IMG/VR virus record: IMGVR_UViG_3300017747_002313
Length of the DNA stretch: 64,000 nucleotides
Origin: an uncultured virus (IMG/VR IMGVR_UViG_3300017747_002313)
Taxonomy: Duplodnaviria; Heunggongvirae; Uroviricota; Caudoviricetes; Crassvirales
Reading direction: 5' to 3' (one strand)
Under the pieces are notes generated by a model. It was not told the DNA's origin. It was given only the letters and a program-made list of their open reading frames with translations, and did no database searches. Each line of letters starts with the position of its first letter. Positions within the stretch are counted from its first letter, which is position 1. This document shows, in pieces, positions 1-64,000 of this stretch. The position numbers and the translations under genes were made by a program.

Positions 1-207
1 AAACAGTTAACCCCAGTTGAATGGCTAGTAAAAGAATTTAGTGATATTCTTGGACCTATGGTGGTAAATAATATGCAAGATGTATTGTTTGAGGATGCTA
101 TAGTAAGAGCCAAAGAAATGGAGAAAAATTATTATATTTGCAGCAAATGTAAATCTAAATTAGATGAGAAAGATATGCAGCAAATGCAAAATAAAGAAAG
201 CAATTGA
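1..207 (+). CDS. 5'-truncated small phage protein (KQxTPVEWL...AKEMEK type)
   Basis: Frame 1 reads KQLTPVEWLVKEF...AKEMEKNYYICSKCKSK...ESN*; starts before the window. Confidence 0.5.
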   Translation, partial: KQLTPVEWLVKEFSDILGPMVVNNMQDVLFEDAIVRAKEMEKNYYICSKCKSKLDEKDMQQMQNKESN

Positions 208-859
208 TGAGTTTTCAGCAGATAAAAATACTAAATCTGGAGTAAGATCTCAATGTAAAAAATGTATAAATGAGAGATATATTTTAAATAAAGAAAAAGT
301 ATTACTAAAGCAAAAAGAAAACTATAATCCATTAAAGAAAAAAGAATATTACTTAAAAAATATTAATGAACACAATAAAAGGAGTAAAGAATACTATGAA
401 GAAAAAAAAGATAAAATTCTTTTAAGAAAAAAAATAACCTATAATAAAGATGCTAAGAAAGAATATTACTTAAAACACAAAGACAGAATAAACAAATTAG
501 CATCAAAAAGAATTTCTATTAAAAGACATACTGACAGTATTTTTAAATTAAAACATAATATATCTTGTTTAATTAGAAATAGTATAAAGAAAAAAGGATA
601 TACCAAATCTAAAAAAACAGAAGAAATAATAGGATGCACTATACATGAATTAATAATGCATCTGTCTAATATGTTTTTAGATGGAATGTCATTTGAAAAT
701 CATGGTGAATGGCATATTGACCATATTATTCCTTTAGTAAAAGCAAAAACAGAAGATGAAGTAATTAAATTAAACCACTACACTAATCTACAACCATTAT
801 GGGCAAAAGATAATTTAAGTAAAAGTGGTAAGTACAACGAAACCTTTAAATCAGAATAG
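164..859 (+). CDS. HNH homing-type endonuclease with N-terminal Zn finger
   Basis: CSKC...CKKC Zn finger, Lys-rich linker, C-terminal WHIDHIIP...NHYTNLQPLWAKDNLSK HNH motif. Confidence 0.85.
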   Translation: MRKICSKCKIKKAIDEFSADKNTKSGVRSQCKKCINERYILNKEKVLLKQKENYNPLKKKEYYLKNINEHNKRSKEYYEEKKDKILLRKKITYNKDAKKEYYLKHKDRINKLASKRISIKRHTDSIFKLKHNISCLIRNSIKKKGYTKSKKTEEIIGCTIHELIMHLSNMFLDGMSFENHGEWHIDHIIPLVKAKTEDEVIKLNHYTNLQPLWAKDNLSKSGKYNETFKSE

Positions 860-860
860 A

Positions 861-1088
861 ATGGAAAAAGAAAAAACAAAAGATTTAGCATATTACAGAG
901 AAAATGCTGAAGAAGATTACATGACAACACCTATAAGTGTTCTTAGGTATATTACAGAACTTGAATTAAAAGCACTTAAAATTCGTGAAATATTAAATCG
1001 GATATGTGAAGTTGAAGAGAATGTCTTTTTAAGGATGGATATTGAACAACTAATCAAAGAAGCAACACCATATGAAAACAATAATTAA
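861..1088 (+). CDS. hypothetical phage protein
   Basis: ATG at 861 directly follows the junction motif; ORF-track start 825 is less likely. Confidence 0.6.
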   Translation: MEKEKTKDLAYYRENAEEDYMTTPISVLRYITELELKALKIREILNRICEVEENVFLRMDIEQLIKEATPYENNN

Positions 1089-1124
1089 GAACAAGAAATC
1101 AATAAACCTTTAAAAACAAGTAAA

Positions 1125-1295
1125 ATGGAAGAAAAAACATACACCATTTCAGAAAATCAATTGAATCTTTTAATTGAAAAAATTAAATGTAAAATTAAAG
1201 AACCCTTACGGAAAGAAGGTAAAAGTTCAAAAGGTGCAGACATTTCACACTCAATTGAGTCCACTATTAAAAACCATATTAACTACTTTAAATAA
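1125..1295 (+). CDS. small hypothetical protein (56 aa, MEEKTYTISENQ...NYFK)
   Basis: Not in the ORF track; ATG follows the junction motif and the stop lies in the next motif copy. Confidence 0.6.
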   Translation: MEEKTYTISENQLNLLIEKIKCKIKEPLRKEGKSSKGADISHSIESTIKNHINYFK

Positions 1296-1302
1296 GAATA
1301 AG

Positions 1303-1506
1303 ATGGAACAAAATATTGAAAGATGCTACGAGTCTAGCGAAAAACAAGTGTGTTGCTACCCTGATTGTAACGAAAAAGCAGAATTTCACCTTCAAGAACT
1401 TGGAATGGGTACTACATACGAAGACTATACCGAATTATGCTCAAAGCATTTAGATGAAATGATACCCTTTGGTTCATCATTTGAAGTATGGAGACTAGAC
1501 AATTAA
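1303..1506 (+). CDS. small Cys-rich (Zn-binding) hypothetical protein
   Basis: MEQNIERC...CCYPDC...LCSKH; start after the junction motif. Confidence 0.6.
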   Translation: MEQNIERCYESSEKQVCCYPDCNEKAEFHLQELGMGTTYEDYTELCSKHLDEMIPFGSSFEVWRLDN

Positions 1507-1524
1507 CCTTTAAATCAGAATAGG

Positions 1525-1746
1525 ATGGCAAAAGTAACAATTGAATTCGACAGCATTGAAGACAAAGAAGAAATGGAGATGTGTCTTAACGGCATGAAGT
1601 GGTATTTATTAGCTTGGGAATTAGACCAATATTTGCGTAATAAATTAAAACATGAGGACCTATCTGACGATGTGTATAAAGAGCTGGATGATACAAGAGA
1701 AAAGCTACACGAATTCATGCAATATAATGGATTGACGTTTGATTGA
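1525..1746 (+). CDS. hypothetical phage protein
   Basis: ORF track; preceded by the junction motif. Confidence 0.7.
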   Translation: MAKVTIEFDSIEDKEEMEMCLNGMKWYLLAWELDQYLRNKLKHEDLSDDVYKELDDTREKLHEFMQYNGLTFD

Positions 1747-1750
1747 TTGC

Positions 1751-1826
1751 GTATAACGGATTAGTGCTACACGATGGTAGCATATTAAACACAGTACTTG
1801 CTACTATCTTGTAGCACTTGTTATAT
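1751..1826. mobile_element. attC-like hairpin recombination site 1
   Basis: GTATAAC-GGATT-arm 1763-1782 / arm 1799-1818 (18/20 complementary)-T-GTTATAT. Confidence 0.8.
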
Positions 1827-1889
1827 GTAGTAGCGACCTTTTAAGATAAAATTAATTAGAAGTAAAAATGGAAAAAGAAATAAAAAGCG

Positions 1890-2294
1890 ATGGAAAAACA
1901 AAAAATTTATTTAGCTGGCGGTTTTAAATCAGATTGGGCTAACGAAGTAAAAAAATGCTCTAACAACTTTCAATGGATAAATCCAAAAGAAAAAGAGTTT
2001 AAGAACGGAGAAAGAATAACAATGAATGTAAACGAATATGGAAAATGGGATTTACATTTTATAAAACAATGTGATATTCTTTTTGTGTATGTAGAAAAAA
2101 CAAACACAAGTTGCATTGGATTATGTTGTGAAGCTGGTTATGCAAAGGGATTAGGAAAGACTGTTATAACAGTTTTAGAGCCAAATCACGAAACAATTAA
2201 AGATAATTACTTATCATTTATCACGCAAGTTTCTGATATTGTTTTTGAAACAATTGATGAAGGTGTACAATATTTAAAATCTTTTGGAATATGA
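1890..2294 (+). CDS. nucleoside 2-deoxyribosyltransferase-like protein (cassette 1 cargo)
   Basis: KIYLAGG...D..FIKQCD...G...EAGYAKGLGK, NDT-family pattern with conserved Glu. Confidence 0.75.
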   Translation: MEKQKIYLAGGFKSDWANEVKKCSNNFQWINPKEKEFKNGERITMNVNEYGKWDLHFIKQCDILFVYVEKTNTSCIGLCCEAGYAKGLGKTVITVLEPNHETIKDNYLSFITQVSDIVFETIDEGVQYLKSFGI

Positions 2295-3034
2295 TTGATA
2301 AAAAAACAATAGCTGTTTGGTTCAGTTGCGGAGTTGCTTCTGCGATTGCTGTTCAAAAAACAATTGAAAAATATGGTAAAACTCATAATATTTTAGTTGT
2401 GAATAACCCAGTAAAAGAAGAGCATGAAGATAACATTAGATTTAAAAATGATATTGCAAAATGGCTTGGTATTGAAATTATTGAAGCTAAATCAAAAGAG
2501 TATCCAAGTGCCAGTATTATTGATGTTTTTGAGAAGCGAAAATATATTAGCGGTGTTGCTGGTGCTCCTTGTACAAAATATCTAAAAAAACAAGCAAGAT
2601 ATGAGTTTGAAATAGAGCACAAAATTGACTTTCACGTTCTTGGTTTTACATTAGAAGAAAAAAATAGATTTGAACGATTCACTAAATTTGAGAGAGAAAA
2701 CACAATTGGAATTTTAATTGATGAAAAACTAACTAAATTTGATTGTTTTGATATTTTACATAGAGCAGGAATTGAAAGACCTAAAATTTATGATTTAGGA
2801 TTTCCAAATGCTAATTGTATTGGTTGTGTTAAAAGTCAATCGCCTACTTATTGGAATTTAGTTCGTGAGAAATTCCCAGAAGTATTTGAACAAAGAGCGG
2901 AACAAAGCAGAAGAATTGGTGCAAGATTAGTAAAATATAAAGGAAAACGAATTTTTTTAGATGAGCTTGAACCAACAGCAAAGGGCGGTAAAATTAAAAC
3001 TTGGGAATGTGGTATTTTTTGTGATACAGAATAA
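2291..3034 (+). CDS. PAPS-reductase-like / adenine nucleotide alpha hydrolase (PP-loop) protein (cassette 1 cargo)
   Basis: VWFSCGVASA PP-loop variant, APCTKYLKK, LGFPNANCIGCVK, terminal CGIFC. Confidence 0.75.
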   Translation: MIDKKTIAVWFSCGVASAIAVQKTIEKYGKTHNILVVNNPVKEEHEDNIRFKNDIAKWLGIEIIEAKSKEYPSASIIDVFEKRKYISGVAGAPCTKYLKKQARYEFEIEHKIDFHVLGFTLEEKNRFERFTKFERENTIGILIDEKLTKFDCFDILHRAGIERPKIYDLGFPNANCIGCVKSQSPTYWNLVREKFPEVFEQRAEQSRRIGARLVKYKGKRIFLDELEPTAKGGKIKTWECGIFCDTE

Positions 3035-3101
3035 GTGCGATGGCTTTTTATTTCTTTTTCCTTAGATAAATGTTAAAAGGATTGAGAATATAAGCTATTA
3101 C

Positions 3102-3179
3102 ATATAACGTTTTGCAACTATACGCAGATGGCATAAGCATAATGTACGTGTCGCCATTTGTGTATAATTGCTGTTAGTA
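3102..3179. mobile_element. attC-like hairpin recombination site 2
   Basis: ATATAAC-GTTTT-arm 3114-3132 / arm 3153-3171 (16/19)-T-GTTAGTA. Confidence 0.8.
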
Positions 3180-3207
3180 GGCGTTTATTTACTTTAAGTT
3201 TAAAATT

Positions 3208-3429
3208 ATGGAATTAATAAATATAAATATTGCAAATGTAGTTTTCAATTGTCCTTATTGTAATAAACAATATGATGATTGTGAAGATAACTATGTAGAT
3301 AGGTGTAATAAAAATAAATCAAAATATACAAGTGTTAAGTGTACTTGTGGTAATAAGTTTTATATGACTTATAATTTTAAAGGCGATGCAGTTTCGTTCA
3401 AAAGGGAATCTACTTCAAATGCCTACTAA
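3208..3429 (+). CDS. small Zn-ribbon protein (cassette 2 cargo)
   Basis: CPYC...CTCG; stop codon TAA lies inside the terminal TAAC core. Confidence 0.7.
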   Translation: MELININIANVVFNCPYCNKQYDDCEDNYVDRCNKNKSKYTSVKCTCGNKFYMTYNFKGDAVSFKRESTSNAY

Positions 3430-3469
3430 CTAGCATATAAGCGCAATTGCGCCTTACATAACTAAAAAA
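3427..3469. mobile_element. array-terminal (attI-like) site A
   Basis: TAACTAG-N6-AGCGCAATTGCG-N5-CATAACTAAAAA, near-repeat of 4974-5018. Confidence 0.6.
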
Positions 3470-3477
3470 TAAATAAA

Positions 3478-3735
3478 ATGAAAAAGTTTAAATTAATTAT
3501 AAAGACAAGTATTGTTGCTTACGCAATAGTAGCTTTTATGTTTTATGGTTGTGAAAATCAACAAAAAACTTATAACAAGCAACCAACTATTTATTCAAAT
3601 GAACAAACGGCAGATATAAAAATTTACATTATTGATAGTTGTGAATACATTGGAAAACTAAGAGGATATAAAACTGATGTTTTAACACATAAAGGTAACT
3701 GTAAATTTTGTGTAGAACGTAATACAACCAAGTAG
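3478..3735 (+). CDS. putative lipoprotein
   Basis: Basic N-terminus, hydrophobic stretch, lipobox-like FYGC. Confidence 0.55.
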   Translation: MKKFKLIIKTSIVAYAIVAFMFYGCENQQKTYNKQPTIYSNEQTADIKIYIIDSCEYIGKLRGYKTDVLTHKGNCKFCVERNTTK

Positions 3736-3791
3736 GCAGCGAGTGCTGGGGTGTCACCCAGCAGAGGTAATACCTTTTGAGTTGCCTACTT
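3730..3791. other. three-way-junction secondary structure (candidate ncRNA or terminator)
   Basis: AAGTAGGCAGC/GTTGCCTACTT outer stem enclosing TGCTGGG/CCCAGCA and GAGGT/ACCTT hairpins. Confidence 0.5.
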
Positions 3792-3806
3792 TATAACTAA
3801 AAATAT

Positions 3807-4019
3807 ATGATACACAAAGAAAAAGCGAAAGAACTGTACGACAAGTACTTTGACTTAGTCGAAGCACAGACATCAGAACAGCAGGAAGATAATGCACGTA
3901 AGGCGGCATCGATTACCTGCGATGAAGTACTTAATGCACTAGAAGAAAACCGTTGGCAGAATAGGTTGATGATGGATTACTGGGAGGAAGTTAAAAAAGA
4001 AATAAACACTTACACATAA
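3807..4019 (+). CDS. hypothetical phage protein (KEKAKEL...YWEEVKKEI type)
   Basis: ORF track; stop TAA inside the TAAC core of hairpin site 3. Confidence 0.7.
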   Translation: MIHKEKAKELYDKYFDLVEAQTSEQQEDNARKAASITCDEVLNALEENRWQNRLMMDYWEEVKKEINTYT

Positions 4020-4114
4020 CGTTTGGCGGCTTTGTGTCTGTTTGCCCCCTTGCACAAAGTTTCAATTTTATCACAAATGTTGATGGGGCAAATAGCACAA
4101 AACCGCTGTTATAA
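4014..4114. mobile_element. attC-like hairpin recombination site 3
   Basis: ACATAAC-GTTTG-arm 4026-4048 / arm 4085-4106 (one bulged base)-T-GTTATAA. Confidence 0.8.
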
Positions 4115-4182
4115 GCTGGCTGCGGTTGATTACCGAAAAACTTAAATCGAAGCACTAAACAAAAGAATTAAAAAAAATAGGG

Positions 4183-4962
4183 ATGGAAATAAATAAAATA
4201 TACAACGAAAATTGCCTTGATACAATGGCTAAAATGCCTGATAAGTTTGTGGACTTGGTAGTTACTTCACCGCCTTATAATATGCGAACAAGAATAAGGA
4301 ACGGACAATATACCACAAGAGAGAAAAGCGAACATTTTAGCAAGAAGTATAAGCATTTTGACGATGCCTTACCTATAAATGATTTTTACGAATTTCATAG
4401 CAGCGTATTGACCGAACTATTAAGAGTGTCAAAAATTGTTTGCTATAACTTTCAAATAGTAACAGGAAGCAAGGAAGCGTTTTTTAAAATCATTGGCGAT
4501 TTTAATAAGGACATTAAGGATATTATCATTTGGGATAAAGGAAGCGGACAGCCTGCAATGCACGGAATGGTTTTAAATAGCTGCTATGAAATGGTGTTGA
4601 TATTAGAAGATGATAAAAGAGCAGGAAGGGCAATACAAAACGCTAAATTCAAAAGAGGTGAAATGAATAACATTTTGAGAATTGGCAGAGGCAAAAAAGT
4701 ATCTGATGTTCACGGTGCAATTTTTCCTGAACAACTACCATTTGATTTGATAAACGCTTTTTCAGAAAAAGAAGCATTGATTTACGACCCTTTTATGGGA
4801 AGCGGAACGACTGGATTAGTAGCAAGTAAATTAGGTAGAAAATATATTGGAAGTGAAATAACAGAAGAATATTGTAAAATAGCTGAAACTCGTATTAAAG
4901 AGTGCGGTGGGCTTTTTTTTAATTCTTTTGAAACGGAATTGTCAAACGAAGCAGGAACGTAG
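4183..4962 (+). CDS. DNA N4-cytosine/N6-adenine methyltransferase, beta class (cassette 3 cargo)
   Basis: DLVVTSPPY catalytic motif; H.AIFP; DPFMGSGTT SAM-binding motif. Confidence 0.92.
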   Translation: MEINKIYNENCLDTMAKMPDKFVDLVVTSPPYNMRTRIRNGQYTTREKSEHFSKKYKHFDDALPINDFYEFHSSVLTELLRVSKIVCYNFQIVTGSKEAFFKIIGDFNKDIKDIIIWDKGSGQPAMHGMVLNSCYEMVLILEDDKRAGRAIQNAKFKRGEMNNILRIGRGKKVSDVHGAIFPEQLPFDLINAFSEKEALIYDPFMGSGTTGLVASKLGRKYIGSEITEEYCKIAETRIKECGGLFFNSFETELSNEAGT

Positions 4963-4973
4963 CAGCTTGCTTA

Positions 4974-5018
4974 TAACTAGACGCTAGGCGCAATAGTTGC
5001 GTAAAGCATAACTAAAAA
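4974..5018. mobile_element. array-terminal (attI-like) site B
   Basis: TAACTAG-N6-GGCGCAATAGTTGCG-N5-CATAACTAAAAA. Confidence 0.6.
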
Positions 5019-5100
5019 GTGTAATATTATGCACTATTAAACGGAATTCATCCGATTAAATGTTTAACTAAAGTGCAGTATGTTGCACAATTGAAGAGAA

Positions 5101-5484
5101 ATGAGACAATTAGTTTACAACGCAGTAAGATGCCATGAGTGTGAAGAGACGATAGTCAGCTACAGTAGGCACGACTATAAGACGTGCGGTTGCCCGAACG
5201 AGGCAATTGTTGATGGTGGACTGGACTACGCTAGGTATGGCGCGAAGACCTTGAAAAAGATCACATCGATCAACATCTACGCAGACGATGACTTTGAGTT
5301 AGTCAGAAAGCATGCCTTTAGAGGTAGCAGAGGTGTGAGTGGTGTAGAGCCAATGAAGTACGTACCAATATGCGATATGGACGACGACTACCTACAGAAG
5401 GTTTTGGAGTATGGTGGTGCAGATTGGCACATAAAATTAATTAAAAAGGAGATAGAATGTCGGAAAGAAAAAAAGAATTCTTAG
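5101..5484 (+). CDS. conserved phage Zn-binding protein
   Basis: NAVRCHEC...SRHDYKTCGC...VDGGLDY motif. Confidence 0.7.
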   Translation: MRQLVYNAVRCHECEETIVSYSRHDYKTCGCPNEAIVDGGLDYARYGAKTLKKITSINIYADDDFELVRKHAFRGSRGVSGVEPMKYVPICDMDDDYLQKVLEYGGADWHIKLIKKEIECRKEKKNS

Positions 5485-5723
5485 TTGACCTGATCAACAA
5501 GATGTTTGAGATCGCAGGTCACGATGTTAAGTACGAGGATATTGTGGATAGGAAGGACGCATGGTACAGCAAGTGGACTATGACTAGTGAACAGAATGAA
5601 GAATGGGTTAAGTATGGAGAGGCACTTATAAAGAAGGTGTTCAGGTACCCAAAGAAGATATGCCACAGAGAAATGATGTGGTTAAATATGATGTACGGAC
5701 TTAAAATAAAAAATGATGAGTGA
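5457..5723 (+). CDS. hypothetical phage protein
   Basis: ORF track, overlapping gene chain. Confidence 0.6.
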   Translation: MSERKKEFLVDLINKMFEIAGHDVKYEDIVDRKDAWYSKWTMTSEQNEEWVKYGEALIKKVFRYPKKICHREMMWLNMMYGLKIKNDE

Positions 5724-5928
5724 GGAGTATATGGCAGTTAAGATCTTCAACGAGATATGGATGGAGGTCGGCCACAGAGAAAAGTCTAAGAGACTAGCTA
5801 TTATGCACGCAGACAGAATGATCGAGATGGCGTTCTTCAGTCGTGGTTATGGTATAATACCTATCTACTACACAAAGAGGTACTGGATAGATGTAAGAAA
5901 GTACATATGCAATTTATCAAATACTTAG
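5713..5928 (+). CDS. hypothetical phage protein
   Basis: ORF track, overlapping gene chain. Confidence 0.55.
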   Translation: MMSEEYMAVKIFNEIWMEVGHREKSKRLAIMHADRMIEMAFFSRGYGIIPIYYTKRYWIDVRKYICNLSNT

Positions 5929-6104
5929 TCGTATGGATATCACAAAACCTATCTGTTCCATTCTGGATGGTAGGTCATGTGCATCTATCTGTAAATGTGT
6001 ATGAGGATATACACGAGATAATTGCATCATTAGGGATGAATTTAATTGTATTTATTGGATTTTTAATTAGTTATAATGAAAGAGATAATCAACGAAAATC
6101 ATGA
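5907..6104 (+). CDS. small membrane protein
   Basis: Two hydrophobic segments. Confidence 0.55.
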   Translation: MQFIKYLVVWISQNLSVPFWMVGHVHLSVNVYEDIHEIIASLGMNLIVFIGFLISYNERDNQRKS

Positions 6105-6459
6105 GATTTTCAAGACGAGAAGTCGCAAAGCAGAGGTAGTGAGACAGAGACAAGAGGTTTACTACCATGCGTTTCAGAAGTACCAGAGTGCTCCTAAGAT
6201 ACAGCAGTACTTGCTTGACAACTACAACTTCTCAGTGAACCAGTCAACGATCTACTACTCGTGGCGTAAGGTGATGACATCACTTGCGGAGCTTACACCT
6301 CAGCAGTTTGAGGCTGAGAACGATATCTTCAACAAGTACGAGCTCGCTGAGAGGTACGCGGCATATCAGCTGAGTCTTCACTCAGATGGCTACATGCGTG
6401 GTGATATCAGGCACAAGATTCAGAAACTAACAGCAGGGTACGATGAAGGCATGGAGTGA
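6076..6459 (+). CDS. hypothetical, possible DnaA-C-like HTH DNA-binding protein
   Basis: SRKAEVVRQRQ...NQSTIYYS resembles the DnaA C-terminal-like HTH pattern. Confidence 0.4.
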   Translation: MKEIINENHEIFKTRSRKAEVVRQRQEVYYHAFQKYQSAPKIQQYLLDNYNFSVNQSTIYYSWRKVMTSLAELTPQQFEAENDIFNKYELAERYAAYQLSLHSDGYMRGDIRHKIQKLTAGYDEGME

Positions 6460-6835
6460 ATTGAAGGAGAGGCCACACGTCTCGTTTGTTAAGACAGACA
6501 ACAGTGAGTTCTATGTAAACCACGGTGTGAAGATAGAACGGTTCAACGATGGAAGGATTGAGGTCAAGAACACAATGACTAACAGCGATCACTACGAGGA
6601 TGTGCCCTGGGAGATCCTACAGATATTCAAGGAAGTAGGGTTCGATCACGGTGCATTCGCAGTGTGTTCGTATGTACACAAGAACAGAGCTGACAAGGTT
6701 ATGTACAACATAGAGCTTGCTCTACGTGACGATAGGACTGAGCTTGCAGCTAGGTTAAATGATACGTACTTAAAAGTTTTCAACAAACATTTAGATTATG
6801 AGGAGAGGATAAGCAAATTATCCTCATCTTTGTAG
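6443..6835 (+). CDS. hypothetical phage protein
   Basis: ORF track. Confidence 0.6.
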   Translation: MKAWSELKERPHVSFVKTDNSEFYVNHGVKIERFNDGRIEVKNTMTNSDHYEDVPWEILQIFKEVGFDHGAFAVCSYVHKNRADKVMYNIELALRDDRTELAARLNDTYLKVFNKHLDYEERISKLSSSL

Positions 6836-6886
6836 CCCCTAATTAGTGATGGGTTAATTCACTACTCAACTCAAATCAATTTAATT

Positions 6887-7393
6887 ATGCACTGGAGACA
6901 GAATTTTAAAGACAGTGACAAGTACCTAGGCGCAGTAGACCTATGGGACGACAAGAAGAAAGGCTACGCACAGCTCGTAGTGACCATCGACAAGTTCTTT
7001 GTTGATGAGATGGTAGGATCAATGGGTAAGGAACGTAAGGTGTTCTGTAAGCTCAAGGAGTTCACAAAGCCAATGGTTGTAAACGTAACTAACTTCAAGC
7101 GATTACAGAAGTTGTTCGAGACAGTCGAGCAGGACGTGTACCTAGGTAAGCCAATCGCACTAGGTGTGGAGAAGGTGTCATCACCTGAAGGAAAGGTTGA
7201 CGCACTACGTTTCAGTAGTAGACCTCCACAGGTAGCGCAGAAAGAGGCTAAGCCTGGGATCTCTGACGATGACTTCCCGAAGGCGATTGCATCGGTACAG
7301 AAGGGATCAACGACTATCGAGAAGCTTATGGCGAGTCGTACACTTACACCTAACCAGATTAAATTACTGAAGGATGCGATTGAGAACGTATAA
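6887..7393 (+). CDS. conserved phage protein, likely recombination/ssDNA-annealing partner
   Basis: HWR...KYLGA.DL N-terminus; first gene of the exonuclease-SSB module. Confidence 0.5.
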   Translation: MHWRQNFKDSDKYLGAVDLWDDKKKGYAQLVVTIDKFFVDEMVGSMGKERKVFCKLKEFTKPMVVNVTNFKRLQKLFETVEQDVYLGKPIALGVEKVSSPEGKVDALRFSSRPPQVAQKEAKPGISDDDFPKAIASVQKGSTTIEKLMASRTLTPNQIKLLKDAIENV

Positions 7394-8141
7394 CATCGCA
7401 CCACTTTTCTTAGGCACGGATGGCCTAACAGAGGTACAGAGCAATAAGCTCGATGAACTGCTCAGTAAGATTAAGCTTACTGAGAAGCAGGCAGAGGAGA
7501 GAGATAAGCTGATCGCTAAGCGTGACGCAGATGTAGATCTTCCAGTAGGTGCTAAGAGTCTTATTGAGTCTTATGTTGACAGTGAGGTATACGACTACAA
7601 GGATACGTTTGATAGCAAGGAAGTAGCGAAGGGAAGAGATGTTGAGGACCAAGCTATCGAGCTGTATAACCGTGTGTTCTTCACTGATCATAAGAAGATG
7701 ACAGAGTTTGATGAGTACTACGAGCTGTCGCACAACAGTGTAGTTGGCCATCCAGATGTAGTTGACAAGGAGAACCTAATGGTTAAGGACGCGAAGAGTT
7801 CGTGGTCTAAGAAGACGTTCCCGAAGACTCCTGAGAAGGCTGACAACAGTACGTACACATGGCAGGTCAAGACTTACCTGTACATGCTACGTGGTATGAC
7901 TGGTATGGACTGGCGTAAAGGTGAGGTGTTCCATTCACTTGTAACTACTCCAGAGGAGTTGGTTCCAGAGTACGAGCACGACAGCTTACACTTCGCTGAT
8001 AACCTAGCCGACAACCTACGTGTGACTGTGTGTCCTGTGTACCTGTCAGATGATGACATCGTTCACATGAACAGAAGATTAAATGCGGCATTTAAGTATG
8101 CTCAAGAGTATAAGGATTATTTATTAAACAAAAACAAATGA
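7374..8141 (+). CDS. lambda-exonuclease/YqaJ-like PD-(D/E)XK nuclease
   Basis: G..VE..AI; GHPDVV...DAKSSWS; Y.WQ..Y. Confidence 0.75.
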   Translation: MRLRTYNIAPLFLGTDGLTEVQSNKLDELLSKIKLTEKQAEERDKLIAKRDADVDLPVGAKSLIESYVDSEVYDYKDTFDSKEVAKGRDVEDQAIELYNRVFFTDHKKMTEFDEYYELSHNSVVGHPDVVDKENLMVKDAKSSWSKKTFPKTPEKADNSTYTWQVKTYLYMLRGMTGMDWRKGEVFHSLVTTPEELVPEYEHDSLHFADNLADNLRVTVCPVYLSDDDIVHMNRRLNAAFKYAQEYKDYLLNKNK

Positions 8142-8533
8142 CAAATCAATTTCAGATGACTGGTGTCATCAAGTTTATCGGAGATACTGCACAGGTATCT
8201 GAGAAGTTCAAGAAGCGTGAATTCGTTGTAACAGAGCTAAGCGACAAGGACTCGAAGTATGATCAGCACATAGCGTTCCAACTTACTCAGGACAAGTGCG
8301 ACTTGATTAACTCATTCGGAACGGGGCAGTCAGTTAAGGTGTCGTTCAATCTAAGAGGACGTGAGTGGCTTTCTCCACAAGGAGAGACCAAGTACTTCAA
8401 CACATTGGAAGCATGGCGTGTAGAGGCAGATGTGATAAGCTCTCCTCAAGACTTAGGTACTTACGTACTTACTTCTGCACCTATTGAACCAGCTACATCC
8501 GCACCAGCAGATGACGAGGATCTTCCTTTCTAA
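8138..8533 (+). CDS. ssb: single-stranded DNA-binding protein (DUF3127 type)
   Basis: FKKREFVV...F.L.QDKC...V.FNLRGREW...YFN.L.AWR; acidic DDEDLPF tail. Confidence 0.85.
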   Translation: MTNQFQMTGVIKFIGDTAQVSEKFKKREFVVTELSDKDSKYDQHIAFQLTQDKCDLINSFGTGQSVKVSFNLRGREWLSPQGETKYFNTLEAWRVEADVISSPQDLGTYVLTSAPIEPATSAPADDEDLPF

Positions 8534-8554
8534 TTAGGTAACCATAAACGTAGA

Positions 8555-8584
8555 GCCCACAGATGTAATGTCTGTGGGTTTTTT
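8555..8584 (+). terminator. intrinsic terminator
   Basis: GCCCACAGAT/GTCTGTGGGT stem followed by T run. Confidence 0.75.
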
Positions 8585-8604
8585 AACCAATTAATTTTAA
8601 TCTC

Positions 8605-10992
8605 ATGATAACTCTATTCAGGAACATATCTGAAACTGATAGACCTTACTACATATCTGTTGACAAGGCTCTTGATCGTATACGCACTGGTAAGTCAAAG
8701 GAGTTGTGTGAGCAGATCAGGATGTACCCTGGGTCTGACAGTAAGCATAAGCGTAACGAGATCAAGAAGCATCTACCTGCAATATGTTTTAGTGGTAAGT
8801 TCACCAAGCGATCAAAGGCAGGGATAGTTGAGCACAGTGGGTTTATATGCATAGACTTCGATGGATTCATAGATGAGTGGTCAATGATAGACTACCGTGA
8901 CTTCTTAGTGAAGGACAAGTACTCTTACGCTGTGTTTACTTCTCCTAGTGGTGACGGACTAAAGGTGATTGTGAAGATACCGAAGGACATCGAAAGCCAT
9001 CAGAATTACTTTTTATCCCTAAAAAAATACTACAACGTCCCTGAGTTTGACAACAGCACTAAGGATATTAGCCGTGTATGCTACGAGTCATACGATCCAG
9101 AGCTATTTGTTAACGCAGATAGCGAGGAATTTAACCAAATAACTACCGAAGAACATACAGTATTTGACACCAAGACCTCACGTAATACCATTAAGCTAGA
9201 CAACACAAACGAGATAGTCAGAAGGCTACTCATATGGTGGGATCGTGACTTCGGAATGGTGCAAGGCCAGAAGAACAACAACTTGTTTATCCTAGCCTCA
9301 GCACTGAACGACTTTGGTATACCTGAGTCAGAGGCACAGACTGTTTTACTGAGCTACGATGAGGGAGACAAGGATCGTGAGATAATGAACATCGTTAGGT
9401 CTGCATACAAGAACACAGCTGCTCATGGGAGCAAGTTCTATGAGGACAACGAGAAGGTTGACAGTATTAAGACCCTAGCAAAGAAAGGTACACCAGTTAG
9501 TGAACTTGTGAGTATAAACAAGAACATAGCGTCTGATGTAGTTGAGGCTATAGCCTCAGATATTGAGACAGATGATCCCACAGTGTTCTGGACAAAGAGC
9601 AGTAAGGGTGCGATAACGCATATCAATCACCTGTACAAGGAATACCTTGAGTACCTTGGGTACGGTAAGTACTTTGTTGAGGGTGGAAGTGTGTTCGTAT
9701 TTGTGAAGGTCCGCAACAATATTGTGTCTGATGCGAACGATACGATGATCAAGGATCACGTAATCAATGACTACCTGTACAACCTTGAGGATAAGAGTAT
9801 ATACAACTACTTTGCTGACAAGAGTAAGCTGTTCAAGGAAGATCATCTATCGTTCTTAAATACAATCCATCCTAACATCATGAAGGATGACAAGGACGTA
9901 TCGTACTTGTACTACCGTAACTGTGTTGTGAAGGTAACAGCTGACAAGGTTGAGACTATAGACTACTCAGATATTGATGGGTACATATGGCAGAACCAGA
10001 TGATCAACAGAGACTACGTACAGTGCGAGTATAAGGACAGCATATACCGTAAGTTTGTACATAACATTGGAGGTCAAGAATCTGATCGAATCAACAGCAT
10101 TGAGTCCACAGCAGGATACCTGATGCATAGCTACAAGCCACCTTCGTTCTCGCCTGCTGTAATTATTAATGACGAGGTGATATCTGACAATCCATCTGGA
10201 GGTACTGGTAAGGGGTTGTATGTTCAAGGGATCAGCCACATGAAGCGCATGGTTATTATTGATGGTAAGGCTTTTTCGTTCACTAAGTCGTTCCCATACC
10301 AGCGTGTATCTGCTGATACTCAGCTACTTGTGTTCGATGACGTGAACAAGAACTTTGACTTCGAGAGACTGTTCTCAGTGATTACTGAGGGTATAACACT
10401 TGAGAAGAAGAACAAGGACGAGATCCACATACCGTTCGAGAGATCACCGAAGATAGTGATCACGACTAACTATGCGATCAAGGGTGACGGTAATTCGTTT
10501 GAGCGTCGTAAGTGGGAGCTAGAGTTCGCACAGTACTACAGCAAGGACTTTACGCCTGAGACAGAGTTCGGTCATCAGCTCTTCACTGAGTGGAGTAAAG
10601 AGGAGTGGGCTAAGTTTGACAACTACATGATCTCCAATCTACAGATGTACCTTAAGAAGGGCCTGCGGAAGGCGAAGTTTAAGAACCTACGTGAACGTAA
10701 GTTCATTGCTCAGACTGACTACAACTTCTACGACTGGTGTGCTGACAAGGACAACATGCTGACTAAGAGTCATGCAGAGAATCCTGGCAATGCGCTGTAT
10801 TACAGCTTCGTAGAGCAGAACCCTGACTACGGTCCACGAGGTAAGTTGGCTATTCCGCTGACTAAGTTCTACAAGTGGTTGGATCTATGGGGAGACTTTA
10901 AGTACAACTGTAAGCCTCACTCGTACAGATCAGCGGCAGGTAAGATGATTAGGTTTGATGTAAAGTATGATGAACAATCTAAAATGTTTTAG
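8605..10992 (+). CDS. primase-helicase (BT4734/VirE N-terminal domain, PriCT-like region, SF3-like helicase)
   Basis: LPAICFSG...HSGFICIDFD...SPSGDGLKV...KDISRVCYESYD; Walker A GGTGKG; Walker B LLVFDD; ITTN. Confidence 0.85.
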   Translation: MITLFRNISETDRPYYISVDKALDRIRTGKSKELCEQIRMYPGSDSKHKRNEIKKHLPAICFSGKFTKRSKAGIVEHSGFICIDFDGFIDEWSMIDYRDFLVKDKYSYAVFTSPSGDGLKVIVKIPKDIESHQNYFLSLKKYYNVPEFDNSTKDISRVCYESYDPELFVNADSEEFNQITTEEHTVFDTKTSRNTIKLDNTNEIVRRLLIWWDRDFGMVQGQKNNNLFILASALNDFGIPESEAQTVLLSYDEGDKDREIMNIVRSAYKNTAAHGSKFYEDNEKVDSIKTLAKKGTPVSELVSINKNIASDVVEAIASDIETDDPTVFWTKSSKGAITHINHLYKEYLEYLGYGKYFVEGGSVFVFVKVRNNIVSDANDTMIKDHVINDYLYNLEDKSIYNYFADKSKLFKEDHLSFLNTIHPNIMKDDKDVSYLYYRNCVVKVTADKVETIDYSDIDGYIWQNQMINRDYVQCEYKDSIYRKFVHNIGGQESDRINSIESTAGYLMHSYKPPSFSPAVIINDEVISDNPSGGTGKGLYVQGISHMKRMVIIDGKAFSFTKSFPYQRVSADTQLLVFDDVNKNFDFERLFSVITEGITLEKKNKDEIHIPFERSPKIVITTNYAIKGDGNSFERRKWELEFAQYYSKDFTPETEFGHQLFTEWSKEEWAKFDNYMISNLQMYLKKGLRKAKFKNLRERKFIAQTDYNFYDWCADKDNMLTKSHAENPGNALYYSFVEQNPDYGPRGKLAIPLTKFYKWLDLWGDFKYNCKPHSYRSAAGKMIRFDVKYDEQSKMF

Positions 10993-10994
10993 AT

Positions 10995-12239
10995 ATGAAA
11001 GAACTACGCAAATACCAATCATCTGGCGCACAGAAGGGTCTAGAGATACTAAACATGTACAAGATTCTGTACATGGCTTGGGGAGTGAGAACTGGAAAGT
11101 CAGCTACTTCTATGGAGGTAGCTAGGCTTTTCGGTGCAAAGAAGGTACTGTTCCTAACCAAGAAGAAGGCTATATCATCTATCCAGTCTGACTATAATGA
11201 CTTTGGTTTTAACAATTATTATGATATAACAATACTCAACAATGAGTCATTGCATAAGTTAGAGAACCCTAGTCAGTATGATCTAGTGATCATGGATGAG
11301 TCACATAGGCACGGATCGTTCCCTAAGCCATCGGCAGGAGCGAAGCTATTCAGACAGTTATTCAGCAGTAAGCCTATGATCTTCCTATCTGGAACTCCGT
11401 TCCCTGAGTCATTCTCTCAGGCCTATCATCAGCTGTGGGTGTCAGACTACTCCCCTTGGCGCAGGTACTCAACGTTCTATAAGTGGGCCAATGACTACGT
11501 CATAGCTTCACAGAAGAGGATCGGTGCGTTCATGTACAACGACTACTCTAAAGGAATAGAGAGTAAGATAATGGCTGACATATCACATCTGATGATCACG
11601 TATACACAACAGCAGGCAGGATTCTCATCCACCATTGATGAAGAGATCGTGCATGTGAATATGAAACCTCAGACGTATGCTATTATCAATCAGCTGTTCT
11701 CAGACAGAGTTGTAGAAGGAAAGGAAGAAGTGATACTCGCTGACACATCAGCTAAGCTTATGCAGAAAGTACACCAGCTATGCGGAGGAACGATTAAGTT
11801 TGAGTCAGGCGCATCGATGGTGCTTGATACTAGCAAGGTTGAGTATATCAGAGATAGGTTTAGTTCTGATAAGATAGGTATATTCTATGTGTTCAAGGAG
11901 GAGCTCGTTGCTCTTAAGTCTATATTCCTAGACGACTTGACTACAGATATTGATGAGTTCAACACTGGTAAGTTTAAGGCTATCGCCTTACAAACGGTTT
12001 CTGGGCGTGAGGGTATATCCTTAAAAAATGCAGACTACCTAGTGTTCTACAACATCATGCACAGTGCTGTGAGCTACTGGCAGGCGAGGGATCGTATGAC
12101 TACCATCGATAGACTTAACAACAAGGTGTTCTGGATCTTCTCGGAGAATGGTATAGAGGACAAGATATACAAGGTCGTTAAGTCCAAGAAGAAGTACACA
12201 CTGAACATATTTAAAAAAGACTACAAGGTTTGTGATTAA
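10995..12239 (+). CDS. superfamily 2 helicase
   Basis: LRKYQ, GVRTGKS, DESH, LSGTP, GREGISL, QARDR. Confidence 0.85.
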   Translation: MKELRKYQSSGAQKGLEILNMYKILYMAWGVRTGKSATSMEVARLFGAKKVLFLTKKKAISSIQSDYNDFGFNNYYDITILNNESLHKLENPSQYDLVIMDESHRHGSFPKPSAGAKLFRQLFSSKPMIFLSGTPFPESFSQAYHQLWVSDYSPWRRYSTFYKWANDYVIASQKRIGAFMYNDYSKGIESKIMADISHLMITYTQQQAGFSSTIDEEIVHVNMKPQTYAIINQLFSDRVVEGKEEVILADTSAKLMQKVHQLCGGTIKFESGASMVLDTSKVEYIRDRFSSDKIGIFYVFKEELVALKSIFLDDLTTDIDEFNTGKFKAIALQTVSGREGISLKNADYLVFYNIMHSAVSYWQARDRMTTIDRLNNKVFWIFSENGIEDKIYKVVKSKKKYTLNIFKKDYKVCD

Positions 12240-12265
12240 CTTATTATTGGTGTACATTTGCTCAA

Positions 12266-12523
12266 ATGCTTGAGTCAAAGATACAGTCCGCACTAATTAA
12301 AGACCTAGAGAGTAGAGGCTACTATGTCATAAAGCTATCGGTAACAAATAAGAACGGCATACCAGACATACTAGCCCTGCCTCCAGGGTGCAACGCTGAG
12401 TTCTACGAGGTAAAGCAGAAGGGTAAACAACCAAAGCCAATACAAAAATTTAGGATGAATGAAATTAAGAAAGGAGGATTTGGAAAGACGTTTGTCCATG
12501 ATGGAACAACAAGAGAAGCGTAG
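12266..12523 (+). CDS. VRR-NUC endonuclease (Holliday-junction resolvase-like)
   Basis: ESKIQ...GIPDIL...FYEVK..G...Q; TACATTTG promoter box at 12253-12260. Confidence 0.8.
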   Translation: MLESKIQSALIKDLESRGYYVIKLSVTNKNGIPDILALPPGCNAEFYEVKQKGKQPKPIQKFRMNEIKKGGFGKTFVHDGTTREA

Positions 12524-12794
12524 CTATTTAGCTTACATGGATTTCAAGGATGGTATGTTGATAAGTGATATATGTAGGAAACATGCATGCCACGTTGACT
12601 CAATATACCCACACTTCAAGAAGTTCATGGCTGCTGAGACTACGAGAATAATACTAACTGTTAGCGGACATAAGTCAGAGCCATACTACAAGGAGGAGTC
12701 TGAGATGCTTGCCGATAGGGTTTATAATTACGAAGATTTAAGTGATAAAGAAAGATGGTTCTATGAGTGCAGACAGCCACTACAACAACAGTAA
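12498..12794 (+). CDS. hypothetical protein, possible HTH
   Basis: ORF track, internal ATG. Confidence 0.5.
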   Translation: MMEQQEKRSYLAYMDFKDGMLISDICRKHACHVDSIYPHFKKFMAAETTRIILTVSGHKSEPYYKEESEMLADRVYNYEDLSDKERWFYECRQPLQQQ

Positions 12795-12966
12795 CGGAAG
12801 CCTTTACAAGTTTGCTGAAGATCATGGGTTAAACGCCTACGAGTTTGATATATGCAAACGTATTGTAAGATGCCGAAAGAAAGGTCAGTTTATTGAAGAC
12901 CTAGAGAAGACAAAGAGAGTAATTGATTTATATTTAAAAGAGCACAATGACAGAGGAAGGAATTAA
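12763..12966 (+). CDS. DUF3310-like phage protein
   Basis: SHY...K.I.R..KKG...EDLEK....IDLYL. Confidence 0.6.
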   Translation: MSADSHYNNSNGSLYKFAEDHGLNAYEFDICKRIVRCRKKGQFIEDLEKTKRVIDLYLKEHNDRGRN

Positions 12967-13258
12967 GCTAACAATGATAACAGCAGTTGGTCCAGTACTA
13001 GCTGACTTTATCGATGATCTTATTGAAGAAGGTCTATTCAAGAACCACATCAAGTATAAGTTCCAGAACACTGCGGCACAGATCCGTAGCATTGATGAGT
13101 ACTTTATGAAGGACGCAACGATTGAGGAGGGAGAGCAGCAGATCGCTCTACAGAGATTTTTTAGACAATGGGTAAATCACATACATGAGCAAAGCACTGT
13201 ACATAACGGACATAGTGATAACAGCCAGGAGGAAGAGGGAGGTACTGAAAATACATAA
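12947..13258 (+). CDS. hypothetical phage protein
   Basis: ORF track. Confidence 0.55.
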   Translation: MTEEGIKLTMITAVGPVLADFIDDLIEEGLFKNHIKYKFQNTAAQIRSIDEYFMKDATIEEGEQQIALQRFFRQWVNHIHEQSTVHNGHSDNSQEEEGGTENT

Positions 13259-13430
13259 GATCCTTCACCCTGTTATACTTACAGATGATGGCCGCATACC
13301 ACCAGAGGATCTAAACCAACAACTACGCATGATGGTTAAGGATAGAGTGAAGAAGTTTGATGAGTGGACTTACTCTTACGAAGTGCTTCGATATGTCTTC
13401 AGCAGTAAGTTATACGGAGATCGCTTGTAA
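13185..13430 (+). CDS. hypothetical phage protein
   Basis: ORF track. Confidence 0.5.
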   Translation: MSKALYITDIVITARRKREVLKIHKILHPVILTDDGRIPPEDLNQQLRMMVKDRVKKFDEWTYSYEVLRYVFSSKLYGDRL

Positions 13431-13459
13431 ACTAAAAAATAAAGACATACATTTGCGAA

Positions 13460-13630
13460 ATGGATGTCAGACTAGTAACCTACGTCAACTCAGTTATGGA
13501 CGAGTTCAACGAACTCGGTTCAGACCTTTACGAGTCTATGATAGATATGGACAGAGAGGTAGTTAAAGACACAGCTATCAAGCTTAAGAAACTACTGAGC
13601 GACATACAACGATCCTACCATGAAGAATGA
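13460..13630 (+). CDS. small hypothetical protein (56 aa, MDVRLVTYVNSV...)
   Basis: Not in the track; TACATTTG promoter box at 13448-13455 just upstream. Confidence 0.6.
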   Translation: MDVRLVTYVNSVMDEFNELGSDLYESMIDMDREVVKDTAIKLKKLLSDIQRSYHEE

Positions 13631-14738
13631 AATAGAAAAAGCTATAGAGATATACCTATCGAAAAAAATCTCTAAGACAAATACAGCTAAAGAAGTAGCT
13701 AAAGAGTTAGGCATACCATACGACAATGTATTTAGAAGAAGAATAGCTCGTAAGCTAGAGGTAGTTGACAATAGCGAGTTCAAGGATGAGTGTGAGAAGG
13801 TTGGTATAGATCCATCAAACGTTAAGCACTACTGGTACAAAGGCAAGCACTTCTCAATCAACGTAAAGGGTGAAAGCAATGAGTTTAAGTATGAGGACTT
13901 TAAGGAAGACCTTATTGCAGAGATATCTAAGTGGAGTCCGAAGTATTCGAAGATTAAGAGGAGTCATAGTGGTGAAGGTCACTGCATGGTGTTTAGTCCT
14001 GCTGATATTCACATTGGTAAGCTTGCTTCTTCCTTTGAGACTGGTGAGTCGTATGATCAACAGACTGCTGTAAAGAGGGTCAGAGAGGGCCTACATGGTA
14101 TTATCAGTAAGTCATCTGGGTTCTGTATCGATAAGGTGATATTCATCGCAGGAAACGACATCCTACATACTGATACACCTAAAAGAACAACTACAGCTGG
14201 TACACCTCAAGATACTGACGGTATGTGGTACGACAACTTCATTACTGCAAAGAAGCTACTAGTCGAAATAATCGAAACGCTTGTTGAGATTGCTGACGTT
14301 GAGGTGCACTACAATCCATCTAACCACGACTACATGAGTGGCTTCATGCTGCTAGACTCTATATCGTCTTGGTTTAGGAACCATCCGCAGGTTACATTCA
14401 ACAGCGATATGTCGCACCGTAAGTACACTGTCTATGGAGGCAACCTTATAGGAATGACTCACATGGATGGAGCTAAGCCTCAAGACCTACCACTACTTAT
14501 GGCACACGAGGCTCCAAGTCAGTGGGCTGATTGTAAGCATAGGTACATCTACGGTCATCACGTACACCATAAGACCTCTAAGGACTATATGTCTGTATGT
14601 GTAGAGACGCTTCGTTCGCCATCTGGTACAGATAGCTGGCACCATAGAAATGGTTACCAGCATGCACCGAAGGCTGTAGAGGCATTTATACATCACAAAG
14701 ATCATGGCCAGGTTGCCAGGCTAACACACCTGTTCTGA
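13620..14738 (+). CDS. calcineurin-like metallophosphoesterase with N-terminal HTH
   Basis: DIHIG, GND..H, SNHD, TH.D, GHHVHH motifs. Confidence 0.85.
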   Translation: MKNEIEKAIEIYLSKKISKTNTAKEVAKELGIPYDNVFRRRIARKLEVVDNSEFKDECEKVGIDPSNVKHYWYKGKHFSINVKGESNEFKYEDFKEDLIAEISKWSPKYSKIKRSHSGEGHCMVFSPADIHIGKLASSFETGESYDQQTAVKRVREGLHGIISKSSGFCIDKVIFIAGNDILHTDTPKRTTTAGTPQDTDGMWYDNFITAKKLLVEIIETLVEIADVEVHYNPSNHDYMSGFMLLDSISSWFRNHPQVTFNSDMSHRKYTVYGGNLIGMTHMDGAKPQDLPLLMAHEAPSQWADCKHRYIYGHHVHHKTSKDYMSVCVETLRSPSGTDSWHHRNGYQHAPKAVEAFIHHKDHGQVARLTHLF

Positions 14739-14899
14739 TGGTAACCGTTGAAGAAATGAAGAGAGTAGTAGAGGACTACATCTACAAAAGGAAAGGTGTG
14801 CGTGTTCATATTGAACTACGCTACCACCCTTTCTTAATTCAGTCAGATATCGACAAGCTACACTACTGCTACAATGTAGCGTTAGATTATAAGGGGTGA
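14738..14899 (+). CDS. small hypothetical protein (53 aa)
   Basis: TGATG overlap with the previous stop; ends abutting the convergent gene. Confidence 0.55.
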   Translation: MVTVEEMKRVVEDYIYKRKGVRVHIELRYHPFLIQSDIDKLHYCYNVALDYKG

Positions 14900-17800
14900 T
14901 TACTTATATATCTTTTCTGCCTTCATTCCTTTCTGTAGTTTCTTCAAGTCTTCAATGTATACGTTTCCTTGAACTTCTCTTAGTTTATTATACTCTGCCG
15001 ACTGTTCTTTAGTAAGGCCTCCATTCTCCTCAACCCATCTGATTTCATTCATAACTTTGTCAATCTTCATCTTTCTTTTAAGTAAGTCCTTCTTGTATCC
15101 GTCAACGTCTCCGAACTCTTTCTTAATTTCTTTGTAGTCTTCAAATTGCTCTTGAGATATTGCGTTTTTCTGAACATACTTCTTCATAGATGTAGCTACA
15201 GAGTTAAACTCTCTTGATAGAAGACCTAAGTTATATAGCGCACTAAATGTAGTAGCAATACCCATAGCTGTCTTATCTTCAGGTAGTATTACTTTTTCTA
15301 CTTTATTTCCTTTAAACTCTTTCTCAAACTTACCAGTAGTAGTCATCGCTATCATGTCATAAAGTTCTTTTGCTTTATCAATTGCAATAGTAGCCGTTCC
15401 AAGATCAATCCATTGTTTAGTTCCGTATTCTTCGAATACCATCTTTTGTGAATCCACAAACTCTTTAATGAATTTTTCTTTTTCTTTTTCAGTCATTGGA
15501 TCTTCACCTCTGTTTTCTAGATATAAATTTCTTTCCTCAACAGCTTGGTTTATATCTTCTTGACTTGCAGTTTTTTCTTGCACAAAGTCAGCAATCGCAT
15601 TGAAACCTTGAATAGTCAATCCGTCTGTCACAGGAAGAGGTGAGAATACATCTTTTACTAAGTTCTGTAATACAAACTTCTTTCTGTTTCTCTTGTTCTT
15701 TTCTTTTTCTTCTTCATCCTCTTCGTAACCAGTAAGCGATGCAGCTATAGCATCGTAAACATAAAGTTTAAGCGAATAAGCTATTACATTATAAGCTGTT
15801 ATTTCAGCAGCTAGACCTGATAATGATCTCCACGCCTTTCTTATATCTTCTTTAGTTGATAATTCTGTGTTTCTAACTGTTCTAAGATCAGATTGAAGCC
15901 TTGTTTTTTGGTTCATAATAAAGTTAGCAAACGGTAAAACAACCTTTCTAACTATCTTTTTAATAGGCTGAGGTGAGTTCATAAAGTCACCCATCATTGC
16001 AGCATCAGAAACGTTTTGCTGTCTTGCTACCATATGCTCAGCATAATCAGCAGCTTCTTTATTTAACTCATGCGTTTTCCAGTCTATATTTCCATTGTAA
16101 AGTTTTTGCTCTTTAAGTGATTGCGTATAGTAAGATTTCCATGCATTACGAGCGATCCAAACATCAGGTTGAGACAAAAACTTCTTTAACCAAAATTCAT
16201 TTATTTTTCTAGCATATTCTAATGCAACCTTTCCTTTTGTATTTGGAGCTTTATCTAGGTATTTATTTGCACTTTCAATAGCTGTAGATGCATCCATACC
16301 TCTATTTGCTATTGCATATCCACTATTGTTAAGCCATGAATGGAAATCAGTATCACTTACCATTCCAGCAAAATCAATATTTCCTACGCCAGCGTTAATC
16401 ATTGTACTTATAAATACAGGAACCGTCTGTAAGGCGGCCTGTGATGGTCCACCTAATGCTCTTGTTGCACCTACTGATGCAGATATATCTAAAAATTTAT
16501 CAAGATCCCCAAGGGTTGCATCAGAGAATGACATCTTATTCTTATATCTAAGAATGTAGTTCTCTACTCTTCTCTTAAGTAACTTAGCGTCCTTCTCTTC
16601 TTGGAACAACTTCTCGTATGACCGTGAGTTTAAGAATGCATCAACACGTCTAATTGCAGACGCTGTATTTACATCTATCAATGCAGACTTAAGTGAGCCT
16701 GCGTTACTCATATCAAAGTCTAGGTTAACAAATCTTGTAGTTGACTTCTTACCTGTGTCTAATGATCTGAAATCTTTGTTTGATTCCATCAATACACCTG
16801 CCTTGTCTTTGTAAGAAACTAGCCCAAGATCAAGTGCGAAAGCCCCAACTTTACCAGTAGCCTCGTCAACAAGTTCTCTTTCTCCGTCAACTCTTGATAA
16901 CCTGTCTGTTGTATAGTTTATATCCTTTCCTAGTTTAGTGTTGTACACAGACAAACTGACATCGTATAACTCAGGGTAGTGCTTAGACCATTGGTCTATC
17001 CACCAATTCACAGCATCAGCATTAATACTGTCAGTACTAGCCTCTATTTGTTCAATCGTAACATCTCCATCAGATAAACCTAGTTTGTCAAATACCTCTT
17101 GATATAGCTCAGCCATTTTTAGTTGATCGTTATTACCGTACTCATTAAGAGTATTGATGCTTTCTTTAATTAAACCTATCCTTCTTTTTAGCTCTGCTTT
17201 CTGTGCTCTTTCATTACCAAGTACAGTTCTTTTTAAGTAGGCCAACATACCACGCTCATATGCGTTGTATGATGTGTTGAACGCCTGATCGTTAGGTCTT
17301 TTCTTAGCAAATGTCTCACCGTATTCATTGATAGCCTTGTTGTATATATTTATTGCTTTAGCAGTTCCATTTGACAACAAATCAAATCCCATCTTCTTCA
17401 TTATAGACATTCCAGACTTAACACCTAAAAACATAGAGTCAAAAAGTACTGGCAACGTAGCGAAGTTCTCGTACCATGCACGCCCAACTACTGGACTAAA
17501 GTATAATCTAAGCTTTTTAGCTTTAATACCTTCAGCTCTAGCTTCTTTTGCTGCAACATCACCTTCGTATGTACTTATAGCTCCATCAAGCCCGTCTGTT
17601 ATGCCGTTTACTATGAAGTTGTCCATAGACTCTACGATAGTGTAGGCATTCTTTACAGACATTGCATCAAGCTTGACATTCATAAGTCTCTTAAGGACTT
17701 CTCTATCTTTCTCACTTACCTCTACTTCTTCACCTGTAAATGGATCTACTTTAGTCTTAAGCATATCCTTTATTATAGTCGAGTATCTGTCAAATCTAGT

Positions 17801-20800
17801 GTTCAAAAATCTTCTTAGTTCAGTCTCTTTTTTCTCTCTATCAGTAACACTTTCTTCCTCAATTGCCTTTATTATTTCGTTGATCTCTTTAAGAGTCATG
17901 CTTCCATCAATAACACCTAAGTCCACTAAGTCTTGGTACTCTTTTAACTTCTCATTCTTGAGCTGCTCCTCTTGTTTTTGGAGCATGTCTTCAGTGTACG
18001 TATTTATAGCATCAATATCAGCTGCGTTCTTTATTGCAAAGTTTGTATCATCTTTTGATCTTTTAACTGCATTAAGCACAGCATTTGCGTTTTCAATATA
18101 AGCGTCTATATCTTCAACCATTGCAGGATTTACTCTAGTGAAGTCCTTAGCCATTGCAACTACATTAGCCTGGTTATTCTTCATGAAGTTCTTTATGCTC
18201 TTTCGTACCTTTTGTGCATTTGAAAGTATGTTCTGATACTCTGCATTTTTAAACAAACGCTCAGCGTACTGCAAGAATCTATCAACAATTACAGGATTGT
18301 CTACATTTAAGTAGACTATCTTCTTAGCTAAAGTTGAGGCCTGATTAGCAGTGATTGTTCCTTGACGTTTCATGTTGTTGACAGCTGCAACAATCATTCT
18401 CTGCTTTCTTTTTAAATCAACCTGTGCCTCTCTAGCTGCTTTTGCTTCTAATCTAAGCTGACTTTTAAGTGCTGTTGCTTCATTCACCACTACCTTCTTA
18501 GGTGTGGGTTTGCCAAGTACTTTAGCTACAGATGGTGCTTTCTTTATCTTACCTCCTAAAGAGCTAGTTAACTCACGTACAGCCTCTTCTCTTTGCTTAT
18601 CGTTTGCATTTACATACCAGTCATTTTTCTTAAGGTCGGCCATAGCAGACTCTCTTGCTTTCTGCTCTGTATTACCACGCTCTATAGATAGATCGTACTT
18701 CTCTTTGGCTTTAGATATAACTTCGTTTAGTTCTTTTTTATATTTACCTAATGCTGTTTCAACATCTTCTTTTGTAACTCCGTTTCTAATTAGTACATTT
18801 TTTATAGCACTATCGGAATATCCATTATCTCTAGCTTTATTTATGAAGTTCTGTACATTGTCTCCTACTCTAAATCTAAGTTCAGCAGCACCTTTGCCTG
18901 CTTCCTTGGCTTTAAATTTAGGACTTAATGCTTCTCCTTTGAATAAATCAGCTAGACCTATATTTATAAAATCATCAAGAGACATCTTATCTAGATACTC
19001 ATTGAATTTTTTATCTTTAAATATTTCTTCACTAGTAACAAAGAAATTCTTTACGTACTTAAATAATGCGTTTAACCAATTTTTAAATTGTTTTTTCTTA
19101 GACTCATTAATTATTGTCTCACCTTTAGTTGCTATTAATTCAACTAACGCTTCCTCTCTAGCTAAATCATTATCACCGTACTTATCTATAGCTTGTTGTA
19201 AAGCTTTTGTTCCTTCAACTAACGACAATCCCTTTGATAGTAATGCATTTCCTTTTTTACCTGAAGCATTTGATCTAAGAAAATCAATCCATATATGGCC
19301 GAATTCATGTATAGGTGTAGCTAAAGAATCTGACTCTGGATTAAGATATATCTTTCCATCCTTAGTCATACCAAGAATAACCTTTCCTTCAGATTCTTTT
19401 GTTCTTACACCTTCCTCTTGAAGCACTCTATCAAATTCATCTTTACTATTTGATACTGCTACATCAGGAAAAGCAAATCTTAGTTTAGCAGAAAGTAATT
19501 CAATATCATTAGTATCCATTGAAACTTTAGCTCCTCTAAATGCTTTATCAATAAAAAATGCTCCTCCAACTTCATCTCCAATCTTTTGCTCTGAAGGAAT
19601 TTCTCCTTTTTTATTTTCTTTAAATACCCTAGTTGCTTTTGCTTTCCATTCTGGAAAAACATCTAGTCCATGCTTAGGATTTGATATTAATGCAATAATT
19701 TGTCCCTTGGGTCCAAATCCATAGTTACCATGTTCAACAGGTATAACACCTCCATTCAATACATCGATACCAACAACTGATACAACATTCCCTTTAGGTG
19801 TTTTCATCATTGATGGTTCAGATATATCATTGTATATTGTATCAGCTAAGAAGGCTTTTGATTTAGGATCATTCTTTGCACCAAAAAGTGCGTTTACTGT
19901 ATTTTTAGAAGCAGTCTTAATTCCTTGCTGTGATATCATTAAATCAAACAATAAGCTTCTCTCTGATAATGATAGTGTATTTTTTACATCTCCCTTAGCT
20001 CTATTATTTGCATCTATCACAATCATGTCAAATAATTGCCCAAGCGAATCAATATTATTTGATGATATAAATTCATCTAATTTATTTGCAGATTTTACAA
20101 TAGGTTTTTGACTTACTTTTTTCTTTACATTTATATCCCCCTTCAAAGCCTCTAATGCAGCACGTTGATTTTGTTCTGGTTGAGACTTTACTAATGGAGC
20201 TAGATACCTAAATACAGCTTCATTTGAATTTACAGCAGTATCAGCCATTCTCATAATCGCCATAGGTACATGACCATTGGGTAACTTACCTTCTGCCCAT
20301 AATTGATCAAATAGATTCTTGTTGTTATTATAAAGTTCTAATGCTTCATTGTATTGTGTCTGTGCTCCTTCTTTAGTTACACCAGCCCACGCTGCATTCT
20401 TATTTTTACCAAGAACATTATATAGTAATCCACCTTCAACATCCATTGTGTTACCAACAGAGTCTACAACCTTTCCAGCTGCCAGTGTATCTGACATGCC
20501 TACAACCATCGGTATTCCTTCAAATGATTCTATTGTTCTTGTTTCAGCAGTCCCTTCTTTTACTTGTGACTTACTTTCTTCAATAGGATTAACTTGAATA
20601 TCTTGAGATAATGTAGGTGTAACAAAATTAGCTTCGTATGCAGGTAATTTATCTAGATTAGTCTCTATACTTTCAATATCTATATCTTCTTCAGCAGGAA
20701 TTTCAATACCTTCTACTCTTAGTCTTGGCTTAGTCTCTGATTTAATCAGGCCTAAGTCTTCAGCTAATTTAGATTCAAGGTCAATCTCTTCTTCAGTAGG

Positions 20801-23500
20801 TTCAACTACTTCTTCTTGGGCGACTGCTTGACCTTCTTCGGTAACGACTTGAGGTTCTGCTTCGGGTTTTCTTTCCTCCATTTCTCCGCTAACTGCGGCT
20901 TCTGACTGTACAGGTACTTCACCTGCTGCTTGCTTTTGAACGGCATCTTCTGATATTGTTTTAAGTTGGTTATTAATTTCGGCAATTCTTGCCTTTTGAG
21001 CTGCAACTAGATTTTCATCTTTGCCAGCTATTTCTTGCTCAAGTTTTTTTCTTTCACTAAGAAGTTTAAATGATTCTGTTTTATCAGTTACGTTATCAGG
21101 TATCTCATTTAAAAGTCCAATAGATTCATTTAGTTCCTGAACCTCAGCTCTTGCTTGTTCTTTTGTTATTTGACCAGATAACACTTTTGTTTTTACATCA
21201 TCCTCAAATAACTGCTTTAAGTTAGGATCCTGTATAAGTCGTTCTAAGTTATTTACCTGATTAGCTGTTCTTACTTCTCTTGCTGTACTTAAAGTCTGAG
21301 ATACACTAGACATTACAGTACCTCCAATCATACCAAGCTTATAGCTTTCTGACATTCTGCCTACAATTTCTTTAAAAGAAGGATTTTTAAATACTTCCTC
21401 TCCTTTTATTTCATTGTATGCTGATTTAATTCCTATGTCAGCCAGCTCTTGTAATGCTTCTGTTGTGCCCTCCACATTACCTTTAGCTGTTAGACTTATA
21501 GCTCCTTTTGTAATTAATGCTTTGACACTAGAGTTGATTCTATTGTCAATCATTTCTTGAGTCGCATCTTTTGGTAGATCCTTAAATGCTTTTCCAAGTA
21601 TATATGAAGTTACATTGTATCCTGAAGGAGTTTTACTAAACCATTTAGACATACCAAATGATTCTAATTTAGATGATACATACGCATATGCACCACTCAT
21701 TAAAACTTTATCAGCTTCATCAATACCTTCAGTATTTGGGTCTGAATTTATTTGATCTTTAAAGTTCATGTATGAACTAGCAAATAATCCTATTTGAGAA
21801 GGAGATAAAAGTGCTTTTTTAGCCATACTCTTAACTATTTCTGCACCTGTTCTTTTAGCAACTTCTGTTCCAACAGCTTTAACAGCTCCAACTCCTACTC
21901 CTCCAACTGGCATAGATACAGCAGCGCCAATAGATTCTGCTATGCCAGCTAAAGCTCTTTCTATTGAAGGTCTATTTTCACTAGTTATATATTCATCAGT
22001 TATAACTCCTGGTAATATATCTTGTAATGATTCTTTTCTTAATACATCAGTACTGTATATTCTATTTCCTTTTGCATCATATATAGGTTTATAGTATTCA
22101 CTAATCTCATATGGCATTCTGAAATTTGAAAGAAAACCATATGTAAAATTAGCAAGCATATTACTAGCTACATCACCTCTTTCTTCTTTTGCTAAGTTTG
22201 CTTCTACAACAGTCTTCTCCATCAAATCTCTGTCGTCATTTATTGACTTCAGTTCATCTGACATTTCGTTGTATTTTTGAACTACATCGTTCTTAATAAA
22301 TGTATGCTGTTCGCTATTTAAAGCCTCTTCGTATTGCTCTTTTGTTATTAATCCATCAGAGTAATCTTTCTTTAAATTATCTTCATACTCTTTTACTTTT
22401 CTGCTTTCTTCTTTAAGAATAACAGAGTTACCTATAAGTCTTGAAGTTTTATCTTTGAAATCTTTATCGATATCTTTTATGGTCTTATCACCAAACATAG
22501 CAGCAGACGCATACTTTCCTTTGCTTAATGCATATCCTTTTCTGTAAAACTCTTGCTCTTTTATTTTTTCGTTTATCTGCTCTAATTCTTTATCTACTTG
22601 ATATACAGGTCTTTCAATACCTGACTGACGTTCAAGTAATAGCTGTTCTCTTTTTTGAACTAAATTATTGTATTCTCTAAACTCTAGGTTACCTTCAACA
22701 AATGCCTCAAGCATATTCTTTTCAGTCTCACTTCCATCTAAATCAATAACTATATTTTGACCAGTCTTTTTATTAGTGACTTTCAACATGTCACCCATGC
22801 CAGTTTCTTCGAAGTCAAATATGTCGTACTTAGTTCCTTTAAATTTATCTACCAGATCAGTTACTGCTTGTCCTTCACTTTTGTTTACATATGAAGAAAC
22901 TTCTTTTGATAAATTAGATATGTTATTTTTTTCTACAACAATAGGATCATCTTTCTCTAGTGCCTTAAAGGTTTCTTTGAAAAGTTCTTGTTGTTGTTTT
23001 TGCTCATTTGTTTGAGTTTTCCTTTGAATATTTACTTCAGGTTTAGCCTCTGGCTTCCAGGTCAAACCTTTTTCATAGTCAGCATCATACAGCTTCTTAG
23101 CATCTTTCTCAAGTGCCTGAACTCTTTTATCTACATCGCCTTTCTGTAATTTTATAAAATTACCAGACCTATTATTATCTACATACCATCCATCAGCTGC
23201 TTTTTTGAAAACAGCAAGTTCATTACCTGGAGCTGTATATAGCCCTTCAGATTTTCCTCCAGAAGATACCGATAGCTTTTGAGTCGTTGTTTTTACTGTA
23301 GCCGATGTAGTACTTTTTCCTTGAGGTTGAGAAGGTAATCCCGTAGAACTTTTTTTTTTTACTTCTTTAAATACTACCTGATCTTTATATTCAGGGTATT
23401 TTTCAACCATTTTTTGAGATAATACCATATCATCAACATCTTTATATTGAGGATATTTCTGCTTAATTTTTTTAGAAAACTCTATATAATCTAATGGCAT
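14900..23500 (-). CDS. giant (2866 aa) internal virion/DNA-ejection protein with a zincin-like metallopeptidase motif
   Basis: Size, helical composition, last gene of the podovirus structural operon; PIHEFGHIW...EEALVE. Confidence 0.7.
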   Translation of the reverse strand: MPLDYIEFSKKIKQKYPQYKDVDDMVLSQKMVEKYPEYKDQVVFKEVKKKSSTGLPSQPQGKSTTSATVKTTTQKLSVSSGGKSEGLYTAPGNELAVFKKAADGWYVDNNRSGNFIKLQKGDVDKRVQALEKDAKKLYDADYEKGLTWKPEAKPEVNIQRKTQTNEQKQQQELFKETFKALEKDDPIVVEKNNISNLSKEVSSYVNKSEGQAVTDLVDKFKGTKYDIFDFEETGMGDMLKVTNKKTGQNIVIDLDGSETEKNMLEAFVEGNLEFREYNNLVQKREQLLLERQSGIERPVYQVDKELEQINEKIKEQEFYRKGYALSKGKYASAAMFGDKTIKDIDKDFKDKTSRLIGNSVILKEESRKVKEYEDNLKKDYSDGLITKEQYEEALNSEQHTFIKNDVVQKYNEMSDELKSINDDRDLMEKTVVEANLAKEERGDVASNMLANFTYGFLSNFRMPYEISEYYKPIYDAKGNRIYSTDVLRKESLQDILPGVITDEYITSENRPSIERALAGIAESIGAAVSMPVGGVGVGAVKAVGTEVAKRTGAEIVKSMAKKALLSPSQIGLFASSYMNFKDQINSDPNTEGIDEADKVLMSGAYAYVSSKLESFGMSKWFSKTPSGYNVTSYILGKAFKDLPKDATQEMIDNRINSSVKALITKGAISLTAKGNVEGTTEALQELADIGIKSAYNEIKGEEVFKNPSFKEIVGRMSESYKLGMIGGTVMSSVSQTLSTAREVRTANQVNNLERLIQDPNLKQLFEDDVKTKVLSGQITKEQARAEVQELNESIGLLNEIPDNVTDKTESFKLLSERKKLEQEIAGKDENLVAAQKARIAEINNQLKTISEDAVQKQAAGEVPVQSEAAVSGEMEERKPEAEPQVVTEEGQAVAQEEVVEPTEEEIDLESKLAEDLGLIKSETKPRLRVEGIEIPAEEDIDIESIETNLDKLPAYEANFVTPTLSQDIQVNPIEESKSQVKEGTAETRTIESFEGIPMVVGMSDTLAAGKVVDSVGNTMDVEGGLLYNVLGKNKNAAWAGVTKEGAQTQYNEALELYNNNKNLFDQLWAEGKLPNGHVPMAIMRMADTAVNSNEAVFRYLAPLVKSQPEQNQRAALEALKGDINVKKKVSQKPIVKSANKLDEFISSNNIDSLGQLFDMIVIDANNRAKGDVKNTLSLSERSLLFDLMISQQGIKTASKNTVNALFGAKNDPKSKAFLADTIYNDISEPSMMKTPKGNVVSVVGIDVLNGGVIPVEHGNYGFGPKGQIIALISNPKHGLDVFPEWKAKATRVFKENKKGEIPSEQKIGDEVGGAFFIDKAFRGAKVSMDTNDIELLSAKLRFAFPDVAVSNSKDEFDRVLQEEGVRTKESEGKVILGMTKDGKIYLNPESDSLATPIHEFGHIWIDFLRSNASGKKGNALLSKGLSLVEGTKALQQAIDKYGDNDLAREEALVELIATKGETIINESKKKQFKNWLNALFKYVKNFFVTSEEIFKDKKFNEYLDKMSLDDFINIGLADLFKGEALSPKFKAKEAGKGAAELRFRVGDNVQNFINKARDNGYSDSAIKNVLIRNGVTKEDVETALGKYKKELNEVISKAKEKYDLSIERGNTEQKARESAMADLKKNDWYVNANDKQREEAVRELTSSLGGKIKKAPSVAKVLGKPTPKKVVVNEATALKSQLRLEAKAAREAQVDLKRKQRMIVAAVNNMKRQGTITANQASTLAKKIVYLNVDNPVIVDRFLQYAERLFKNAEYQNILSNAQKVRKSIKNFMKNNQANVVAMAKDFTRVNPAMVEDIDAYIENANAVLNAVKRSKDDTNFAIKNAADIDAINTYTEDMLQKQEEQLKNEKLKEYQDLVDLGVIDGSMTLKEINEIIKAIEEESVTDREKKETELRRFLNTRFDRYSTIIKDMLKTKVDPFTGEEVEVSEKDREVLKRLMNVKLDAMSVKNAYTIVESMDNFIVNGITDGLDGAISTYEGDVAAKEARAEGIKAKKLRLYFSPVVGRAWYENFATLPVLFDSMFLGVKSGMSIMKKMGFDLLSNGTAKAINIYNKAINEYGETFAKKRPNDQAFNTSYNAYERGMLAYLKRTVLGNERAQKAELKRRIGLIKESINTLNEYGNNDQLKMAELYQEVFDKLGLSDGDVTIEQIEASTDSINADAVNWWIDQWSKHYPELYDVSLSVYNTKLGKDINYTTDRLSRVDGERELVDEATGKVGAFALDLGLVSYKDKAGVLMESNKDFRSLDTGKKSTTRFVNLDFDMSNAGSLKSALIDVNTASAIRRVDAFLNSRSYEKLFQEEKDAKLLKRRVENYILRYKNKMSFSDATLGDLDKFLDISASVGATRALGGPSQAALQTVPVFISTMINAGVGNIDFAGMVSDTDFHSWLNNSGYAIANRGMDASTAIESANKYLDKAPNTKGKVALEYARKINEFWLKKFLSQPDVWIARNAWKSYYTQSLKEQKLYNGNIDWKTHELNKEAADYAEHMVARQQNVSDAAMMGDFMNSPQPIKKIVRKVVLPFANFIMNQKTRLQSDLRTVRNTELSTKEDIRKAWRSLSGLAAEITAYNVIAYSLKLYVYDAIAASLTGYEEDEEEKEKNKRNRKKFVLQNLVKDVFSPLPVTDGLTIQGFNAIADFVQEKTASQEDINQAVEERNLYLENRGEDPMTEKEKEKFIKEFVDSQKMVFEEYGTKQWIDLGTATIAIDKAKELYDMIAMTTTGKFEKEFKGNKVEKVILPEDKTAMGIATTFSALYNLGLLSREFNSVATSMKKYVQKNAISQEQFEDYKEIKKEFGDVDGYKKDLLKRKMKIDKVMNEIRWVEENGGLTKEQSAEYNKLREVQGNVYIEDLKKLQKGMKAEKIYK

Positions 23501-23513
23501 ATCTATATGTTTA

Positions 23514-24965
23514 TTATAAACCTAAATTTAATGGATCATTACTATTACCTGATGATTGAGGTGCGCCTCCAGTTGATTCAATCCAAGCTGATCTTTGATT
23601 ATATCCTGTATTAGGACTTGAGTAGAAGAAAGGTATTAAATCTTCTAAGTTTTTAGTAGCACTAAATCTAACTACTTTTTTAGGAGTTTTACTATCACTC
23701 ACTTTAACAAATTCAACTATTTGTCTTCCTTTGCCAGGTACAGTTTCAATCTTATATTTATCGCTTACTAGCATTGATTCAAGTTTTTGAACATTACCTG
23801 AATTCCAAGCGTCAGCCATTTCAGCATATTGGTTATATTGCTTTTGTTTAGGTTGACCTGTAGTTGTAGTTCCACCTCCTCCAGTCCATCTCTGCTGAGG
23901 TGATCCACTAATCTTCTCAGCTAACTGAATATCAATTTCTCCACGAGCACGATCTTTAGCAGCGTTACGTTGCTGTTCGTTTAACACTGGCATTATAAGA
24001 CCTCCTCTATCTTGAGTTACTTGAACTAACGAAAGTTCTATTTCAGCTAATTCATCTTTAGTTAGATTTACATCTTTAAGTCCTGCTTGTTGTTTTATTT
24101 GAACCTCACGTTGAATAGCTTGTTCTTTCTTAGTTTTATATTCTTCAGGAGTTCTATAGTAATCTGGTGCTGGTATAACACCATTGTCTACAAGTACACT
24201 AATCTGTGCTCTAGGATTAGAGTCAGGAGCAACAGTGTTTACAACACGTTCGACCATTACTTTATACTGGTCTTGCTGTTTAACACTTTCTATATTTATC
24301 TCTCCACCTCTACCTAGATCTTTGAATATTGTTTTAGGCTCCCAGTCTTTTATAAGACCTGTTACTTGCTCGTTTACCTTAATCTTATTAGCATAGATAT
24401 TGTCAGGTATATTCATTGATCTAACGTCGTATATATCACCTATGATCTGACCTGTATTTTTATCAGTCTTAGCCATATATACACGCCCATCGTTATCAAA
24501 CTGTGTGGTCATGTCTGACAAGTTTGACATGTTGCCAAACATGTTATACATCTCGACTTCAAACTCAGAGGCAGTTCCGTCTTGTTGACGTTTAATTATT
24601 TCTAAATACCTATCATCGTATGTTTTTGCTGAATTAGCTAATACTCCCCAGTACTCAGTAAGATTATTCATCTTGTTCTTGTAGTCAACTGCGGATATCT
24701 CTCCAGCTTTAAGTTGGTCGTTCCACTGTTTTATAATTGTACGTCCTTGATCTGCACCACGAAGTACTAACTGATTTAATGTCTGATTCTTTCCTGGTTG
24801 CCAGCTATTAAGTAGTTTCTGATTATCAGTCGCTATCTTATCAAGTTCTTCACGTTTCTTCTGACGTTCAGCACCAACCTGATATACTTTACCAGCTAGA
24901 TCTTCAGTAAGATCTGCCCAGTTTATTGTCTGAGTAGGTACAAATCCTGCGTATTCTATTGCCAT
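23514..24965 (-). CDS. internal virion protein
   Basis: Position in ejection-protein cluster; helical, Gln-rich. Confidence 0.55.
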   Translation of the reverse strand: MAIEYAGFVPTQTINWADLTEDLAGKVYQVGAERQKKREELDKIATDNQKLLNSWQPGKNQTLNQLVLRGADQGRTIIKQWNDQLKAGEISAVDYKNKMNNLTEYWGVLANSAKTYDDRYLEIIKRQQDGTASEFEVEMYNMFGNMSNLSDMTTQFDNDGRVYMAKTDKNTGQIIGDIYDVRSMNIPDNIYANKIKVNEQVTGLIKDWEPKTIFKDLGRGGEINIESVKQQDQYKVMVERVVNTVAPDSNPRAQISVLVDNGVIPAPDYYRTPEEYKTKKEQAIQREVQIKQQAGLKDVNLTKDELAEIELSLVQVTQDRGGLIMPVLNEQQRNAAKDRARGEIDIQLAEKISGSPQQRWTGGGGTTTTGQPKQKQYNQYAEMADAWNSGNVQKLESMLVSDKYKIETVPGKGRQIVEFVKVSDSKTPKKVVRFSATKNLEDLIPFFYSSPNTGYNQRSAWIESTGGAPQSSGNSNDPLNLGL

Positions 24966-24975
24966 GGTTTAATTT

Positions 24976-25653
24976 TTATTTTGGCGTTCCCCAATCAATT
25001 TGACCTTCTTGGCTATAAAGATAATCCCAAGTAGGAGCTTGAAATTCTAATGCTTGCCTTGTTCTTTTAGGTATATATTTTTGTTGATACAATGGAACAG
25101 CTTCACCTGCATATCCTACCGCTGTACCAAGTCCTTGAACTGCACCACTAATACCTGCGTTAATATTTGCGTTAATATTTGCTTGAGCCTGAGCCGCTGC
25201 TCCTTGAGCACCTTCTAACTTAAAAAGCTCCATTTCTCTTTCAGCCATTGTATTACGAGCGTTAGCCATCTGTTGTGCTTGAGCTTTCTGTAAATCCAAT
25301 CCCATCTGTGCCTCGTTAGCCTGAGCCGCCAATTGAAGCTGTTGCTCAGATCCTACTTGCATCATTCCAGGAAGTGCTCCAATAACTGCCTCTGCTCCTG
25401 CTCCTTGTACAGACTGTACGCCTGACATCATCGCACGATCTGCTGACTGCTGTGCTAGTTCGAACCCAAGAGTAGGCATTTCAATATCTTTAAATGCGTT
25501 CTCTTCCTTAATATTTTTCATTCGATTAGCAGCAGCTGTTGCTGACTGCTGTGCTCTCTTTCGTTCTTTATCAGCTTGTACCGCTTGATTGACGCTTAGT
25601 CCAACACCAGCTAAGGCTACCCCTGCTGATATTACTGCTGTTGCTGCTGCCAT
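24976..25653 (-). CDS. internal virion (pilot-like) protein
   Basis: Ala/Gly/Gln-rich with hydrophobic N-terminus. Confidence 0.6.
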   Translation of the reverse strand: MAAATAVISAGVALAGVGLSVNQAVQADKERKRAQQSATAAANRMKNIKEENAFKDIEMPTLGFELAQQSADRAMMSGVQSVQGAGAEAVIGALPGMMQVGSEQQLQLAAQANEAQMGLDLQKAQAQQMANARNTMAEREMELFKLEGAQGAAAQAQANINANINAGISGAVQGLGTAVGYAGEAVPLYQQKYIPKRTRQALEFQAPTWDYLYSQEGQIDWGTPK

Positions 25654-26135
25654 TTCTTTCTGTTTAAAAATAAAACCTGAATAAGTCTAGACGACTTACC
25701 AACCCCAAAGTTACTGAAAATATTTCGACTGTGTAATAGCTCTGAATCAAAAATGATCATCCTATTGAAATCAGAGAAGAACCTAACCTTTAGGCTTTTG
25801 TCATCGTTGTATATCGTAGTTCCATCATTGGGAATATTTTCACTGCTTAAGTACAGTATCGCAGTCAGGTCACCCATCATCTCATCGCTATGTATGAAGT
25901 TAGGTTCTAACTGTCCTTCAGGTGATATACGCACAAAGTTATGTGCTACCTCGTACTCGTTACGAAGGAACCAAAGAATCCTCTTTTGCACCTCGTCATC
26001 TAGGCGTGGCTGTATTCCTTTGAATACACCTACCTCTGTATCTACGTCGTAGAACTCTTTACTGAATATGTCTTCAAGATGCTCCTCTGGGTTATCCAAG
26101 AAATCATCTATTACATTAAACTGCCTTAGCTTCAT
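25632..26135 (-). CDS. 2OG-Fe(II) oxygenase
   Basis: VIDDFL, IHSD, AILYL, GT..Y, FNRMIIFD..LLHSR, RL.QV.F. Confidence 0.8.
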   Translation of the reverse strand: MKLRQFNVIDDFLDNPEEHLEDIFSKEFYDVDTEVGVFKGIQPRLDDEVQKRILWFLRNEYEVAHNFVRISPEGQLEPNFIHSDEMMGDLTAILYLSSENIPNDGTTIYNDDKSLKVRFFSDFNRMIIFDSELLHSRNIFSNFGVGKSSRLIQVLFLNRKKWQQQQQ

Positions 26136-26539
26136 AGTAACTTTATCATCTCTTGGCATCCGCTGCTGCCTAATTGATATCCACATGCTTCATACCTCTC
26201 AATAAGAGGCTTGCTCTTAAGCGATGTGTATGCAAACTTATATCCTTTGTCCTTTGCTATGTCTGTAAGCGTATATATAAGGGTATCTAGCGCAATTACT
26301 CTACTGTCTCTATCCTTGAAGTCTGGATTAGATACGATGTACTCGATCCACACGGTCTTAGAGTTTGTGAAGTATATGAACCCAGCGCATACATCAACCT
26401 TATCTATAGATACAATTAAACCTCCAGCTCCATCTTGTGGTAGCATATCCTTAGCAGGAGGCGTCCACCTCCATTTTTTCCACCATCCAACTAGTATATT
26501 GTCGTAGTCTTCTGGCTGTAAGAATCTAATGTCTATCAT
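26132..26539 (-). CDS. GNAT-fold acetyltransferase-like protein
   Basis: VCAGFIY...WIEYIVSNP...AKDKGYK...LIERYEACGY. Confidence 0.65.
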   Translation of the reverse strand: MIDIRFLQPEDYDNILVGWWKKWRWTPPAKDMLPQDGAGGLIVSIDKVDVCAGFIYFTNSKTVWIEYIVSNPDFKDRDSRVIALDTLIYTLTDIAKDKGYKFAYTSLKSKPLIERYEACGYQLGSSGCQEMIKLL

Positions 26540-27303
26540 GGGAAACTCTTAAACGCTGATGTAGATACCTCAAATAACTCAACCTCTGACTCAAATGTGT
26601 TAGTTAGTTCTACCTCCATATAGTATCCACGAACACCATACGACTCGGCTACGTTATTCTTAACTATGAATATCATATCACCAACTAATGGAGGAGTACC
26701 AAATGGATCTGGCAAGTACTCTAATAAGTTTGATGATATTGCAGATATATTACCTAAGTAAGTAGTTACGTTACTGACATTTACCTTGTACACCTTATCT
26801 CCAATACTTACATTTGAAGGTATAGCAAATGGAAAAGATATAGATGGAACTAATGGGTTAACAGCATTTGTTCTGCCTATTCCTTGTGTTGATATTGAGT
26901 TTGGATCAATAACTAATGAAGATAGATTATGTACATATCCAAAGTAAGTACCTTCTTTATCTGAGTACTGATTAACATCAACTATACCAGTATTTAAGTC
27001 AGAAGTAAGCTCTGCTTTCCAAACAGCAGTTGACTCAAGAGCCAACGTCTTGAACATCTTATTTGTTGTAGGATCTTGATTGAATATAGTTGTTATCTTA
27101 GAGTCGTAACGGTCATAGGCGTTATCCTGAAAGTCAAAGTAGAAATTATTTCTATTAGAGTTTCTGTCGTGCTCATACAAGTTACCATTCTTCCACGTAT
27201 AGAAAGTACTATTTAAACCTAGCATCCAATCAGGGTAGAAACTCCAAAATGATGTCCATCCCTTAGAACGTGGTGAATACGTTACTGTAACTTCTCCTGC
27301 CAT
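26536..27303 (-). CDS. tail protein resembling the C-terminal part of the nozzle/stabilization protein
   Basis: TY....GWTSFWSFYPDWM...FYTWKNG.LY.H...N.FY...K.FKTL.LES...RGYY. Confidence 0.6.
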   Translation of the reverse strand: MAGEVTVTYSPRSKGWTSFWSFYPDWMLGLNSTFYTWKNGNLYEHDRNSNRNNFYFDFQDNAYDRYDSKITTIFNQDPTTNKMFKTLALESTAVWKAELTSDLNTGIVDVNQYSDKEGTYFGYVHNLSSLVIDPNSISTQGIGRTNAVNPLVPSISFPFAIPSNVSIGDKVYKVNVSNVTTYLGNISAISSNLLEYLPDPFGTPPLVGDMIFIVKNNVAESYGVRGYYMEVELTNTFESEVELFEVSTSAFKSFP

Positions 27304-27321
27304 AGAACAAAGATAGCAATT

Positions 27322-28236
27322 TTACACCAAACAGCTACTTACAGACTTCATAAAGTTGTAGTAGTTGTAAGAACACCTGCTATCACTTATCTCTAAGTCA
27401 ACATTAAAAGGATAGCTGTCTATGTAGTCAGCCTTAAAGAACATGCCTTGATTTGCATCAGGAACCCCTGCGTTGTGGAAGAACGATAGCTCGTACCACC
27501 TATCTATTGAACATGTAGCCCAACAGAAGTCAAACTCTTTAGGAACAACAACATCGTGTCCTAGCTTCCATCCTACCCATAGCTCTGCCCACATAGATGC
27601 AGTCCATACCTGAATGCCGTATGGATCACCTTCTTTTTTTAGGTGACTTACTGAGTTCAGATACCTATAAAGTTCGTTAGATGTCTTGTATACATGCCTC
27701 CAGTAATCGCCATCTATATTCTTCATAAGTTTCTGAGCACCACCACTGTTAGCTTGGTTTGCTTCAACTATAGCTCTATCTATACCTACAATAGCACACA
27801 TACCTTCAAGTATCTCTTGACTCTTACTCCTTATGTAGTCAGCACCTATGTAGCTCACAGTATCACTGAAGTACCACTTGTCGTCTTGTAAGAAAGGTGT
27901 AAAGTCAAAGTACTTAGTAAATAAGAAATCGCAGTCGTGAAAGAATATAGCGTCATCCTTTAAGTATGGATGCTCGTCAAAGTGCTTCGCTAGTATATAC
28001 GCCTGAATGGATGGAGGATAGAAGTCCTCCTCTCTATCGTCTTCGTAGAAGAAGAATCTAACGTATGGGAATTTAGCCTGTACTTTTCTCCACGACTCAG
28101 GTATATCACCGTAGTATCCTGCAACCACATCAATATAGTTGCCGTTGTACCCCAACTCTAAAAAGTTGTGAAGGTATACCTCAACCTGCCAAGCGTAGTA
28201 ATCGTTAGCAGGTTGAGCTGATAATAGTCTTAGCAT
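27322..28236 (-). CDS. GT-A fold glycosyltransferase-like protein
   Basis: YYAWQVEV, FFHDCDFLF (DxD), GGAQ.L, W.A.MWA, FFHNAG. Confidence 0.65.
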   Translation of the reverse strand: MLRLLSAQPANDYYAWQVEVYLHNFLELGYNGNYIDVVAGYYGDIPESWRKVQAKFPYVRFFFYEDDREEDFYPPSIQAYILAKHFDEHPYLKDDAIFFHDCDFLFTKYFDFTPFLQDDKWYFSDTVSYIGADYIRSKSQEILEGMCAIVGIDRAIVEANQANSGGAQKLMKNIDGDYWRHVYKTSNELYRYLNSVSHLKKEGDPYGIQVWTASMWAELWVGWKLGHDVVVPKEFDFCWATCSIDRWYELSFFHNAGVPDANQGMFFKADYIDSYPFNVDLEISDSRCSYNYYNFMKSVSSCLV

Positions 28237-31106
28237 ATAATTGAATTTCCAGTCCAGTCGTTACCATCCCACTCGTAAGCTACCGATCCAGTAACAAGCA
28301 TGTACCAAGCAGCTGGAACAAGTACGTATATAGATCCAGTCCATTCGTATAGCTTGTTACCTATAACACCTATTGCTCCATCGGTATAACGTTGTATTAT
28401 TAATCCATTACATACATCTTCTTCTGTTCCCTTTCTTACAAATATGGCTGTAAGTGGAGGAAGCGATGTTGTTGTAGTAGTTGATGTAGATGTTGTTGAC
28501 GTACTTGTAGTAGTGGTAGTTGATGTAGTTGTTGTAGTTGTAGTAATACCTGTACAGTCTGAACACTTCGTATACGTGAATAGTATATTTGCTACTGGTG
28601 TAGATGGAGTAGTAGGTAATTTAATAGTATAACATCTTTCATTATCACATTTAACAACTGTATTATTAGCAAGTGTAGTGAACGACTGATGTGCAATAAC
28701 TACAAGTGGTCCTCCAGAGCAAAGGTCTGCTAAGTAGTAATATGTAGGTATAGTAGTTGTAGTCGTTGTAGTTGTAACTCCTGCACATGCTATAACATTC
28801 AATACCTGTCCTGTTGGCGCAATTTGCATAGTATAATCTACACCGTTAAAGAAGTAGTACCAACTGCCACCACCATTGAATGGTGTAGTACCTATAGAGT
28901 TAGTGTAAACAAAGTCGTTTACTATAGGATATGCTCCAACTCCATTGTGGTATAATGTTAGGTTTACTGTATTAGGATTAGAACAAGCATTAAAGCTACT
29001 TGCATATGCATTGTTTCGTATCATGAAAGACGTTAAAACAGGAGCAGTTGTTGTAGTAGTAGTCGTCGTTGTAGTCGTAATACCTAGACATGAAGTACAA
29101 TTTATAAATGGTCCTTCTGTATGATCTATTACTATATAAGGGTAAGATGGAGTAGTTGTATTAACTAAATCCCAACAGTTACCGTCAAGAGTCTTAACAA
29201 TGTCTCCAACAGTAAATCCACTAGTTGTTGTATCAACTAATATACCTGTAACTGATCCATCAGGACAAAGCGTAGCTTCGAACCAATCACCTGATGGAAG
29301 AGTAGTCGTTGTAGTCGTTGTGGTTGTTGATGTAGTTGTGGTAGTAACAGAAGGGCACTCGTTCTTGTCGCACACGTTACCAGTCTCACATACCTTAATA
29401 GAGTATGTAGAGTGATCTATCTTGTACCATACGCCTCCACCCATGAACTTCTCTTGAGCCTTGTAGTCGATGTAAATCGTATCGTTTACTGTAGGTATTC
29501 TTCCGTTACCGTTATGATACAGCAACGTGTAAACTGGGTCTACAGCACAAGCTGCGTCTCCAGTATCACCAATGTTCTCAACATCAATTGCAAAAGGTGT
29601 AAGTCTTATACCTGTATCTACGTTAATAGATATTGTTTTTTGTAAACTAGTTCCTACACAGTTTTCAGCTTCTACATCTATAGTATATGTACATGCCTCA
29701 CTAGGTACTCCTGATAGTATACCTGAACTTACATCAAATGAAAGACCTTCAGGAAGTGAGTAAGATTGACATGCGTCAAGCTCTGTAAATGTACCGTCAC
29801 CATTAACAAGAGTCATAGTTCCAGTCTGTCCACAGACACTGCTGCTACCATTTATATTTAGAGTTACATTTACAGTGTTACCATCGCAGTTAGTATATTG
29901 GAATAATGATCCTCTAGTACCTCCAGTTAAATCAAATGTTACACAGCTAGATATTAAACTCCAAGACGTAGGATTGTTTGTTGCTGCAAAAGATATATTA
30001 GCAGCATTGCCCTGAGTTATGTATATATCATCTTGGAAGATATACGGAACAGCGTACTCTAAGCAGTCACATCCACCAGATGAAGTGACAACTCCTTCAG
30101 TACTAACACCTACATAAACACCACCTGATGGAGGTGGTACAACAAGAGAAGTTGTGCTCATTAAGTGAAGTGCATTACCACCATTATAAACAGTTGATCC
30201 TATCGAATCAGTATATATTGTATTATTGTTATCTGGAAGAGCATTAATACCATCGTGCCAGTACTGAGTAGCAGGCACTTGAGTACATACGTTAGCTACT
30301 GTCCCATCTGTAGGATCTAAGTAAAAAGACGTAAGTGCAGGATCTATCTTAGTAAGTGTCCACGAAGAAGACACCAAAGGAGAGTAAGCGTAAACGTAAC
30401 CTTTATCTATAACCGAAGAAAACTTACTAAAGTCCATACTTCCTGATCCATTATTCACAAGTCCATTGTATGGGAAAGATAGTTTAATATCATCTGGATC
30501 TACACCTGCTGCTATAAGTGCATTGTAGTTTGCCGATGAGTTAAGTCCTACATATCCAGTGTCTGCAACAAGTGCGTTGTTGTATACAATAATATACCTG
30601 GTAGGTGCACCAAGCGTATTGTACTGAACAGAAGCTCTTCCTACATCAGACCCAAAGTCAGACTCTATATATCTAGTCGTTGGACCACCAGTATAAGATA
30701 CAGATCCACTTGACATAGTATCAGTGTAGTCCCATATAAGGTATAAGTTCTGGAAGTTGTTTGGGTTATTGAATACAAATGTTCCTTCATACCTTCCGCC
30801 AACTAAGCTTACAGGTACTTGTGTAGCCAACGAAATAATAATATCTCTGTCCTTATCTGTGTAGTCTTCATTAGTAACTAAGTAATACACCTTGTTATTT
30901 AATGTAGGCTGTAAATCCTGAACATCTGTACTAGTTCCAACAACTCCAGTCTTAACAGTAACAGTAGCTCCATCATACGGCATATAGTCTATACCTCCAA
31001 TCCCAGTGGCTACATCAAAAAGAGCTACTTGATTTTGATTAAGTACTACATTATCAAACTCGTAATTTAAACTACCTGTATAACTAAATCCTTGATCTGT
31101 TCTCAT
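28230..31106 (-). CDS. virion surface/tail protein with Ig-like domain, Cys-rich modules and four poly-Thr linkers
   Basis: LPEGLSFD..SG..SG.P (He_PIG-like); repeated LYHNG....P...D.IY modules; TTTTTSTTTT tracts. Confidence 0.7.
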   Translation of the reverse strand: MRTDQGFSYTGSLNYEFDNVVLNQNQVALFDVATGIGGIDYMPYDGATVTVKTGVVGTSTDVQDLQPTLNNKVYYLVTNEDYTDKDRDIIISLATQVPVSLVGGRYEGTFVFNNPNNFQNLYLIWDYTDTMSSGSVSYTGGPTTRYIESDFGSDVGRASVQYNTLGAPTRYIIVYNNALVADTGYVGLNSSANYNALIAAGVDPDDIKLSFPYNGLVNNGSGSMDFSKFSSVIDKGYVYAYSPLVSSSWTLTKIDPALTSFYLDPTDGTVANVCTQVPATQYWHDGINALPDNNNTIYTDSIGSTVYNGGNALHLMSTTSLVVPPPSGGVYVGVSTEGVVTSSGGCDCLEYAVPYIFQDDIYITQGNAANISFAATNNPTSWSLISSCVTFDLTGGTRGSLFQYTNCDGNTVNVTLNINGSSSVCGQTGTMTLVNGDGTFTELDACQSYSLPEGLSFDVSSGILSGVPSEACTYTIDVEAENCVGTSLQKTISINVDTGIRLTPFAIDVENIGDTGDAACAVDPVYTLLYHNGNGRIPTVNDTIYIDYKAQEKFMGGGVWYKIDHSTYSIKVCETGNVCDKNECPSVTTTTTSTTTTTTTTTLPSGDWFEATLCPDGSVTGILVDTTTSGFTVGDIVKTLDGNCWDLVNTTTPSYPYIVIDHTEGPFINCTSCLGITTTTTTTTTTTAPVLTSFMIRNNAYASSFNACSNPNTVNLTLYHNGVGAYPIVNDFVYTNSIGTTPFNGGGSWYYFFNGVDYTMQIAPTGQVLNVIACAGVTTTTTTTTIPTYYYLADLCSGGPLVVIAHQSFTTLANNTVVKCDNERCYTIKLPTTPSTPVANILFTYTKCSDCTGITTTTTTTSTTTTTSTSTTSTSTTTTTSLPPLTAIFVRKGTEEDVCNGLIIQRYTDGAIGVIGNKLYEWTGSIYVLVPAAWYMLVTGSVAYEWDGNDWTGNSIIC

Positions 31107-31109
31107 AAT

Positions 31110-34100
31110 TTACCAAAATTTGCCTGGCTTAGGTTTTATAGGATTGTGTATTACAATGTTTATTACGCTTCCATTCTCACCAGCACCCTGCGTAAGAATA
31201 AACTCAAGAGTTTTATTGCCACAGTATGTAACCACAAATTTAATACTTCTATTTGAACCTGTATTATTCACAGCTATAATTCCTGTAATAGGTGTTGTTC
31301 CAAATCCAAATGTCTGATAGTTAGAAACCCAGTTAGTTCCTGATCCCATATTAACAACTGATATAGTCCAAGAAACGTCTCCAATGATTGTGAAAAGAGC
31401 ATTAGGAAAACTAGATGTATTTGAAGCTATACTGTTTGAATACCTATTAAGCCTTACGTTACAGTTTAGTATGCTTGTATCATTGTTAGCTAAAACATAT
31501 GCTTGGTTATGAGGATCATAACATCCTAACTTCTGTGTGTTAGGGTAGTCACGCATAAGCTCTATGAAGTAGTCCTGCATACCAGTGTTAGATATCTCAT
31601 CCATCTGGTTGCCATAAAGACCCATCACAACACCTCTCCTTACATCTGTGAAGTATATATCTGTACCCCACACTGCAAATGATTCAGGGTTTAAGCTGAT
31701 GCCATACTCACCAGGGAATGCTATCTGTGTACCTAATACCTCTGGGACAGAGACTACTGAACCTCCACCAACTGAGTCAGATAGCAAGTTCTTTCCGTAA
31801 AGAACTGAACTTACTTTATTCTCTTGGAATACTAACAAGTCAGTATCTCTTGCGTGAAGCTTCTGAATAGATCCAAACTCGCTATCTAAGTACTTAAAGT
31901 TTGCTCTTGACAAGTTGAACTCATTTAGTGCATTAAAGTCGGTATTCTCACCGTACACACCACTGTAGGATATAGCGTTTCTACTTACCTTCTGCTGATA
32001 CTCATCAATAATAGTCGTAACCCTTGGGCTGTACTGTAAAGTAGCAGCAGCGTAGTCATCACGTATCCTAAACGTCTCTAGTGCGTTGCCGTAACTCCAT
32101 GCGTTAAAGTCAGAGTTTACTGTACTATTAGGATTGTTTATCTTAATAACCGCACCACTATTTGTAGATGTCTGATCTTGCTCAATTAAATCATATGCAA
32201 CTGATCCAGGGCTTAATGGTCCTGCTACAAAACCTAAGTCGATAATAATGTTGTACGGATTTGGAACAAAAAGTATTTCATACATACCTGAGAACCAACC
32301 ACCGTTTATGTAAACAGTCTCACCTGCAACATAGTTATGCACCTCATCTGTAGATGTTGGAGATGTAGATGGGTTTACTTGACCTAAGTTTGTTTTACCT
32401 GCATGTGGACCAGTTGATACAAAAGTTGAGTCCTTATATTTCCAACGAACCCTATGCTTACCATTCTCTATCTTGAATGTTCTTGATAATTCATGGAACA
32501 CATCTATATCTACATCTTTAGGTGTTGTCTCAGCTATTATTTGGTTGTCAACTCTTTCAATTTTCAAGTTACCAGTAAATCTATTTACAGCATTGTCTTC
32601 TCCATGACCATAACCCTGTATAATCATCATTACTGGGCTGTTCAAAGTATTTGAAACATTGTATGAATATCCTAAAGGGGCAGATGAATTATAAGATGTT
32701 GTTATTCCAGTGTCTATTTGTGTAAAATTAAAACCATTAGCATTTATATTATATATATCGTAAGCTCTTCTAAATGAAACTGCTTTTTCATCTTGATCTA
32801 CACCATTTATATCTATAGCTTTAAAATCTTGCCATGAACCACTTTCAACAAACCATTCTTCTATATTATTATATTCACCATTACTATAAAAAACTTGAGC
32901 AGTTGTATATGCATTTGCATTAAATAAATCCTGTGTAATTGTTATAGTTATAATATCTCCTGTATATATTTTTTGATCTAATGCAGGATTGGCTTCTCCA
33001 AGAACTAAGTATCCACCTACATTATTATTATAAAGAGCAGTTGTAGGTGATACATTAAAGTTATATTTTGGTATACCTGTTCCATTAAAGTAATTGGTAA
33101 TAAATGCATTATTTAAGTTTTCACCTCTAACATTTATTTTCCAGTAATCTCCAGGTGAAGGTGTACTATTCCATTTTATAGTACACATAGGTATTTGAGG
33201 TGAAGAATTGGGTACATATAATACTTGATTTAAATATGTATATGGTAATGTAACTTGAAATCCTCCCTGTATATCTATAGTATAGTTAAAATTTGTTTGA
33301 TCTATTGCTGTAACAGTTATTCTATAATCTCTGTCAGCTATAGTAACATTATTATTCACCACAGAAAGACTAGATGAACTTCCATTTCCATAATGTATTG
33401 GGTTTTCAACATATGGATATGTTCCATATACTGGAGCTGGAGAATAAGAAGAAGCAACTGAAGTACCTCCTAGGTCAGTTCCTGAAGACGTATAATATAA
33501 TAAAGTTAATCCTGTTGCAGCATTAAACTCTTGCTGACTATCTACTTTTATTTTAAAATAAAGTCCAGCGCCTGCACCAGTAACAAATCCAGCTGATTTA
33601 TCTTTTACTTCTAATATCTTGTATTTTTTATTAGAGTAAGTTGGTCCATTTGCGTTAGATTTGAATATTATATAATCTCCTGTTTTTATTTTATCTCTAT
33701 CTGATTCATGTATTAAAAAATATCTATAAACATTAGATACATAAAAAAATAGTGGGAATATGTTATAGTACTGATCTCTAGATTGTTTAATTATAACTCT
33801 ATAGTTTGTAGCCCACGAAGGAGGATTATTGCTAATCCTAAGCTTTAAACTATTTCCTTTGTCTGATTGAGTTGGAGGTATGTATGTAGTGTTTCCTTGA
33901 GATGTAAGTGCAGTAGTTGATCTACCGTACTTATCTAAGTAAATAAGTCCAAGCTCATAGTCTCTATCTGATCTAAATGTCTGTGTAGGCACATTACCTG
34001 ATCCATCAATAGAAACGTACTTAACATCTAATTTTACAGGAAAATCTATATCGTAGAACTGCGTGTAGTTACCGTACATAATACGGTTTCCAACATAGTC

Positions 34101-35111
34101 TTGTGCTTTTGCAAGTAATGGAACATTATCAAAAAGCCTTGTCACTTGACCTTCAGGAAGAAGTGTGTAGGTCTTATTATTATTAAATGTAAAACTATAA
34201 AATACATCATTAGATAAAGCAAGTTCTTGTTTATCTACTGTCTCAACAATTAAACAGTTTATACTTCTTGCGTCACGCATTATGACTTGAATCTCCTTAA
34301 CGAATTGATTACCAGTTAATACTGTAATTCCAACTTCATTAAATCTATTTGTCATAGATTTATTATTACCTGAAGTATAATCAATCTGAAAATCTTTAGG
34401 TCTGAATGCAACTGCTGAAAAAGGTGACAACGCACTGTACTGATCGTCAACGTACTTGTATCTGTAAGAGAAGTACAAGAACTTCTCCTCCATGTTGTTG
34501 GACTGAGTACTTGTATTATTAACTAACGATATCTTAGGTGCGTTTAATGGCGGAGCCAGAATAACATTTATATCCTCATCAATACGTGGATCATCTATAG
34601 AGTACCCAGAAGTACCAAGTGAGTTACTCTTTACACGAGCGATATTGATACGTCTAGGTGGGTTTAAGTTATCTGTCCAGTAAAGGAATCCATCGATAAA
34701 GTTAACGCCTGTAATAAGATACTCCTTATTGAAGTTAAGCTTACTTACAGTTGATGGAGTTGCCTTGTTAGACTGCAACACACGAACTGTAGTTCCAAGC
34801 GTTGTGTCATACTCATATATACCATCAAACTTATCTGAAGTAACAAACCAGTAAATAAAGCCATCACGTTCATTTGCTACAGCACCAATAGTCTTTGCGT
34901 TAGACTGTATTGGATATGGAAATCCAGCAACGTTCCAAACGTTAGAAATTAATAAGTTACCTTTCTTGTTTTTAACAGCACCAATATTACCACCGTCAGC
35001 AGTGTCTATATCAACGTTAAGTGCATCACGGTACACACCATCAGGTACAAGCCTCTCATCGAGGTCTTTGTTCATTATACCTGCTAAAAAAGTATTCTTT
35101 AATTCTGGCAT
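31110..35111 (-). CDS. tail nozzle / stabilization protein (tail tubular B-like)
   Basis: F..G.MNKDLDERLVP.G.YRDA.N N-terminus; LYWTDN.N.PR.IN; FSYRYKY.D; GEYGIS.NPESFA. Confidence 0.75.
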   Translation of the reverse strand: MPELKNTFLAGIMNKDLDERLVPDGVYRDALNVDIDTADGGNIGAVKNKKGNLLISNVWNVAGFPYPIQSNAKTIGAVANERDGFIYWFVTSDKFDGIYEYDTTLGTTVRVLQSNKATPSTVSKLNFNKEYLITGVNFIDGFLYWTDNLNPPRRINIARVKSNSLGTSGYSIDDPRIDEDINVILAPPLNAPKISLVNNTSTQSNNMEEKFLYFSYRYKYVDDQYSALSPFSAVAFRPKDFQIDYTSGNNKSMTNRFNEVGITVLTGNQFVKEIQVIMRDARSINCLIVETVDKQELALSNDVFYSFTFNNNKTYTLLPEGQVTRLFDNVPLLAKAQDYVGNRIMYGNYTQFYDIDFPVKLDVKYVSIDGSGNVPTQTFRSDRDYELGLIYLDKYGRSTTALTSQGNTTYIPPTQSDKGNSLKLRISNNPPSWATNYRVIIKQSRDQYYNIFPLFFYVSNVYRYFLIHESDRDKIKTGDYIIFKSNANGPTYSNKKYKILEVKDKSAGFVTGAGAGLYFKIKVDSQQEFNAATGLTLLYYTSSGTDLGGTSVASSYSPAPVYGTYPYVENPIHYGNGSSSSLSVVNNNVTIADRDYRITVTAIDQTNFNYTIDIQGGFQVTLPYTYLNQVLYVPNSSPQIPMCTIKWNSTPSPGDYWKINVRGENLNNAFITNYFNGTGIPKYNFNVSPTTALYNNNVGGYLVLGEANPALDQKIYTGDIITITITQDLFNANAYTTAQVFYSNGEYNNIEEWFVESGSWQDFKAIDINGVDQDEKAVSFRRAYDIYNINANGFNFTQIDTGITTSYNSSAPLGYSYNVSNTLNSPVMMIIQGYGHGEDNAVNRFTGNLKIERVDNQIIAETTPKDVDIDVFHELSRTFKIENGKHRVRWKYKDSTFVSTGPHAGKTNLGQVNPSTSPTSTDEVHNYVAGETVYINGGWFSGMYEILFVPNPYNIIIDLGFVAGPLSPGSVAYDLIEQDQTSTNSGAVIKINNPNSTVNSDFNAWSYGNALETFRIRDDYAAATLQYSPRVTTIIDEYQQKVSRNAISYSGVYGENTDFNALNEFNLSRANFKYLDSEFGSIQKLHARDTDLLVFQENKVSSVLYGKNLLSDSVGGGSVVSVPEVLGTQIAFPGEYGISLNPESFAVWGTDIYFTDVRRGVVMGLYGNQMDEISNTGMQDYFIELMRDYPNTQKLGCYDPHNQAYVLANNDTSILNCNVRLNRYSNSIASNTSSFPNALFTIIGDVSWTISVVNMGSGTNWVSNYQTFGFGTTPITGIIAVNNTGSNRSIKFVVTYCGNKTLEFILTQGAGENGSVINIVIHNPIKPKPGKFW

Positions 35112-35113
35112 TT

Positions 35114-36016
35114 TTACTTAAGTTGTTGTGCTCTACCTCTCATTGTCATAATGAGTCTAGATGGGTGAAGATTACTTAGGCGAAGTTTAGCGTTTCTAAA
35201 CTCTGCCTGCTTCTCATCACGAGCCATCTTACGCTCATACATAGGGATGCCATACTTAGCGTTAAGTATGCACCATTTTATATATCTGTAAACGAATTCT
35301 TCTGCAAACTTATGTACGTTAACTTCTGCATCGTTACCGTTAGCCATACCGTCAGATATGTACTCTAAAACAATACGCTGTCCTGATACACCTGAAGAGA
35401 AGTCGATAACTCCGTTATTCACTCTGAACGATGGTCCTGCGTGAAGCGTAGATGGATCTACTAAGAACTTAGCTCCAACCTCGTAACCAAAGTACCAAAA
35501 TCCATCAACACACCACCCATAGCATCCGTTGTACATTCCTGGCCCTTCGTATAACTTAGCCTCAAGTCTGTCTGTATCAAGCTGTGAGTCACCTATAAGT
35601 ATCTCACCGTTCTGATCGAACAATACCTTGTAGTTATTATCCTGAAGATATCCTTTAGCTGTATTAACTTGCTTATTCTCATACAACGGACGAAGTACAC
35701 CATTAATAAGTATAGATATACGAACGTAGTTAACGTAGTCTGAAGGAAGGATAAACTTAAGGTTGTCACCTACCTCCATCTCAATACTCTTAATAGACCT
35801 AAGAGCATCAAAGTTTAACTGCTTAATCGCTTGCTTTGCATGAAAAATAACTTCATAACGCTTCACGTTACTAAGTAGCTTATCGTTACCGACATACATC
35901 AACATAAAATTGTTGACTATATCAGCAAGTGTAGTGTACTGGTAAGAACCCCAGTTCTGATCCTCTGGAATGTTACCGTTATTTGTGTAGTACTGATATG
36001 GTGTTATGTATGCCAT
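35114..36016 (-). CDS. head-tail adaptor/ring protein
   Basis: LP.DYVNYVRIS, LEYISDG, A+LRLSN; position upstream of the nozzle. Confidence 0.6.
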   Translation of the reverse strand: MAYITPYQYYTNNGNIPEDQNWGSYQYTTLADIVNNFMLMYVGNDKLLSNVKRYEVIFHAKQAIKQLNFDALRSIKSIEMEVGDNLKFILPSDYVNYVRISILINGVLRPLYENKQVNTAKGYLQDNNYKVLFDQNGEILIGDSQLDTDRLEAKLYEGPGMYNGCYGWCVDGFWYFGYEVGAKFLVDPSTLHAGPSFRVNNGVIDFSSGVSGQRIVLEYISDGMANGNDAEVNVHKFAEEFVYRYIKWCILNAKYGIPMYERKMARDEKQAEFRNAKLRLSNLHPSRLIMTMRGRAQQLK

Positions 36017-36019
36017 CTA

Positions 36020-36742
36020 TTAAATCTTTTGTGCGTTTTGTCCTTCCTCTGCTTTCGCTGCACTTGTTATCTCAGTCTCACGGATAGATAGACCTGCGTA
36101 CTGAAGTATTTTAACTACTAGATCAGTTTCGTAGCTTAGAGGTAGTTCGAAATCTTGATAGTCTGGTTGAGTAGGATCAAATATAGGTGTACCTGAAATA
36201 ACTCCATTGTAAGTCCATTTAGGATCTTTAGGAAATCTAATGTATTGAGTAGTAACAAGACCTGTTTGAGCAATACTATCTGGATAAACAGTAATAGTAG
36301 AACTTAATGCAGGTGGAGTAGTCCCTTCTTGTGTATATACTGGATATGTAGTTGTAGGTGTTGTTAAGTTAGAGCTAAGTAAGTTATATATCTTATTAGA
36401 TGGAACTTTCTCTATTTCTGTGTTACCGTTAAAAATTACAGTATTAAGCACATAACTATCATCTGGAACAGTATACTTTGCAGTAGCAGGATTGAAGAAT
36501 AATATAGCATAGTTAGAGAACGTATCTATAGCTTCTTCTATCTGTTTAGGAATATCAGTATATCCACTATTATGCATGTGAGCGTTCTGCTTATTAACAG
36601 AATTACTATACGTGTAGAACATACCCTCAAAGATCTCAAGCTGTGCCTGCTTTGCAAACAAGTTAAACTCAAATGGGGTTATATATCCACGGTTGTCCTT
36701 ATTAATTATGGATAGAACCGTGCTTCTTACGCTGTCAATCAT
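36020..36742 (-). CDS. tail tubular/ring protein
   Basis: V...V....NK...GY.TP.EFN..A..AQ; Y.R.PKDP.W; DFELP. Confidence 0.6.
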   Translation of the reverse strand: MIDSVRSTVLSIINKDNRGYITPFEFNLFAKQAQLEIFEGMFYTYSNSVNKQNAHMHNSGYTDIPKQIEEAIDTFSNYAILFFNPATAKYTVPDDSYVLNTVIFNGNTEIEKVPSNKIYNLLSSNLTTPTTTYPVYTQEGTTPPALSSTITVYPDSIAQTGLVTTQYIRFPKDPKWTYNGVISGTPIFDPTQPDYQDFELPLSYETDLVVKILQYAGLSIRETEITSAAKAEEGQNAQKI

Positions 36743-36755
36743 AGTGCAAATATAA

Positions 36756-36782
36756 TAAAAAAGGCACTAATAAATAGTGCCT
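36756..36782 (-). terminator. intrinsic terminator
   Basis: AGGCACTA/TAGTGCCT stem with A run on + strand. Confidence 0.6.
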
Positions 36783-36806
36783 AGTTTCTAGAGTGGTTAA
36801 CTAATG

Positions 36807-37091
36807 TTATGTTAAAGCAATCTGAGATACAGCTACTGGAGGAGTTACTGTAAAAACAGGCTTAGTCCAAGCAGTTGTTAAAGCAGCTTCAATTTGATTT
36901 TGAACAAAATCACGGAAATCATCATTAGCTACAGATCCGTGAGTAATTGTTAACAAATCTCCAGCTGAGTTACCTGCTGCATATTGAATAGTAGTTGATG
37001 TAGCTGAAGCTTGCTCAACAATAATAACTCCTGTAATAGATACTAATTGAAAAGTACTACCAGAAATAGGGAATTTTAAGAATTTTTCCAT
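36807..37091 (-). CDS. small virion protein
   Basis: Codon usage like the capsid gene; TATCTTTG promoter box upstream (37122-37129). Confidence 0.55.
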   Translation of the reverse strand: MEKFLKFPISGSTFQLVSITGVIIVEQASATSTTIQYAAGNSAGDLLTITHGSVANDDFRDFVQNQIEAALTTAWTKPVFTVTPPVAVSQIALT

Positions 37092-37132
37092 TTTATAAAA
37101 AATTAATGGGTTAATAAAGTACAAAGATAAGT

Positions 37133-37165
37133 AAAAAAAGGTAGACGATTTTCGACTACCTTTTT
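37133..37165. terminator. intrinsic terminator, possibly bidirectional
   Basis: AAAAAAAGGTAG/CTACCTTTTT. Confidence 0.65.
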
Positions 37166-37211
37166 CTATTACCTAAACAACTATGTGAATACTTTATGCG
37201 ATGCAAATATA

Positions 37212-37976
37212 TTAATTTTCAGAAAACTCTTTCTCTAAATATTTATAAAATTCAACACCTTCATTAGATTTTAACCAAGTCATGAATACATCTTCTTTTC
37301 GTTCACCAAATGGAACTGTAAGAATTTTCTTCTTGTTGTTACTTAAGTTATAGTGGATATCCTTTCCAGCTCTAAATGTGATGTACCCTTCTCTAAATGC
37401 ACGTGACGAAAAGTCATTTACACTAATATCTGGATCATCAACAGAATATAAGAAATCTTCTGGATAGTTTTTAGCAAATAATAAAATGTCGTGTTTAATC
37501 TCAGATGATGTCATTCTATCAACATCAACTCCTAAATGTACACGAGCAATTGCCTTCATTACCTCTAAATCTAAACTTCTTGCAGCAATTAATGCGTCAA
37601 CTTCAAGATTTAGATCTTTAACTTTATCTTCAGCTACTTTCTGTGGATCAAATTCATAAAACAAATTACCTCCATTAGATAAATTGTCAGGATGATAATC
37701 TAAGAATTGTTGAAGAATTGGATTGTTTTTTGCAACACTTAACTTGCCATCCTCGAAAATAATAGGTTCAAGAATAGCAGTGCCATCTTGTTCATCTTCA
37801 AATACTGATCGTTGGTTTTTTGAATAACGAAGTGCTCGGTTAATTCCTTTTTCTTCGTCAAAGAAAAGCAATTGCTTTCTCTTATTGCTTCTTGATTGAA
37901 TAAAAAAAGTGACAGGTGTCTTATCACTATTTAATAGATAAACTCTTTCCTTTAATGGATTTTCTTTTGTTTTCAT
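37212..37976 (-). CDS. conserved phage protein downstream of the capsid gene
   Basis: R.LRY..NQ.S.F.DEQ......I.FEDG.L.V...N..LQ.FL..HP. Confidence 0.6.
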   Translation of the reverse strand: MKTKENPLKERVYLLNSDKTPVTFFIQSRSNKRKQLLFFDEEKGINRALRYSKNQRSVFEDEQDGTAILEPIIFEDGKLSVAKNNPILQQFLDYHPDNLSNGGNLFYEFDPQKVAEDKVKDLNLEVDALIAARSLDLEVMKAIARVHLGVDVDRMTSSEIKHDILLFAKNYPEDFLYSVDDPDISVNDFSSRAFREGYITFRAGKDIHYNLSNNKKKILTVPFGERKEDVFMTWLKSNEGVEFYKYLEKEFSEN

Positions 37977-37999
37977 TGTACTTAATTTAAATTAAAAAT

Positions 38000-38034
38000 A
38001 AAAAAAAAGAGAGGGAGTATTTCATCCCTCTCTT
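38000..38034 (-). terminator. intrinsic terminator after the major capsid gene
   Basis: AAGAGAGGGA/TCCCTCTCTT stem plus long A run on + strand. Confidence 0.8.
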
Positions 38035-38041
38035 AAGTGTA

Positions 38042-39472
38042 TTAGTCTTCAAACAATACGAAGTTGTTTGCTCCAAGTGTACAAAGTGCACGCTCAGACA
38101 AGAAGTTAACTTGCATTGCATCCAAGTCGCTAGTAGCAGCACCACCAGCAGAACCTGTAATCCAAGTCTTCATCTTACGATTCTCAGCTTCGTTAGCACG
38201 GTAACGAACGTGTAAGAATGGACGCTTCATATTTTTACCCATTACTTGGTCATATACTGACAAAGTACCAGCAGGAATAAGAACACCATTTACAGCACCT
38301 CCAGTAATACCTCCACGAAGAGTAGCATCGTTCAAGTACTTCCAGTCAGACTTATAGAAGTCATAACCACGACGGAAAGAAGTGAACCCTAAGTTAAGAG
38401 CCATATCTTTATCGTTATCGAATAGACCGTAAGAAGTACCACCAACTCCGTAAGAGTTTTGTGCAGCTAACATATCATCGATATCGAAAGAGAACTCACG
38501 ATTAACGAACAATACGTTCTCAGCGATAGCACCTTGCTTATCAAGACGGTTAACGATATCATCGAACTCACCTAATGTAGATGGGTTACCTCCAGACCAA
38601 ACATTACCACGAGTTTTGATAGCATCAAATAAACCTTGAGTACCAGCAGCAGCTTCTGTAGAAGGTGAAGGGTAAGAAGGAGCACCTAATTCAGTAGCAA
38701 CACCTGAACCTTGATCAGCAGGTACGTGCTCGATCATCATCATTTCAAGGTAATCTTCAAAACGTAGACGAGTCTCATGCTCTGCTTTAACATACCAAAG
38801 GTATCCAGCAGCACCGTTTTCAGTAGTTACTTCAACCCATCCGATTTGAGCCATATCAGAACCAGCTACCTCAAATTTATCTTTGATGATAACAGGCTTA
38901 ACTTCGAAGAAGTCATCTTTAGGATCCAATGATCCTTCCATTCCACCTACACCTTTTTTGAACTCAGAACCGTAAACAAATACAGTAAATGTTGCAGCAA
39001 CATCACCAGCAGCAATACCAGCTGCATTGTAAAGAGCAACTCGGAAACGAGTAGCATCACCAGAAACTGGACATGCAGTAACTAAACCACGGTAAGAAGA
39101 TGAAGATGCATTATTTGAAATAAATACAGTCTGACCAACTCGGAAGTTACAAGTAGCTGTACCAATATCAAATGTTACATAATCATCACCAGAAGTAGTT
39201 CCAGCTATTGGAGTAGCAGCAGTATACTTAGTGTGTAAACGTCCTTGCTCTGCCCACTTGATTAAGTCAGATGCAGTAGGGATTTCTGCACTTACGTTAC
39301 GCAAGAAAGAAGCGATTGAACGGTTACCGTAACGCTCGAATTCTGTTTCGTAAGTATCAGGTAAGTACTGATTCAAGAAATTGAAATCAGTAATGTAGTT
39401 AGAAGCTAATGTAGCTTTAACTGAACTAGGAGTTAGACTTACTCCTGGTGTTGTCAATAATGAACCAGCCAT
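38042..39472 (-). CDS. major capsid protein
   Basis: 476 aa, follows scaffold-like gene, highly biased codons, W.EQGRLH...GLF......G...FLSER.L...GANNF. Confidence 0.8.
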   Translation of the reverse strand: MAGSLLTTPGVSLTPSSVKATLASNYITDFNFLNQYLPDTYETEFERYGNRSIASFLRNVSAEIPTASDLIKWAEQGRLHTKYTAATPIAGTTSGDDYVTFDIGTATCNFRVGQTVFISNNASSSSYRGLVTACPVSGDATRFRVALYNAAGIAAGDVAATFTVFVYGSEFKKGVGGMEGSLDPKDDFFEVKPVIIKDKFEVAGSDMAQIGWVEVTTENGAAGYLWYVKAEHETRLRFEDYLEMMMIEHVPADQGSGVATELGAPSYPSPSTEAAAGTQGLFDAIKTRGNVWSGGNPSTLGEFDDIVNRLDKQGAIAENVLFVNREFSFDIDDMLAAQNSYGVGGTSYGLFDNDKDMALNLGFTSFRRGYDFYKSDWKYLNDATLRGGITGGAVNGVLIPAGTLSVYDQVMGKNMKRPFLHVRYRANEAENRKMKTWITGSAGGAATSDLDAMQVNFLSERALCTLGANNFVLFED

Positions 39473-39484
39473 TTTGTTTTAGTT

Positions 39485-40570
39485 TTAACGTTTTTTAATC
39501 TTTAATCTACCATCGTAGCCCTCCTCAATTACTCTGATCTGTAGACCCTCCTTCGGTGTTGCAGGAGCAGACTTTCGAACCATGTTAATGTTCTTAGACT
39601 CCTTCTCAAACTCCGTTACAGCATCAGCCTTTCCTTTTTCATAGAAAAACTTAGCCGTTTTGTCAGGGTCCATAGCCATTGCAATTGCTTTATGGAATCC
39701 TTCAGCGTCTTTGATATATCCACTGTCATCTAAAAACTTACTAATGAAGTTGTTTAGATTTGACTGTCTGGACTTAATCTCCTCAGCTTCTCCTGGCTTG
39801 TAGACAACTTTTGTGTTCTCATCTAAATTAAATCCGAAACCTTCGAACTTTGAGAACAACTCCTCTGTCTTTTGCTGGAAGAATTGAGACTTCTTCTGAT
39901 TCTCCTCCATTAAAGCAGACTCGGACTGCTTATATGCTTTGTAAGACTCGTAAGCATCTTTATCCTCTTGCGGAACAAAGCTTTCTCTTGACTCAAGAGG
40001 AACCTTGTACTGTTCCTTAAGACTGTTAAAGTACTCCTTCGCCTTCTTCAGCTCTTGTTTTTTCTGTAGCTTCTTCTGTTTAATTTCTTTGTCGTCATCA
40101 AGATCCTCGTCGTACTCGTACATACTCATCTTGTACTCGATGTCTTCATCGTCATCACCGTTCTCACGGTAGAAGTCAGCTAACAGTCGGTCAGGGTTTT
40201 CGGAATCTAAGTCTCTATTGAGTTTTAGAAAGTCCTCCAGTCCTCGACCAGTTTCTTTTTTATAATTACGGAAGGCAGCAACATCATCTTCTAACTCTTC
40301 TTGAACAACTCGTTCTTGAAATAAATCATCGATAGAGTTAACTTCCTTTCCGTATTTTGTTCTGATGTGGTTTACAACCACCTCGTCGTCAATGTTATAC
40401 GCAGCTGTATTTTCTTCTTGGCTTAGATCTACTTGTGGAGTTTCCTCTACTACTGCCTCACCATTCTGTTCAGCTACCTCTTTTTCATGCTGCTCTACTA
40501 ACTGAGTCTCTAACTCTACTAGTGACTTTTCTTCAAAGTCAACAGCTCGTACTTTAAATTCCCCTTCCAT
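39485..40570 (-). CDS. capsid scaffolding protein (putative)
   Basis: Very acidic, coiled-coil, directly upstream of MCP. Confidence 0.65.
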   Translation of the reverse strand: MEGEFKVRAVDFEEKSLVELETQLVEQHEKEVAEQNGEAVVEETPQVDLSQEENTAAYNIDDEVVVNHIRTKYGKEVNSIDDLFQERVVQEELEDDVAAFRNYKKETGRGLEDFLKLNRDLDSENPDRLLADFYRENGDDDEDIEYKMSMYEYDEDLDDDKEIKQKKLQKKQELKKAKEYFNSLKEQYKVPLESRESFVPQEDKDAYESYKAYKQSESALMEENQKKSQFFQQKTEELFSKFEGFGFNLDENTKVVYKPGEAEEIKSRQSNLNNFISKFLDDSGYIKDAEGFHKAIAMAMDPDKTAKFFYEKGKADAVTEFEKESKNINMVRKSAPATPKEGLQIRVIEEGYDGRLKIKKR

Positions 40571-40609
40571 TATATTAGATTTTAATTGATTACAAAATTA
40601 GTTAATTTT

Positions 40610-40726
40610 TTAATATAGACTTTTAAGTCTTTTAATGATGCTTGGCATCTTAGGCTTTGGTGCTTTTGGAACCCTAACTTTAGGAACCTTTGGCGACTTC
40701 GGTTTTGGTACTTTTATACTTTTCAT
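40610..40726 (-). CDS. tiny Lys/Pro-rich basic protein (38 aa)
   Basis: MKSIKVPKPKSPKVPKVRVPKAPKPKMP...; start overlaps upstream stop. Confidence 0.45.
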   Translation of the reverse strand: MKSIKVPKPKSPKVPKVRVPKAPKPKMPSIIKRLKSLY

Positions 40727-41025
40727 GATCCTTTAATCCATTTCTTACTTGGTGATGCAGTCTTGCTTGGACTCCACTTTACTTTATCTGCCCAGTACGC
40801 TGCTGATAGTTTACCTTTAGCGATATTCTTAGCGTGACGACTTTTGAATGCCTCACGTTGCCCAACTGTTTGATTAGTCTTTACATTCTGCTGTCCAAAA
40901 CGTATCGTCTTTATAGTATCACCTTCCTTAGCTACAACGATATGTGACTTAGTCGGATGACTTGGGGTCTTCTTAGGTTTATTAAATCCAGTGACTCCTG
41001 CTCGTTCTAGTCTAGAATCTTTCAT
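40723..41025 (-). CDS. small basic phage protein
   Basis: G.NKPK.TP.HP.KSH.V.AK.G...K.IRFGQ...F..RH......SAAYWA.KVKW. Confidence 0.7.
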   Translation of the reverse strand: MKDSRLERAGVTGFNKPKKTPSHPTKSHIVVAKEGDTIKTIRFGQQNVKTNQTVGQREAFKSRHAKNIAKGKLSAAYWADKVKWSPSKTASPSKKWIKGS

Positions 41026-41168
41026 TTCTTCTTAGCTGTTTTCTTAGATTCTTTAAATGCCTTTGCTGTAGGTGCACCTTTAGTACCTGGCTTACGCATG
41101 GTCTCACCTGAACCCTGCTCAATACGCTTTCTCTTAGCGTGAATATTTGCGTATAGTCCTTTCTTCAT
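41022..41168 (-). CDS. tiny basic protein (48 aa, MKKGLYANIHAKRKRI...)
   Basis: Not in the track; stop overlaps the next start. Confidence 0.65.
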   Translation of the reverse strand: MKKGLYANIHAKRKRIEQGSGETMRKPGTKGAPTAKAFKESKKTAKKK

Positions 41169-41171
41169 AAC

Positions 41172-41804
41172 TTATTTATTATCGTAAAACATTAAGTAAG
41201 AGTCTTCTGTACTCCACTTTTCAAAACCTTCACAGTTAAAGTACGCATCATTCACCAAGTAGTCAGGCTTCTCAGGGAACGGCTTAGTTACAAACGATGG
41301 CTCAGACCACTTAACCCTATTATTAGGCTGTAGTGCTATCTGACCGTTGTCAAGCAGTATTATATGGTGCGACTTATGCTCTAGCGGATCTTCAGCTAAA
41401 GTAATATCTGTATTAATGTCGTTAGACCCCCAGTTAATTGTAGCGTAGTAGCTACCCTTATACCAATTTCTGTCTTTCATATACACCTCAACAGGAGTAT
41501 CGTACACATAAGAAAGCTGAGTGATTGTGAATCTATAAGAGAAACAGTTCCATATCTGTAGCACATGGAAAGGCAAATCTGGAGTTGGAAGTTCTGGTGC
41601 AGTTAATAAAGCATGGCTAGGTAACTTATCACGCATAACACCGTTATCTAAAAGTACCTGAAACAATGCCGCCTGCCCAGGCATACACCTAACAGATATT
41701 ACAACACCTTCAGTAAACTCCCCAAATCCTTTCTTAAACTGATACATGTACTCGTTCCTTACGAATACTTTTAAAGGGAAGAAGTTATGCTCTATATAAG
41801 CCAT
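41172..41804 (-). CDS. conserved hypothetical phage protein
   Basis: EHKSHH...LDNGQ.ALQPNNR..W. Confidence 0.65.
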   Translation of the reverse strand: MAYIEHNFFPLKVFVRNEYMYQFKKGFGEFTEGVVISVRCMPGQAALFQVLLDNGVMRDKLPSHALLTAPELPTPDLPFHVLQIWNCFSYRFTITQLSYVYDTPVEVYMKDRNWYKGSYYATINWGSNDINTDITLAEDPLEHKSHHIILLDNGQIALQPNNRVKWSEPSFVTKPFPEKPDYLVNDAYFNCEGFEKWSTEDSYLMFYDNK

Positions 41805-42019
41805 TACAATTTTTTACGCTTGTCCTTTACTCTTTTTGTAATAGGAATAGAAACTGATAAATTAACATCTGTCTCAGGTAAATATCCAGTCCCTGCACTC
41901 TGACTAACATCTAAAGTTACAGGACCTTTGCTTACTGATACACCATAGTTAACATCAAATCCAGACTTTCCAGCAGTACCAGATAAGTAAGGATTTATTT
42001 TTGCTTTATTCTTTCTCAT
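41804..42019 (-). CDS. hypothetical protein
   Basis: ORF track, coupled to neighbours. Confidence 0.55.
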   Translation of the reverse strand: MRKNKAKINPYLSGTAGKSGFDVNYGVSVSKGPVTLDVSQSAGTGYLPETDVNLSVSIPITKRVKDKRKKL

Positions 42020-42021
42020 AA

Positions 42022-44457
42022 TTATCTAGGTTCAAACGACTCCATATCAAAGTCGCCAAGTGAGTCTTCTGTACTCTCAAACTTAACTGGAGGAAGGTTG
42101 TTCTTACGCTGATTAATAAGTTCTGACTGACGTTCTGCCTGTAAGTCTACTCGTTTATCCTTAGCCTTCTCACGCTCTTTTTCACGCTTCATTAATCCTT
42201 CAGTCTCAATGCCTTTAAGCTGCATGTTATACTCGAACTCAAGAGCCATAAGCTCTTTCTTCTTGTCAACCTCAAACTGCATTCTTTGCATATCTAGTTG
42301 CGCTTCGTTCTGCTTAATAGCAATCTTAGATTGAGCCTCAATCTGAGCAGTCTGCTGTTTCTGAGCTGCTGCTGCTTCTTGTGACTGCATGTTGATCTGC
42401 ATCTGCATCTGCTGCTGCATATCTTCACGCTCCTGCTGTTTCTGAACCTTGCGTCTACGCTTAACCTTAAGCATCTCGTTAGCAAGCTTCAAGTTCTTAA
42501 TCATTCGGATATCTATAGCGTCCTCAAGATCAATCTGATCTCTACCTAGTGACACCTGGATATTTGCCTCAAGCTGTTGTTTTTCTTCAGCATCAGGTGC
42601 GACATCTATAAATATTCCAAAGGAGTGAAGGTATAGGTTCTTAATATCATCTAGAATAGCAAGGTTATACTTACCAATCTGCATCGCGAACTCATCCTTA
42701 AAGTCAGCGTACTGTAAAATATCTCCAATACGAAGTGACAAACACTCAGCAAGTCGCTTAGTAATCATTAACCCTCCTTGAAGGATATGACGTGTAGCTA
42801 CGTTACTGTTAAGAGCAGCTAACTTCTGAACACCTAACAATGCGTTAGGATCAGGAGAAGATCCATCACGAGCCTCATTAAGACCTGTGACATCACGTAT
42901 CATATTAAGGTTGTAATTGTAGTTATTTATAAGAGCAGCCATCTTACTCTGACCGCTGTTACTGTTAAGTTCTTGGATAGGAACTCGTGCGTTGTTAAAC
43001 TCACCGTCACCAGTGTAGCTTCTACCAATAACGGATCCTGTCTGGAAGTATAACTTAAGTGCATCCTCTGGATTGTATGCTGCGCCAGTACCAAGATCTA
43101 CCTCAGCAATACCATCTGCATCAATAAATACCCCATCAGGAACTACTCGTGCCATTACCTGCTGTAGCTTCAAATGTGTAAGCTGAATCTGATCAGCAAA
43201 AGGAATCATTCGCTTAACTAACGACTGAATCTGTCCCTTGTACATACTCGGTGCAAACATTACATAGTTAGGCAACGCCTTCTCTGTAGCTGCATCAGGA
43301 CGAACCATGTTCTCAAGCATGTTCCACTTGATGACAGTGTTAGTACCTAACACAAGTACACCCTCGTACCATACCTCCTTAGTAACGTCAAGGCGTTCAA
43401 ACATCTCGCTCTCTGACTCTGGGTTAAACGTCTCATCTCTACGGATTACTCGTTCACCACCATTTTCAAGGTACTTCTTCTTATATACGAATCGTTTCTC
43501 TGTCTTGTAGTTAAAGTACAACAACGTAACTACTTCATCGTCAAATACATCGTCTTGGAAAGTTCTAATGATTGGGTAGTAGTTATACCACGCAGATCCA
43601 GAACTCTTAATATCCTTAAGTTCTTCATCTGTAATCGATGGGTTAATCTTACGAAGCTCAGTGTAGTGAACTTGCTTAACCTCACCAACATAATATATAT
43701 CTGAGAAGTCAGGCTTCTCTGTGTAACTGTAAATAAGTGAAGCAGGATCAACATACTCAACTGCAACTCCAGATCCAACATTAAACGAGTGCTTAACAGA
43801 TCCTATCCCTATCTCAGTAAGATCTCTGTCTACTTGTGGCTTAACTACGTCACCGTAGTCATTCATCTCTAACAAAGTATTGATCGCAACTTCTTCAGCT
43901 ATCTCAATAGCTGGCTTATACTTAAGCTGCATGTACAAAGAAAGCTCCTCGTCATTTTCAGGAAGTTCGTCCTCTGGGACGTTAAACGCATCAATACCGA
44001 ACTGTTCTTTAGTTTGTTTTAAGAAGTCTTTGGCCAACATATCAGCCTCAACCATCTCTTGGAATAAGTTCTTCTTTTCTGCTGACGAAATATCTTGTGA
44101 CTCTACCTTCAAGGCATACTCACGGTCAGCCATACCATTTACAACAATGTCAACAAACTTAGGTATAATTGGAACTGGCTTCCAGTCTAAGTTCATATAA
44201 GAAAGGTCACCATCAACAGCAAGCAAGTCCTTGTACATCTGTGTTGGCTGCATACCACGAGAGTATAGTCTCAGTTTATGAAACTCTAAGTACTGATCGT
44301 AGTATCTACAGCTACCTGCGTTAACTCGCTTAAACCACTCACCCTCAATTGCCTTACCAACTCTAAGACCGTAGTCTTTAGTTTTTTTCTCTGCATCAGT
44401 TGCGTACTGGTTTGGGAATGGAGAGTTACTTATAATTACCGATGGTTTGCTATCCAT
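42022..44457 (-). CDS. portal protein
   Basis: 811 aa directly after terminase; P.IPKFVDIVVNG; IRDVTGLNEARDG; Gln-rich coiled-coil C-terminus. Confidence 0.8.
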   Translation of the reverse strand: MDSKPSVIISNSPFPNQYATDAEKKTKDYGLRVGKAIEGEWFKRVNAGSCRYYDQYLEFHKLRLYSRGMQPTQMYKDLLAVDGDLSYMNLDWKPVPIIPKFVDIVVNGMADREYALKVESQDISSAEKKNLFQEMVEADMLAKDFLKQTKEQFGIDAFNVPEDELPENDEELSLYMQLKYKPAIEIAEEVAINTLLEMNDYGDVVKPQVDRDLTEIGIGSVKHSFNVGSGVAVEYVDPASLIYSYTEKPDFSDIYYVGEVKQVHYTELRKINPSITDEELKDIKSSGSAWYNYYPIIRTFQDDVFDDEVVTLLYFNYKTEKRFVYKKKYLENGGERVIRRDETFNPESESEMFERLDVTKEVWYEGVLVLGTNTVIKWNMLENMVRPDAATEKALPNYVMFAPSMYKGQIQSLVKRMIPFADQIQLTHLKLQQVMARVVPDGVFIDADGIAEVDLGTGAAYNPEDALKLYFQTGSVIGRSYTGDGEFNNARVPIQELNSNSGQSKMAALINNYNYNLNMIRDVTGLNEARDGSSPDPNALLGVQKLAALNSNVATRHILQGGLMITKRLAECLSLRIGDILQYADFKDEFAMQIGKYNLAILDDIKNLYLHSFGIFIDVAPDAEEKQQLEANIQVSLGRDQIDLEDAIDIRMIKNLKLANEMLKVKRRRKVQKQQEREDMQQQMQMQINMQSQEAAAAQKQQTAQIEAQSKIAIKQNEAQLDMQRMQFEVDKKKELMALEFEYNMQLKGIETEGLMKREKEREKAKDKRVDLQAERQSELINQRKNNLPPVKFESTEDSLGDFDMESFEPR

Positions 44458-46694
44458 TATTTTCTTAATTGACTAATGTTGCCACTGTTGTTGTATCTGA
44501 CAAAATTAATATTTATTTTTGACTTTTCCTCTTTGACTTGAAACATGTTCTTTCTAGTAGCCATAATAGCAAGTCCTGAACTAATCGAGGCATCGTGTTT
44601 GGTTCGATTATTTATGTCAAACCTTGCCCAATCCTCTAAAGTCTTGGTAAAGTACATGTTACCCATCTCGTCTGGTTCACGGTAAGTTCCCTCCTGATCA
44701 AAGCCTACGTATTGTTCAATGTACGTGCCTATAGATGATGCGTGAGCTTGTTTAACATCCTCAGATGAGTTAGGTATACCACCAAGCTCTAACTCTGTCT
44801 TAGAGAGCTTGGAAATATGTTTGTCTGGTCTATTGAGTGAGTAACCCCTATACCCTCTGTCCTTGATATGGTACAGTAGTCTAGTCTTATTGTTCTCAAT
44901 AAGTATTGGCATACCGTAGAATATAATGGCCATAAGTACGTCTTCAAAGAATATCTCCGCTGTCTGTGTACGTGTAACGTACTCTAATACAAACTGATTC
45001 GTTGGAGCATTAGGCTCCATATGAAATCCAGTAAGTCCGTGAAGAGCACCGTTTGATCCACCACCACCTACAGTTCCTGATATATCGTAAGGGTCACATC
45101 CAAATGCACCTAAGTGCTCGTTTGCAGGACGCTTCTTCCCATGCCTATCTGTTATTACTTTGTTTCTTAACTCAGGTGGTGGTAACCACGATACTGTAAA
45201 CTTACCTCCTGGATCTGGAGTCCATATAACCTCAGAGTCTAGAACTCCATCCTTCCAATGGAAGTTGCCCTTAGTTAGTACACGCTCCTTAATAAGTGAG
45301 TCGTTGTAGTCTATCTGTTGGTATATCTTAGATAAGTTGTACAGTGATTGCTTAGACTCATCCCTAAACGCATGCGACTCAGTACGTGGGTACTGTCTAT
45401 AGTATTCATTAAGTGCGTCAGAGTCGTTCTTTAATGCTGCAACCTCATTGTTCCAGTAAGTGATAACACCATTGTCTATCATCTCACCATCTATACCTAC
45501 AACTGGAGTCTTTGGATCTTCGAACACTGGAAATCCATACTGATCGATATACCCCTCAAAGTTCCACTCCATAGGTATAAACAAGCTATATAACCCTGAT
45601 TTAGTCTGACCGTTCGCTGATCTAATTTTAGGATTAGAGTCCATGTATAACTTCTTAAAGTTGTTACCACCCTTCTCTAGTGCGTTTGATGTAGAACCCA
45701 TCATACACTTACCAATTACCTTAGATCCTAGTCGAAGACATGTCTTTGTTACACGCCAGTTGTTCAATATGTTATCAGGCTTGAGCCATTTTCCAGATTC
45801 ATCATGCACCAATAGTAAAAGCTTTTCACCATCGTATGAGTTGTCAGCTGTATTCTTCCAGTCAATAGTTGTGTCAAGACCTTCAATATCGTCAGTCTTT
45901 TCCTCGTTCATACTCTTCTTAGTAATCTTTGAAGCTGGAACCCTGAACGAAAGCTCTGTCTTTGGATTATCCATACCATCCTGAACAGGCTTAAAGAAGA
46001 ATGGGTAGTTCCTAACTATTGGAACAACCTTATCTGTAAACATCTTCTTGGCATCAGGACCAGTCTTAGAAAGTATACCAAGCCTAGAGTCCTTAGATAT
46101 TGTACCTAAGTTAGACACCTCACCAGAACTCATGAACGAGAATCCACTACGACGGTTCTTAAGGTAACACATACCAAAAGAACGTTCGTCAGCCTTGCAT
46201 GCCTCCCAATAGATGTAGAATATTCTGTTGGATTCACGGAAGTCAGGAAGACCGATATCTATCTTAGACCACTGAAGATACATGTAGTGAGTACCTGTCA
46301 TGTAAGTGGGCTCACCATCATTCATAAACCAGTACCCAAACTCACGTCTGTCAAACTCATTCTCGATGTAGTCAACCCACTGTGATTTAAATACATTATC
46401 ACGTCTTGACCACTCGAACGAAGACTTTATTTTCTGAAGTTCTTTCGGGTACTCATGTGGCATCCATCTGTTTTCTCCAACCTCCAAATCTTTCGGCGTC
46501 CTAGGAAGTGCGATATTAAGACCATTAATGTAATATATGTCGCCAATAGTACCATCTTTCGAAATAATAATTAAGTCATAGTCACGATCATATCCATACT
46601 GCCAAGACTTAGCAGCGTTCTTTGTCGAACGAGCAGTCTTGTTTACGTGATCGTTGTTTATTTTATATAGATCATATTTACTATTTCTTCGCAT
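44457..46694 (-). CDS. terL: terminase large subunit
   Basis: KNRRSGFS (Walker A), LLVHDESGK (Walker B), GSTSN, GCDPYD and HDASISSG nuclease motifs. Confidence 0.9.
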   Translation of the reverse strand: MRRNSKYDLYKINNDHVNKTARSTKNAAKSWQYGYDRDYDLIIISKDGTIGDIYYINGLNIALPRTPKDLEVGENRWMPHEYPKELQKIKSSFEWSRRDNVFKSQWVDYIENEFDRREFGYWFMNDGEPTYMTGTHYMYLQWSKIDIGLPDFRESNRIFYIYWEACKADERSFGMCYLKNRRSGFSFMSSGEVSNLGTISKDSRLGILSKTGPDAKKMFTDKVVPIVRNYPFFFKPVQDGMDNPKTELSFRVPASKITKKSMNEEKTDDIEGLDTTIDWKNTADNSYDGEKLLLLVHDESGKWLKPDNILNNWRVTKTCLRLGSKVIGKCMMGSTSNALEKGGNNFKKLYMDSNPKIRSANGQTKSGLYSLFIPMEWNFEGYIDQYGFPVFEDPKTPVVGIDGEMIDNGVITYWNNEVAALKNDSDALNEYYRQYPRTESHAFRDESKQSLYNLSKIYQQIDYNDSLIKERVLTKGNFHWKDGVLDSEVIWTPDPGGKFTVSWLPPPELRNKVITDRHGKKRPANEHLGAFGCDPYDISGTVGGGGSNGALHGLTGFHMEPNAPTNQFVLEYVTRTQTAEIFFEDVLMAIIFYGMPILIENNKTRLLYHIKDRGYRGYSLNRPDKHISKLSKTELELGGIPNSSEDVKQAHASSIGTYIEQYVGFDQEGTYREPDEMGNMYFTKTLEDWARFDINNRTKHDASISSGLAIMATRKNMFQVKEEKSKININFVRYNNSGNISQLRK

Positions 46695-46980
46695 TGCTTC
46701 TTGCCCTTCCCTCTGCAAATCCTCCGCTACCAGATAACACAACTGGCATAGAACCAATAGTCTCTTTCGCACGCTCTGCATCTATACGCTCAAGTATAGA
46801 TAGCGCATCCTCAAATGCAAGCCTCTTAGCAGCAGCGGCATTCTTCATCTTATCCACTGACAAGTCGTCGTCAATAGAGTAGTTTACAATTTGCTGTTCG
46901 AGTACCTTAATAAGCTCGTCAACAGACTTCTCTGCTGCACGTAGTACTCTGTCCTTCTTATCTCTTAGATTTTCAAGCAT
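46681..46980 (-). CDS. putative terminase small subunit
   Basis: Small helical protein immediately upstream of terL. Confidence 0.45.
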   Translation of the reverse strand: MLENLRDKKDRVLRAAEKSVDELIKVLEQQIVNYSIDDDLSVDKMKNAAAAKRLAFEDALSILERIDAERAKETIGSMPVVLSGSGGFAEGRARSNAKK

Positions 46981-47531
46981 AGACTACTTAATTTCATTCG
47001 GTATAACTTAGTATCATCGATGTTGAACTCGTACTCAGATTCAGGCTTGAATGAGACAACGTCTCCAACCTTAACATCCTCTCCTTCTGGTATATACTCA
47101 ACAACACCCTTAAGCTCTGACTCTACGTTTATAGTAGATATAGTTCCATCCTCATTCTCATGAAGCATTGGACGTACAAAGCAATAAGGACGTGGAGCAC
47201 TCCATTCTACAGAGAATTCTTTCTTGTACAAGTACAACTGATCTGGCTCTATCATGAAGATATCATCTCTAAAGTAGTTCCAACTTGAACGCTCGTTACC
47301 CTTCATATCGTAATACAACCTAAATACATTGTGGTGAACTACAACAAGATCTCCATTAGATATTTCTCCTTTATAACCGATAGGGGTAGCAACAACTACC
47401 CCTATTCGATTTGTGTATCTGTGGTCCTCTTGAGATGAGGACATAATGAAATCCTTTCCATTCAAGTTCTTGGATGCATTATATCGTACACCTTGATGAG
47501 GACGCACAATAAAGTAGTGTGGTGACTTCAT
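46965..47531 (-). CDS. GroES-like (tandem co-chaperonin fold) protein
   Basis: FIVRP...G.VVA.P......GD.V.V and second FVRP...GVV......VKVGD.V.F...Y. Confidence 0.55.
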   Translation of the reverse strand: MKSPHYFIVRPHQGVRYNASKNLNGKDFIMSSSQEDHRYTNRIGVVVATPIGYKGEISNGDLVVVHHNVFRLYYDMKGNERSSWNYFRDDIFMIEPDQLYLYKKEFSVEWSAPRPYCFVRPMLHENEDGTISTINVESELKGVVEYIPEGEDVKVGDVVSFKPESEYEFNIDDTKLYRMKLSSLCLKI

Positions 47532-47749
47532 TAGAAGTTTATATTATACTCGATAGATACTGGAACTGTTTGACCTATAGACTTCCACTTGACAGCTTCT
47601 CCATCCTTCTCAACCCATATATCGTAAATTCCTTCATCAGTTCTCATGATGTCAAAAACGGTATACTCACCACCCATAACAGGCTTTCCAACTTGGAAAT
47701 GCATGGCGTTTAAAAGATCTGTCCCTATGGAAATCTTGCGAATTATCAT
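47531..47749 (-). CDS. conserved hypothetical phage protein
   Basis: IRKISIG.D...AMH..VG...WK......SIEYN..F. Confidence 0.6.
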   Translation of the reverse strand: MIIRKISIGTDLLNAMHFQVGKPVMGGEYTVFDIMRTDEGIYDIWVEKDGEAVKWKSIGQTVPVSIEYNINF

Positions 47750-47991
47750 GATATCTCGCCAGTCTGCATATTAATGCGACCCTCACCGTACTTGTCGTGA
47801 ATCTCCTTCTGAACTACTGCTAGTTCGTTGTGAGCTACGTCAAGGTTAATAAGTGTAGTCTGCTTGTCTGTCTTAAGACGTTCCTCTGTGATCGTGATAT
47901 CAGCTAGGTGTTCTCTTAGCTGATAGTAATTTGTTCTCGCAGCAACGAACTTTTCTAGTTCTTCAGCTGTTAATACTTTTTTCTTAGCCAT
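47746..47991 (-). CDS. small coiled-coil protein
   Basis: ...KYG...IN..TGEI C-terminus; promoter box at 48013-48020. Confidence 0.6.
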   Translation of the reverse strand: MAKKKVLTAEELEKFVAARTNYYQLREHLADITITEERLKTDKQTTLINLDVAHNELAVVQKEIHDKYGEGRINMQTGEIS

Positions 47992-48039
47992 TTTATTTAA
48001 TTTAATTTGTCGCAAATATAGTCAATAATTGCGACAGAA

Positions 48040-48474
48040 TTATATATCGTAAGTAGTAATTTCTATATATAGACCTGCTAATAAACTATTAGCTAATGTT
48101 CCAGAGTTATGTGTCTTAAATAAGACAGAATTATCGTTAACTACAGAGAACTCATAAGTAACTTCCTCAGCAGTACCAACACCTACAATACATGCAGCGT
48201 TAACTGAATCAAATGATCCATTAGATGTAAACGTGTATTGTCCAACATTAGTATAAGACCAAGTACCAGCAATAGTATTTCCAGGAACAACTGTAGCCAC
48301 AGGAGCAGTAAGTCCTGTCTGCGTTAAGAACGCACGGTAAACTTTAGATGATCTACCTAAATCAGCAACTGACTGAACAGTAACGTTTTTAGTCTCACCA
48401 GTATTTGCATCTGATGTTAGCATCTTATCTCCTGGGTTAGGAGTCTCTGTCTGATAGTTATTAATTTTTCCCAT
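48040..48474 (-). CDS. putative structural/tail protein
   Basis: KVY.A.LTQTG..AP...W....G.Y...IEI..Y beta-rich pattern. Confidence 0.55.
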   Translation of the reverse strand: MGKINNYQTETPNPGDKMLTSDANTGETKNVTVQSVADLGRSSKVYRAFLTQTGLTAPVATVVPGNTIAGTWSYTNVGQYTFTSNGSFDSVNAACIVGVGTAEEVTYEFSVVNDNSVLFKTHNSGTLANSLLAGLYIEITTYDI

Positions 48475-48516
48475 AACGCAAATTATTATTTACAAAGATA
48501 GTGTTTTTTGTAAATA

Positions 48517-48657
48517 TTATCTTCCCTGACCCTTGTACGCCTTCTTGTAGTTCTTACTACTCTTAAGCTTAGATGTCTTTGTCTTAGAATGAATGCCAGG
48601 TCTTTCTACGTGTACCTTAGCAACTCTAGTTGATTCCTGAGATTTAATCTTAGCCAT
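48517..48657 (-). CDS. tiny basic protein (46 aa, ...RPGIHSK...KNYKKAYKGQGR)
   Basis: Not in the track; start overlaps the amidase stop. Confidence 0.6.
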   Translation of the reverse strand: MAKIKSQESTRVAKVHVERPGIHSKTKTSKLKSSKNYKKAYKGQGR

Positions 48658-49331
48658 TACAGTGATTTTAACATTTCAATCATTCGTGGACATGGGTAGA
48701 TGTCCGACTTATCTTTACGGTAAGAGTTGTGGCTGTACACACCTGGCGCTGCCGACAGTGCGTTCTTAGAAACTCTCCACATGTCTTCCTCCTTATACTC
48801 TATTGGAATGTTCCATAAGTTCTTCCAGTAAACAAGAAGATCTCTAACAGCCTCTATCTGTGCGTCAGTATACCTGTGGTAGTACTTGTGACCTTTATAA
48901 GGAACAGCTAACTCACATACCTGATCAGCAGGAACTAATCGATCTACATAGTTATAGTACTTACCATTCTTATTTGTAAGTGGACCCCAGTTACATATCT
49001 CAATACCTATAGCGATAGGATCTAGTGATCGGTACGGAAGACCGTTAGCTCTGAATACATCAGGCTTAATTCCTAGGTGATATGCCCAAAACTTAGATGC
49101 AAACGCCTGACAGATCTCTCCATCGTATGTGTCTCTAGAAAGACCTTTACCAGAGATAGTAATACACGTCGCAATACGACCTCTATCGTCGTTGTCCCAC
49201 ATCTTGATCGTTGCTGGACCTGATGAGTTACCTGCTGTGTGGTGAAGTACTATCTGAAGCTTTTTAGTAGATTCCTTAATGTACTGGCTTTCTTTTAACG
49301 GAACTTGCTTGATTTTTTTTATATCTAACAT
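48657..49331 (-). CDS. endolysin, N-acetylmuramoyl-L-alanine amidase (Amidase_2)
   Basis: IVLHHTAG, WAYHLG, IGIEICNWG, YTDAQI, SHNS.R.DK.D.YP. Confidence 0.88.
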   Translation of the reverse strand: MLDIKKIKQVPLKESQYIKESTKKLQIVLHHTAGNSSGPATIKMWDNDDRGRIATCITISGKGLSRDTYDGEICQAFASKFWAYHLGIKPDVFRANGLPYRSLDPIAIGIEICNWGPLTNKNGKYYNYVDRLVPADQVCELAVPYKGHKYYHRYTDAQIEAVRDLLVYWKNLWNIPIEYKEEDMWRVSKNALSAAPGVYSHNSYRKDKSDIYPCPRMIEMLKSL

Positions 49332-49332
49332 A

Positions 49333-49809
49333 CTACTGGAATTTAAATAAAAAAATAGCTAGAACCAAAAGAGCAGCAAGAATAACCCATACCCAAGGAT
49401 TCGACTTATTCTCCTGACGAACTACTGTTCGTTCTGTCTTTTTATCTTGCTTATGTTGTTTAGTCTGAAACTTTAGTGCTAACTTAAGACTGTCGTTCTG
49501 AAGCTTCATCATCTTCTCCATATGCTTGAACATATCTTCAAAGTACTTACGCTCCTGCTTTGACATACTTGACTTAATAGTATTTGTCACAGTATAAGGA
49601 AAGCTATCTTTTACTAAGTGCCTAACCTCAAAATTGTTAGTCTCTTTATTATATATAGTATCGTATTCGTAATGGTACTTCCATACAGTGTCTGACTTAA
49701 TAACAGCACCTTTAGATTTAGCAATAGCTATATGCTTTTCTGCCTTCATCAAGTGCTTTTCTGCACTGCAAGAGTACAGTAAGAATAGTACTATAAATAA
49801 CCTATACAT
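49333..49809 (-). CDS. lipoprotein with C-terminal TM helix (unimolecular-spanin-like)
   Basis: Lipobox LLYSC, C-terminal WVWVILAALLVLAIFLF, between holin and endolysin. Confidence 0.6.
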   Translation of the reverse strand: MYRLFIVLFLLYSCSAEKHLMKAEKHIAIAKSKGAVIKSDTVWKYHYEYDTIYNKETNNFEVRHLVKDSFPYTVTNTIKSSMSKQERKYFEDMFKHMEKMMKLQNDSLKLALKFQTKQHKQDKKTERTVVRQENKSNPWVWVILAALLVLAIFLFKFQ

Positions 49810-50302
49810 TGTTCTTTGCTCCACCTATAAATTCAATAACTCCATTTATTGCGTCTCTAAGTATAACAACAGTCTCTTTTACTGACTTAAGTATGTTATT
49901 ACCTGAGATGTCAAACCAGTTCTCGTTTATTGACGAAAGTTCAATAATACAGAATATAATAAGTAGAATATTTGTAAATATCGCCTTTGTAACTACTATA
50001 TACTCAATAGATAGGTACTGCATAAATCCTTTTGTAAATGGAGTTAGCATGTAGAAATCTAAAGGAAATACAGCTAGTGCAAACAATAAGTATCCACTAC
50101 CTTTAAGAATGTATCCCTTTCTAAGCATCTTAGATGCAAACACATCCATAAATTTACGTCCTTCTTTTTTAGATTGTATCTTAAGTGATATTAACTTAAC
50201 TATCGTATCTACACCCATAGCTCCCATTAGAAGTATAATAGACAACTCAATAGGAGAAATAAAACCTATGAATAGTGTAAATATGGTAGCTAGTTTTTTC
50301 AT
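49802..50302 (-). CDS. holin
   Basis: 3-4 TM segments; IELSSINEN motif; lysis module. Confidence 0.7.
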   Translation of the reverse strand: MKKLATIFTLFIGFISPIELSIILLMGAMGVDTIVKLISLKIQSKKEGRKFMDVFASKMLRKGYILKGSGYLLFALAVFPLDFYMLTPFTKGFMQYLSIEYIVVTKAIFTNILLIIFCIIELSSINENWFDISGNNILKSVKETVVILRDAINGVIEFIGGAKNNV

Positions 50303-50520
50303 TCTTCAAATGAATCTGGATTTGGCTTAGGTTCGTAAGGAATCAAAGGTAGTTCTTTCACCCACATTAAATCAGGAGTAATACATTGGTCTATTTCTTC
50401 AACTGAGATAATCCAATTATCGTTCAAGTCCTGAATAGGATTGAAATACGAATCATCGTCATATAACTGACCTAATAATTCGTCTTTTTGTACTTCTGTT
50501 AATAGCCCTACTTGTATCAT
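50299..50520 (-). CDS. conserved small tail-associated protein
   Basis: YFNPIQD.NDNWIIS.EE...WVK.LPLI.Y.PK. Confidence 0.65.
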   Translation of the reverse strand: MIQVGLLTEVQKDELLGQLYDDDSYFNPIQDLNDNWIISVEEIDQCITPDLMWVKELPLIPYEPKPNPDSFEE

Positions 50521-51248
50521 ATTTGTCTAAAATTATTTAAAATATCTTTAAATGTTTCGTGAGAGTAAGCACCTTTTGCTTTGTTAGTCCATACACATAC
50601 GAAATGTACATTACCTTGTACATATCCTAATTCATTGTCAATTCTATCTAAAGATAATAAATAAGGACTTGAAGTCATTTCTCTTTTTTCATTATATGTT
50701 TTAGGACAAAGCATATCCATATTTGTGTAAGCACATTTAAAATTTTGACCTTCTAATAATTCCTGTAAATATTCAACTGATACTTCAAACGGATAATTTC
50801 TTGATTTTGCATTTGTTCTCCATCTTCCGTACAAAGCATTATGAATATCTTTAGTTCCTCCTTTATTACAATTTCTTAGTTTTCTAACTCCTGTCTCCCA
50901 TGCTTTTTTACTTCCAGAACCTTTACCAGTTAGTCTTTCTATTTTATTCCTATCTAATAGGAATCTTACCTTTTCAGCTCCTATTTTGTACTTTTTAGTT
51001 AAATCTAACTGTGTTGCACCATTTATGTAGTCATTACACAAGTCATCTTCATAAGGAAATCTATTTTGTTTTATAGCAGAGTAAAGCTCTGTTTTACCCA
51101 AAACATCAATGCCATGCATTTTCATTGTTCTTCTAACTCTATCCGTTGTAGCGTTTAAATCTTTAGCAATTTCATGCGTTGTCTTTTTACCATATTGCTC
51201 ACGGATGTAATCTACATCTAGTGGCTTTAAACTATTCCATCTTCCCAT
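50517..51248 (-). CDS. free-standing homing endonuclease-like protein (HTH repeats + HNH-like domain)
   Basis: KCAYT...SLDRIDN..GY..GNV.FVC...N.AK; own TATATTTG promoter box at 51253-51260. Confidence 0.75.
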   Translation of the reverse strand: MGRWNSLKPLDVDYIREQYGKKTTHEIAKDLNATTDRVRRTMKMHGIDVLGKTELYSAIKQNRFPYEDDLCNDYINGATQLDLTKKYKIGAEKVRFLLDRNKIERLTGKGSGSKKAWETGVRKLRNCNKGGTKDIHNALYGRWRTNAKSRNYPFEVSVEYLQELLEGQNFKCAYTNMDMLCPKTYNEKREMTSSPYLLSLDRIDNELGYVQGNVHFVCVWTNKAKGAYSHETFKDILNNFRQI

Positions 51249-51279
51249 GATACAAATATACAACAATACAATCATTTTA

Positions 51280-52092
51280 TCAAGGGATTTGGCGATTTAA
51301 AGTTGTTTGAAATGCTTGTACTGCTGTGTATAAGTTAGCTGCATCTGTATCGGTTAAACGATCTGATATATATTGAAGTCCAAGCTGATAATTATTATAC
51401 CAAATTGGTGAACCATTGTCACTCCTTGCACCTAAAAAGAAAACTGTATTTGGTAATAAATTAGTAACTTTAGTTGATTTTGTAGCTATTAAAACTCCAT
51501 TAGAATAAACCTTACCACTTGTATCAGAAATTCTTGAAAAGTTAATTAATCCTGTTGTTGGTGTAAGCGTGTAAGAAAATACAACTCCATTTCCGTCAGT
51601 TGAAAAGAATTTACCAGATACATTATGATACATATCATAAAAATTAGTAACATCTCTAGCACCATAAATTTTATTTCCTGATGCATCTTGAGTTCTTGAA
51701 TACAAACCAAAAGATAAATTATCAAAAACTAAATTAGTAGATGGGTTGAATTTTGTATCAGCATAAGCATTAGTTCCATTTGGTTGTGCTCCGTTAGCTG
51801 AGTGAGTCCATCCACCATTAAACACTAATCTAAATGCAGCATCAGTATCTCTTGGGTTTTTAAGATTGAATTTATGCTGACTTGCTGTTCCTCCAACAAA
51901 CGGATATAATGCTCTCATTTTAGTCCATATACCATAACTTTTCAAGTCAGTTACAAGCGTGTTAATAGCACTCTGCTGTGTAGGGTTGGTAATAGCTGCT
52001 GCTGTAATAAATTCCTGTGCGTCTGGATCGATAGGTGTGCCGCCAGACGAAGATATATTCTTTGCAAATGGACTATATCCGTATCCGTACAT
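51280..52092 (-). CDS. tail/structural protein with ConA/LamG-like domain
   Basis: DPDAQ.FI.AA.IT...AIN.LV.DLK..GIW.KM.ALYP.VGG; beta-rich body. Confidence 0.6.
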   Translation of the reverse strand: MYGYGYSPFAKNISSSGGTPIDPDAQEFITAAAITNPTQQSAINTLVTDLKSYGIWTKMRALYPFVGGTASQHKFNLKNPRDTDAAFRLVFNGGWTHSANGAQPNGTNAYADTKFNPSTNLVFDNLSFGLYSRTQDASGNKIYGARDVTNFYDMYHNVSGKFFSTDGNGVVFSYTLTPTTGLINFSRISDTSGKVYSNGVLIATKSTKVTNLLPNTVFFLGARSDNGSPIWYNNYQLGLQYISDRLTDTDAANLYTAVQAFQTTLNRQIP

Positions 52093-52385
52093 TACTTAAG
52101 AATTAAGGCAACTGAACCAGATGCGATTTCAATTGTAAAGAACGGCTTATTAATATCCATTGGTGTTATAATAGCACCTGCCTTAACTGCTACAGTTGGA
52201 TCTGCTATATGATCATCAGTTACAGTTGCAACTATACCATTAGAGTCTTTACTCTCAATAGTGCTAAATACAGTGTCCTCTAGTGTTACTATTGCGTACA
52301 CAAATGAACCAGTAAATCCATTATTATCGTTAAGGATAAATGATCCTCCTCGTGCTGTTAATATCTCTGCGTATGAATTTGCCAT
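52092..52385 (-). CDS. small structural protein
   Basis: ORF track; F..I.I.SGSV C-terminus. Confidence 0.55.
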   Translation of the reverse strand: MANSYAEILTARGGSFILNDNNGFTGSFVYAIVTLEDTVFSTIESKDSNGIVATVTDDHIADPTVAVKAGAIITPMDINKPFFTIEIASGSVALILK

Positions 52386-52391
52386 CTTTAT

Positions 52392-52646
52392 CTATTTTAA
52401 ACCTTTTCTTGCTCTGTTCTTACTCCTGTGCTCCGCTACAACACCGCCTTTTTTTGTATGGCTGGCATCTCTTACGTCACCTTTTTTTAATCCTAACTTA
52501 CGACGGCCTTTATTGGCTTCTACTCGTAACTCTAATCCTTTCTCAGTCTTGTTATACTTAGACTGCTGCTTGAGGCGTTTCTGATTCGCCTCTGGGTTCT
52601 CTGCGTAGTACTTCGCTGTCTTCCCTTTTGTAGTTGAACTTTTCAT
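52392..52646 (-). CDS. small basic protein with degenerate HNH-like motif
   Basis: GD..DASH.K.G.......KNRAR. Confidence 0.55.
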   Translation of the reverse strand: MKSSTTKGKTAKYYAENPEANQKRLKQQSKYNKTEKGLELRVEANKGRRKLGLKKGDVRDASHTKKGGVVAEHRSKNRARKGLK

Positions 52647-52794
52647 TCAAAAATTCTTTTCTTTTATCACATCCGCACTCCTCAATAATACCAAGCTCAA
52701 CAGCCTTCTTAACAGCATACTTAATGCCTGTTACCTCGGTGATGAACTCAACAGTATCACCAAGACCCTGCTGACGTTTGATCTTTTGGATCAT
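52558..52794 (-). CDS. conserved phage protein (GLGDT...CGC..R...LN)
   Basis: Motif seen in the translation. Confidence 0.6.
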   Translation of the reverse strand: MIQKIKRQQGLGDTVEFITEVTGIKYAVKKAVELGIIEECGCDKRKEFLNEKFNYKREDSEVLRREPRGESETPQAAV

Positions 52795-52964
52795 CGCTTT
52801 TTCTTCATCTGAACAGCAGACATAAGAGACATCTTAATCATAGCTTCTTTAGCTTCTTCCTGCATGTCCTTCATGTCCTCCTTGCTTTTCTTAGCACGGA
52901 TCAACTTATCGATGTATGTGTCATACGACACCATCGGCTTATTGTATGGATACTTATTTTTCAT
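52791..52964 (-). CDS. small hypothetical protein (57 aa)
   Basis: Not in the track; TATATTTG promoter box at 52969-52976. Confidence 0.55.
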   Translation of the reverse strand: MKNKYPYNKPMVSYDTYIDKLIRAKKSKEDMKDMQEEAKEAMIKMSLMSAVQMKKKR

Positions 52965-52991
52965 ATTGCAAATATAGGTATTTTTAAATAA

Positions 52992-53060
52992 TTACACTTC
53001 AGGTTTTTCATCAAACCAATACCACCCATCTACTAGGTACTCGTAGTTGTCATTTTGTTA
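52992..53060 (-). pseudogene. 3' remnant of a small tail-associated gene (...NDNYEYLVDGWYWFDEKPEV*)
   Basis: Protein-like C-terminus with no in-frame start after an upstream stop. Confidence 0.35.
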
Positions 53061-53078
53061 TTCGTTTTTTATTTTGCA

Positions 53079-53249
53079 TCACTCCGTTTCTATATTTTCA
53101 ATAAAAGTATTGCTATCGTATAAGTAGCCTATTTGAACAGTCTCATCTACCTCAATGCAGAGCAAATTAGTCATATTTGACGGGTCTTCAATTGATATTG
53201 TTATGTTGATTACAATACCATTTTCTATAATAGCATATTTTTTTTCCAT
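53079..53249 (-). CDS. small tail-fibre-associated protein
   Basis: YAIIENGIV.N....IG..YD...F. Confidence 0.6.
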   Translation of the reverse strand: MEKKYAIIENGIVINITISIEDPSNMTNLLCIEVDETVQIGYLYDSNTFIENIETE

Positions 53250-54340
53250 TAGAAGTAAGTTATCATTATACAATATCCATTACCACCATTACCACCTGCA
53301 CCTGAGTTAGCTCCATTGGTAGAAGCGCCTCCGCCGCCGCCGCCACAACAAACAGCTCCATTACCTCCTCTTCCGCCTGCAATAGTTCCTGCTGTATCTC
53401 CTGAAGCTCCACCTGTTCCGCCAATTGACATAAGAACAAAATTAGCATTTGTTGTTGTAAATGTTCCATTAGTTCCTGCCGCACCTGCTGCTGAACCTCC
53501 TAAGTTTAAGTATATGTTATTGAAAGTCATATCTCTATTCTGCAATGATTGACCTGCGTTTCTTACGTTTGCTGCATCAATTCCACCTCCAAATGTCCCG
53601 CCCGTAAGTGGTCTCATATTAAATAAAGCATTACCTGTAAATCCATTTGAATTAGAAGTTCCTGTACCATATTGTCCCGAGGCATAAATTCCATAAATAG
53701 CTTGACCTGGTACTGTGTTACCACCATTTGCTGTAGCAGTTCCACCTGCACCACCTGTGCCACCTGCGCATATAATTTTAGCAGTTCCTTGCGTTCCATT
53801 TCCACCTATCAAACAAATTCCACCGCTTTGTCCTGCTGAGCCATTTGTATTATCAACTGTTACTGTTGCTGCACCTGTTCCACCTGAACCAATCCATATG
53901 TTTTCAGTAGCAGCAAATACCGATGCATCAAGTTTATTAATAAAAACAGTTCCTGTTCCTGCTCCACCTCCACCATAACGAGCTGATGCCGCAGCGCCTC
54001 TACGACCTGAACCACCGCCACCACCTGCTCCAAATAAATATACTTCTACTTGCATTGCATTAGCAGGTTTTGTCCAAACACCATTTGATGTAAATACTTG
54101 AATGTTTATTGGAGTACTTGAACCACCACCTGAATACTGCGGAATATTCAAAGTAGAGCCTACTAAAGTAGCCGCTCCGCTTGTCCCCGTTGTTGTTAAA
54201 GTGAGCGTGTTTTGTTTAGTATTAAGACCTGTATCTAAATAGTCTTTCACAGCTTTCTGAGACGGAACTACAATATCACTATTAAGTGATAGGGTAGGAT
54301 CTGTATCTATAGGGGTTCCTTTTGTAAATCCTTGGCTCAT
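53249..54340 (-). CDS. glycine-rich tail fibre protein
   Basis: FT.NG.WTKP.....V.V...GAGGGGG...GG.GG.G...I.TYF. Confidence 0.75.
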   Translation of the reverse strand: MSQGFTKGTPIDTDPTLSLNSDIVVPSQKAVKDYLDTGLNTKQNTLTLTTTGTSGAATLVGSTLNIPQYSGGGSSTPINIQVFTSNGVWTKPANAMQVEVYLFGAGGGGGSGRRGAAASARYGGGGAGTGTVFINKLDASVFAATENIWIGSGGTGAATVTVDNTNGSAGQSGGICLIGGNGTQGTAKIICAGGTGGAGGTATANGGNTVPGQAIYGIYASGQYGTGTSNSNGFTGNALFNMRPLTGGTFGGGIDAANVRNAGQSLQNRDMTFNNIYLNLGGSAAGAAGTNGTFTTTNANFVLMSIGGTGGASGDTAGTIAGGRGGNGAVCCGGGGGGASTNGANSGAGGNGGNGYCIMITYF

Positions 54341-54341
54341 A

Positions 54342-55595
54342 TTATCTGCTTATTTCTTCCCAGTCCATTGATGCAAGAACATTACCACCGCCACCACCAA
54401 CATCAGAAGCAACCACAATAGTAAGTTCAAATGGAGTTGATGTTAATGCATTTCTTTCAAGCTGTGTTTTAAAAAGTGCTTCTTTAAGAATATCAACTTG
54501 AGTTGATCCTTGGTTTGTTGCACTAAAGAAACCACTTGCTAATATCCTTCCTCCTGTAAGTGAAGTTCCTGTTATATTATAATCTACAGAAGAACCACCA
54601 GGAGCAGCAACCCAAGTACCTCCTGAAGTGGTTCCTGATGCTATAACTTGCCAGTTATAATGACCTGAAGTAGTTGCTATTACAGAAATTGCAGTACATA
54701 TTATTATAGCATCTAAACGATTAGGTGATGTTTTAAGTCGTATACTTACTATAGGGTAAAATGTTCCTGCTACTGCTAAGTTTCTTGGAGTTGTTACAGG
54801 TATTCCAATAGCTTGTTGCAATCCGTTAAGTTGATATCCTCCTTCAGATAAAACCGTAGAGCATATCTGCTTTAATGTACTTGCCCCACTTGTAGCTCCT
54901 GTATTTGTTATCTCATACCTTAGTGGTAATGATGCCGTTGTAATGTATGTACTAGTAATAATGTTAGCGTGATGAAACTTATGGCATACATAGAAGTTTC
55001 CGTTTACAATAAATCCTATCCTAACCGTACCTACGCCTAACCACTCCAAGTCCATAAATAGGATCTGTGCCTTTGTTAAGTCAAGTGTAACACCACTAGG
55101 ACCTGTCCCATCCATCTTGTCTACATTCCAACTTGCCTGTGCAACTGGAGTGTTTACTACTGCTCCTGATACAGAACTTCTCTCAACAAAACTTACAGTA
55201 CTATTGTTAAGTTCTAAATAGTATCCGTTATTTGATCCATAGTAACCAACTCTCTGTCTGAGGTTAGTCTTAGCGGCACTCATTACAAATGTTGAAAGTA
55301 CAAGCAAGCTTTTACCAGGCTGATAAGAAAATACCTTGGTAGTCTCTCTTATAACCTGAGAGCCTGATGCAGCCGTTACAGCAAGATCAACAAGCCCTTG
55401 ATCAGAATTAAATGTAGCAGTACCACTTGTAGCAGTAGCTGTAGACCAAAGTTCGTTATCATCAAACCTATGGCTAGAGTCAAACAAGGTAAATGGTTCA
55501 CTGACTCTTAGCCTACCAAATGAATCTATGTTAGGAGTATTTGCAAATGAAATCTCACTGCTAATAATATTATATGAAGCGTATCCCTGTGCCAT
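54342..55595 (-). CDS. tail-associated beta-rich structural protein
   Basis: D.FGRLRVS.P.TLFD...YQPGKS...WLGVG.VR.G...LPLRYEI. Confidence 0.65.
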   Translation of the reverse strand: MAQGYASYNIISSEISFANTPNIDSFGRLRVSEPFTLFDSSHRFDDNELWSTATATSGTATFNSDQGLVDLAVTAASGSQVIRETTKVFSYQPGKSLLVLSTFVMSAAKTNLRQRVGYYGSNNGYYLELNNSTVSFVERSSVSGAVVNTPVAQASWNVDKMDGTGPSGVTLDLTKAQILFMDLEWLGVGTVRIGFIVNGNFYVCHKFHHANIITSTYITTASLPLRYEITNTGATSGASTLKQICSTVLSEGGYQLNGLQQAIGIPVTTPRNLAVAGTFYPIVSIRLKTSPNRLDAIIICTAISVIATTSGHYNWQVIASGTTSGGTWVAAPGGSSVDYNITGTSLTGGRILASGFFSATNQGSTQVDILKEALFKTQLERNALTSTPFELTIVVASDVGGGGGNVLASMDWEEISR

Positions 55596-55596
55596 A

Positions 55597-55926
55597 TTAA
55601 CTTATTTCAGATCCATAAAGTGAGAATGACAAATTGGTATTTGAGGCATATACTTTTACTTTATCTGTTGCTGCCAAAGTTACTCCAATTGTAGCAATAA
55701 AAGTATCATTAGCACCAATAGGTAAATCATAGTAAATATAATCCTTATTAGCAGTAGCACCACCGCCAACAGCTATTGATATCCTAAATGTAGATAGAAC
55801 TGCTGATCTGTTACATACTATAACAGAACTAGCTACAGCTGATGTAGCTGCGGGGACTGTGTACAGAGCTGTCTCTGTTGTTGCTGAAGGACTTACCTGT
55901 CCTAGTGTTTTGTATACTGTTGGCAT
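55597..55926 (-). CDS. small tail-associated protein
   Basis: YK.LGQ..P.A.T.T.LYTVP...SF..YGSEI. Confidence 0.65.
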   Translation of the reverse strand: MPTVYKTLGQVSPSATTETALYTVPAATSAVASSVIVCNRSAVLSTFRISIAVGGGATANKDYIYYDLPIGANDTFIATIGVTLAATDKVKVYASNTNLSFSLYGSEIS

Positions 55927-55927
55927 A

Positions 55928-56131
55928 TTATCCTCCCATTAATAAAAAATTCATTTCAAATCCAACAGAACTTGTTGGTGATGGAGGAACAGACCATGTG
56001 CCGTCTCCTCTTAGATATGTAGTACTGTCAGCAGTCCCACTACCTAGGTTAAATGTAGGTACCTTGTCCTCCTTAGAGAACGGTATTATCTTGCCTAGGA
56101 CCCTCTTTAATGGACGTGGAAATATACTCAT
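55928..56131 (-). CDS. short tail-fibre-like peptide
   Basis: GTA..TTYLRGDGTW repeat motif; FLLMG C-terminus. Confidence 0.55.
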   Translation of the reverse strand: MSIFPRPLKRVLGKIIPFSKEDKVPTFNLGSGTADSTTYLRGDGTWSVPPSPTSSVGFEMNFLLMGG

Positions 56132-56174
56132 GCTAGTTGCAAAGGTAGCAAATTTAATCTAAATTTGCCTACAT

Positions 56175-56762
56175 ATGAGAACAAGCAAGGATAAGAAAAA
56201 AGATAAGTACGTTATAAAAATTAGACCTAGACCACTCCAGAAAGTAATCGTTAGAGAATACCCAGCACATAACTACATGAAGTACTGGCGTGTGATCAGG
56301 TACTGGGCATGTCGTTACTATAAAGTGACAATGATAGAGCTTGAGATACTTTTCTTCCTGCACGACGAGATGCTGTTCAACCAGACTACGTTCAACTCAT
56401 ACGACAACATCTTCAGGTGGGACACATACAGGATGGCTAGACTAAAAGAAAAAGGGCTCATCAGAACATTCCGTGAACCCACTAAGAACCAATCTAGATT
56501 GTACGAGCTCAGCTTCAAAGCCAAGAAGATGATAAACTCTATCTATAAGAAGCTAAACGGCGAAGAACCAATCCCTGTAAAACCAAGTAGAAACCCTATG
56601 TTTAATAAGAAAGCAGGATTCACAGACAAGGTCTTCGCCATAGCCGTTAAAAATTTTAACGAGGAGTTTAAAGAATCAAGGCAACGTCTCGATACTGAAT
56701 TATACGGTACGTCTGATCTCCACTCCGATAGTCATGACCCTGAACAGCATCATACGCTATAA
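56175..56762 (+). CDS. winged-helix (MarR-like) DNA-binding protein
   Basis: ELEIL.FL...RL.EKGLI...Y.LS.KA; only + strand gene in the late region; TAAATTTG box at 56160-56167. Confidence 0.55.
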   Translation: MRTSKDKKKDKYVIKIRPRPLQKVIVREYPAHNYMKYWRVIRYWACRYYKVTMIELEILFFLHDEMLFNQTTFNSYDNIFRWDTYRMARLKEKGLIRTFREPTKNQSRLYELSFKAKKMINSIYKKLNGEEPIPVKPSRNPMFNKKAGFTDKVFAIAVKNFNEEFKESRQRLDTELYGTSDLHSDSHDPEQHHTL

Positions 56763-56931
56763 CGTCACCCTTCTTAATGTGCTCGTCAACTAATGAGCTG
56801 ACCTCAACTACATCAGCCTCCTGATATCTCTGCTTCACAGTCTCTGAGCCAGTTAACAACAACCCACTCGCAGTCTGCTTCTGCTCTATCTCCCTAGGCT
56901 TAACTACAATAAAACTATTTAACGCTTTCAT
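56668..56931 (-). CDS. groES: co-chaperonin GroES
   Basis: IVVKP.....TASGLLL...V..V......KKGD...Y...D.. Confidence 0.85.
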   Translation of the reverse strand: MKALNSFIVVKPREIEQKQTASGLLLTGSETVKQRYQEADVVEVSSLVDEHIKKGDVIAYDAVQGHDYRSGDQTYRIIQYRDVALIL

Positions 56932-58513
56932 TCTCTCTTACATTTGTGATTATCGCATTCGTACTAAGGATCGTAGTAGCAACAGATACAGCGTTCTTAA
57001 GTGCGTTCTTCGTCACCTTCGCTGGATCTATAATACCCATCTTCACCATATCGCCTGTCTTCTTCTCCTTCACATTATACCCAACACCTACACTACCATC
57101 GTCAAAGAACTTCTCGTAGTCAAGAACCTCGTTGCCATCAACACCTGCGTTCTCACAGATCTTATGGAACGGCTGCTCACATGCCTGTGACATAATATCC
57201 AACGCAACAGACGGAGCTCCATTCAACATCGCCTTAGATGCTACAAACGCAACTGCGTTCACTAGCCCTACGCCTCCACCTGGCAGTACACCATCCTCAA
57301 TCGCTGCCTTCACCGCAAGCACTGCATCGTCAACACGGTCCCTCAACTCCTTCTGCTCGATATCTGAACTCGCTCCGACGTAGATCATTCCTACACCTCC
57401 TGAGATTGACGCAATACGCTCGTCCATGAACTTGATCTCTTCCTCAGAAGTAATCTCCCACTTACTAAGCTTAAGCTCCTTCACATACGCCTCTAGATCT
57501 TCATCAGTGCCGTCAGGTCTTACGATAACAGTGCTGTCCTGACCTACGATGATCTTCTTCGCTCGACCCAATCCTGAAACTGTACACAACGCTAAGTTGT
57601 CACCAGTAGACTCTGAGTAGTAGTGAGCACCAAGAGATCGTGATATATCAGTCATCATCTCGTCCTTACGATACCCGAAGTTTGGTGGAATAATGTTACA
57701 CACCTTGATTTTGCCCTGAACAACGTTCATGTTAAGTGTAGCTGCAACCTGAGCTGACAACTGACCTACAATAAGCAATGGCTTTCCTTCCTTCAGCACA
57801 TGAGCCAGTACGTTCTCGATGTTCGATAGATTATTAATCTCATGATCTGTAAGTAACACATACGCATCCTCCATCACGCACTCCATCTTCTTGTGATCGT
57901 TCACGTAGTACTTAGATGTCCACCCTCTAGCTACACGTATACCCTTAATAACCTCAGAGTATGTCTTCGTTGTCTTAGAGTTCTCTACAATAACATGACT
58001 AACCTGCGAGTACACATCAGCGATCAACTTACCTACAACTGGATCGTTGTTTGCAGAGATCGTCGCTACATCAAGCAGCCTCTTACCACTCACCTTCTTA
58101 GACATACGCCCAAGCTCCTTCACTACATCGTCTGCAATAGACTGTATCTGTCTCAATACCTCAGTCTTGCTGTGCTTCTCTACATCAAAGTAGTCCTCGA
58201 ACGCATCGATAATAGCCTTGGTAAGCACAATACTAGTCGTAGTGCCATCACCTGCCGACGACGCTGTCTTCGATGCTGCCTCCCTTACCAGCTGAACAGC
58301 TAAGTTCTCCACTGGATCGTACAAATTGATTGATCGTGCGACGGTCACACCGTCCTTCGTAACGGTAACACCTCCTATGTGGTGCTCGGACTCTATTAAG
58401 ACCGTCTGCCCTGATGGGCCTAAAGTGGATGAAACTGCTGCTGATATCTTGTCGATGCCGTTTTTCAGTTTCTTACGTCCATTTTCATCTAAAAATATCT
58501 GTTTTACTACCAT
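56915..58513 (-). CDS. groEL: chaperonin GroEL
   Basis: TLGP.G, TKDGVTVA, AGDGTTT, ATISANND, RVDDA..A..AA...G..PGGG, GIIDP.KV. Confidence 0.95.
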   Translation of the reverse strand: MVVKQIFLDENGRKKLKNGIDKISAAVSSTLGPSGQTVLIESEHHIGGVTVTKDGVTVARSINLYDPVENLAVQLVREAASKTASSAGDGTTTSIVLTKAIIDAFEDYFDVEKHSKTEVLRQIQSIADDVVKELGRMSKKVSGKRLLDVATISANNDPVVGKLIADVYSQVSHVIVENSKTTKTYSEVIKGIRVARGWTSKYYVNDHKKMECVMEDAYVLLTDHEINNLSNIENVLAHVLKEGKPLLIVGQLSAQVAATLNMNVVQGKIKVCNIIPPNFGYRKDEMMTDISRSLGAHYYSESTGDNLALCTVSGLGRAKKIIVGQDSTVIVRPDGTDEDLEAYVKELKLSKWEITSEEEIKFMDERIASISGGVGMIYVGASSDIEQKELRDRVDDAVLAVKAAIEDGVLPGGGVGLVNAVAFVASKAMLNGAPSVALDIMSQACEQPFHKICENAGVDGNEVLDYEKFFDDGSVGVGYNVKEKKTGDMVKMGIIDPAKVTKNALKNAVSVATTILSTNAIITNVRENESVK

Positions 58514-58570
58514 ATTTGATTAAATTTTGTCAAATATACGGTAAAAATTGTAAAAATACCATAAGATAAT

Positions 58571-58598
58571 AAAAAAAGCCGTCTGTTAGGACGGCCTT
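58571..58598 (-). terminator. intrinsic terminator
   Basis: GCCGTC/GACGGC stem with A run on + strand. Confidence 0.65.
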
Positions 58599-58619
58599 CG
58601 TTATGTAGAGTGGTGGTTG

Positions 58620-58967
58620 TTATAATACCCTGCACATAATCATGCTTCTATCAGTGTTCTTGTAGAACATCATTCTTACATTCTGATCGTACTCATTCTT
58701 GTAGAACCATACGTTAACCTCTGCACCTGATTTCTTGTCTGTGAATTTTTCGTCAGGATTTGCAGCATTCATTCCATATGCATCTAACCAGTTGTAAACA
58801 ATACCATTCATATCAAAGCTGCTTCCTTTAAATGATACTAGGTTAGTGTCACCTTTTACATAATACCACTCAAAGTCTGGAGCTGAGCTGTGGTTCTTGT
58901 AAGTCTCTTGTGCTGTGGCGATGAAGCTAAACGCTAACATGATTGCCGATAAAATTGCTTTCTTCAT
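58620..58967 (-). CDS. secreted/periplasmic protein
   Basis: Signal peptide MKKAILSAIMLAFSFIATA-Q; own promoter box (58995-59002) and terminator. Confidence 0.7.
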   Translation of the reverse strand: MKKAILSAIMLAFSFIATAQETYKNHSSAPDFEWYYVKGDTNLVSFKGSSFDMNGIVYNWLDAYGMNAANPDEKFTDKKSGAEVNVWFYKNEYDQNVRMMFYKNTDRSMIMCRVL

Positions 58968-59062
58968 AGTTGTTATTTAATTGAGTTTCTATTTCAAATG
59001 TAGTCAAAAAAAAATACCCACCAAATTTTTTGGCAGGTATTTTTCAAAAAAAAATATATTTA

Positions 59063-60010
59063 TCACTTATATCGCATCTTTCCAGCTTGCATTCTTCCTT
59101 TCATACCAGGTTTTTTCTCAACTTGTTCAGCCATTTTTTCTTTAGTGAAGTACTTAGTTTTTCCTACCTGCTCCTTCTTTTCGAACTTCTGTGCTTTACG
59201 AGTGTCTCTTATAGCACTACCAACTTTTACACCAGTCTCTTTTCTAGCAGCTCTAAGATCACTACGCATAGTTTTATATCCAGCTTTTTTCTCTTTAGAA
59301 AATGCACCTGCAACAACTCTAGGTCCTTGGTTTTCGTCAGCTAATGCCTTAGTACGAGTGTACGCTCCAGCTAACTTCTCTTCTCTTCGGAATTTAGCTA
59401 CTTCGATCTGACCCTTGATGTTCAAATCAGTCTTAGTAAGTTTATTCTTTTGAATAGGACCACTAACTCTAGGGTTCTTTTTTATTTGTCGACGTTTACC
59501 AGCAGGTGCTTCAATAGCTTTGTTAACCATCTCAGGCTTCTTTTTTTGAATAAGTGTAGGGCTAGGTGTAGATTGAGTAAGCTTTCTTGTTGGTAACTTA
59601 CCTACCTCTCCCTTTTCAGGTGTCTTAACTTGATTTTTAGGGGTAAAGTTAACTGGAGTTTGATAGAATTTTTTATCTCTCTCTGGATGAGCAAAATCAC
59701 CTTGAAAACTATTAACCCCATCTTTATTCATTGGATTATTAGGATCGTATCTAACTTCTTTATACTTAAGCTTACCTCCTTTAGCTAAATTTTGTTTATT
59801 AAACTCTTCTAATTGAGATGGATTCATTTTAACTATACCCTTAGAGTACCTACCCCCACCTGGAACATAATCATCAGTTTTAGTTCCTCTTAAGAATTCT
59901 TTCTCAATTTCATTATAACCAGCGTATTTATCTTTTTTTTTCTCTGGTTCACCTGGAGCCTTTGTAGTGGTATTAACGGTCATTCGACCTGTTCTCATTT
60001 TTGTTGCCAT
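59063..60010 (-). CDS. very basic Lys-rich protein
   Basis: ORF track; low-complexity K/R/G. Confidence 0.65.
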   Translation of the reverse strand: MATKMRTGRMTVNTTTKAPGEPEKKKDKYAGYNEIEKEFLRGTKTDDYVPGGGRYSKGIVKMNPSQLEEFNKQNLAKGGKLKYKEVRYDPNNPMNKDGVNSFQGDFAHPERDKKFYQTPVNFTPKNQVKTPEKGEVGKLPTRKLTQSTPSPTLIQKKKPEMVNKAIEAPAGKRRQIKKNPRVSGPIQKNKLTKTDLNIKGQIEVAKFRREEKLAGAYTRTKALADENQGPRVVAGAFSKEKKAGYKTMRSDLRAARKETGVKVGSAIRDTRKAQKFEKKEQVGKTKYFTKEKMAEQVEKKPGMKGRMQAGKMRYK

Positions 60011-60030
60011 GACATGTTTTTAAAAAGTAA

Positions 60031-60327
60031 TTACTCGACAAAGTTAGTAAATTCAAATGAATTACAAACAGAGTTCTCGCACGCAGTTATTTCTACAAAC
60101 CTACTCATGCGAAACGCTGGCTCCTGATACCGACCAAGAAGCTGCTGATATATCTCCTCGTTGCGAACCTCCTCCAATAAAACACCAGTGACAATCCCAT
60201 CGTTCTCCAATACCTGCCGAACAGTATACTCCTCACCCTTCTTCACCCACTGTGGGTACACCATACACACGAACTCTATCTGGTCCGCCTTGATCGAGTC
60301 ATCTATGCACAGCAGCTTACTCCTCAT
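60031..60327 (-). CDS. conserved hypothetical phage protein
   Basis: CIDD......W..KG..YTV......GV.L.E..N...F...RF. Confidence 0.65.
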   Translation of the reverse strand: MRSKLLCIDDSIKADQIEFVCMVYPQWVKKGEEYTVRQVLENDGIVTGVLLEEVRNEEIYQQLLGRYQEPAFRMSRFVEITACENSVCNSFEFTNFVE

Positions 60328-60411
60328 TGTTCATCATTATATACCTCTTACCATCGGTAAGCCAACGCAGCACATAGTTCGTCTGACGCCTCTTAGACCT
60401 CTGAATGTACG

Positions 60412-60637
60412 AAAATGTTGACTTGTGTCGAGAAATGTCGGTCCAGTGTCGAGAAAATGTCGACTCAAAAACACGTAAGTTATTGATCCTGTGCATATTA
60501 TCCATTTTTAGTGTCGAGATGTCGACTTTACTGCAAAAAAAATATTTTTTTTATTTTTTCCTACTACTACTACTATATATATACTAATTTTTTTTTATTT
60601 ATAATTGGTAAAAAAGTCAACATCTTAACACTAAAAA
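60412..60637. repeat. GTGTCGAGA(A)nTGTCGAC direct and inverted repeats flanking an AT-rich core (origin-like)
   Basis: Copies at 60425, 60446, 60511; 25-bp inverted pair 60505-60529 / 60613-60637 with 3 mismatches. Confidence 0.65.
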
Positions 60638-61025
60638 CACTAAAACCCTTACTACGACTGGGCTGTAGGAGTTTTGCATGTAACATCAACTCAGCACAAA
60701 CCGACACTAAATCGGGCTTTTCAACAAATTCTAACATCTTTTTTCGGGGGTCGCATATTCGGGGGTAGTGGGTAATATACCCATTTCACGTGACCACCCA
60801 TCAAACGAAAACCGATCAAAATCGAGGTGGGGGGTATGCATTTTGGATAAATGCATTGAACTTTTTAGCTTTTTGTTGAGGGGGTGCATGTGGGTAGGTA
60901 GGTAGCACTCTACGCGCGCGCGCACATGTGTATGTATATAGATGGCTGTGGCTGTAGGTATATAGATAGACCTACCAACATACATACATACATATGTTGC
61001 GGCACATCATTCGATCAACCATTCT

Positions 61026-61053
61026 ATTTAACATAATGTAAATTATAGGACAA
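61026..61053 (-). other. dif-like XerCD site
   Basis: Minus strand TTGTCCTATAA-TTTACA-TTATGTTAAAT: 11-6-11 layout, right arm identical to the canonical XerD arm. Confidence 0.8.
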
Positions 61054-61318
61054 GCATACCTAACACCATGCAAGACGATCAATAGATCAACCAATCGGCA
61101 TGCAGTCCGTTCGTTCGGTGATCATAGGCGCATATCATTAGACGTTGAATAACATCCCTAACCAACCAAACTATTGAAAATCTAGCAAAATCCGACGTAA
61201 TATCCGCGTAACTATCTGAAGATCAGTAGATAGATATGTATAAAAGCAAATTGTAACGTGTATTTTTATTTAGAATGAGTATAAATAAGCTATAAAATGA
61301 AAAATAGTTATGCGAAAG

Positions 61319-61350
61319 TTTGCATAATCCAATCAACTGCCGTACATTTG
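61319..61350 (+). promoter_or_regulatory. Bacteroidota sigma-A promoter for the early region
   Basis: TTTG (61319-61322), 20-nt spacer, TACATTTG (61343-61350). Confidence 0.8.
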
Positions 61351-61354
61351 TTTC

Positions 61355-61672
61355 AACAAGATGAGGGAACGACCTCAGATAAAGCTTAAGAGTAATTAAA
61401 AGGGGGTGACAAAGCCAACCACTGAACAAAGCTTAACAACACACATACGATCTTTGAAATAACGAAATCAGCAACAGTTTACTTCTTATCTAATAGAGCG
61501 CAAGTGATCGAACGGTAACAGAGGGATGAGTTGATTAGGACAATGGGCACAGCACCTAGTCGGGGTGTTGAGAATGCTGAAATAATAGACGGATCGCGGA
61601 CAGTTGTCGCGGCGATCACACACGGTGCAGTCAGAATGACTGATTAATGGTAGCGATAACCACTGCACCACT
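61355..61672 (+). ncRNA. candidate structured early leader RNA with boxA-like motif and 3' tRNA-like minihelix
   Basis: Non-coding, several hairpins; GATCTTTGAAA; GGTGCAG...TGGT-AGCGATA-ACCA-CTGCACC-A. Confidence 0.45.
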
Positions 61673-61693
61673 AACCAAATAAAAACAAACACC

Positions 61694-61816
61694 ATGAGAA
61701 CAGTAGAAAGATTAATTGAAGTAGCTTTCATTAGCTTATTTGTAGCGGCATTTATTTTTGTCGCAGTTATGGCCTGCACAGGGCATGTATATGCGAGCCA
61801 TACGGGATTAGGATAG
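61694..61816 (+). CDS. tiny membrane protein (40 aa)
   Basis: Leader motif before ATG; hydrophobic core. Confidence 0.55.
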   Translation: MRTVERLIEVAFISLFVAAFIFVAVMACTGHVYASHTGLG

Positions 61817-61838
61817 TAGATTAATAAACCAAATTACC

Positions 61839-62024
61839 ATGAAAAGATATAGAATTGAACAGACGTTTGCACCAAGTGATGAATTAGATTACGTAGGTCA
61901 AAAAAGATACGTTATAGTTGATAATTTAGATAACTGCATTTTCAGTTGTGAACACATTAGCTATAGAGAAGCAAGTAGAGAATTAAAGGATTTAAACGAA
62001 GACAACCTAAAATTCGAACAGTAA
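61839..62024 (+). CDS. small early protein
   Basis: ORF track plus leader motif. Confidence 0.65.
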   Translation: MKRYRIEQTFAPSDELDYVGQKRYVIVDNLDNCIFSCEHISYREASRELKDLNEDNLKFEQ

Positions 62025-62047
62025 AGTAATCATATAAAACAATTACC

Positions 62048-62203
62048 ATGAAATTCAATTTAATAATTCTAAGCAAAATCAATAGCGATTATTACAGTAT
62101 GCAGGCTTTAGATAGAGAAGGTAACATTGTATATAAAGCTACAATACCAAGTGTAGATGCATGTAAGGTAATAATGAAATATAAGAACGTCAAGATTGTA
62201 TAA
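62048..62203 (+). CDS. small early protein (51 aa)
   Basis: Leader motif AAAACAATTACCATG. Confidence 0.6.
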   Translation: MKFNLIILSKINSDYYSMQALDREGNIVYKATIPSVDACKVIMKYKNVKIV

Positions 62204-62244
62204 TTCTTGACTGGCTAAAATTTAAACCAAATAAACCAAACACC

Positions 62245-62349
62245 ATGAGCAAGATCATTAAAATAGAGGGAGCATATGAGATCATAGGCTTTTTCGTAGA
62301 GGGACAATTGATTAGAACAACTAAAAGAAGAGTAACTAATTGGAAATAA
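62245..62349 (+). CDS. small early protein (34 aa)
   Basis: Leader motif AAACCAAACACCATG. Confidence 0.55.
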   Translation: MSKIIKIEGAYEIIGFFVEGQLIRTTKRRVTNWK

Positions 62350-62374
62350 TATTAACATTTAAAAACTAGAAATC

Positions 62375-62539
62375 ATGAAAATCGAAAAAATAATTCAAGA
62401 GTATAAGTTTATTAAGTTAGTTAAAACAGAAATGATAATGGGGGGAAATTATGCCGTAATTAATGGCGATAGAGCAAAAACAGGTCTAACATTAGATGCG
62501 GCTTATGATCTATTTAAATTATTAAAAAAACTAGGTTAA
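62375..62539 (+). CDS. small early protein (54 aa)
   Basis: A-rich leader; stop codon is part of hammerhead stem I. Confidence 0.6.
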   Translation: MKIEKIIQEYKFIKLVKTEMIMGGNYAVINGDRAKTGLTLDAAYDLFKLLKKLG

Positions 62540-62612
62540 CTGACGAGTCTTAGATAGACGAAAGCAATTAAATGAACGGATGTTCAGCCATGCGAATGGT
62601 TTGCTATTAACC
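62534..62612 (+). ncRNA. type I hammerhead ribozyme
   Basis: GGTTAA-CTGACGA-GTCT(TAGAT)AGAC-GAA-AGCAA...TTGCT-A-TTAACC; all core bases and three stems present. Confidence 0.9.
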
Positions 62613-62628
62613 AAATAAAACAATTACC

Positions 62629-62799
62629 ATGAATAAATTAATCGGATTACTTATGGCTAATGGTATTAGCTATAAGAAGTTACCAAATAACCAATTCCAG
62701 GTAACAAGAGACGTTGTAAGTTATGATCTTAGAAATGATTTACACAAAATAGGATTTAACATCCATTTGTTAGACGTTACTGCAATTATTCACAAGTAA
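62629..62799 (+). CDS. small early protein (56 aa)
   Basis: Leader motif directly after the ribozyme cleavage site. Confidence 0.6.
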   Translation: MNKLIGLLMANGISYKKLPNNQFQVTRDVVSYDLRNDLHKIGFNIHLLDVTAIIHK

Positions 62800-62810
62800 A
62801 ACCAATCACC

Positions 62811-62924
62811 ATGCAAGCAAACGAATTTCACGATCTCAATGATCGCATGACTATTTTACGCATGAAAGCATTGCGTATCACATTGGCAGACGGAATGTGT
62901 ACATATCTGTTAGCATTTAATTAA
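62811..62924 (+). CDS. small early protein (37 aa)
   Basis: Leader motif AAAACCAATCACCATG. Confidence 0.5.
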   Translation: MQANEFHDLNDRMTILRMKALRITLADGMCTYLLAFN

Positions 62925-62947
62925 TAACCAAATAAAAAATAGAAACC

Positions 62948-63160
62948 ATGAGAAAGAATTTTAATTTAAACGACGAAGAATTCATCATCTGTATGAGTTA
63001 CATTCTTCAACAAAAGAATAACTACATCTCTGAGTTAGAGATAGCATTAAAAAACAACAGCAATGAATGCTTGACTGAATACTATCAGAGAGAGATAGAC
63101 AAAATCAACGATTTCGAAGATAGGTTATCATTGAAATTCAACATTAAAATTAACCAGTAA
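62948..63160 (+). CDS. small early protein
   Basis: ORF track plus leader motif. Confidence 0.65.
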   Translation: MRKNFNLNDEEFIICMSYILQQKNNYISELEIALKNNSNECLTEYYQREIDKINDFEDRLSLKFNIKINQ

Positions 63161-63171
63161 AACAAATCACC

Positions 63172-63336
63172 ATGCAAGAAATAATTAATCAAGCAATCAA
63201 CGATATGTTTGTCGGGGTTGCGCAGGATAATGGATTGTCAACGGGGGACATCAGTCCCCTTGATGATATGATCATTGATGATATAAAGGAACAGTTGCAA
63301 GAGGTATTGCAACGATTTGTAGAACAAAACAGATAG
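63172..63336 (+). CDS. small early protein (54 aa)
   Basis: Leader motif AAAACAAATCACCATG. Confidence 0.6.
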   Translation: MQEIINQAINDMFVGVAQDNGLSTGDISPLDDMIIDDIKEQLQEVLQRFVEQNR

Positions 63337-63338
63337 CC

Positions 63339-63557
63339 ATGTACGGAAGAGTAACAGATCAGAAGCTTAAAAGCTACGGAAAGATAGTAGAGTATTGGCC
63401 TAACAAGTTGAATAGGTACATGCGTCACGTTAGATTCCAAGGCAGCGAGAAGACGTACACCATGAGCAAGGACGCGATCCAGGATTTAAATGACTTGGAG
63501 ATGATCGAGCAATGGGAGTCTATAGATAGACAGATGTTAAACCAAATAAACAAGTAA
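63339..63557 (+). CDS. small early protein
   Basis: ORF track. Confidence 0.6.
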   Translation: MYGRVTDQKLKSYGKIVEYWPNKLNRYMRHVRFQGSEKTYTMSKDAIQDLNDLEMIEQWESIDRQMLNQINK

Positions 63558-63559
63558 CC

Positions 63560-63673
63560 ATGAAAGCAAAAACATTTTTACCCTTGTTCACAGGGTTCTA
63601 CGGATCAATATGGGATGACGTAGATTTTTACGGAGAGGACGAAATCAGCCAGTATAGTATTAACGAAAATTAG
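63560..63673 (+). CDS. short ORF (37 aa, MKAKTFLPLFTGFYGSIW...), possibly truncated
   Basis: Leader motif before ATG. Confidence 0.4.
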   Translation: MKAKTFLPLFTGFYGSIWDDVDFYGEDEISQYSINEN

Positions 63674-63757
63674 GAGTCATGGAAGTAGTTATCTTTGTAG
63701 TAGAATGCTGGTTGATCGGAGTAATCGATGTGCTAATTGAGGAAGAACGTAAGTGAT

Positions 63758-63955
63758 ATGTGGCAAGCAGTCGTCAGACCTGTTGGCATTCCAGAGGAGT
63801 GGGTGATAGGTGTGCTGTATGGGGAGACGCATGAGGAGAGGTACAGCGAGATCGTAGCGTACATGTTAGAGATGGGTATCCAAGAATTCGAGGTGATGCA
63901 CTATGCACCATTGAGGTGCACAGCTGTAGCGATTGAGGATATCTTCCTGAATTAG
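63758..63955 (+). CDS. small hypothetical protein
   Basis: ORF track, internal ATG. Confidence 0.5.
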   Translation: MWQAVVRPVGIPEEWVIGVLYGETHEERYSEIVAYMLEMGIQEFEVMHYAPLRCTAVAIEDIFLN

Positions 63956-64000
63956 TGTCAAGATTTGTTAAAATCTGTTAAATCGTGCTGACAAATGTTG

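Follow-up and report, generated by a model that had tools for sequence, protein, structure and literature searches.

Two short gene arrays lie near the left end of the window (the whole stretch of 64,000 nt analysed here) and end in the same sequence, which raises the question of where their genes are inserted and by which enzyme. A search of all six frames of the window gave no recombinase. The window apparently covers the larger part of a phage genome, with capsid-, portal- and terminase-like open reading frames named by eye, and is possibly less than the whole phage genome. The closest annotated matches for the array region are Flavobacterium phages, and the AT content is higher in 1-5000 than in the genes after it. 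The host phylum read from the relatives would be Bacteroidota, the host of the window itself being a candidate only. The nearest relative record (G001) starts at window position 6066, leaving the array region outside it. An Rfam search of positions 1-6000 returned no match; this region contains three hairpins and no integrase. A promoter scan found nothing.

Two arrays and their shared end sites

The arrays and their flanks comprise the following features.

1525-1746, plus: 73-aa gene flanking array 1 on the left, no Pfam match
1746-1757, plus: left arm of site 1, ending in AAC; putative R-box half of attI, displaced by the array
1754-1823, plus: hairpin 1, attC-like, TAAC..GTTA, z -5.3; goes with the downstream cassette
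1820-3108, plus: cassette body 1a, ends complementary over 10 nt, two genes
1890-2294, plus: first gene of body 1a, nucleoside 2-deoxyribosyltransferase-like, PF15891
2291-3034, plus: second gene of body 1a, 247 aa, no Pfam match
3105-3176, plus: hairpin 2, weak fold, z -1.05
3173-3430, plus: cassette body 1b, ends complementary over 10 nt, with gene 3208-3429
3208-3429, plus: gene in body 1b, 73 aa, no Pfam match
3427-3452, minus: putative attI-type site 1, GTT core 3430-3428, from alignment with five chromosomal sites
3430-3436, 3437-3447 and 3441-3452, minus: 7-nt spacer, L arm and short palindrome of site 1
3453-3469, plus: tail of site 1, lineage-specific, with CATAACTAAAAA
3807-4019, plus: 70-aa gene flanking array 2 on the left, with its stop codon formed by TAA in the TAAC core
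4009-4020, plus: left arm of site 2, without upstream partner
4017-4111, plus: hairpin 3, z -3.4
4108-4977, plus: cassette body 2, ends complementary over 9 nt, with gene 4183-4962
4183-4962, plus: gene in body 2, N6/N4 DNA methyltransferase, PF01555
4974-5001, minus: putative attI-type site 2, GTT core 4977-4975
4977-4983, 4984-4993 and up to 5001, minus: 7-nt spacer, L arm and short inverted repeat of site 2
5002-5018, plus: tail of site 2

The original prediction rested on a motif shared by both array ends, and this motif is present at 3427-3469 and 4974-5018. A pattern drawn post hoc from both copies matches twice in the window and never in 100 shuffles. Neither end site folds better than its shuffles (z -0.83 for site 1 and -0.72 for site 2), in agreement with their description as non-hairpin sequences, and each includes a short GCGCAA/TTGCG palindrome. 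The complementarity of cassette ends extends to 10, 10 and 9 nt for the AACs at 3108, 3430 and 4977. The first AAC of each array (1757 and 4020) had been reported without a partner; indeed, the best upstream partners reach only 4 and 6 nt. Every cassette gene of the window points toward its end site.

Deletion of array 1 had been expected to rebuild a dyad of about 11-6-11. This geometry was not recovered, as the arms of rebuilt site 1 agree at 3/11 positions at 6 nt against 8/11, ungapped, at 7 nt, and those of rebuilt site 2 at 2/11 against 6/11. The rebuilt empty-site dyad is better read as 11-7-11, with a spacer as in attI1. Nor does TTRCRYATAAC, the sequence common to both first arms, behave as a general left arm: it occurs in 3 of 145 cassette ends and in 2 of 24 unpaired first arms, both belonging to the window's own loci or a homologue. 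The TTGCG..CATAAC tail, present in 6 of 23 distinct sites, is lineage-specific. A third copy of the site 1 tail motif stands at 3793, away from any array end, and this tail is probably a gene-leader motif or an accessory repeat.

Empty alleles, alternative alleles and the cassette unit

A motif search returned 14 viral loci, of which 12 are real; the two others (L009 and L012) were judged chance matches for their weak partners and higher GC. All real loci display variable DNA upstream of TAAC and fixed DNA downstream. Nine of the motif loci come from one phage family, unrelated to the phage of the window. L014 is an exact empty allele without hairpin and with its site intact, and eight filled loci of the same family carry, between the same flanks and with boundaries at TAAC, six different inserts of 296-789 nt. 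An empty allele that lacks the hairpin and keeps the TAACTAG site, as had been predicted, is thus found in another phage family, whereas the window's own predicted junctions (1757-3431 and 4020-4978) were not recovered: a search for its empty alleles returned only filled relatives plus one unrelated match, and the contigs of four runs included no joint at either place. A joint 1744-5035 in X1 was rejected as an empty junction because it is too weak (25 letters on the short side).

Relatives of window loci 1 and 2 (L269 and L271) have the same left arm and the same right site around inserts of 703 and 1137 nt. The left-flank gene of array 1 also stands before other cargo in L005/L269 and L272, as does the left arm of site 2 with different cargo in L010/L271. 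Site 2 is missing from L005, in which its two flanking genes are adjacent, so that this site was gained or lost as a block. The array of L001 is decayed, its hairpin being missing, and site 2 of this locus holds a 72% homologue of the second half of body 1a. Window positions 1819-3085 are matched by a contig of run X3, and cassette body 2 shares 96.9% identity across 873 nt with a cassette in L126, an integrase-carrying phage. Positions 4977-5041 have 83% identity with the site of an unrelated phage family of about 30 kb (L004 group).

A shorter core pattern gave 35 loci, 30 of them judged array ends. After L080, L091, L092, L097 and L103 had been left out as chance matches (weak partners, higher GC), the core is present as 23 distinct sites across unrelated phages. 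A looser right-half pattern found 50 viral loci with no real sites beyond the known ones, the rest being chance-like.

Comparison of these empty and alternative alleles bears out an attI-like primary target downstream of the genes, and both end sites are very probably attI-type targets of integron-like arrays. As TAAC is duplicated at both insert ends, the sequence places the crossover only within these four letters. The proposed AA|C crossover falls within them, its exact position coming from the analogy with IntI1 (PMC2811028).

The polarity of the unit was assessed on 270 hairpin-body units of viral loci, a shared body being one of 88% or more identity in different contexts, which gave 7 pairs. 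The upstream hairpin is identical in four pairs, 78% alike in one and different in two, and the sequence downstream of the body differs in all seven. Shared bodies thus usually keep their upstream hairpin (5/7) and never their downstream sequence, which upholds the predicted hairpin-then-gene unit. The pairs are not independent, since three of the four identical ones come from the single comparison of L119 with L122, in which three identical cassettes stand in reversed order, each with its own upstream hairpin. The methyltransferase cassette of the window is among the two exceptions, as its hairpin is different in L126. Close copies of hairpin 3 stand before other genes in L070, L074 and L110. 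Relaxing the threshold to 75-88% identity added no pairs. Judged from sequence, hairpin-then-gene is the rule, although hairpins are exchangeable.

Of 145 phage hairpins, 123 have the better fold on the gene-sense strand, against 17 of 44 chromosomal hairpins, and phage hairpins include on average 2.06 G-T pairs on this strand vs 1.04 on the other. The fold bias is found in two of the three window hairpins, hairpin 3 folding slightly better antisense.

Further array forms were observed in related records. One 41-kb record (L066, L076 and L089) includes one host-type site in at least three copies, and an array of its own ends at every copy. L065 and L071 carry a third class of array-end site, starting ATCTAAATAAACG, with two copies in L071. 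In L271 (L010) and L004, the gene of some cassettes is nested within the hairpin loop, the body being only about 25-40 nt.

Chromosomal attI sites and the acting enzyme

P0001 is a tyrosine recombinase of 276 aa located at the end of one array. Its alignment gave 80 viral and 80 cellular loci, i.e., the best 80 of 526 and the best 80 of 557. Among these best 80 viral loci, the layout is cassettes, end site and integrase, all on one strand. The phage integrases have 266-280 aa and lie 45-70 nt after their own array-end site (43 sites), which carries a TAYTATATGTA-type right half about 51 nt upstream of the start codon. In these arrays, 80 of 83 cassettes have genes pointing toward the site. In Bacteroidota chromosomes, the integrase is followed by the site, then by cassettes with genes pointing away from it, and chromosomal and phage hairpins are reverse complements of each other. 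Chromosomal sites, defined solely by end-pairing and hairpin, were obtained at 25 of 78 integrase loci. They lie 46-133 nt after the integrase stop codon, and in 22 of the 25 a TA stands in the L arm at the same register as in attI1, whose sequence was taken from the primers in PMC2811028.

A matrix of the 25 chromosomal sites ranks window site 1 first of 2466 GTT positions and site 2 10th (20 columns) or 31st (14 columns). Site 1 scores above the leave-one-out chromosomal median (8.0), site 2 below it with 4.6 bits. On the minus strand, site 1 and the chromosomal site of L222 agree at all but one of the 17 bases ending in GTT; the attI of L222, L256 and L263 have a GCGC arm. The end site of phage L090 is 76% identical to a chromosomal attI over 50 nt, and several chromosomal sites include the same small accessory palindrome. 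By comparison of the sequences, the two window sites read on the minus strand match the attI adjoining an I2-less integron-like integrase of Bacteroidota chromosomes. NF040815 was passed by four of five of these chromosomal integrases, which score 200-210 with TIGR02249 against a cut-off of 265 and fall below the XerC and XerD cut-offs. Their I2 insertion is missing, with 19 aa between the aligned blocks vs 61 aa in IntI4 (about 42 aa shorter).

The plain GCGC-type pattern matches in 62 of 401 Flavobacteriales genomes with many control matches, and a whole integrase lies upstream in 2 of 30 chromosomal loci examined for it; therefore, this short pattern has by itself no diagnostic value in chromosomes. 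A GCGCATAAGTTCTAGTTG motif, probably a conserved coding or RNA sequence, also recurs in Flavobacteriales chromosomes (L313, L314, L318-L320, L333 and L339) with no integrase nearby.

Since no such enzyme is encoded in the window, it would act in trans. A recombinase was found in none of 20 phage records with such sites (19 partial, 11-88% complete, and one complete; a positive control was run), and no integrase remnant was found beside the phage host-type sites. The reading preferred here, with moderate confidence, is that each site is an attI-type target on which a host integrase acts in trans. With its L arm, spacer and core, each site would represent the half that stays fixed in a double-stranded attI of the Bacteroidota chromosomal type, mounted in the phage with the genes pointing toward it. 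A circular cassette made of hairpin and gene would extrude its hairpin on the gene-sense strand, and a tyrosine recombinase would exchange one strand at the AAC core with attI, the gene-sense strand being presumably cut between A and C as in attC (PMC5027507, PMC2811028). Replication would then resolve the junction, and new cassettes would enter beside the site, shifting the old left arm away. The enzyme would most likely be a host integrase of the NF040815 type, the cognate site of which corresponds to the phage site. A borrowed enzyme is plausible, as an attI on a plasmid is used in trans by IntI1 (PMC9892861), and the phage probably uses that of its host to swap accessory genes such as the DNA methyltransferase.

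Because chromosomal cassette genes have the opposite sense, host cassettes would enter the phage antisense, so that most of the cargo would have to come from other phages, leaving room for a helper-phage enzyme. The sites would still be of attI type, and the smaller integrase (266-280 aa) of a co-infecting phage or prophage would tolerate a non-cognate L arm. The phage integrases adjoin array-end sites of their own with genes oriented as in the window, the two site types agree in three columns (A, T, A) and in the A before GTT, and the near-identity of cassette 2 to a cassette of an integrase-carrying phage favours such a helper. This explanation is nevertheless rather unlikely, as a matrix of the 43 phage-integrase sites ranks window site 1 only 36-43 and site 2 790-1132, and the GCGC-type pattern is found near 0 of 80 viral integrase loci vs two chromosomal ones.

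Alternatively, the sites could be relics inactive in recombination, either captured attI or worn hairpins, in which case the cargo would now change through exchange among phage arrays, homologous or by microhomology. Decay does occur, as in L001, upstream hairpins are swapped in two of the seven shared bodies, and some GCGC-type sites look like a flipped hairpin without its last GTT. A clean empty allele next to six different inserts with exact TAAC boundaries argues against relics, and the recurrence of the core as 23 distinct sites in unrelated phages suggests selection; this alternative is accordingly improbable. As an origin of the sites, a flipped hairpin was ranked below the chromosomal attI match.

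The enzyme initially put forward, host XerC/XerD recombining a folded single-stranded cassette with the site as with CTXphi, is very improbable in view of a dyad in the attI1 register with poorly matching arms around a 6-nt centre, a left arm that is not conserved (2/24) and the dedicated integrase adjoining the same site in chromosomes; moreover, the CTXphi arrangement is reversed, the duplex target being there the dif of the chromosome. In its favour, the arms generally resemble tyrosine-recombinase arms, and a sequence that we take to be dif-like lies at about 61027-61054. The latter reads on the minus strand TAA, 6 nt, then TTATGTTAAAT; it is intergenic between divergent gene blocks and may serve the host Xer in dimer resolution or integration. 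A dif-type pattern matches 21 of 61 Flavobacterium genomes, near the control level, and did not yield a host dif. The L-box cut mapped for IntI1 gives a 6-nt overlap (PMC4792948) equal to the 6-nt dyad centre, which may by analogy be the true overlap.

Relation to known systems and significance

As in integrons, both class 1 and sedentary chromosomal, the duplex target has an L arm, a spacer and a GTT core in the attI1 register. AAC/GTT-bounded hairpin sites with a strand bias in folding, complementary cassette ends and more G-T wobbles on one strand (PMC5027507) are other shared traits. Integrons differ in that the window genes point toward attI with no integrase in cis, and cassettes pointing at the promoter had not once been seen according to PMC5027507. 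The candidate enzyme also differs from IntI, being about 42 aa shorter than IntI4 across I2 and below the TIGR02249 cut-off. The system works like an integron platform but falls outside integrons for its lack of intI and I2 and its reversed genes. Atypical integrons of Treponema, as described in the accessible text of PMC3607928, match the chromosomal layout; their genes point away from attI, whereas those of the window phage point toward it, with no integrase.

The nearest published case is the CALIN of the Polaribacter phage P12002L (Qi et al. 2023, PMC9892861), a Bacteroidota phage in which, as in the window, cassette clusters lack an integrase and include DNA methyltransferases. P12002L_attC1 belongs to the same hairpin family as the window's hairpins. 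The published attC2 is the reverse strand of the site ending both arrays of this phage (L342, about 29.2 kb and 37.3 kb) and, from its sequence, looks like an array-end site rather than an attC. This end site is not of the window's host type (score -12.3). The sites of P12002L are treated as IntI substrates in the available portion of PMC9892861, which names no attI for this phage and reports that attC1 did not recombine with IntI1. The present reading offers a possible reason for this failure.

When CTXphi hijacks XerCD, a phage likewise depends on a tyrosine recombinase of its host and on the folding of a single strand, the latter two being conjectural for the window. It differs in that the window phage owns the duplex target, which is attI-like and not a 6-nt dyad, and gains cassettes without integrating itself. 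The available text of PMC8618304, PMC8876359 and PMC8138268 includes no description of such a cassette system. No paper describing attI of the host type in phages came up in the literature search, although most subscription papers were not searchable and a prior description is possible.

Both the target and the candidate enzyme can thus be named specifically for a widespread cassette system undescribed in the searched literature. If the preferred reading is true, phages would gain anti-restriction genes via an integrase borrowed from the host, and folded single strands would be recombined by an enzyme that lacks the I2 insertion, which bears on the origin of integron integrases from Xer-like ancestors, a question raised in PMC4792948. 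More tentatively, many recombinase-less Bacteroidota phages might have captured a host attI and mounted it backwards, the host integrase running a mirror-image cassette pool and orientation acting as a barrier between two pools that share one I2-less, hairpin-handling enzyme. Phage cassettes, with their methyltransferases and other genes, would then be expressed in phage arrays only, and host cassettes, any defence genes included, would land antisense in the phage.

Other features of the window were noted apart from the cassettes. A phage-encoded GroEL-like chaperonin, recognised by eye from its translation, lies at 56915-58513 on the minus strand, and a run of small genes occupies 61600-63560, many with a AACCAAATAAA-like leader in front. 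A hairpin at 3730-3791 (z -4.3) is not of the TAAC type and had no Rfam match; it is conserved in L001, L005 and L095, immediately following an AACYAA motif, and may be a structured RNA or a leader module. The gene at 3478-3735 (region 3463-3729) is missing from L005, and the short AACYAA repeats bounding this indel suggest a module exchange at gene-leader motifs, apart from the cassette system.

Follow-up and report, generated by a model that had tools for sequence, protein, structure and literature searches.

A type I hammerhead fold with a conserved three-way junction on stem III, set between small genes of an uncultured Crassvirales phage

The stretch of DNA analysed here (the window) is bases 1-64000 of a virus record of 65,576 nt, which has direct terminal repeats and is rated 100% complete. 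The genome encodes a terminase, a portal, a primase and a helicase; a GroEL (532 aa) and GroES (87 aa) pair is encoded at 56668-58513 on the minus strand. Among terminase relatives, phages of Flavobacterium, Cellulophaga, Tenacibaculum and Maribacter supply the relatives from cultured viruses and make up 86 of the 87 records (best identity 42%), while the remaining record is an uncultured virus with 67.5% identity. Because of these relatives, of a promoter pattern and of a run of small genes with A-rich leaders and no Shine-Dalgarno sequences, the host is likely a member of the Bacteroidota, and the rightward run of small genes is presumably an early operon.

The run is headed by a predicted promoter 1.2 kb upstream of the hammerhead, in a region that is similar in loci L001, L074 and L044. 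Its pattern is one that we take to be the Bacteroidota-type consensus. A scan for Sigma-70 promoters gave 13 sites against 16.3 expected and was uninformative. A 340-nt non-coding stretch follows the promoter, and then come genes of 34-72 aa. The long non-coding leader at 61357-61620 (plus strand) has several hairpins and no Rfam match, and GATCTTTGAAA at 61449-61459 presumably resembles boxA. Positions 61256-61461 are 95% conserved in L001/L004, while the rest of the leader varies by strain; folded whole, the 346-nt operon leader has a z-score of -0.94. Upstream of the promoter, in the non-coding gap of divergent gene blocks, there is an AT-rich imperfect inverted repeat (60924-60997), possibly an origin or packaging region. 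Beyond the window, a second Bacteroidota-type promoter pattern lies at 64275 (genome C1:64275-64526) and a tRNA-Gly(GCC) at 64441-64526, the latter called by ARAGORN only at a relaxed threshold.

The leaders of the small genes are A-rich and lack a Shine-Dalgarno sequence. At 61671-63560 (plus strand) a leader repeat (TAACCAAATAAA...ACCATG type, family D1) stands before most of them. Gene swaps between strains break at this repeat, and the stretch looks like a cassette-like shuffling region. For ten small operon genes no PHROG or Pfam family was found. The features that matter here, all on the plus strand, are as follows.

61319-61350, plus: predicted Bacteroidota-type promoter (TTTG, 20 nt, TACATTTG) at the head of the rightward small-gene operon; regex scan
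61624-61670, plus: tRNA-like fold before the first gene, a three-way junction that lacks an anticodon arm; in 7 sequences 9 of 15 pairs covary and 105 of 105 cells pair
62375-62539, plus: upstream small gene, 54 aa, no family; open reading frame and family search
62534-62612, plus: type I hammerhead ribozyme, whole; descriptor search with shuffles, covariation in 40 relatives
62534-62539 / 62607-62612, plus: stem I, 6 bp; 5 of 6 pairs covary
62537-62539, plus: stop codon TAA of the upstream gene, inside stem I; sequence
62540-62546, plus: catalytic core C3-A9, CUGACGA; sequence
62547-62550 / 62556-62559, plus: stem II, 4 bp, with pentaloop UAGAU (U-N-A-N-U); 3 of 4 pairs covary
62560-62562, plus: G12-A14, GAA; sequence
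62563-62567 / 62601-62605, plus: stem III, 5 bp, closing the three-way junction; 4 of 5 pairs covary
62568-62572, plus: unpaired junction strand UUAAA; invariant in alignment A1, shared by the lineages with GGUUAA and with ACCAA in stem I
62573-62586, plus: hairpin a, 5 bp, with a GGAU tetraloop; 5 of 5 pairs covary
62587-62591 / 62596-62600, plus: hairpin b, 5 pairs with G-U at the base, GCC/GGY base and variable top; the tops still pair
62604-62606, plus: CUA triplet, H17 = A62606, predicted cut 3' of A62606; hammerhead numbering
62607-62628, plus: 22-nt A-rich leader of the predicted 3' product; sequence, repeat family D1
62629-62799, plus: downstream small gene, 56 aa, no family, ATG at 62629; open reading frame, swapped for other genes in close relatives

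The initial annotation had proposed a hammerhead at 62534-62612 with the upstream stop codon inside stem I. Every element that it named is in place on the plus strand, the stop being the TAA at 62537-62539, and the covariation of relatives backs the identity. The core reads C3 U4 G5 A6 N7 G8 A9 with G12 A13 A14, the core positions listed in PMC3088659, and three helices of 6, 4 and 5 pairs close it without an adjacent mismatch, stem I being open-ended. This is the type I form. In the alignment of relatives (A1) the core is invariant except for N7, most search patterns having fixed it. Stem III starts with A15.1-U16.1 (A62563-U62605), followed by G15.2-C16.2; the first of these pairs is the same in all 40 aligned relatives, as the selection scripts demanded. 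The CUA triplet and the cut after 62606 also stand, as a prediction, with A62606 as H17 by sequence. CUA is permitted by the NUH/NHH rule (PMC8495972). CUC is given as an active site in PMC3138052 and PMC11875169, the parts of which used here do not mention CUA, and a literature search found no paper on rates for CUA versus GUC triplets. Some of the first description of stem III has to be amended. The positions of its helices and hairpins hold, but the second hairpin has five pairs with G-U at the base and not CCAU/AUGG alone, and the linker UUAAA (62568-62572) had been overlooked.

Could such a site arise by chance? With a loose type I descriptor run over both strands of the whole genome, 62534-62612 is the sole site; when the genome was shuffled 200 times with its dinucleotides preserved, 7 loose sites turned up in total, none of them with stems of 6/4/5 pairs. 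Our own model, R1, has one match in the genome, the window copy itself being in its training set. The fold z-score is -2.29, with 3 of 200 shuffles folding equally well. Stem III is present in the centroid and absent from the minimum free energy structure, where core bases pair instead with the 3' strand of stem III. In a 141-nt context the pair probabilities are 0.72-1.0 for stems I and II and both hairpins, and 0.36-0.55 for stem III; with 220 nt of context, the prediction has stem I mostly open (unpaired 0.63-0.82).

At the gathering score Rfam gives no match in the whole window, and by E-value only a weak Hammerhead_1 match plus chance matches. Scored against the hammerhead model RF00163 (Hammerhead_1), a check that had been proposed for the site, it reaches 16.7 bits against a cut-off of 34 and so is not filed under RF00163; the model closes stem I wrongly because it has no room for a stem III domain of 43 nt. 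RF03152 (RAGATH-1-hammerhead) is absent from the matches listed for 62500-62650 at E up to 10, and the stem II of the site is 4 pairs long. The unbranched relatives also fall under the Hammerhead_1 cut-off (best 26.1 bits), and on 20 related loci the Rfam matches were two to Hammerhead_1 and two to RAGATH-1-hammerhead, all four weak, plus one each to twister-P1 and a snoRNA. As far as sequence comparison can establish a fold, we regard 62534-62612 as confirmed to be a genuine type I hammerhead.

Scans aimed at G15.2 and UUAAA yielded 44 unique hammerheads, the window copy included, that carry the same stem III domain, namely a stem III of 4-5 bp, UUAAA, a hairpin of 4-5 bp with a four-base loop (hairpin a), and a hairpin with a GCC/GGY base and a free top (hairpin b). 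The 44 copies comprise 30 distinct domains and 21 distinct stems II. The loop of hairpin a is of NNAU type (GNAU in 40 of 44), the lengths of stem III and hairpin a are coupled (5/5 in 37 copies, 4/4 in 5, 4/5 in 2), and 15 copies have the CUA triplet. When metagenomes were scanned, 48 of 66 matches were complete hammerheads and two of the other 18 were interrupted by contig ends. Alignment A1 consists of 40 branched sequences, L022 being excluded (it has UUAAA and a single hairpin). In A1, pairing holds in 97.8% of 915 cells and two-sided change is seen at 17 of 23 pairs, counts that overstate the independent events because the sequences fall into few lineages (GGUUAA; GAUUAR; ACCAA stem I with an 8-base loop II). 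None of 500 shuffles was as good, and slid controls pair in 33-46%. UUAAA is invariant in 40 of 40, being part of the search patterns behind most of the sequences.

The pairs at the base of hairpin b are G-U in 37 of 40, C-G in 37 of 40 and C-G in 40 of 40, with two-sided change in none, and RNAalifold recovers stems I, II and III as well as hairpin a from A1 and omits hairpin b. The case for hairpin b therefore comes from the pairing of its variable tops. Two branched copies, L717 (295-404) and L733 (231-340), have a hairpin b that is longer by about 35 nt, so its top is free. A lineage comprising L265, L268, L272, L297, L348 and relatives has a 5-bp stem I, an 8-base loop II, an extra hairpin past the cut and an ATG about 51 nt away; in 11 cases it stands before one ATPase-like gene. 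L013 (1429-1530, minus) and L406 (515-630, minus) have multi-branch stem III domains without UUAAA; stem III branching therefore arose more than once.

The triplets of branched and unbranched copies differ. A scan of the full viral collection with position 15.2 left free gave 54 unique matches, 22 of them branched, and all 22 have CUH (19) or UUC (3). Among 120 relatives of a set gathered with a stem I pattern, by comparison, there are 96 GUH, 23 AUH, one UUC and no CUH.

A descriptor of the junction alone finds 33 domains in loci L001-L750, most of which had been fetched for the core, and 32 of these domains lie immediately behind a hammerhead core; in a core-free scan (25 of 64 parts of the viral collection, one sequence variant) this is true of 6 of 7 junctions. 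The idea of a free-standing motif was rejected, since the one domain of 33 without a core looks like chance. Pairing of UUAAA with the UUAA of stem I was likewise rejected, because the ACCAA/UUGGU lineage retains UUAAA. The UUAAA strand has, in our view, a presumable resemblance to the pistol ribozyme; pistol identity was rejected, as there is no Rfam pistol match and the domain is a nested junction, not a P1 pseudoknot.

The initial annotation had called the branched stem III unusual. Most relatives do lack it, but it is no one-off: judged from the alignment, it is a conserved three-way junction and a subfamily trait of phage hammerheads. No description of a conserved three-way junction on a hammerhead stem III was found in a search of mostly open-access literature, with Dataset S1 of Perreault 2011 outside the comparison, and the passages used of PMC10085705 and PMC13481778 do not describe one. 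The junction thus appears to be new to the literature.

The wider family is large. A pattern that fixes part of stem I matches 128 loci in 13 of 64 IMG/VR parts and about 630 viral stretches in all. Among the matches listed for the 128 loci, 6 further loci and the window, the full type I topology is present in 130 of 144 unique ones, with up to five copies per locus (L075, within 1.7 kb). Because this pattern forces the 3' strand of stem I, the scan was repeated with stem I free. It then gave 133 unique matches, comprising 73 of type I, 21 of type III and 39 of neither type; stem I is mostly 6 pairs long and free in sequence, GGUUAA being the commonest at 10 of 73. GGUUAA/UUAACC as a fixed family trait was accordingly rejected, the first pattern having imposed it. 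All scans together supply a biased pool of 277 unique type I copies, in which stem I has 6 pairs in 242, the base just before stem I (position 2.7) is A in 257, and position 1.7 is A in 230. Where loop II has five bases (212 copies), U1 occurs in 209, A3 in 192 and U5 in 173. The Hoogsteen contact described between stem I and loop II uses U at 1.7 (PMC11875169), where the relatives have A.

Among 154 unbranched relatives, a first ATG opening at least 30 codons was found in 148, at a median of 22 nt from the cut (interquartile range 20-23), so this spacing is common to the family, and 127 of 154 upstream ORFs stop inside the ribozyme or at most 15 nt before it. As proof of translation coupling the stops in stem I are weakened by the fact that TAA and TGA belong to the motif itself. 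In GTDB genomes the fold is present in 20 of 103 pattern loci. Eight of the 20 are labelled Bacteroidota, including a complete Paraflavitalea chromosome; the other 12 have other labels, and 11 of these belong to MAG contigs no longer than about 10 kb, which may be mis-binned phage.

Unbranched copies occur in two cultured phages, unannotated in both: Cellulophaga phage phi19:3 (NC_021789.1, 21769-21817, minus) and Flavobacterium phage elemoE_6-9C (NC_055854.1, 16304-16361, minus). Both have a type I core, a 6-bp stem I and an A-rich leader after the cut, as in the window, and in phi19:3 the upstream gene also ends at the ribozyme. They differ in that stem III is a simple hairpin and the triplets are AUC and GUC, respectively. 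A third record was searched for a hammerhead and had none. With blastn against cultured phages, the window ribozyme gave no match and a second branched copy matched in the core only (E 0.6).

What surrounds the devices varies greatly. The 44 branched copies precede 21 protein clusters and follow 26 (44 downstream and 40 upstream ORFs found); eleven copies of the ACCAA lineage precede one ATPase-like protein, so read from its P-loop. The window gene at 62245-62349 has no device in front of it here. Its relatives are preceded by a branched ribozyme in L538 and L548, by a plain hammerhead in L020, L110, L051, L041 and L114, and by the tRNA-like fold in L526 and L074. Likewise, the first gene of the operon comes after the tRNA-like fold here, and its relatives follow a branched ribozyme in L498 and L526. 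Since one gene family can stand behind a branched, a plain, a tRNA-like or no device, these are swappable and optional punctuation marks. The tRNA-like fold at 61624-61670 has a 7-bp acceptor-like stem, two 4-bp arms and an AGCGA loop, followed by A, and was not called as a tRNA by ARAGORN. A cut after A61670 would leave a leader of 23 nt, near the 22 of the ribozyme.

Close relatives conserve 62224-62621 and then have a different gene; L001/L004 match to 62621 and resume at 62818, and the similarity of L006 is limited to 62515-62633. DNA contigs were compared over the region in four runs, labelled lake water, freshwater (two) and plankton metagenome; no RNA run is listed among those that contain the stretch. 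In a lake contig (run X3) 62633-62802 is replaced, another contig joint omits 61835-62237, at plain leaders, and the loose ends of lake contigs are at 62532-62533, 62563-62565 and 62620. The ribozyme as the point of recombination was considered and rejected, because plain leaders are sites of swapping too.

It is a known arrangement for hammerheads to lie between small phage genes, and the new element appears to be the conserved stem III junction. Perreault 2011 described hammerheads flanking variable prophage genes, demonstrated that three clusters cleave, and suggested that single-gene mRNAs are produced by this processing; clustered phage hammerheads cut both in vitro and in E. coli, and 4 of the 18 consensus hammerheads tested in that study failed to cleave (PMC3088659). 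Those phage clusters and HHphage of the haloviruses HF1/HF2 likewise have a consensus core, lie between small unrelated genes, often several per operon, and cut shortly before a start codon in the early region, as is predicted here; the HHphage cut is 13 nt before an early gene, where the 5' end of the transcript was mapped (PMC3088659). Hammerheads of type II, with pseudoknots, with insertions in the core or with weak stems are described by Perreault; in the parts of that paper used, a conserved multi-branch stem III is undescribed (PMC3088659). RF00163 shares with the window copy the type I topology, CUGANGA, the 4-bp stem II and GAAA, but its model cannot span the stem III domain. RF03152 shares the type I core, a stem I of 5-6 bp and a longer stem III; it differs in the stem II of its model, which is 1 bp long, and in an additional hairpin upstream, and two unbranched relatives match it weakly (26-29 bits, cut-off 56.3). 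Type I aptazymes engineered for E. coli also have a folded domain attached to stem III through a stem of 4-6 bp and bases of the 5' UTR of the downstream gene in stem I, but they are synthetic, with a known aptamer and a buried Shine-Dalgarno sequence (PMC7445771), whereas the leader here has no Shine-Dalgarno sequence and its key adenines lie outside stem I.

The 3' product would begin with the leader shared by the early genes. This part of the initial annotation holds, but neighbouring genes have the leader without any ribozyme, so cleavage is not needed to make it. As most operon genes have a leader and no device, the ribozyme is optional and its benefit may be small. The leader at 62607-62628 has A at -3, -6, -9 to -12 and -14 to -16, with the 3' strand of stem I at -22 to -17. 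In F. johnsoniae, initiation is increased by adenines at -3, -6 and -12 (PMC6847099). The prediction has positions -16 to -1 open both before the cut (0.75-0.97) and after it (0.90-1.0), and cleavage is therefore unnecessary to expose those adenines.

What might the ribozyme do? We judge constitutive cleavage of the early transcript after A62606 most likely, with moderate confidence. One transcript would run from the promoter at 61319-61350 through the hammerhead, and the ribozyme would cut this multi-gene RNA in the cell with no signal needed, by acid-base catalysis of G12 and G8 3' of H17 that leaves a 2',3'-cyclic phosphate and a 5'-OH (PMC8495972, PMC6765202). The early polycistron would thereby be processed into a 5'-OH mRNA, as had been suggested for this site. 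The next gene would be freed on an RNA starting at U62607 with its 22-nt A-rich leader, and the whole three-way junction would stay on the upstream piece, at its new 3' end, where it likely props up the short stem III and shields or caps that end. UUAAA may pack by A-minor contacts into the GCC/GGU helix; a further contact, between stem I and loop II, may run through the UNANU loop and the As that flank the 6-bp stem I. Because stem I contains the stop codon, a ribosome that terminates would unfold the ribozyme; cutting would therefore take place between ribosomes or before the first one. The benefit might be separately tuned mRNA lifetimes.

Several other suggestions can be made. The cleaved ends might attract host nucleases, so that the ribozyme lowers expression on one side of the cut, in the manner of glmS, where RNase degradation follows cleavage (PMC6765202). 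An optional and movable device fits such a dosage knob, and the upstream piece would lose its downstream context just 67 nt past its stop. We nevertheless think this unlikely: 5'-OH ends are poorer substrates of RNase E (PMC8495972), the tRNA-like fold occupies the same slot and would give a near-identical leader, and the full-length, well-formed leader kept by the cut suggests that the 3' product is meant for translation. Stem I might mask the landing site of ribosomes on the next gene until cleavage. Its 3' strand (-22 to -17) lies at the edge of the low-structure zone of -20 to +20 in F. johnsoniae (PMC6847099), and there the unpaired probability climbs from 0.63-0.82 to 0.96-0.99 after the cut. 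Yet -3, -6 and -12 are outside stem I, -16 to -1 is open either way, and homologous genes occur without any device, which leaves a masking role with a slim chance.

Another possibility, raised in general form by Perreault 2011 as regulated cleavage (PMC3088659), is that the junction binds a small molecule, an ion or a protein, locks stem III and so switches cleavage. The rare G15.2-C16.2 pair would then serve as a docking site or communication module; the invariant unpaired UUAAA, the conserved NNAU loop, the GCC/GGY base, the marginal stem III, the coupled lengths of stem III and hairpin a and the CUH or UUC triplets of all 22 branched copies found with position 15.2 free could all be read in this way, and the layout is that of the engineered E. 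coli switches, with an aptamer on a type I stem III (PMC7445771). Against this, the branched copies show no link to gene function, unlike riboswitches; ordinary A-minor packing explains conserved As, as in loop 1 of pistol (PMC8495972); the triplet association may be a single inherited founder state; and the domain is always found with hammerheads save once in 33. We consider such gating quite unlikely. Very unlikely, too, is that the module is a mobile passenger or recombination hub that lets cassettes swap, with cleavage tolerated more than selected. Relatives do break off at its edges (L006, L001/L004, lake contig ends) and L075 has several copies close together among the matches listed, but swaps take place at plain leaders as well (joints 61834-62238 and 61815-62223), and the helices change in sequence with pairing and core retained, which means selection on RNA structure and not on DNA identity. 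Finally, the score under the Rfam cut-off, the uncommon CUA triplet and the competing folds would suit a relic or a chance match without cleavage; the shuffle test, the covariation, the presence of CUA in about a third of branched copies and the NUH/NHH rule (PMC8495972) make such an inactive look-alike highly improbable.

Reviews call the role of bacterial and phage self-cleaving ribozymes open (PMC6765202, PMC6155905). A gene family that is found with a branched, a plain, a tRNA-like or no device before the same leader offers a clean test of that role, and unbranched relatives sit in two phages that have been cultured, as have their hosts. The family is large, one stem I variant alone accounting for about 630 viral stretches, and it lies under Rfam cut-offs. 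The junction on stem III is a natural addition, compact and covarying, at a position regarded as dispensable. Should the junction gate cleavage, it would be one of the first natural aptazymes: a metabolite, an ion or a protein would set the moment at which the early transcript is cut to give the next gene an mRNA of its own, and Bacteroidota phages would have evolved a layout that engineers built by hand. If it merely stabilises, as in constitutive cleavage, it would still be a new natural hammerhead architecture.

A few minor observations concern the relatives. In elemoE_6-9C the type I copy (16304-16361, minus) is covered by an ORF call on the opposite strand, gp65, and a probable type III hammerhead at NC_055854.1 18057-18132 (minus) overlaps the annotated start of gp59. 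At L228 the twister-P1 match (545-609, minus; 47.5 bits, E 4e-8, cut-off 67.2) lies just upstream of a plain hammerhead of the family.
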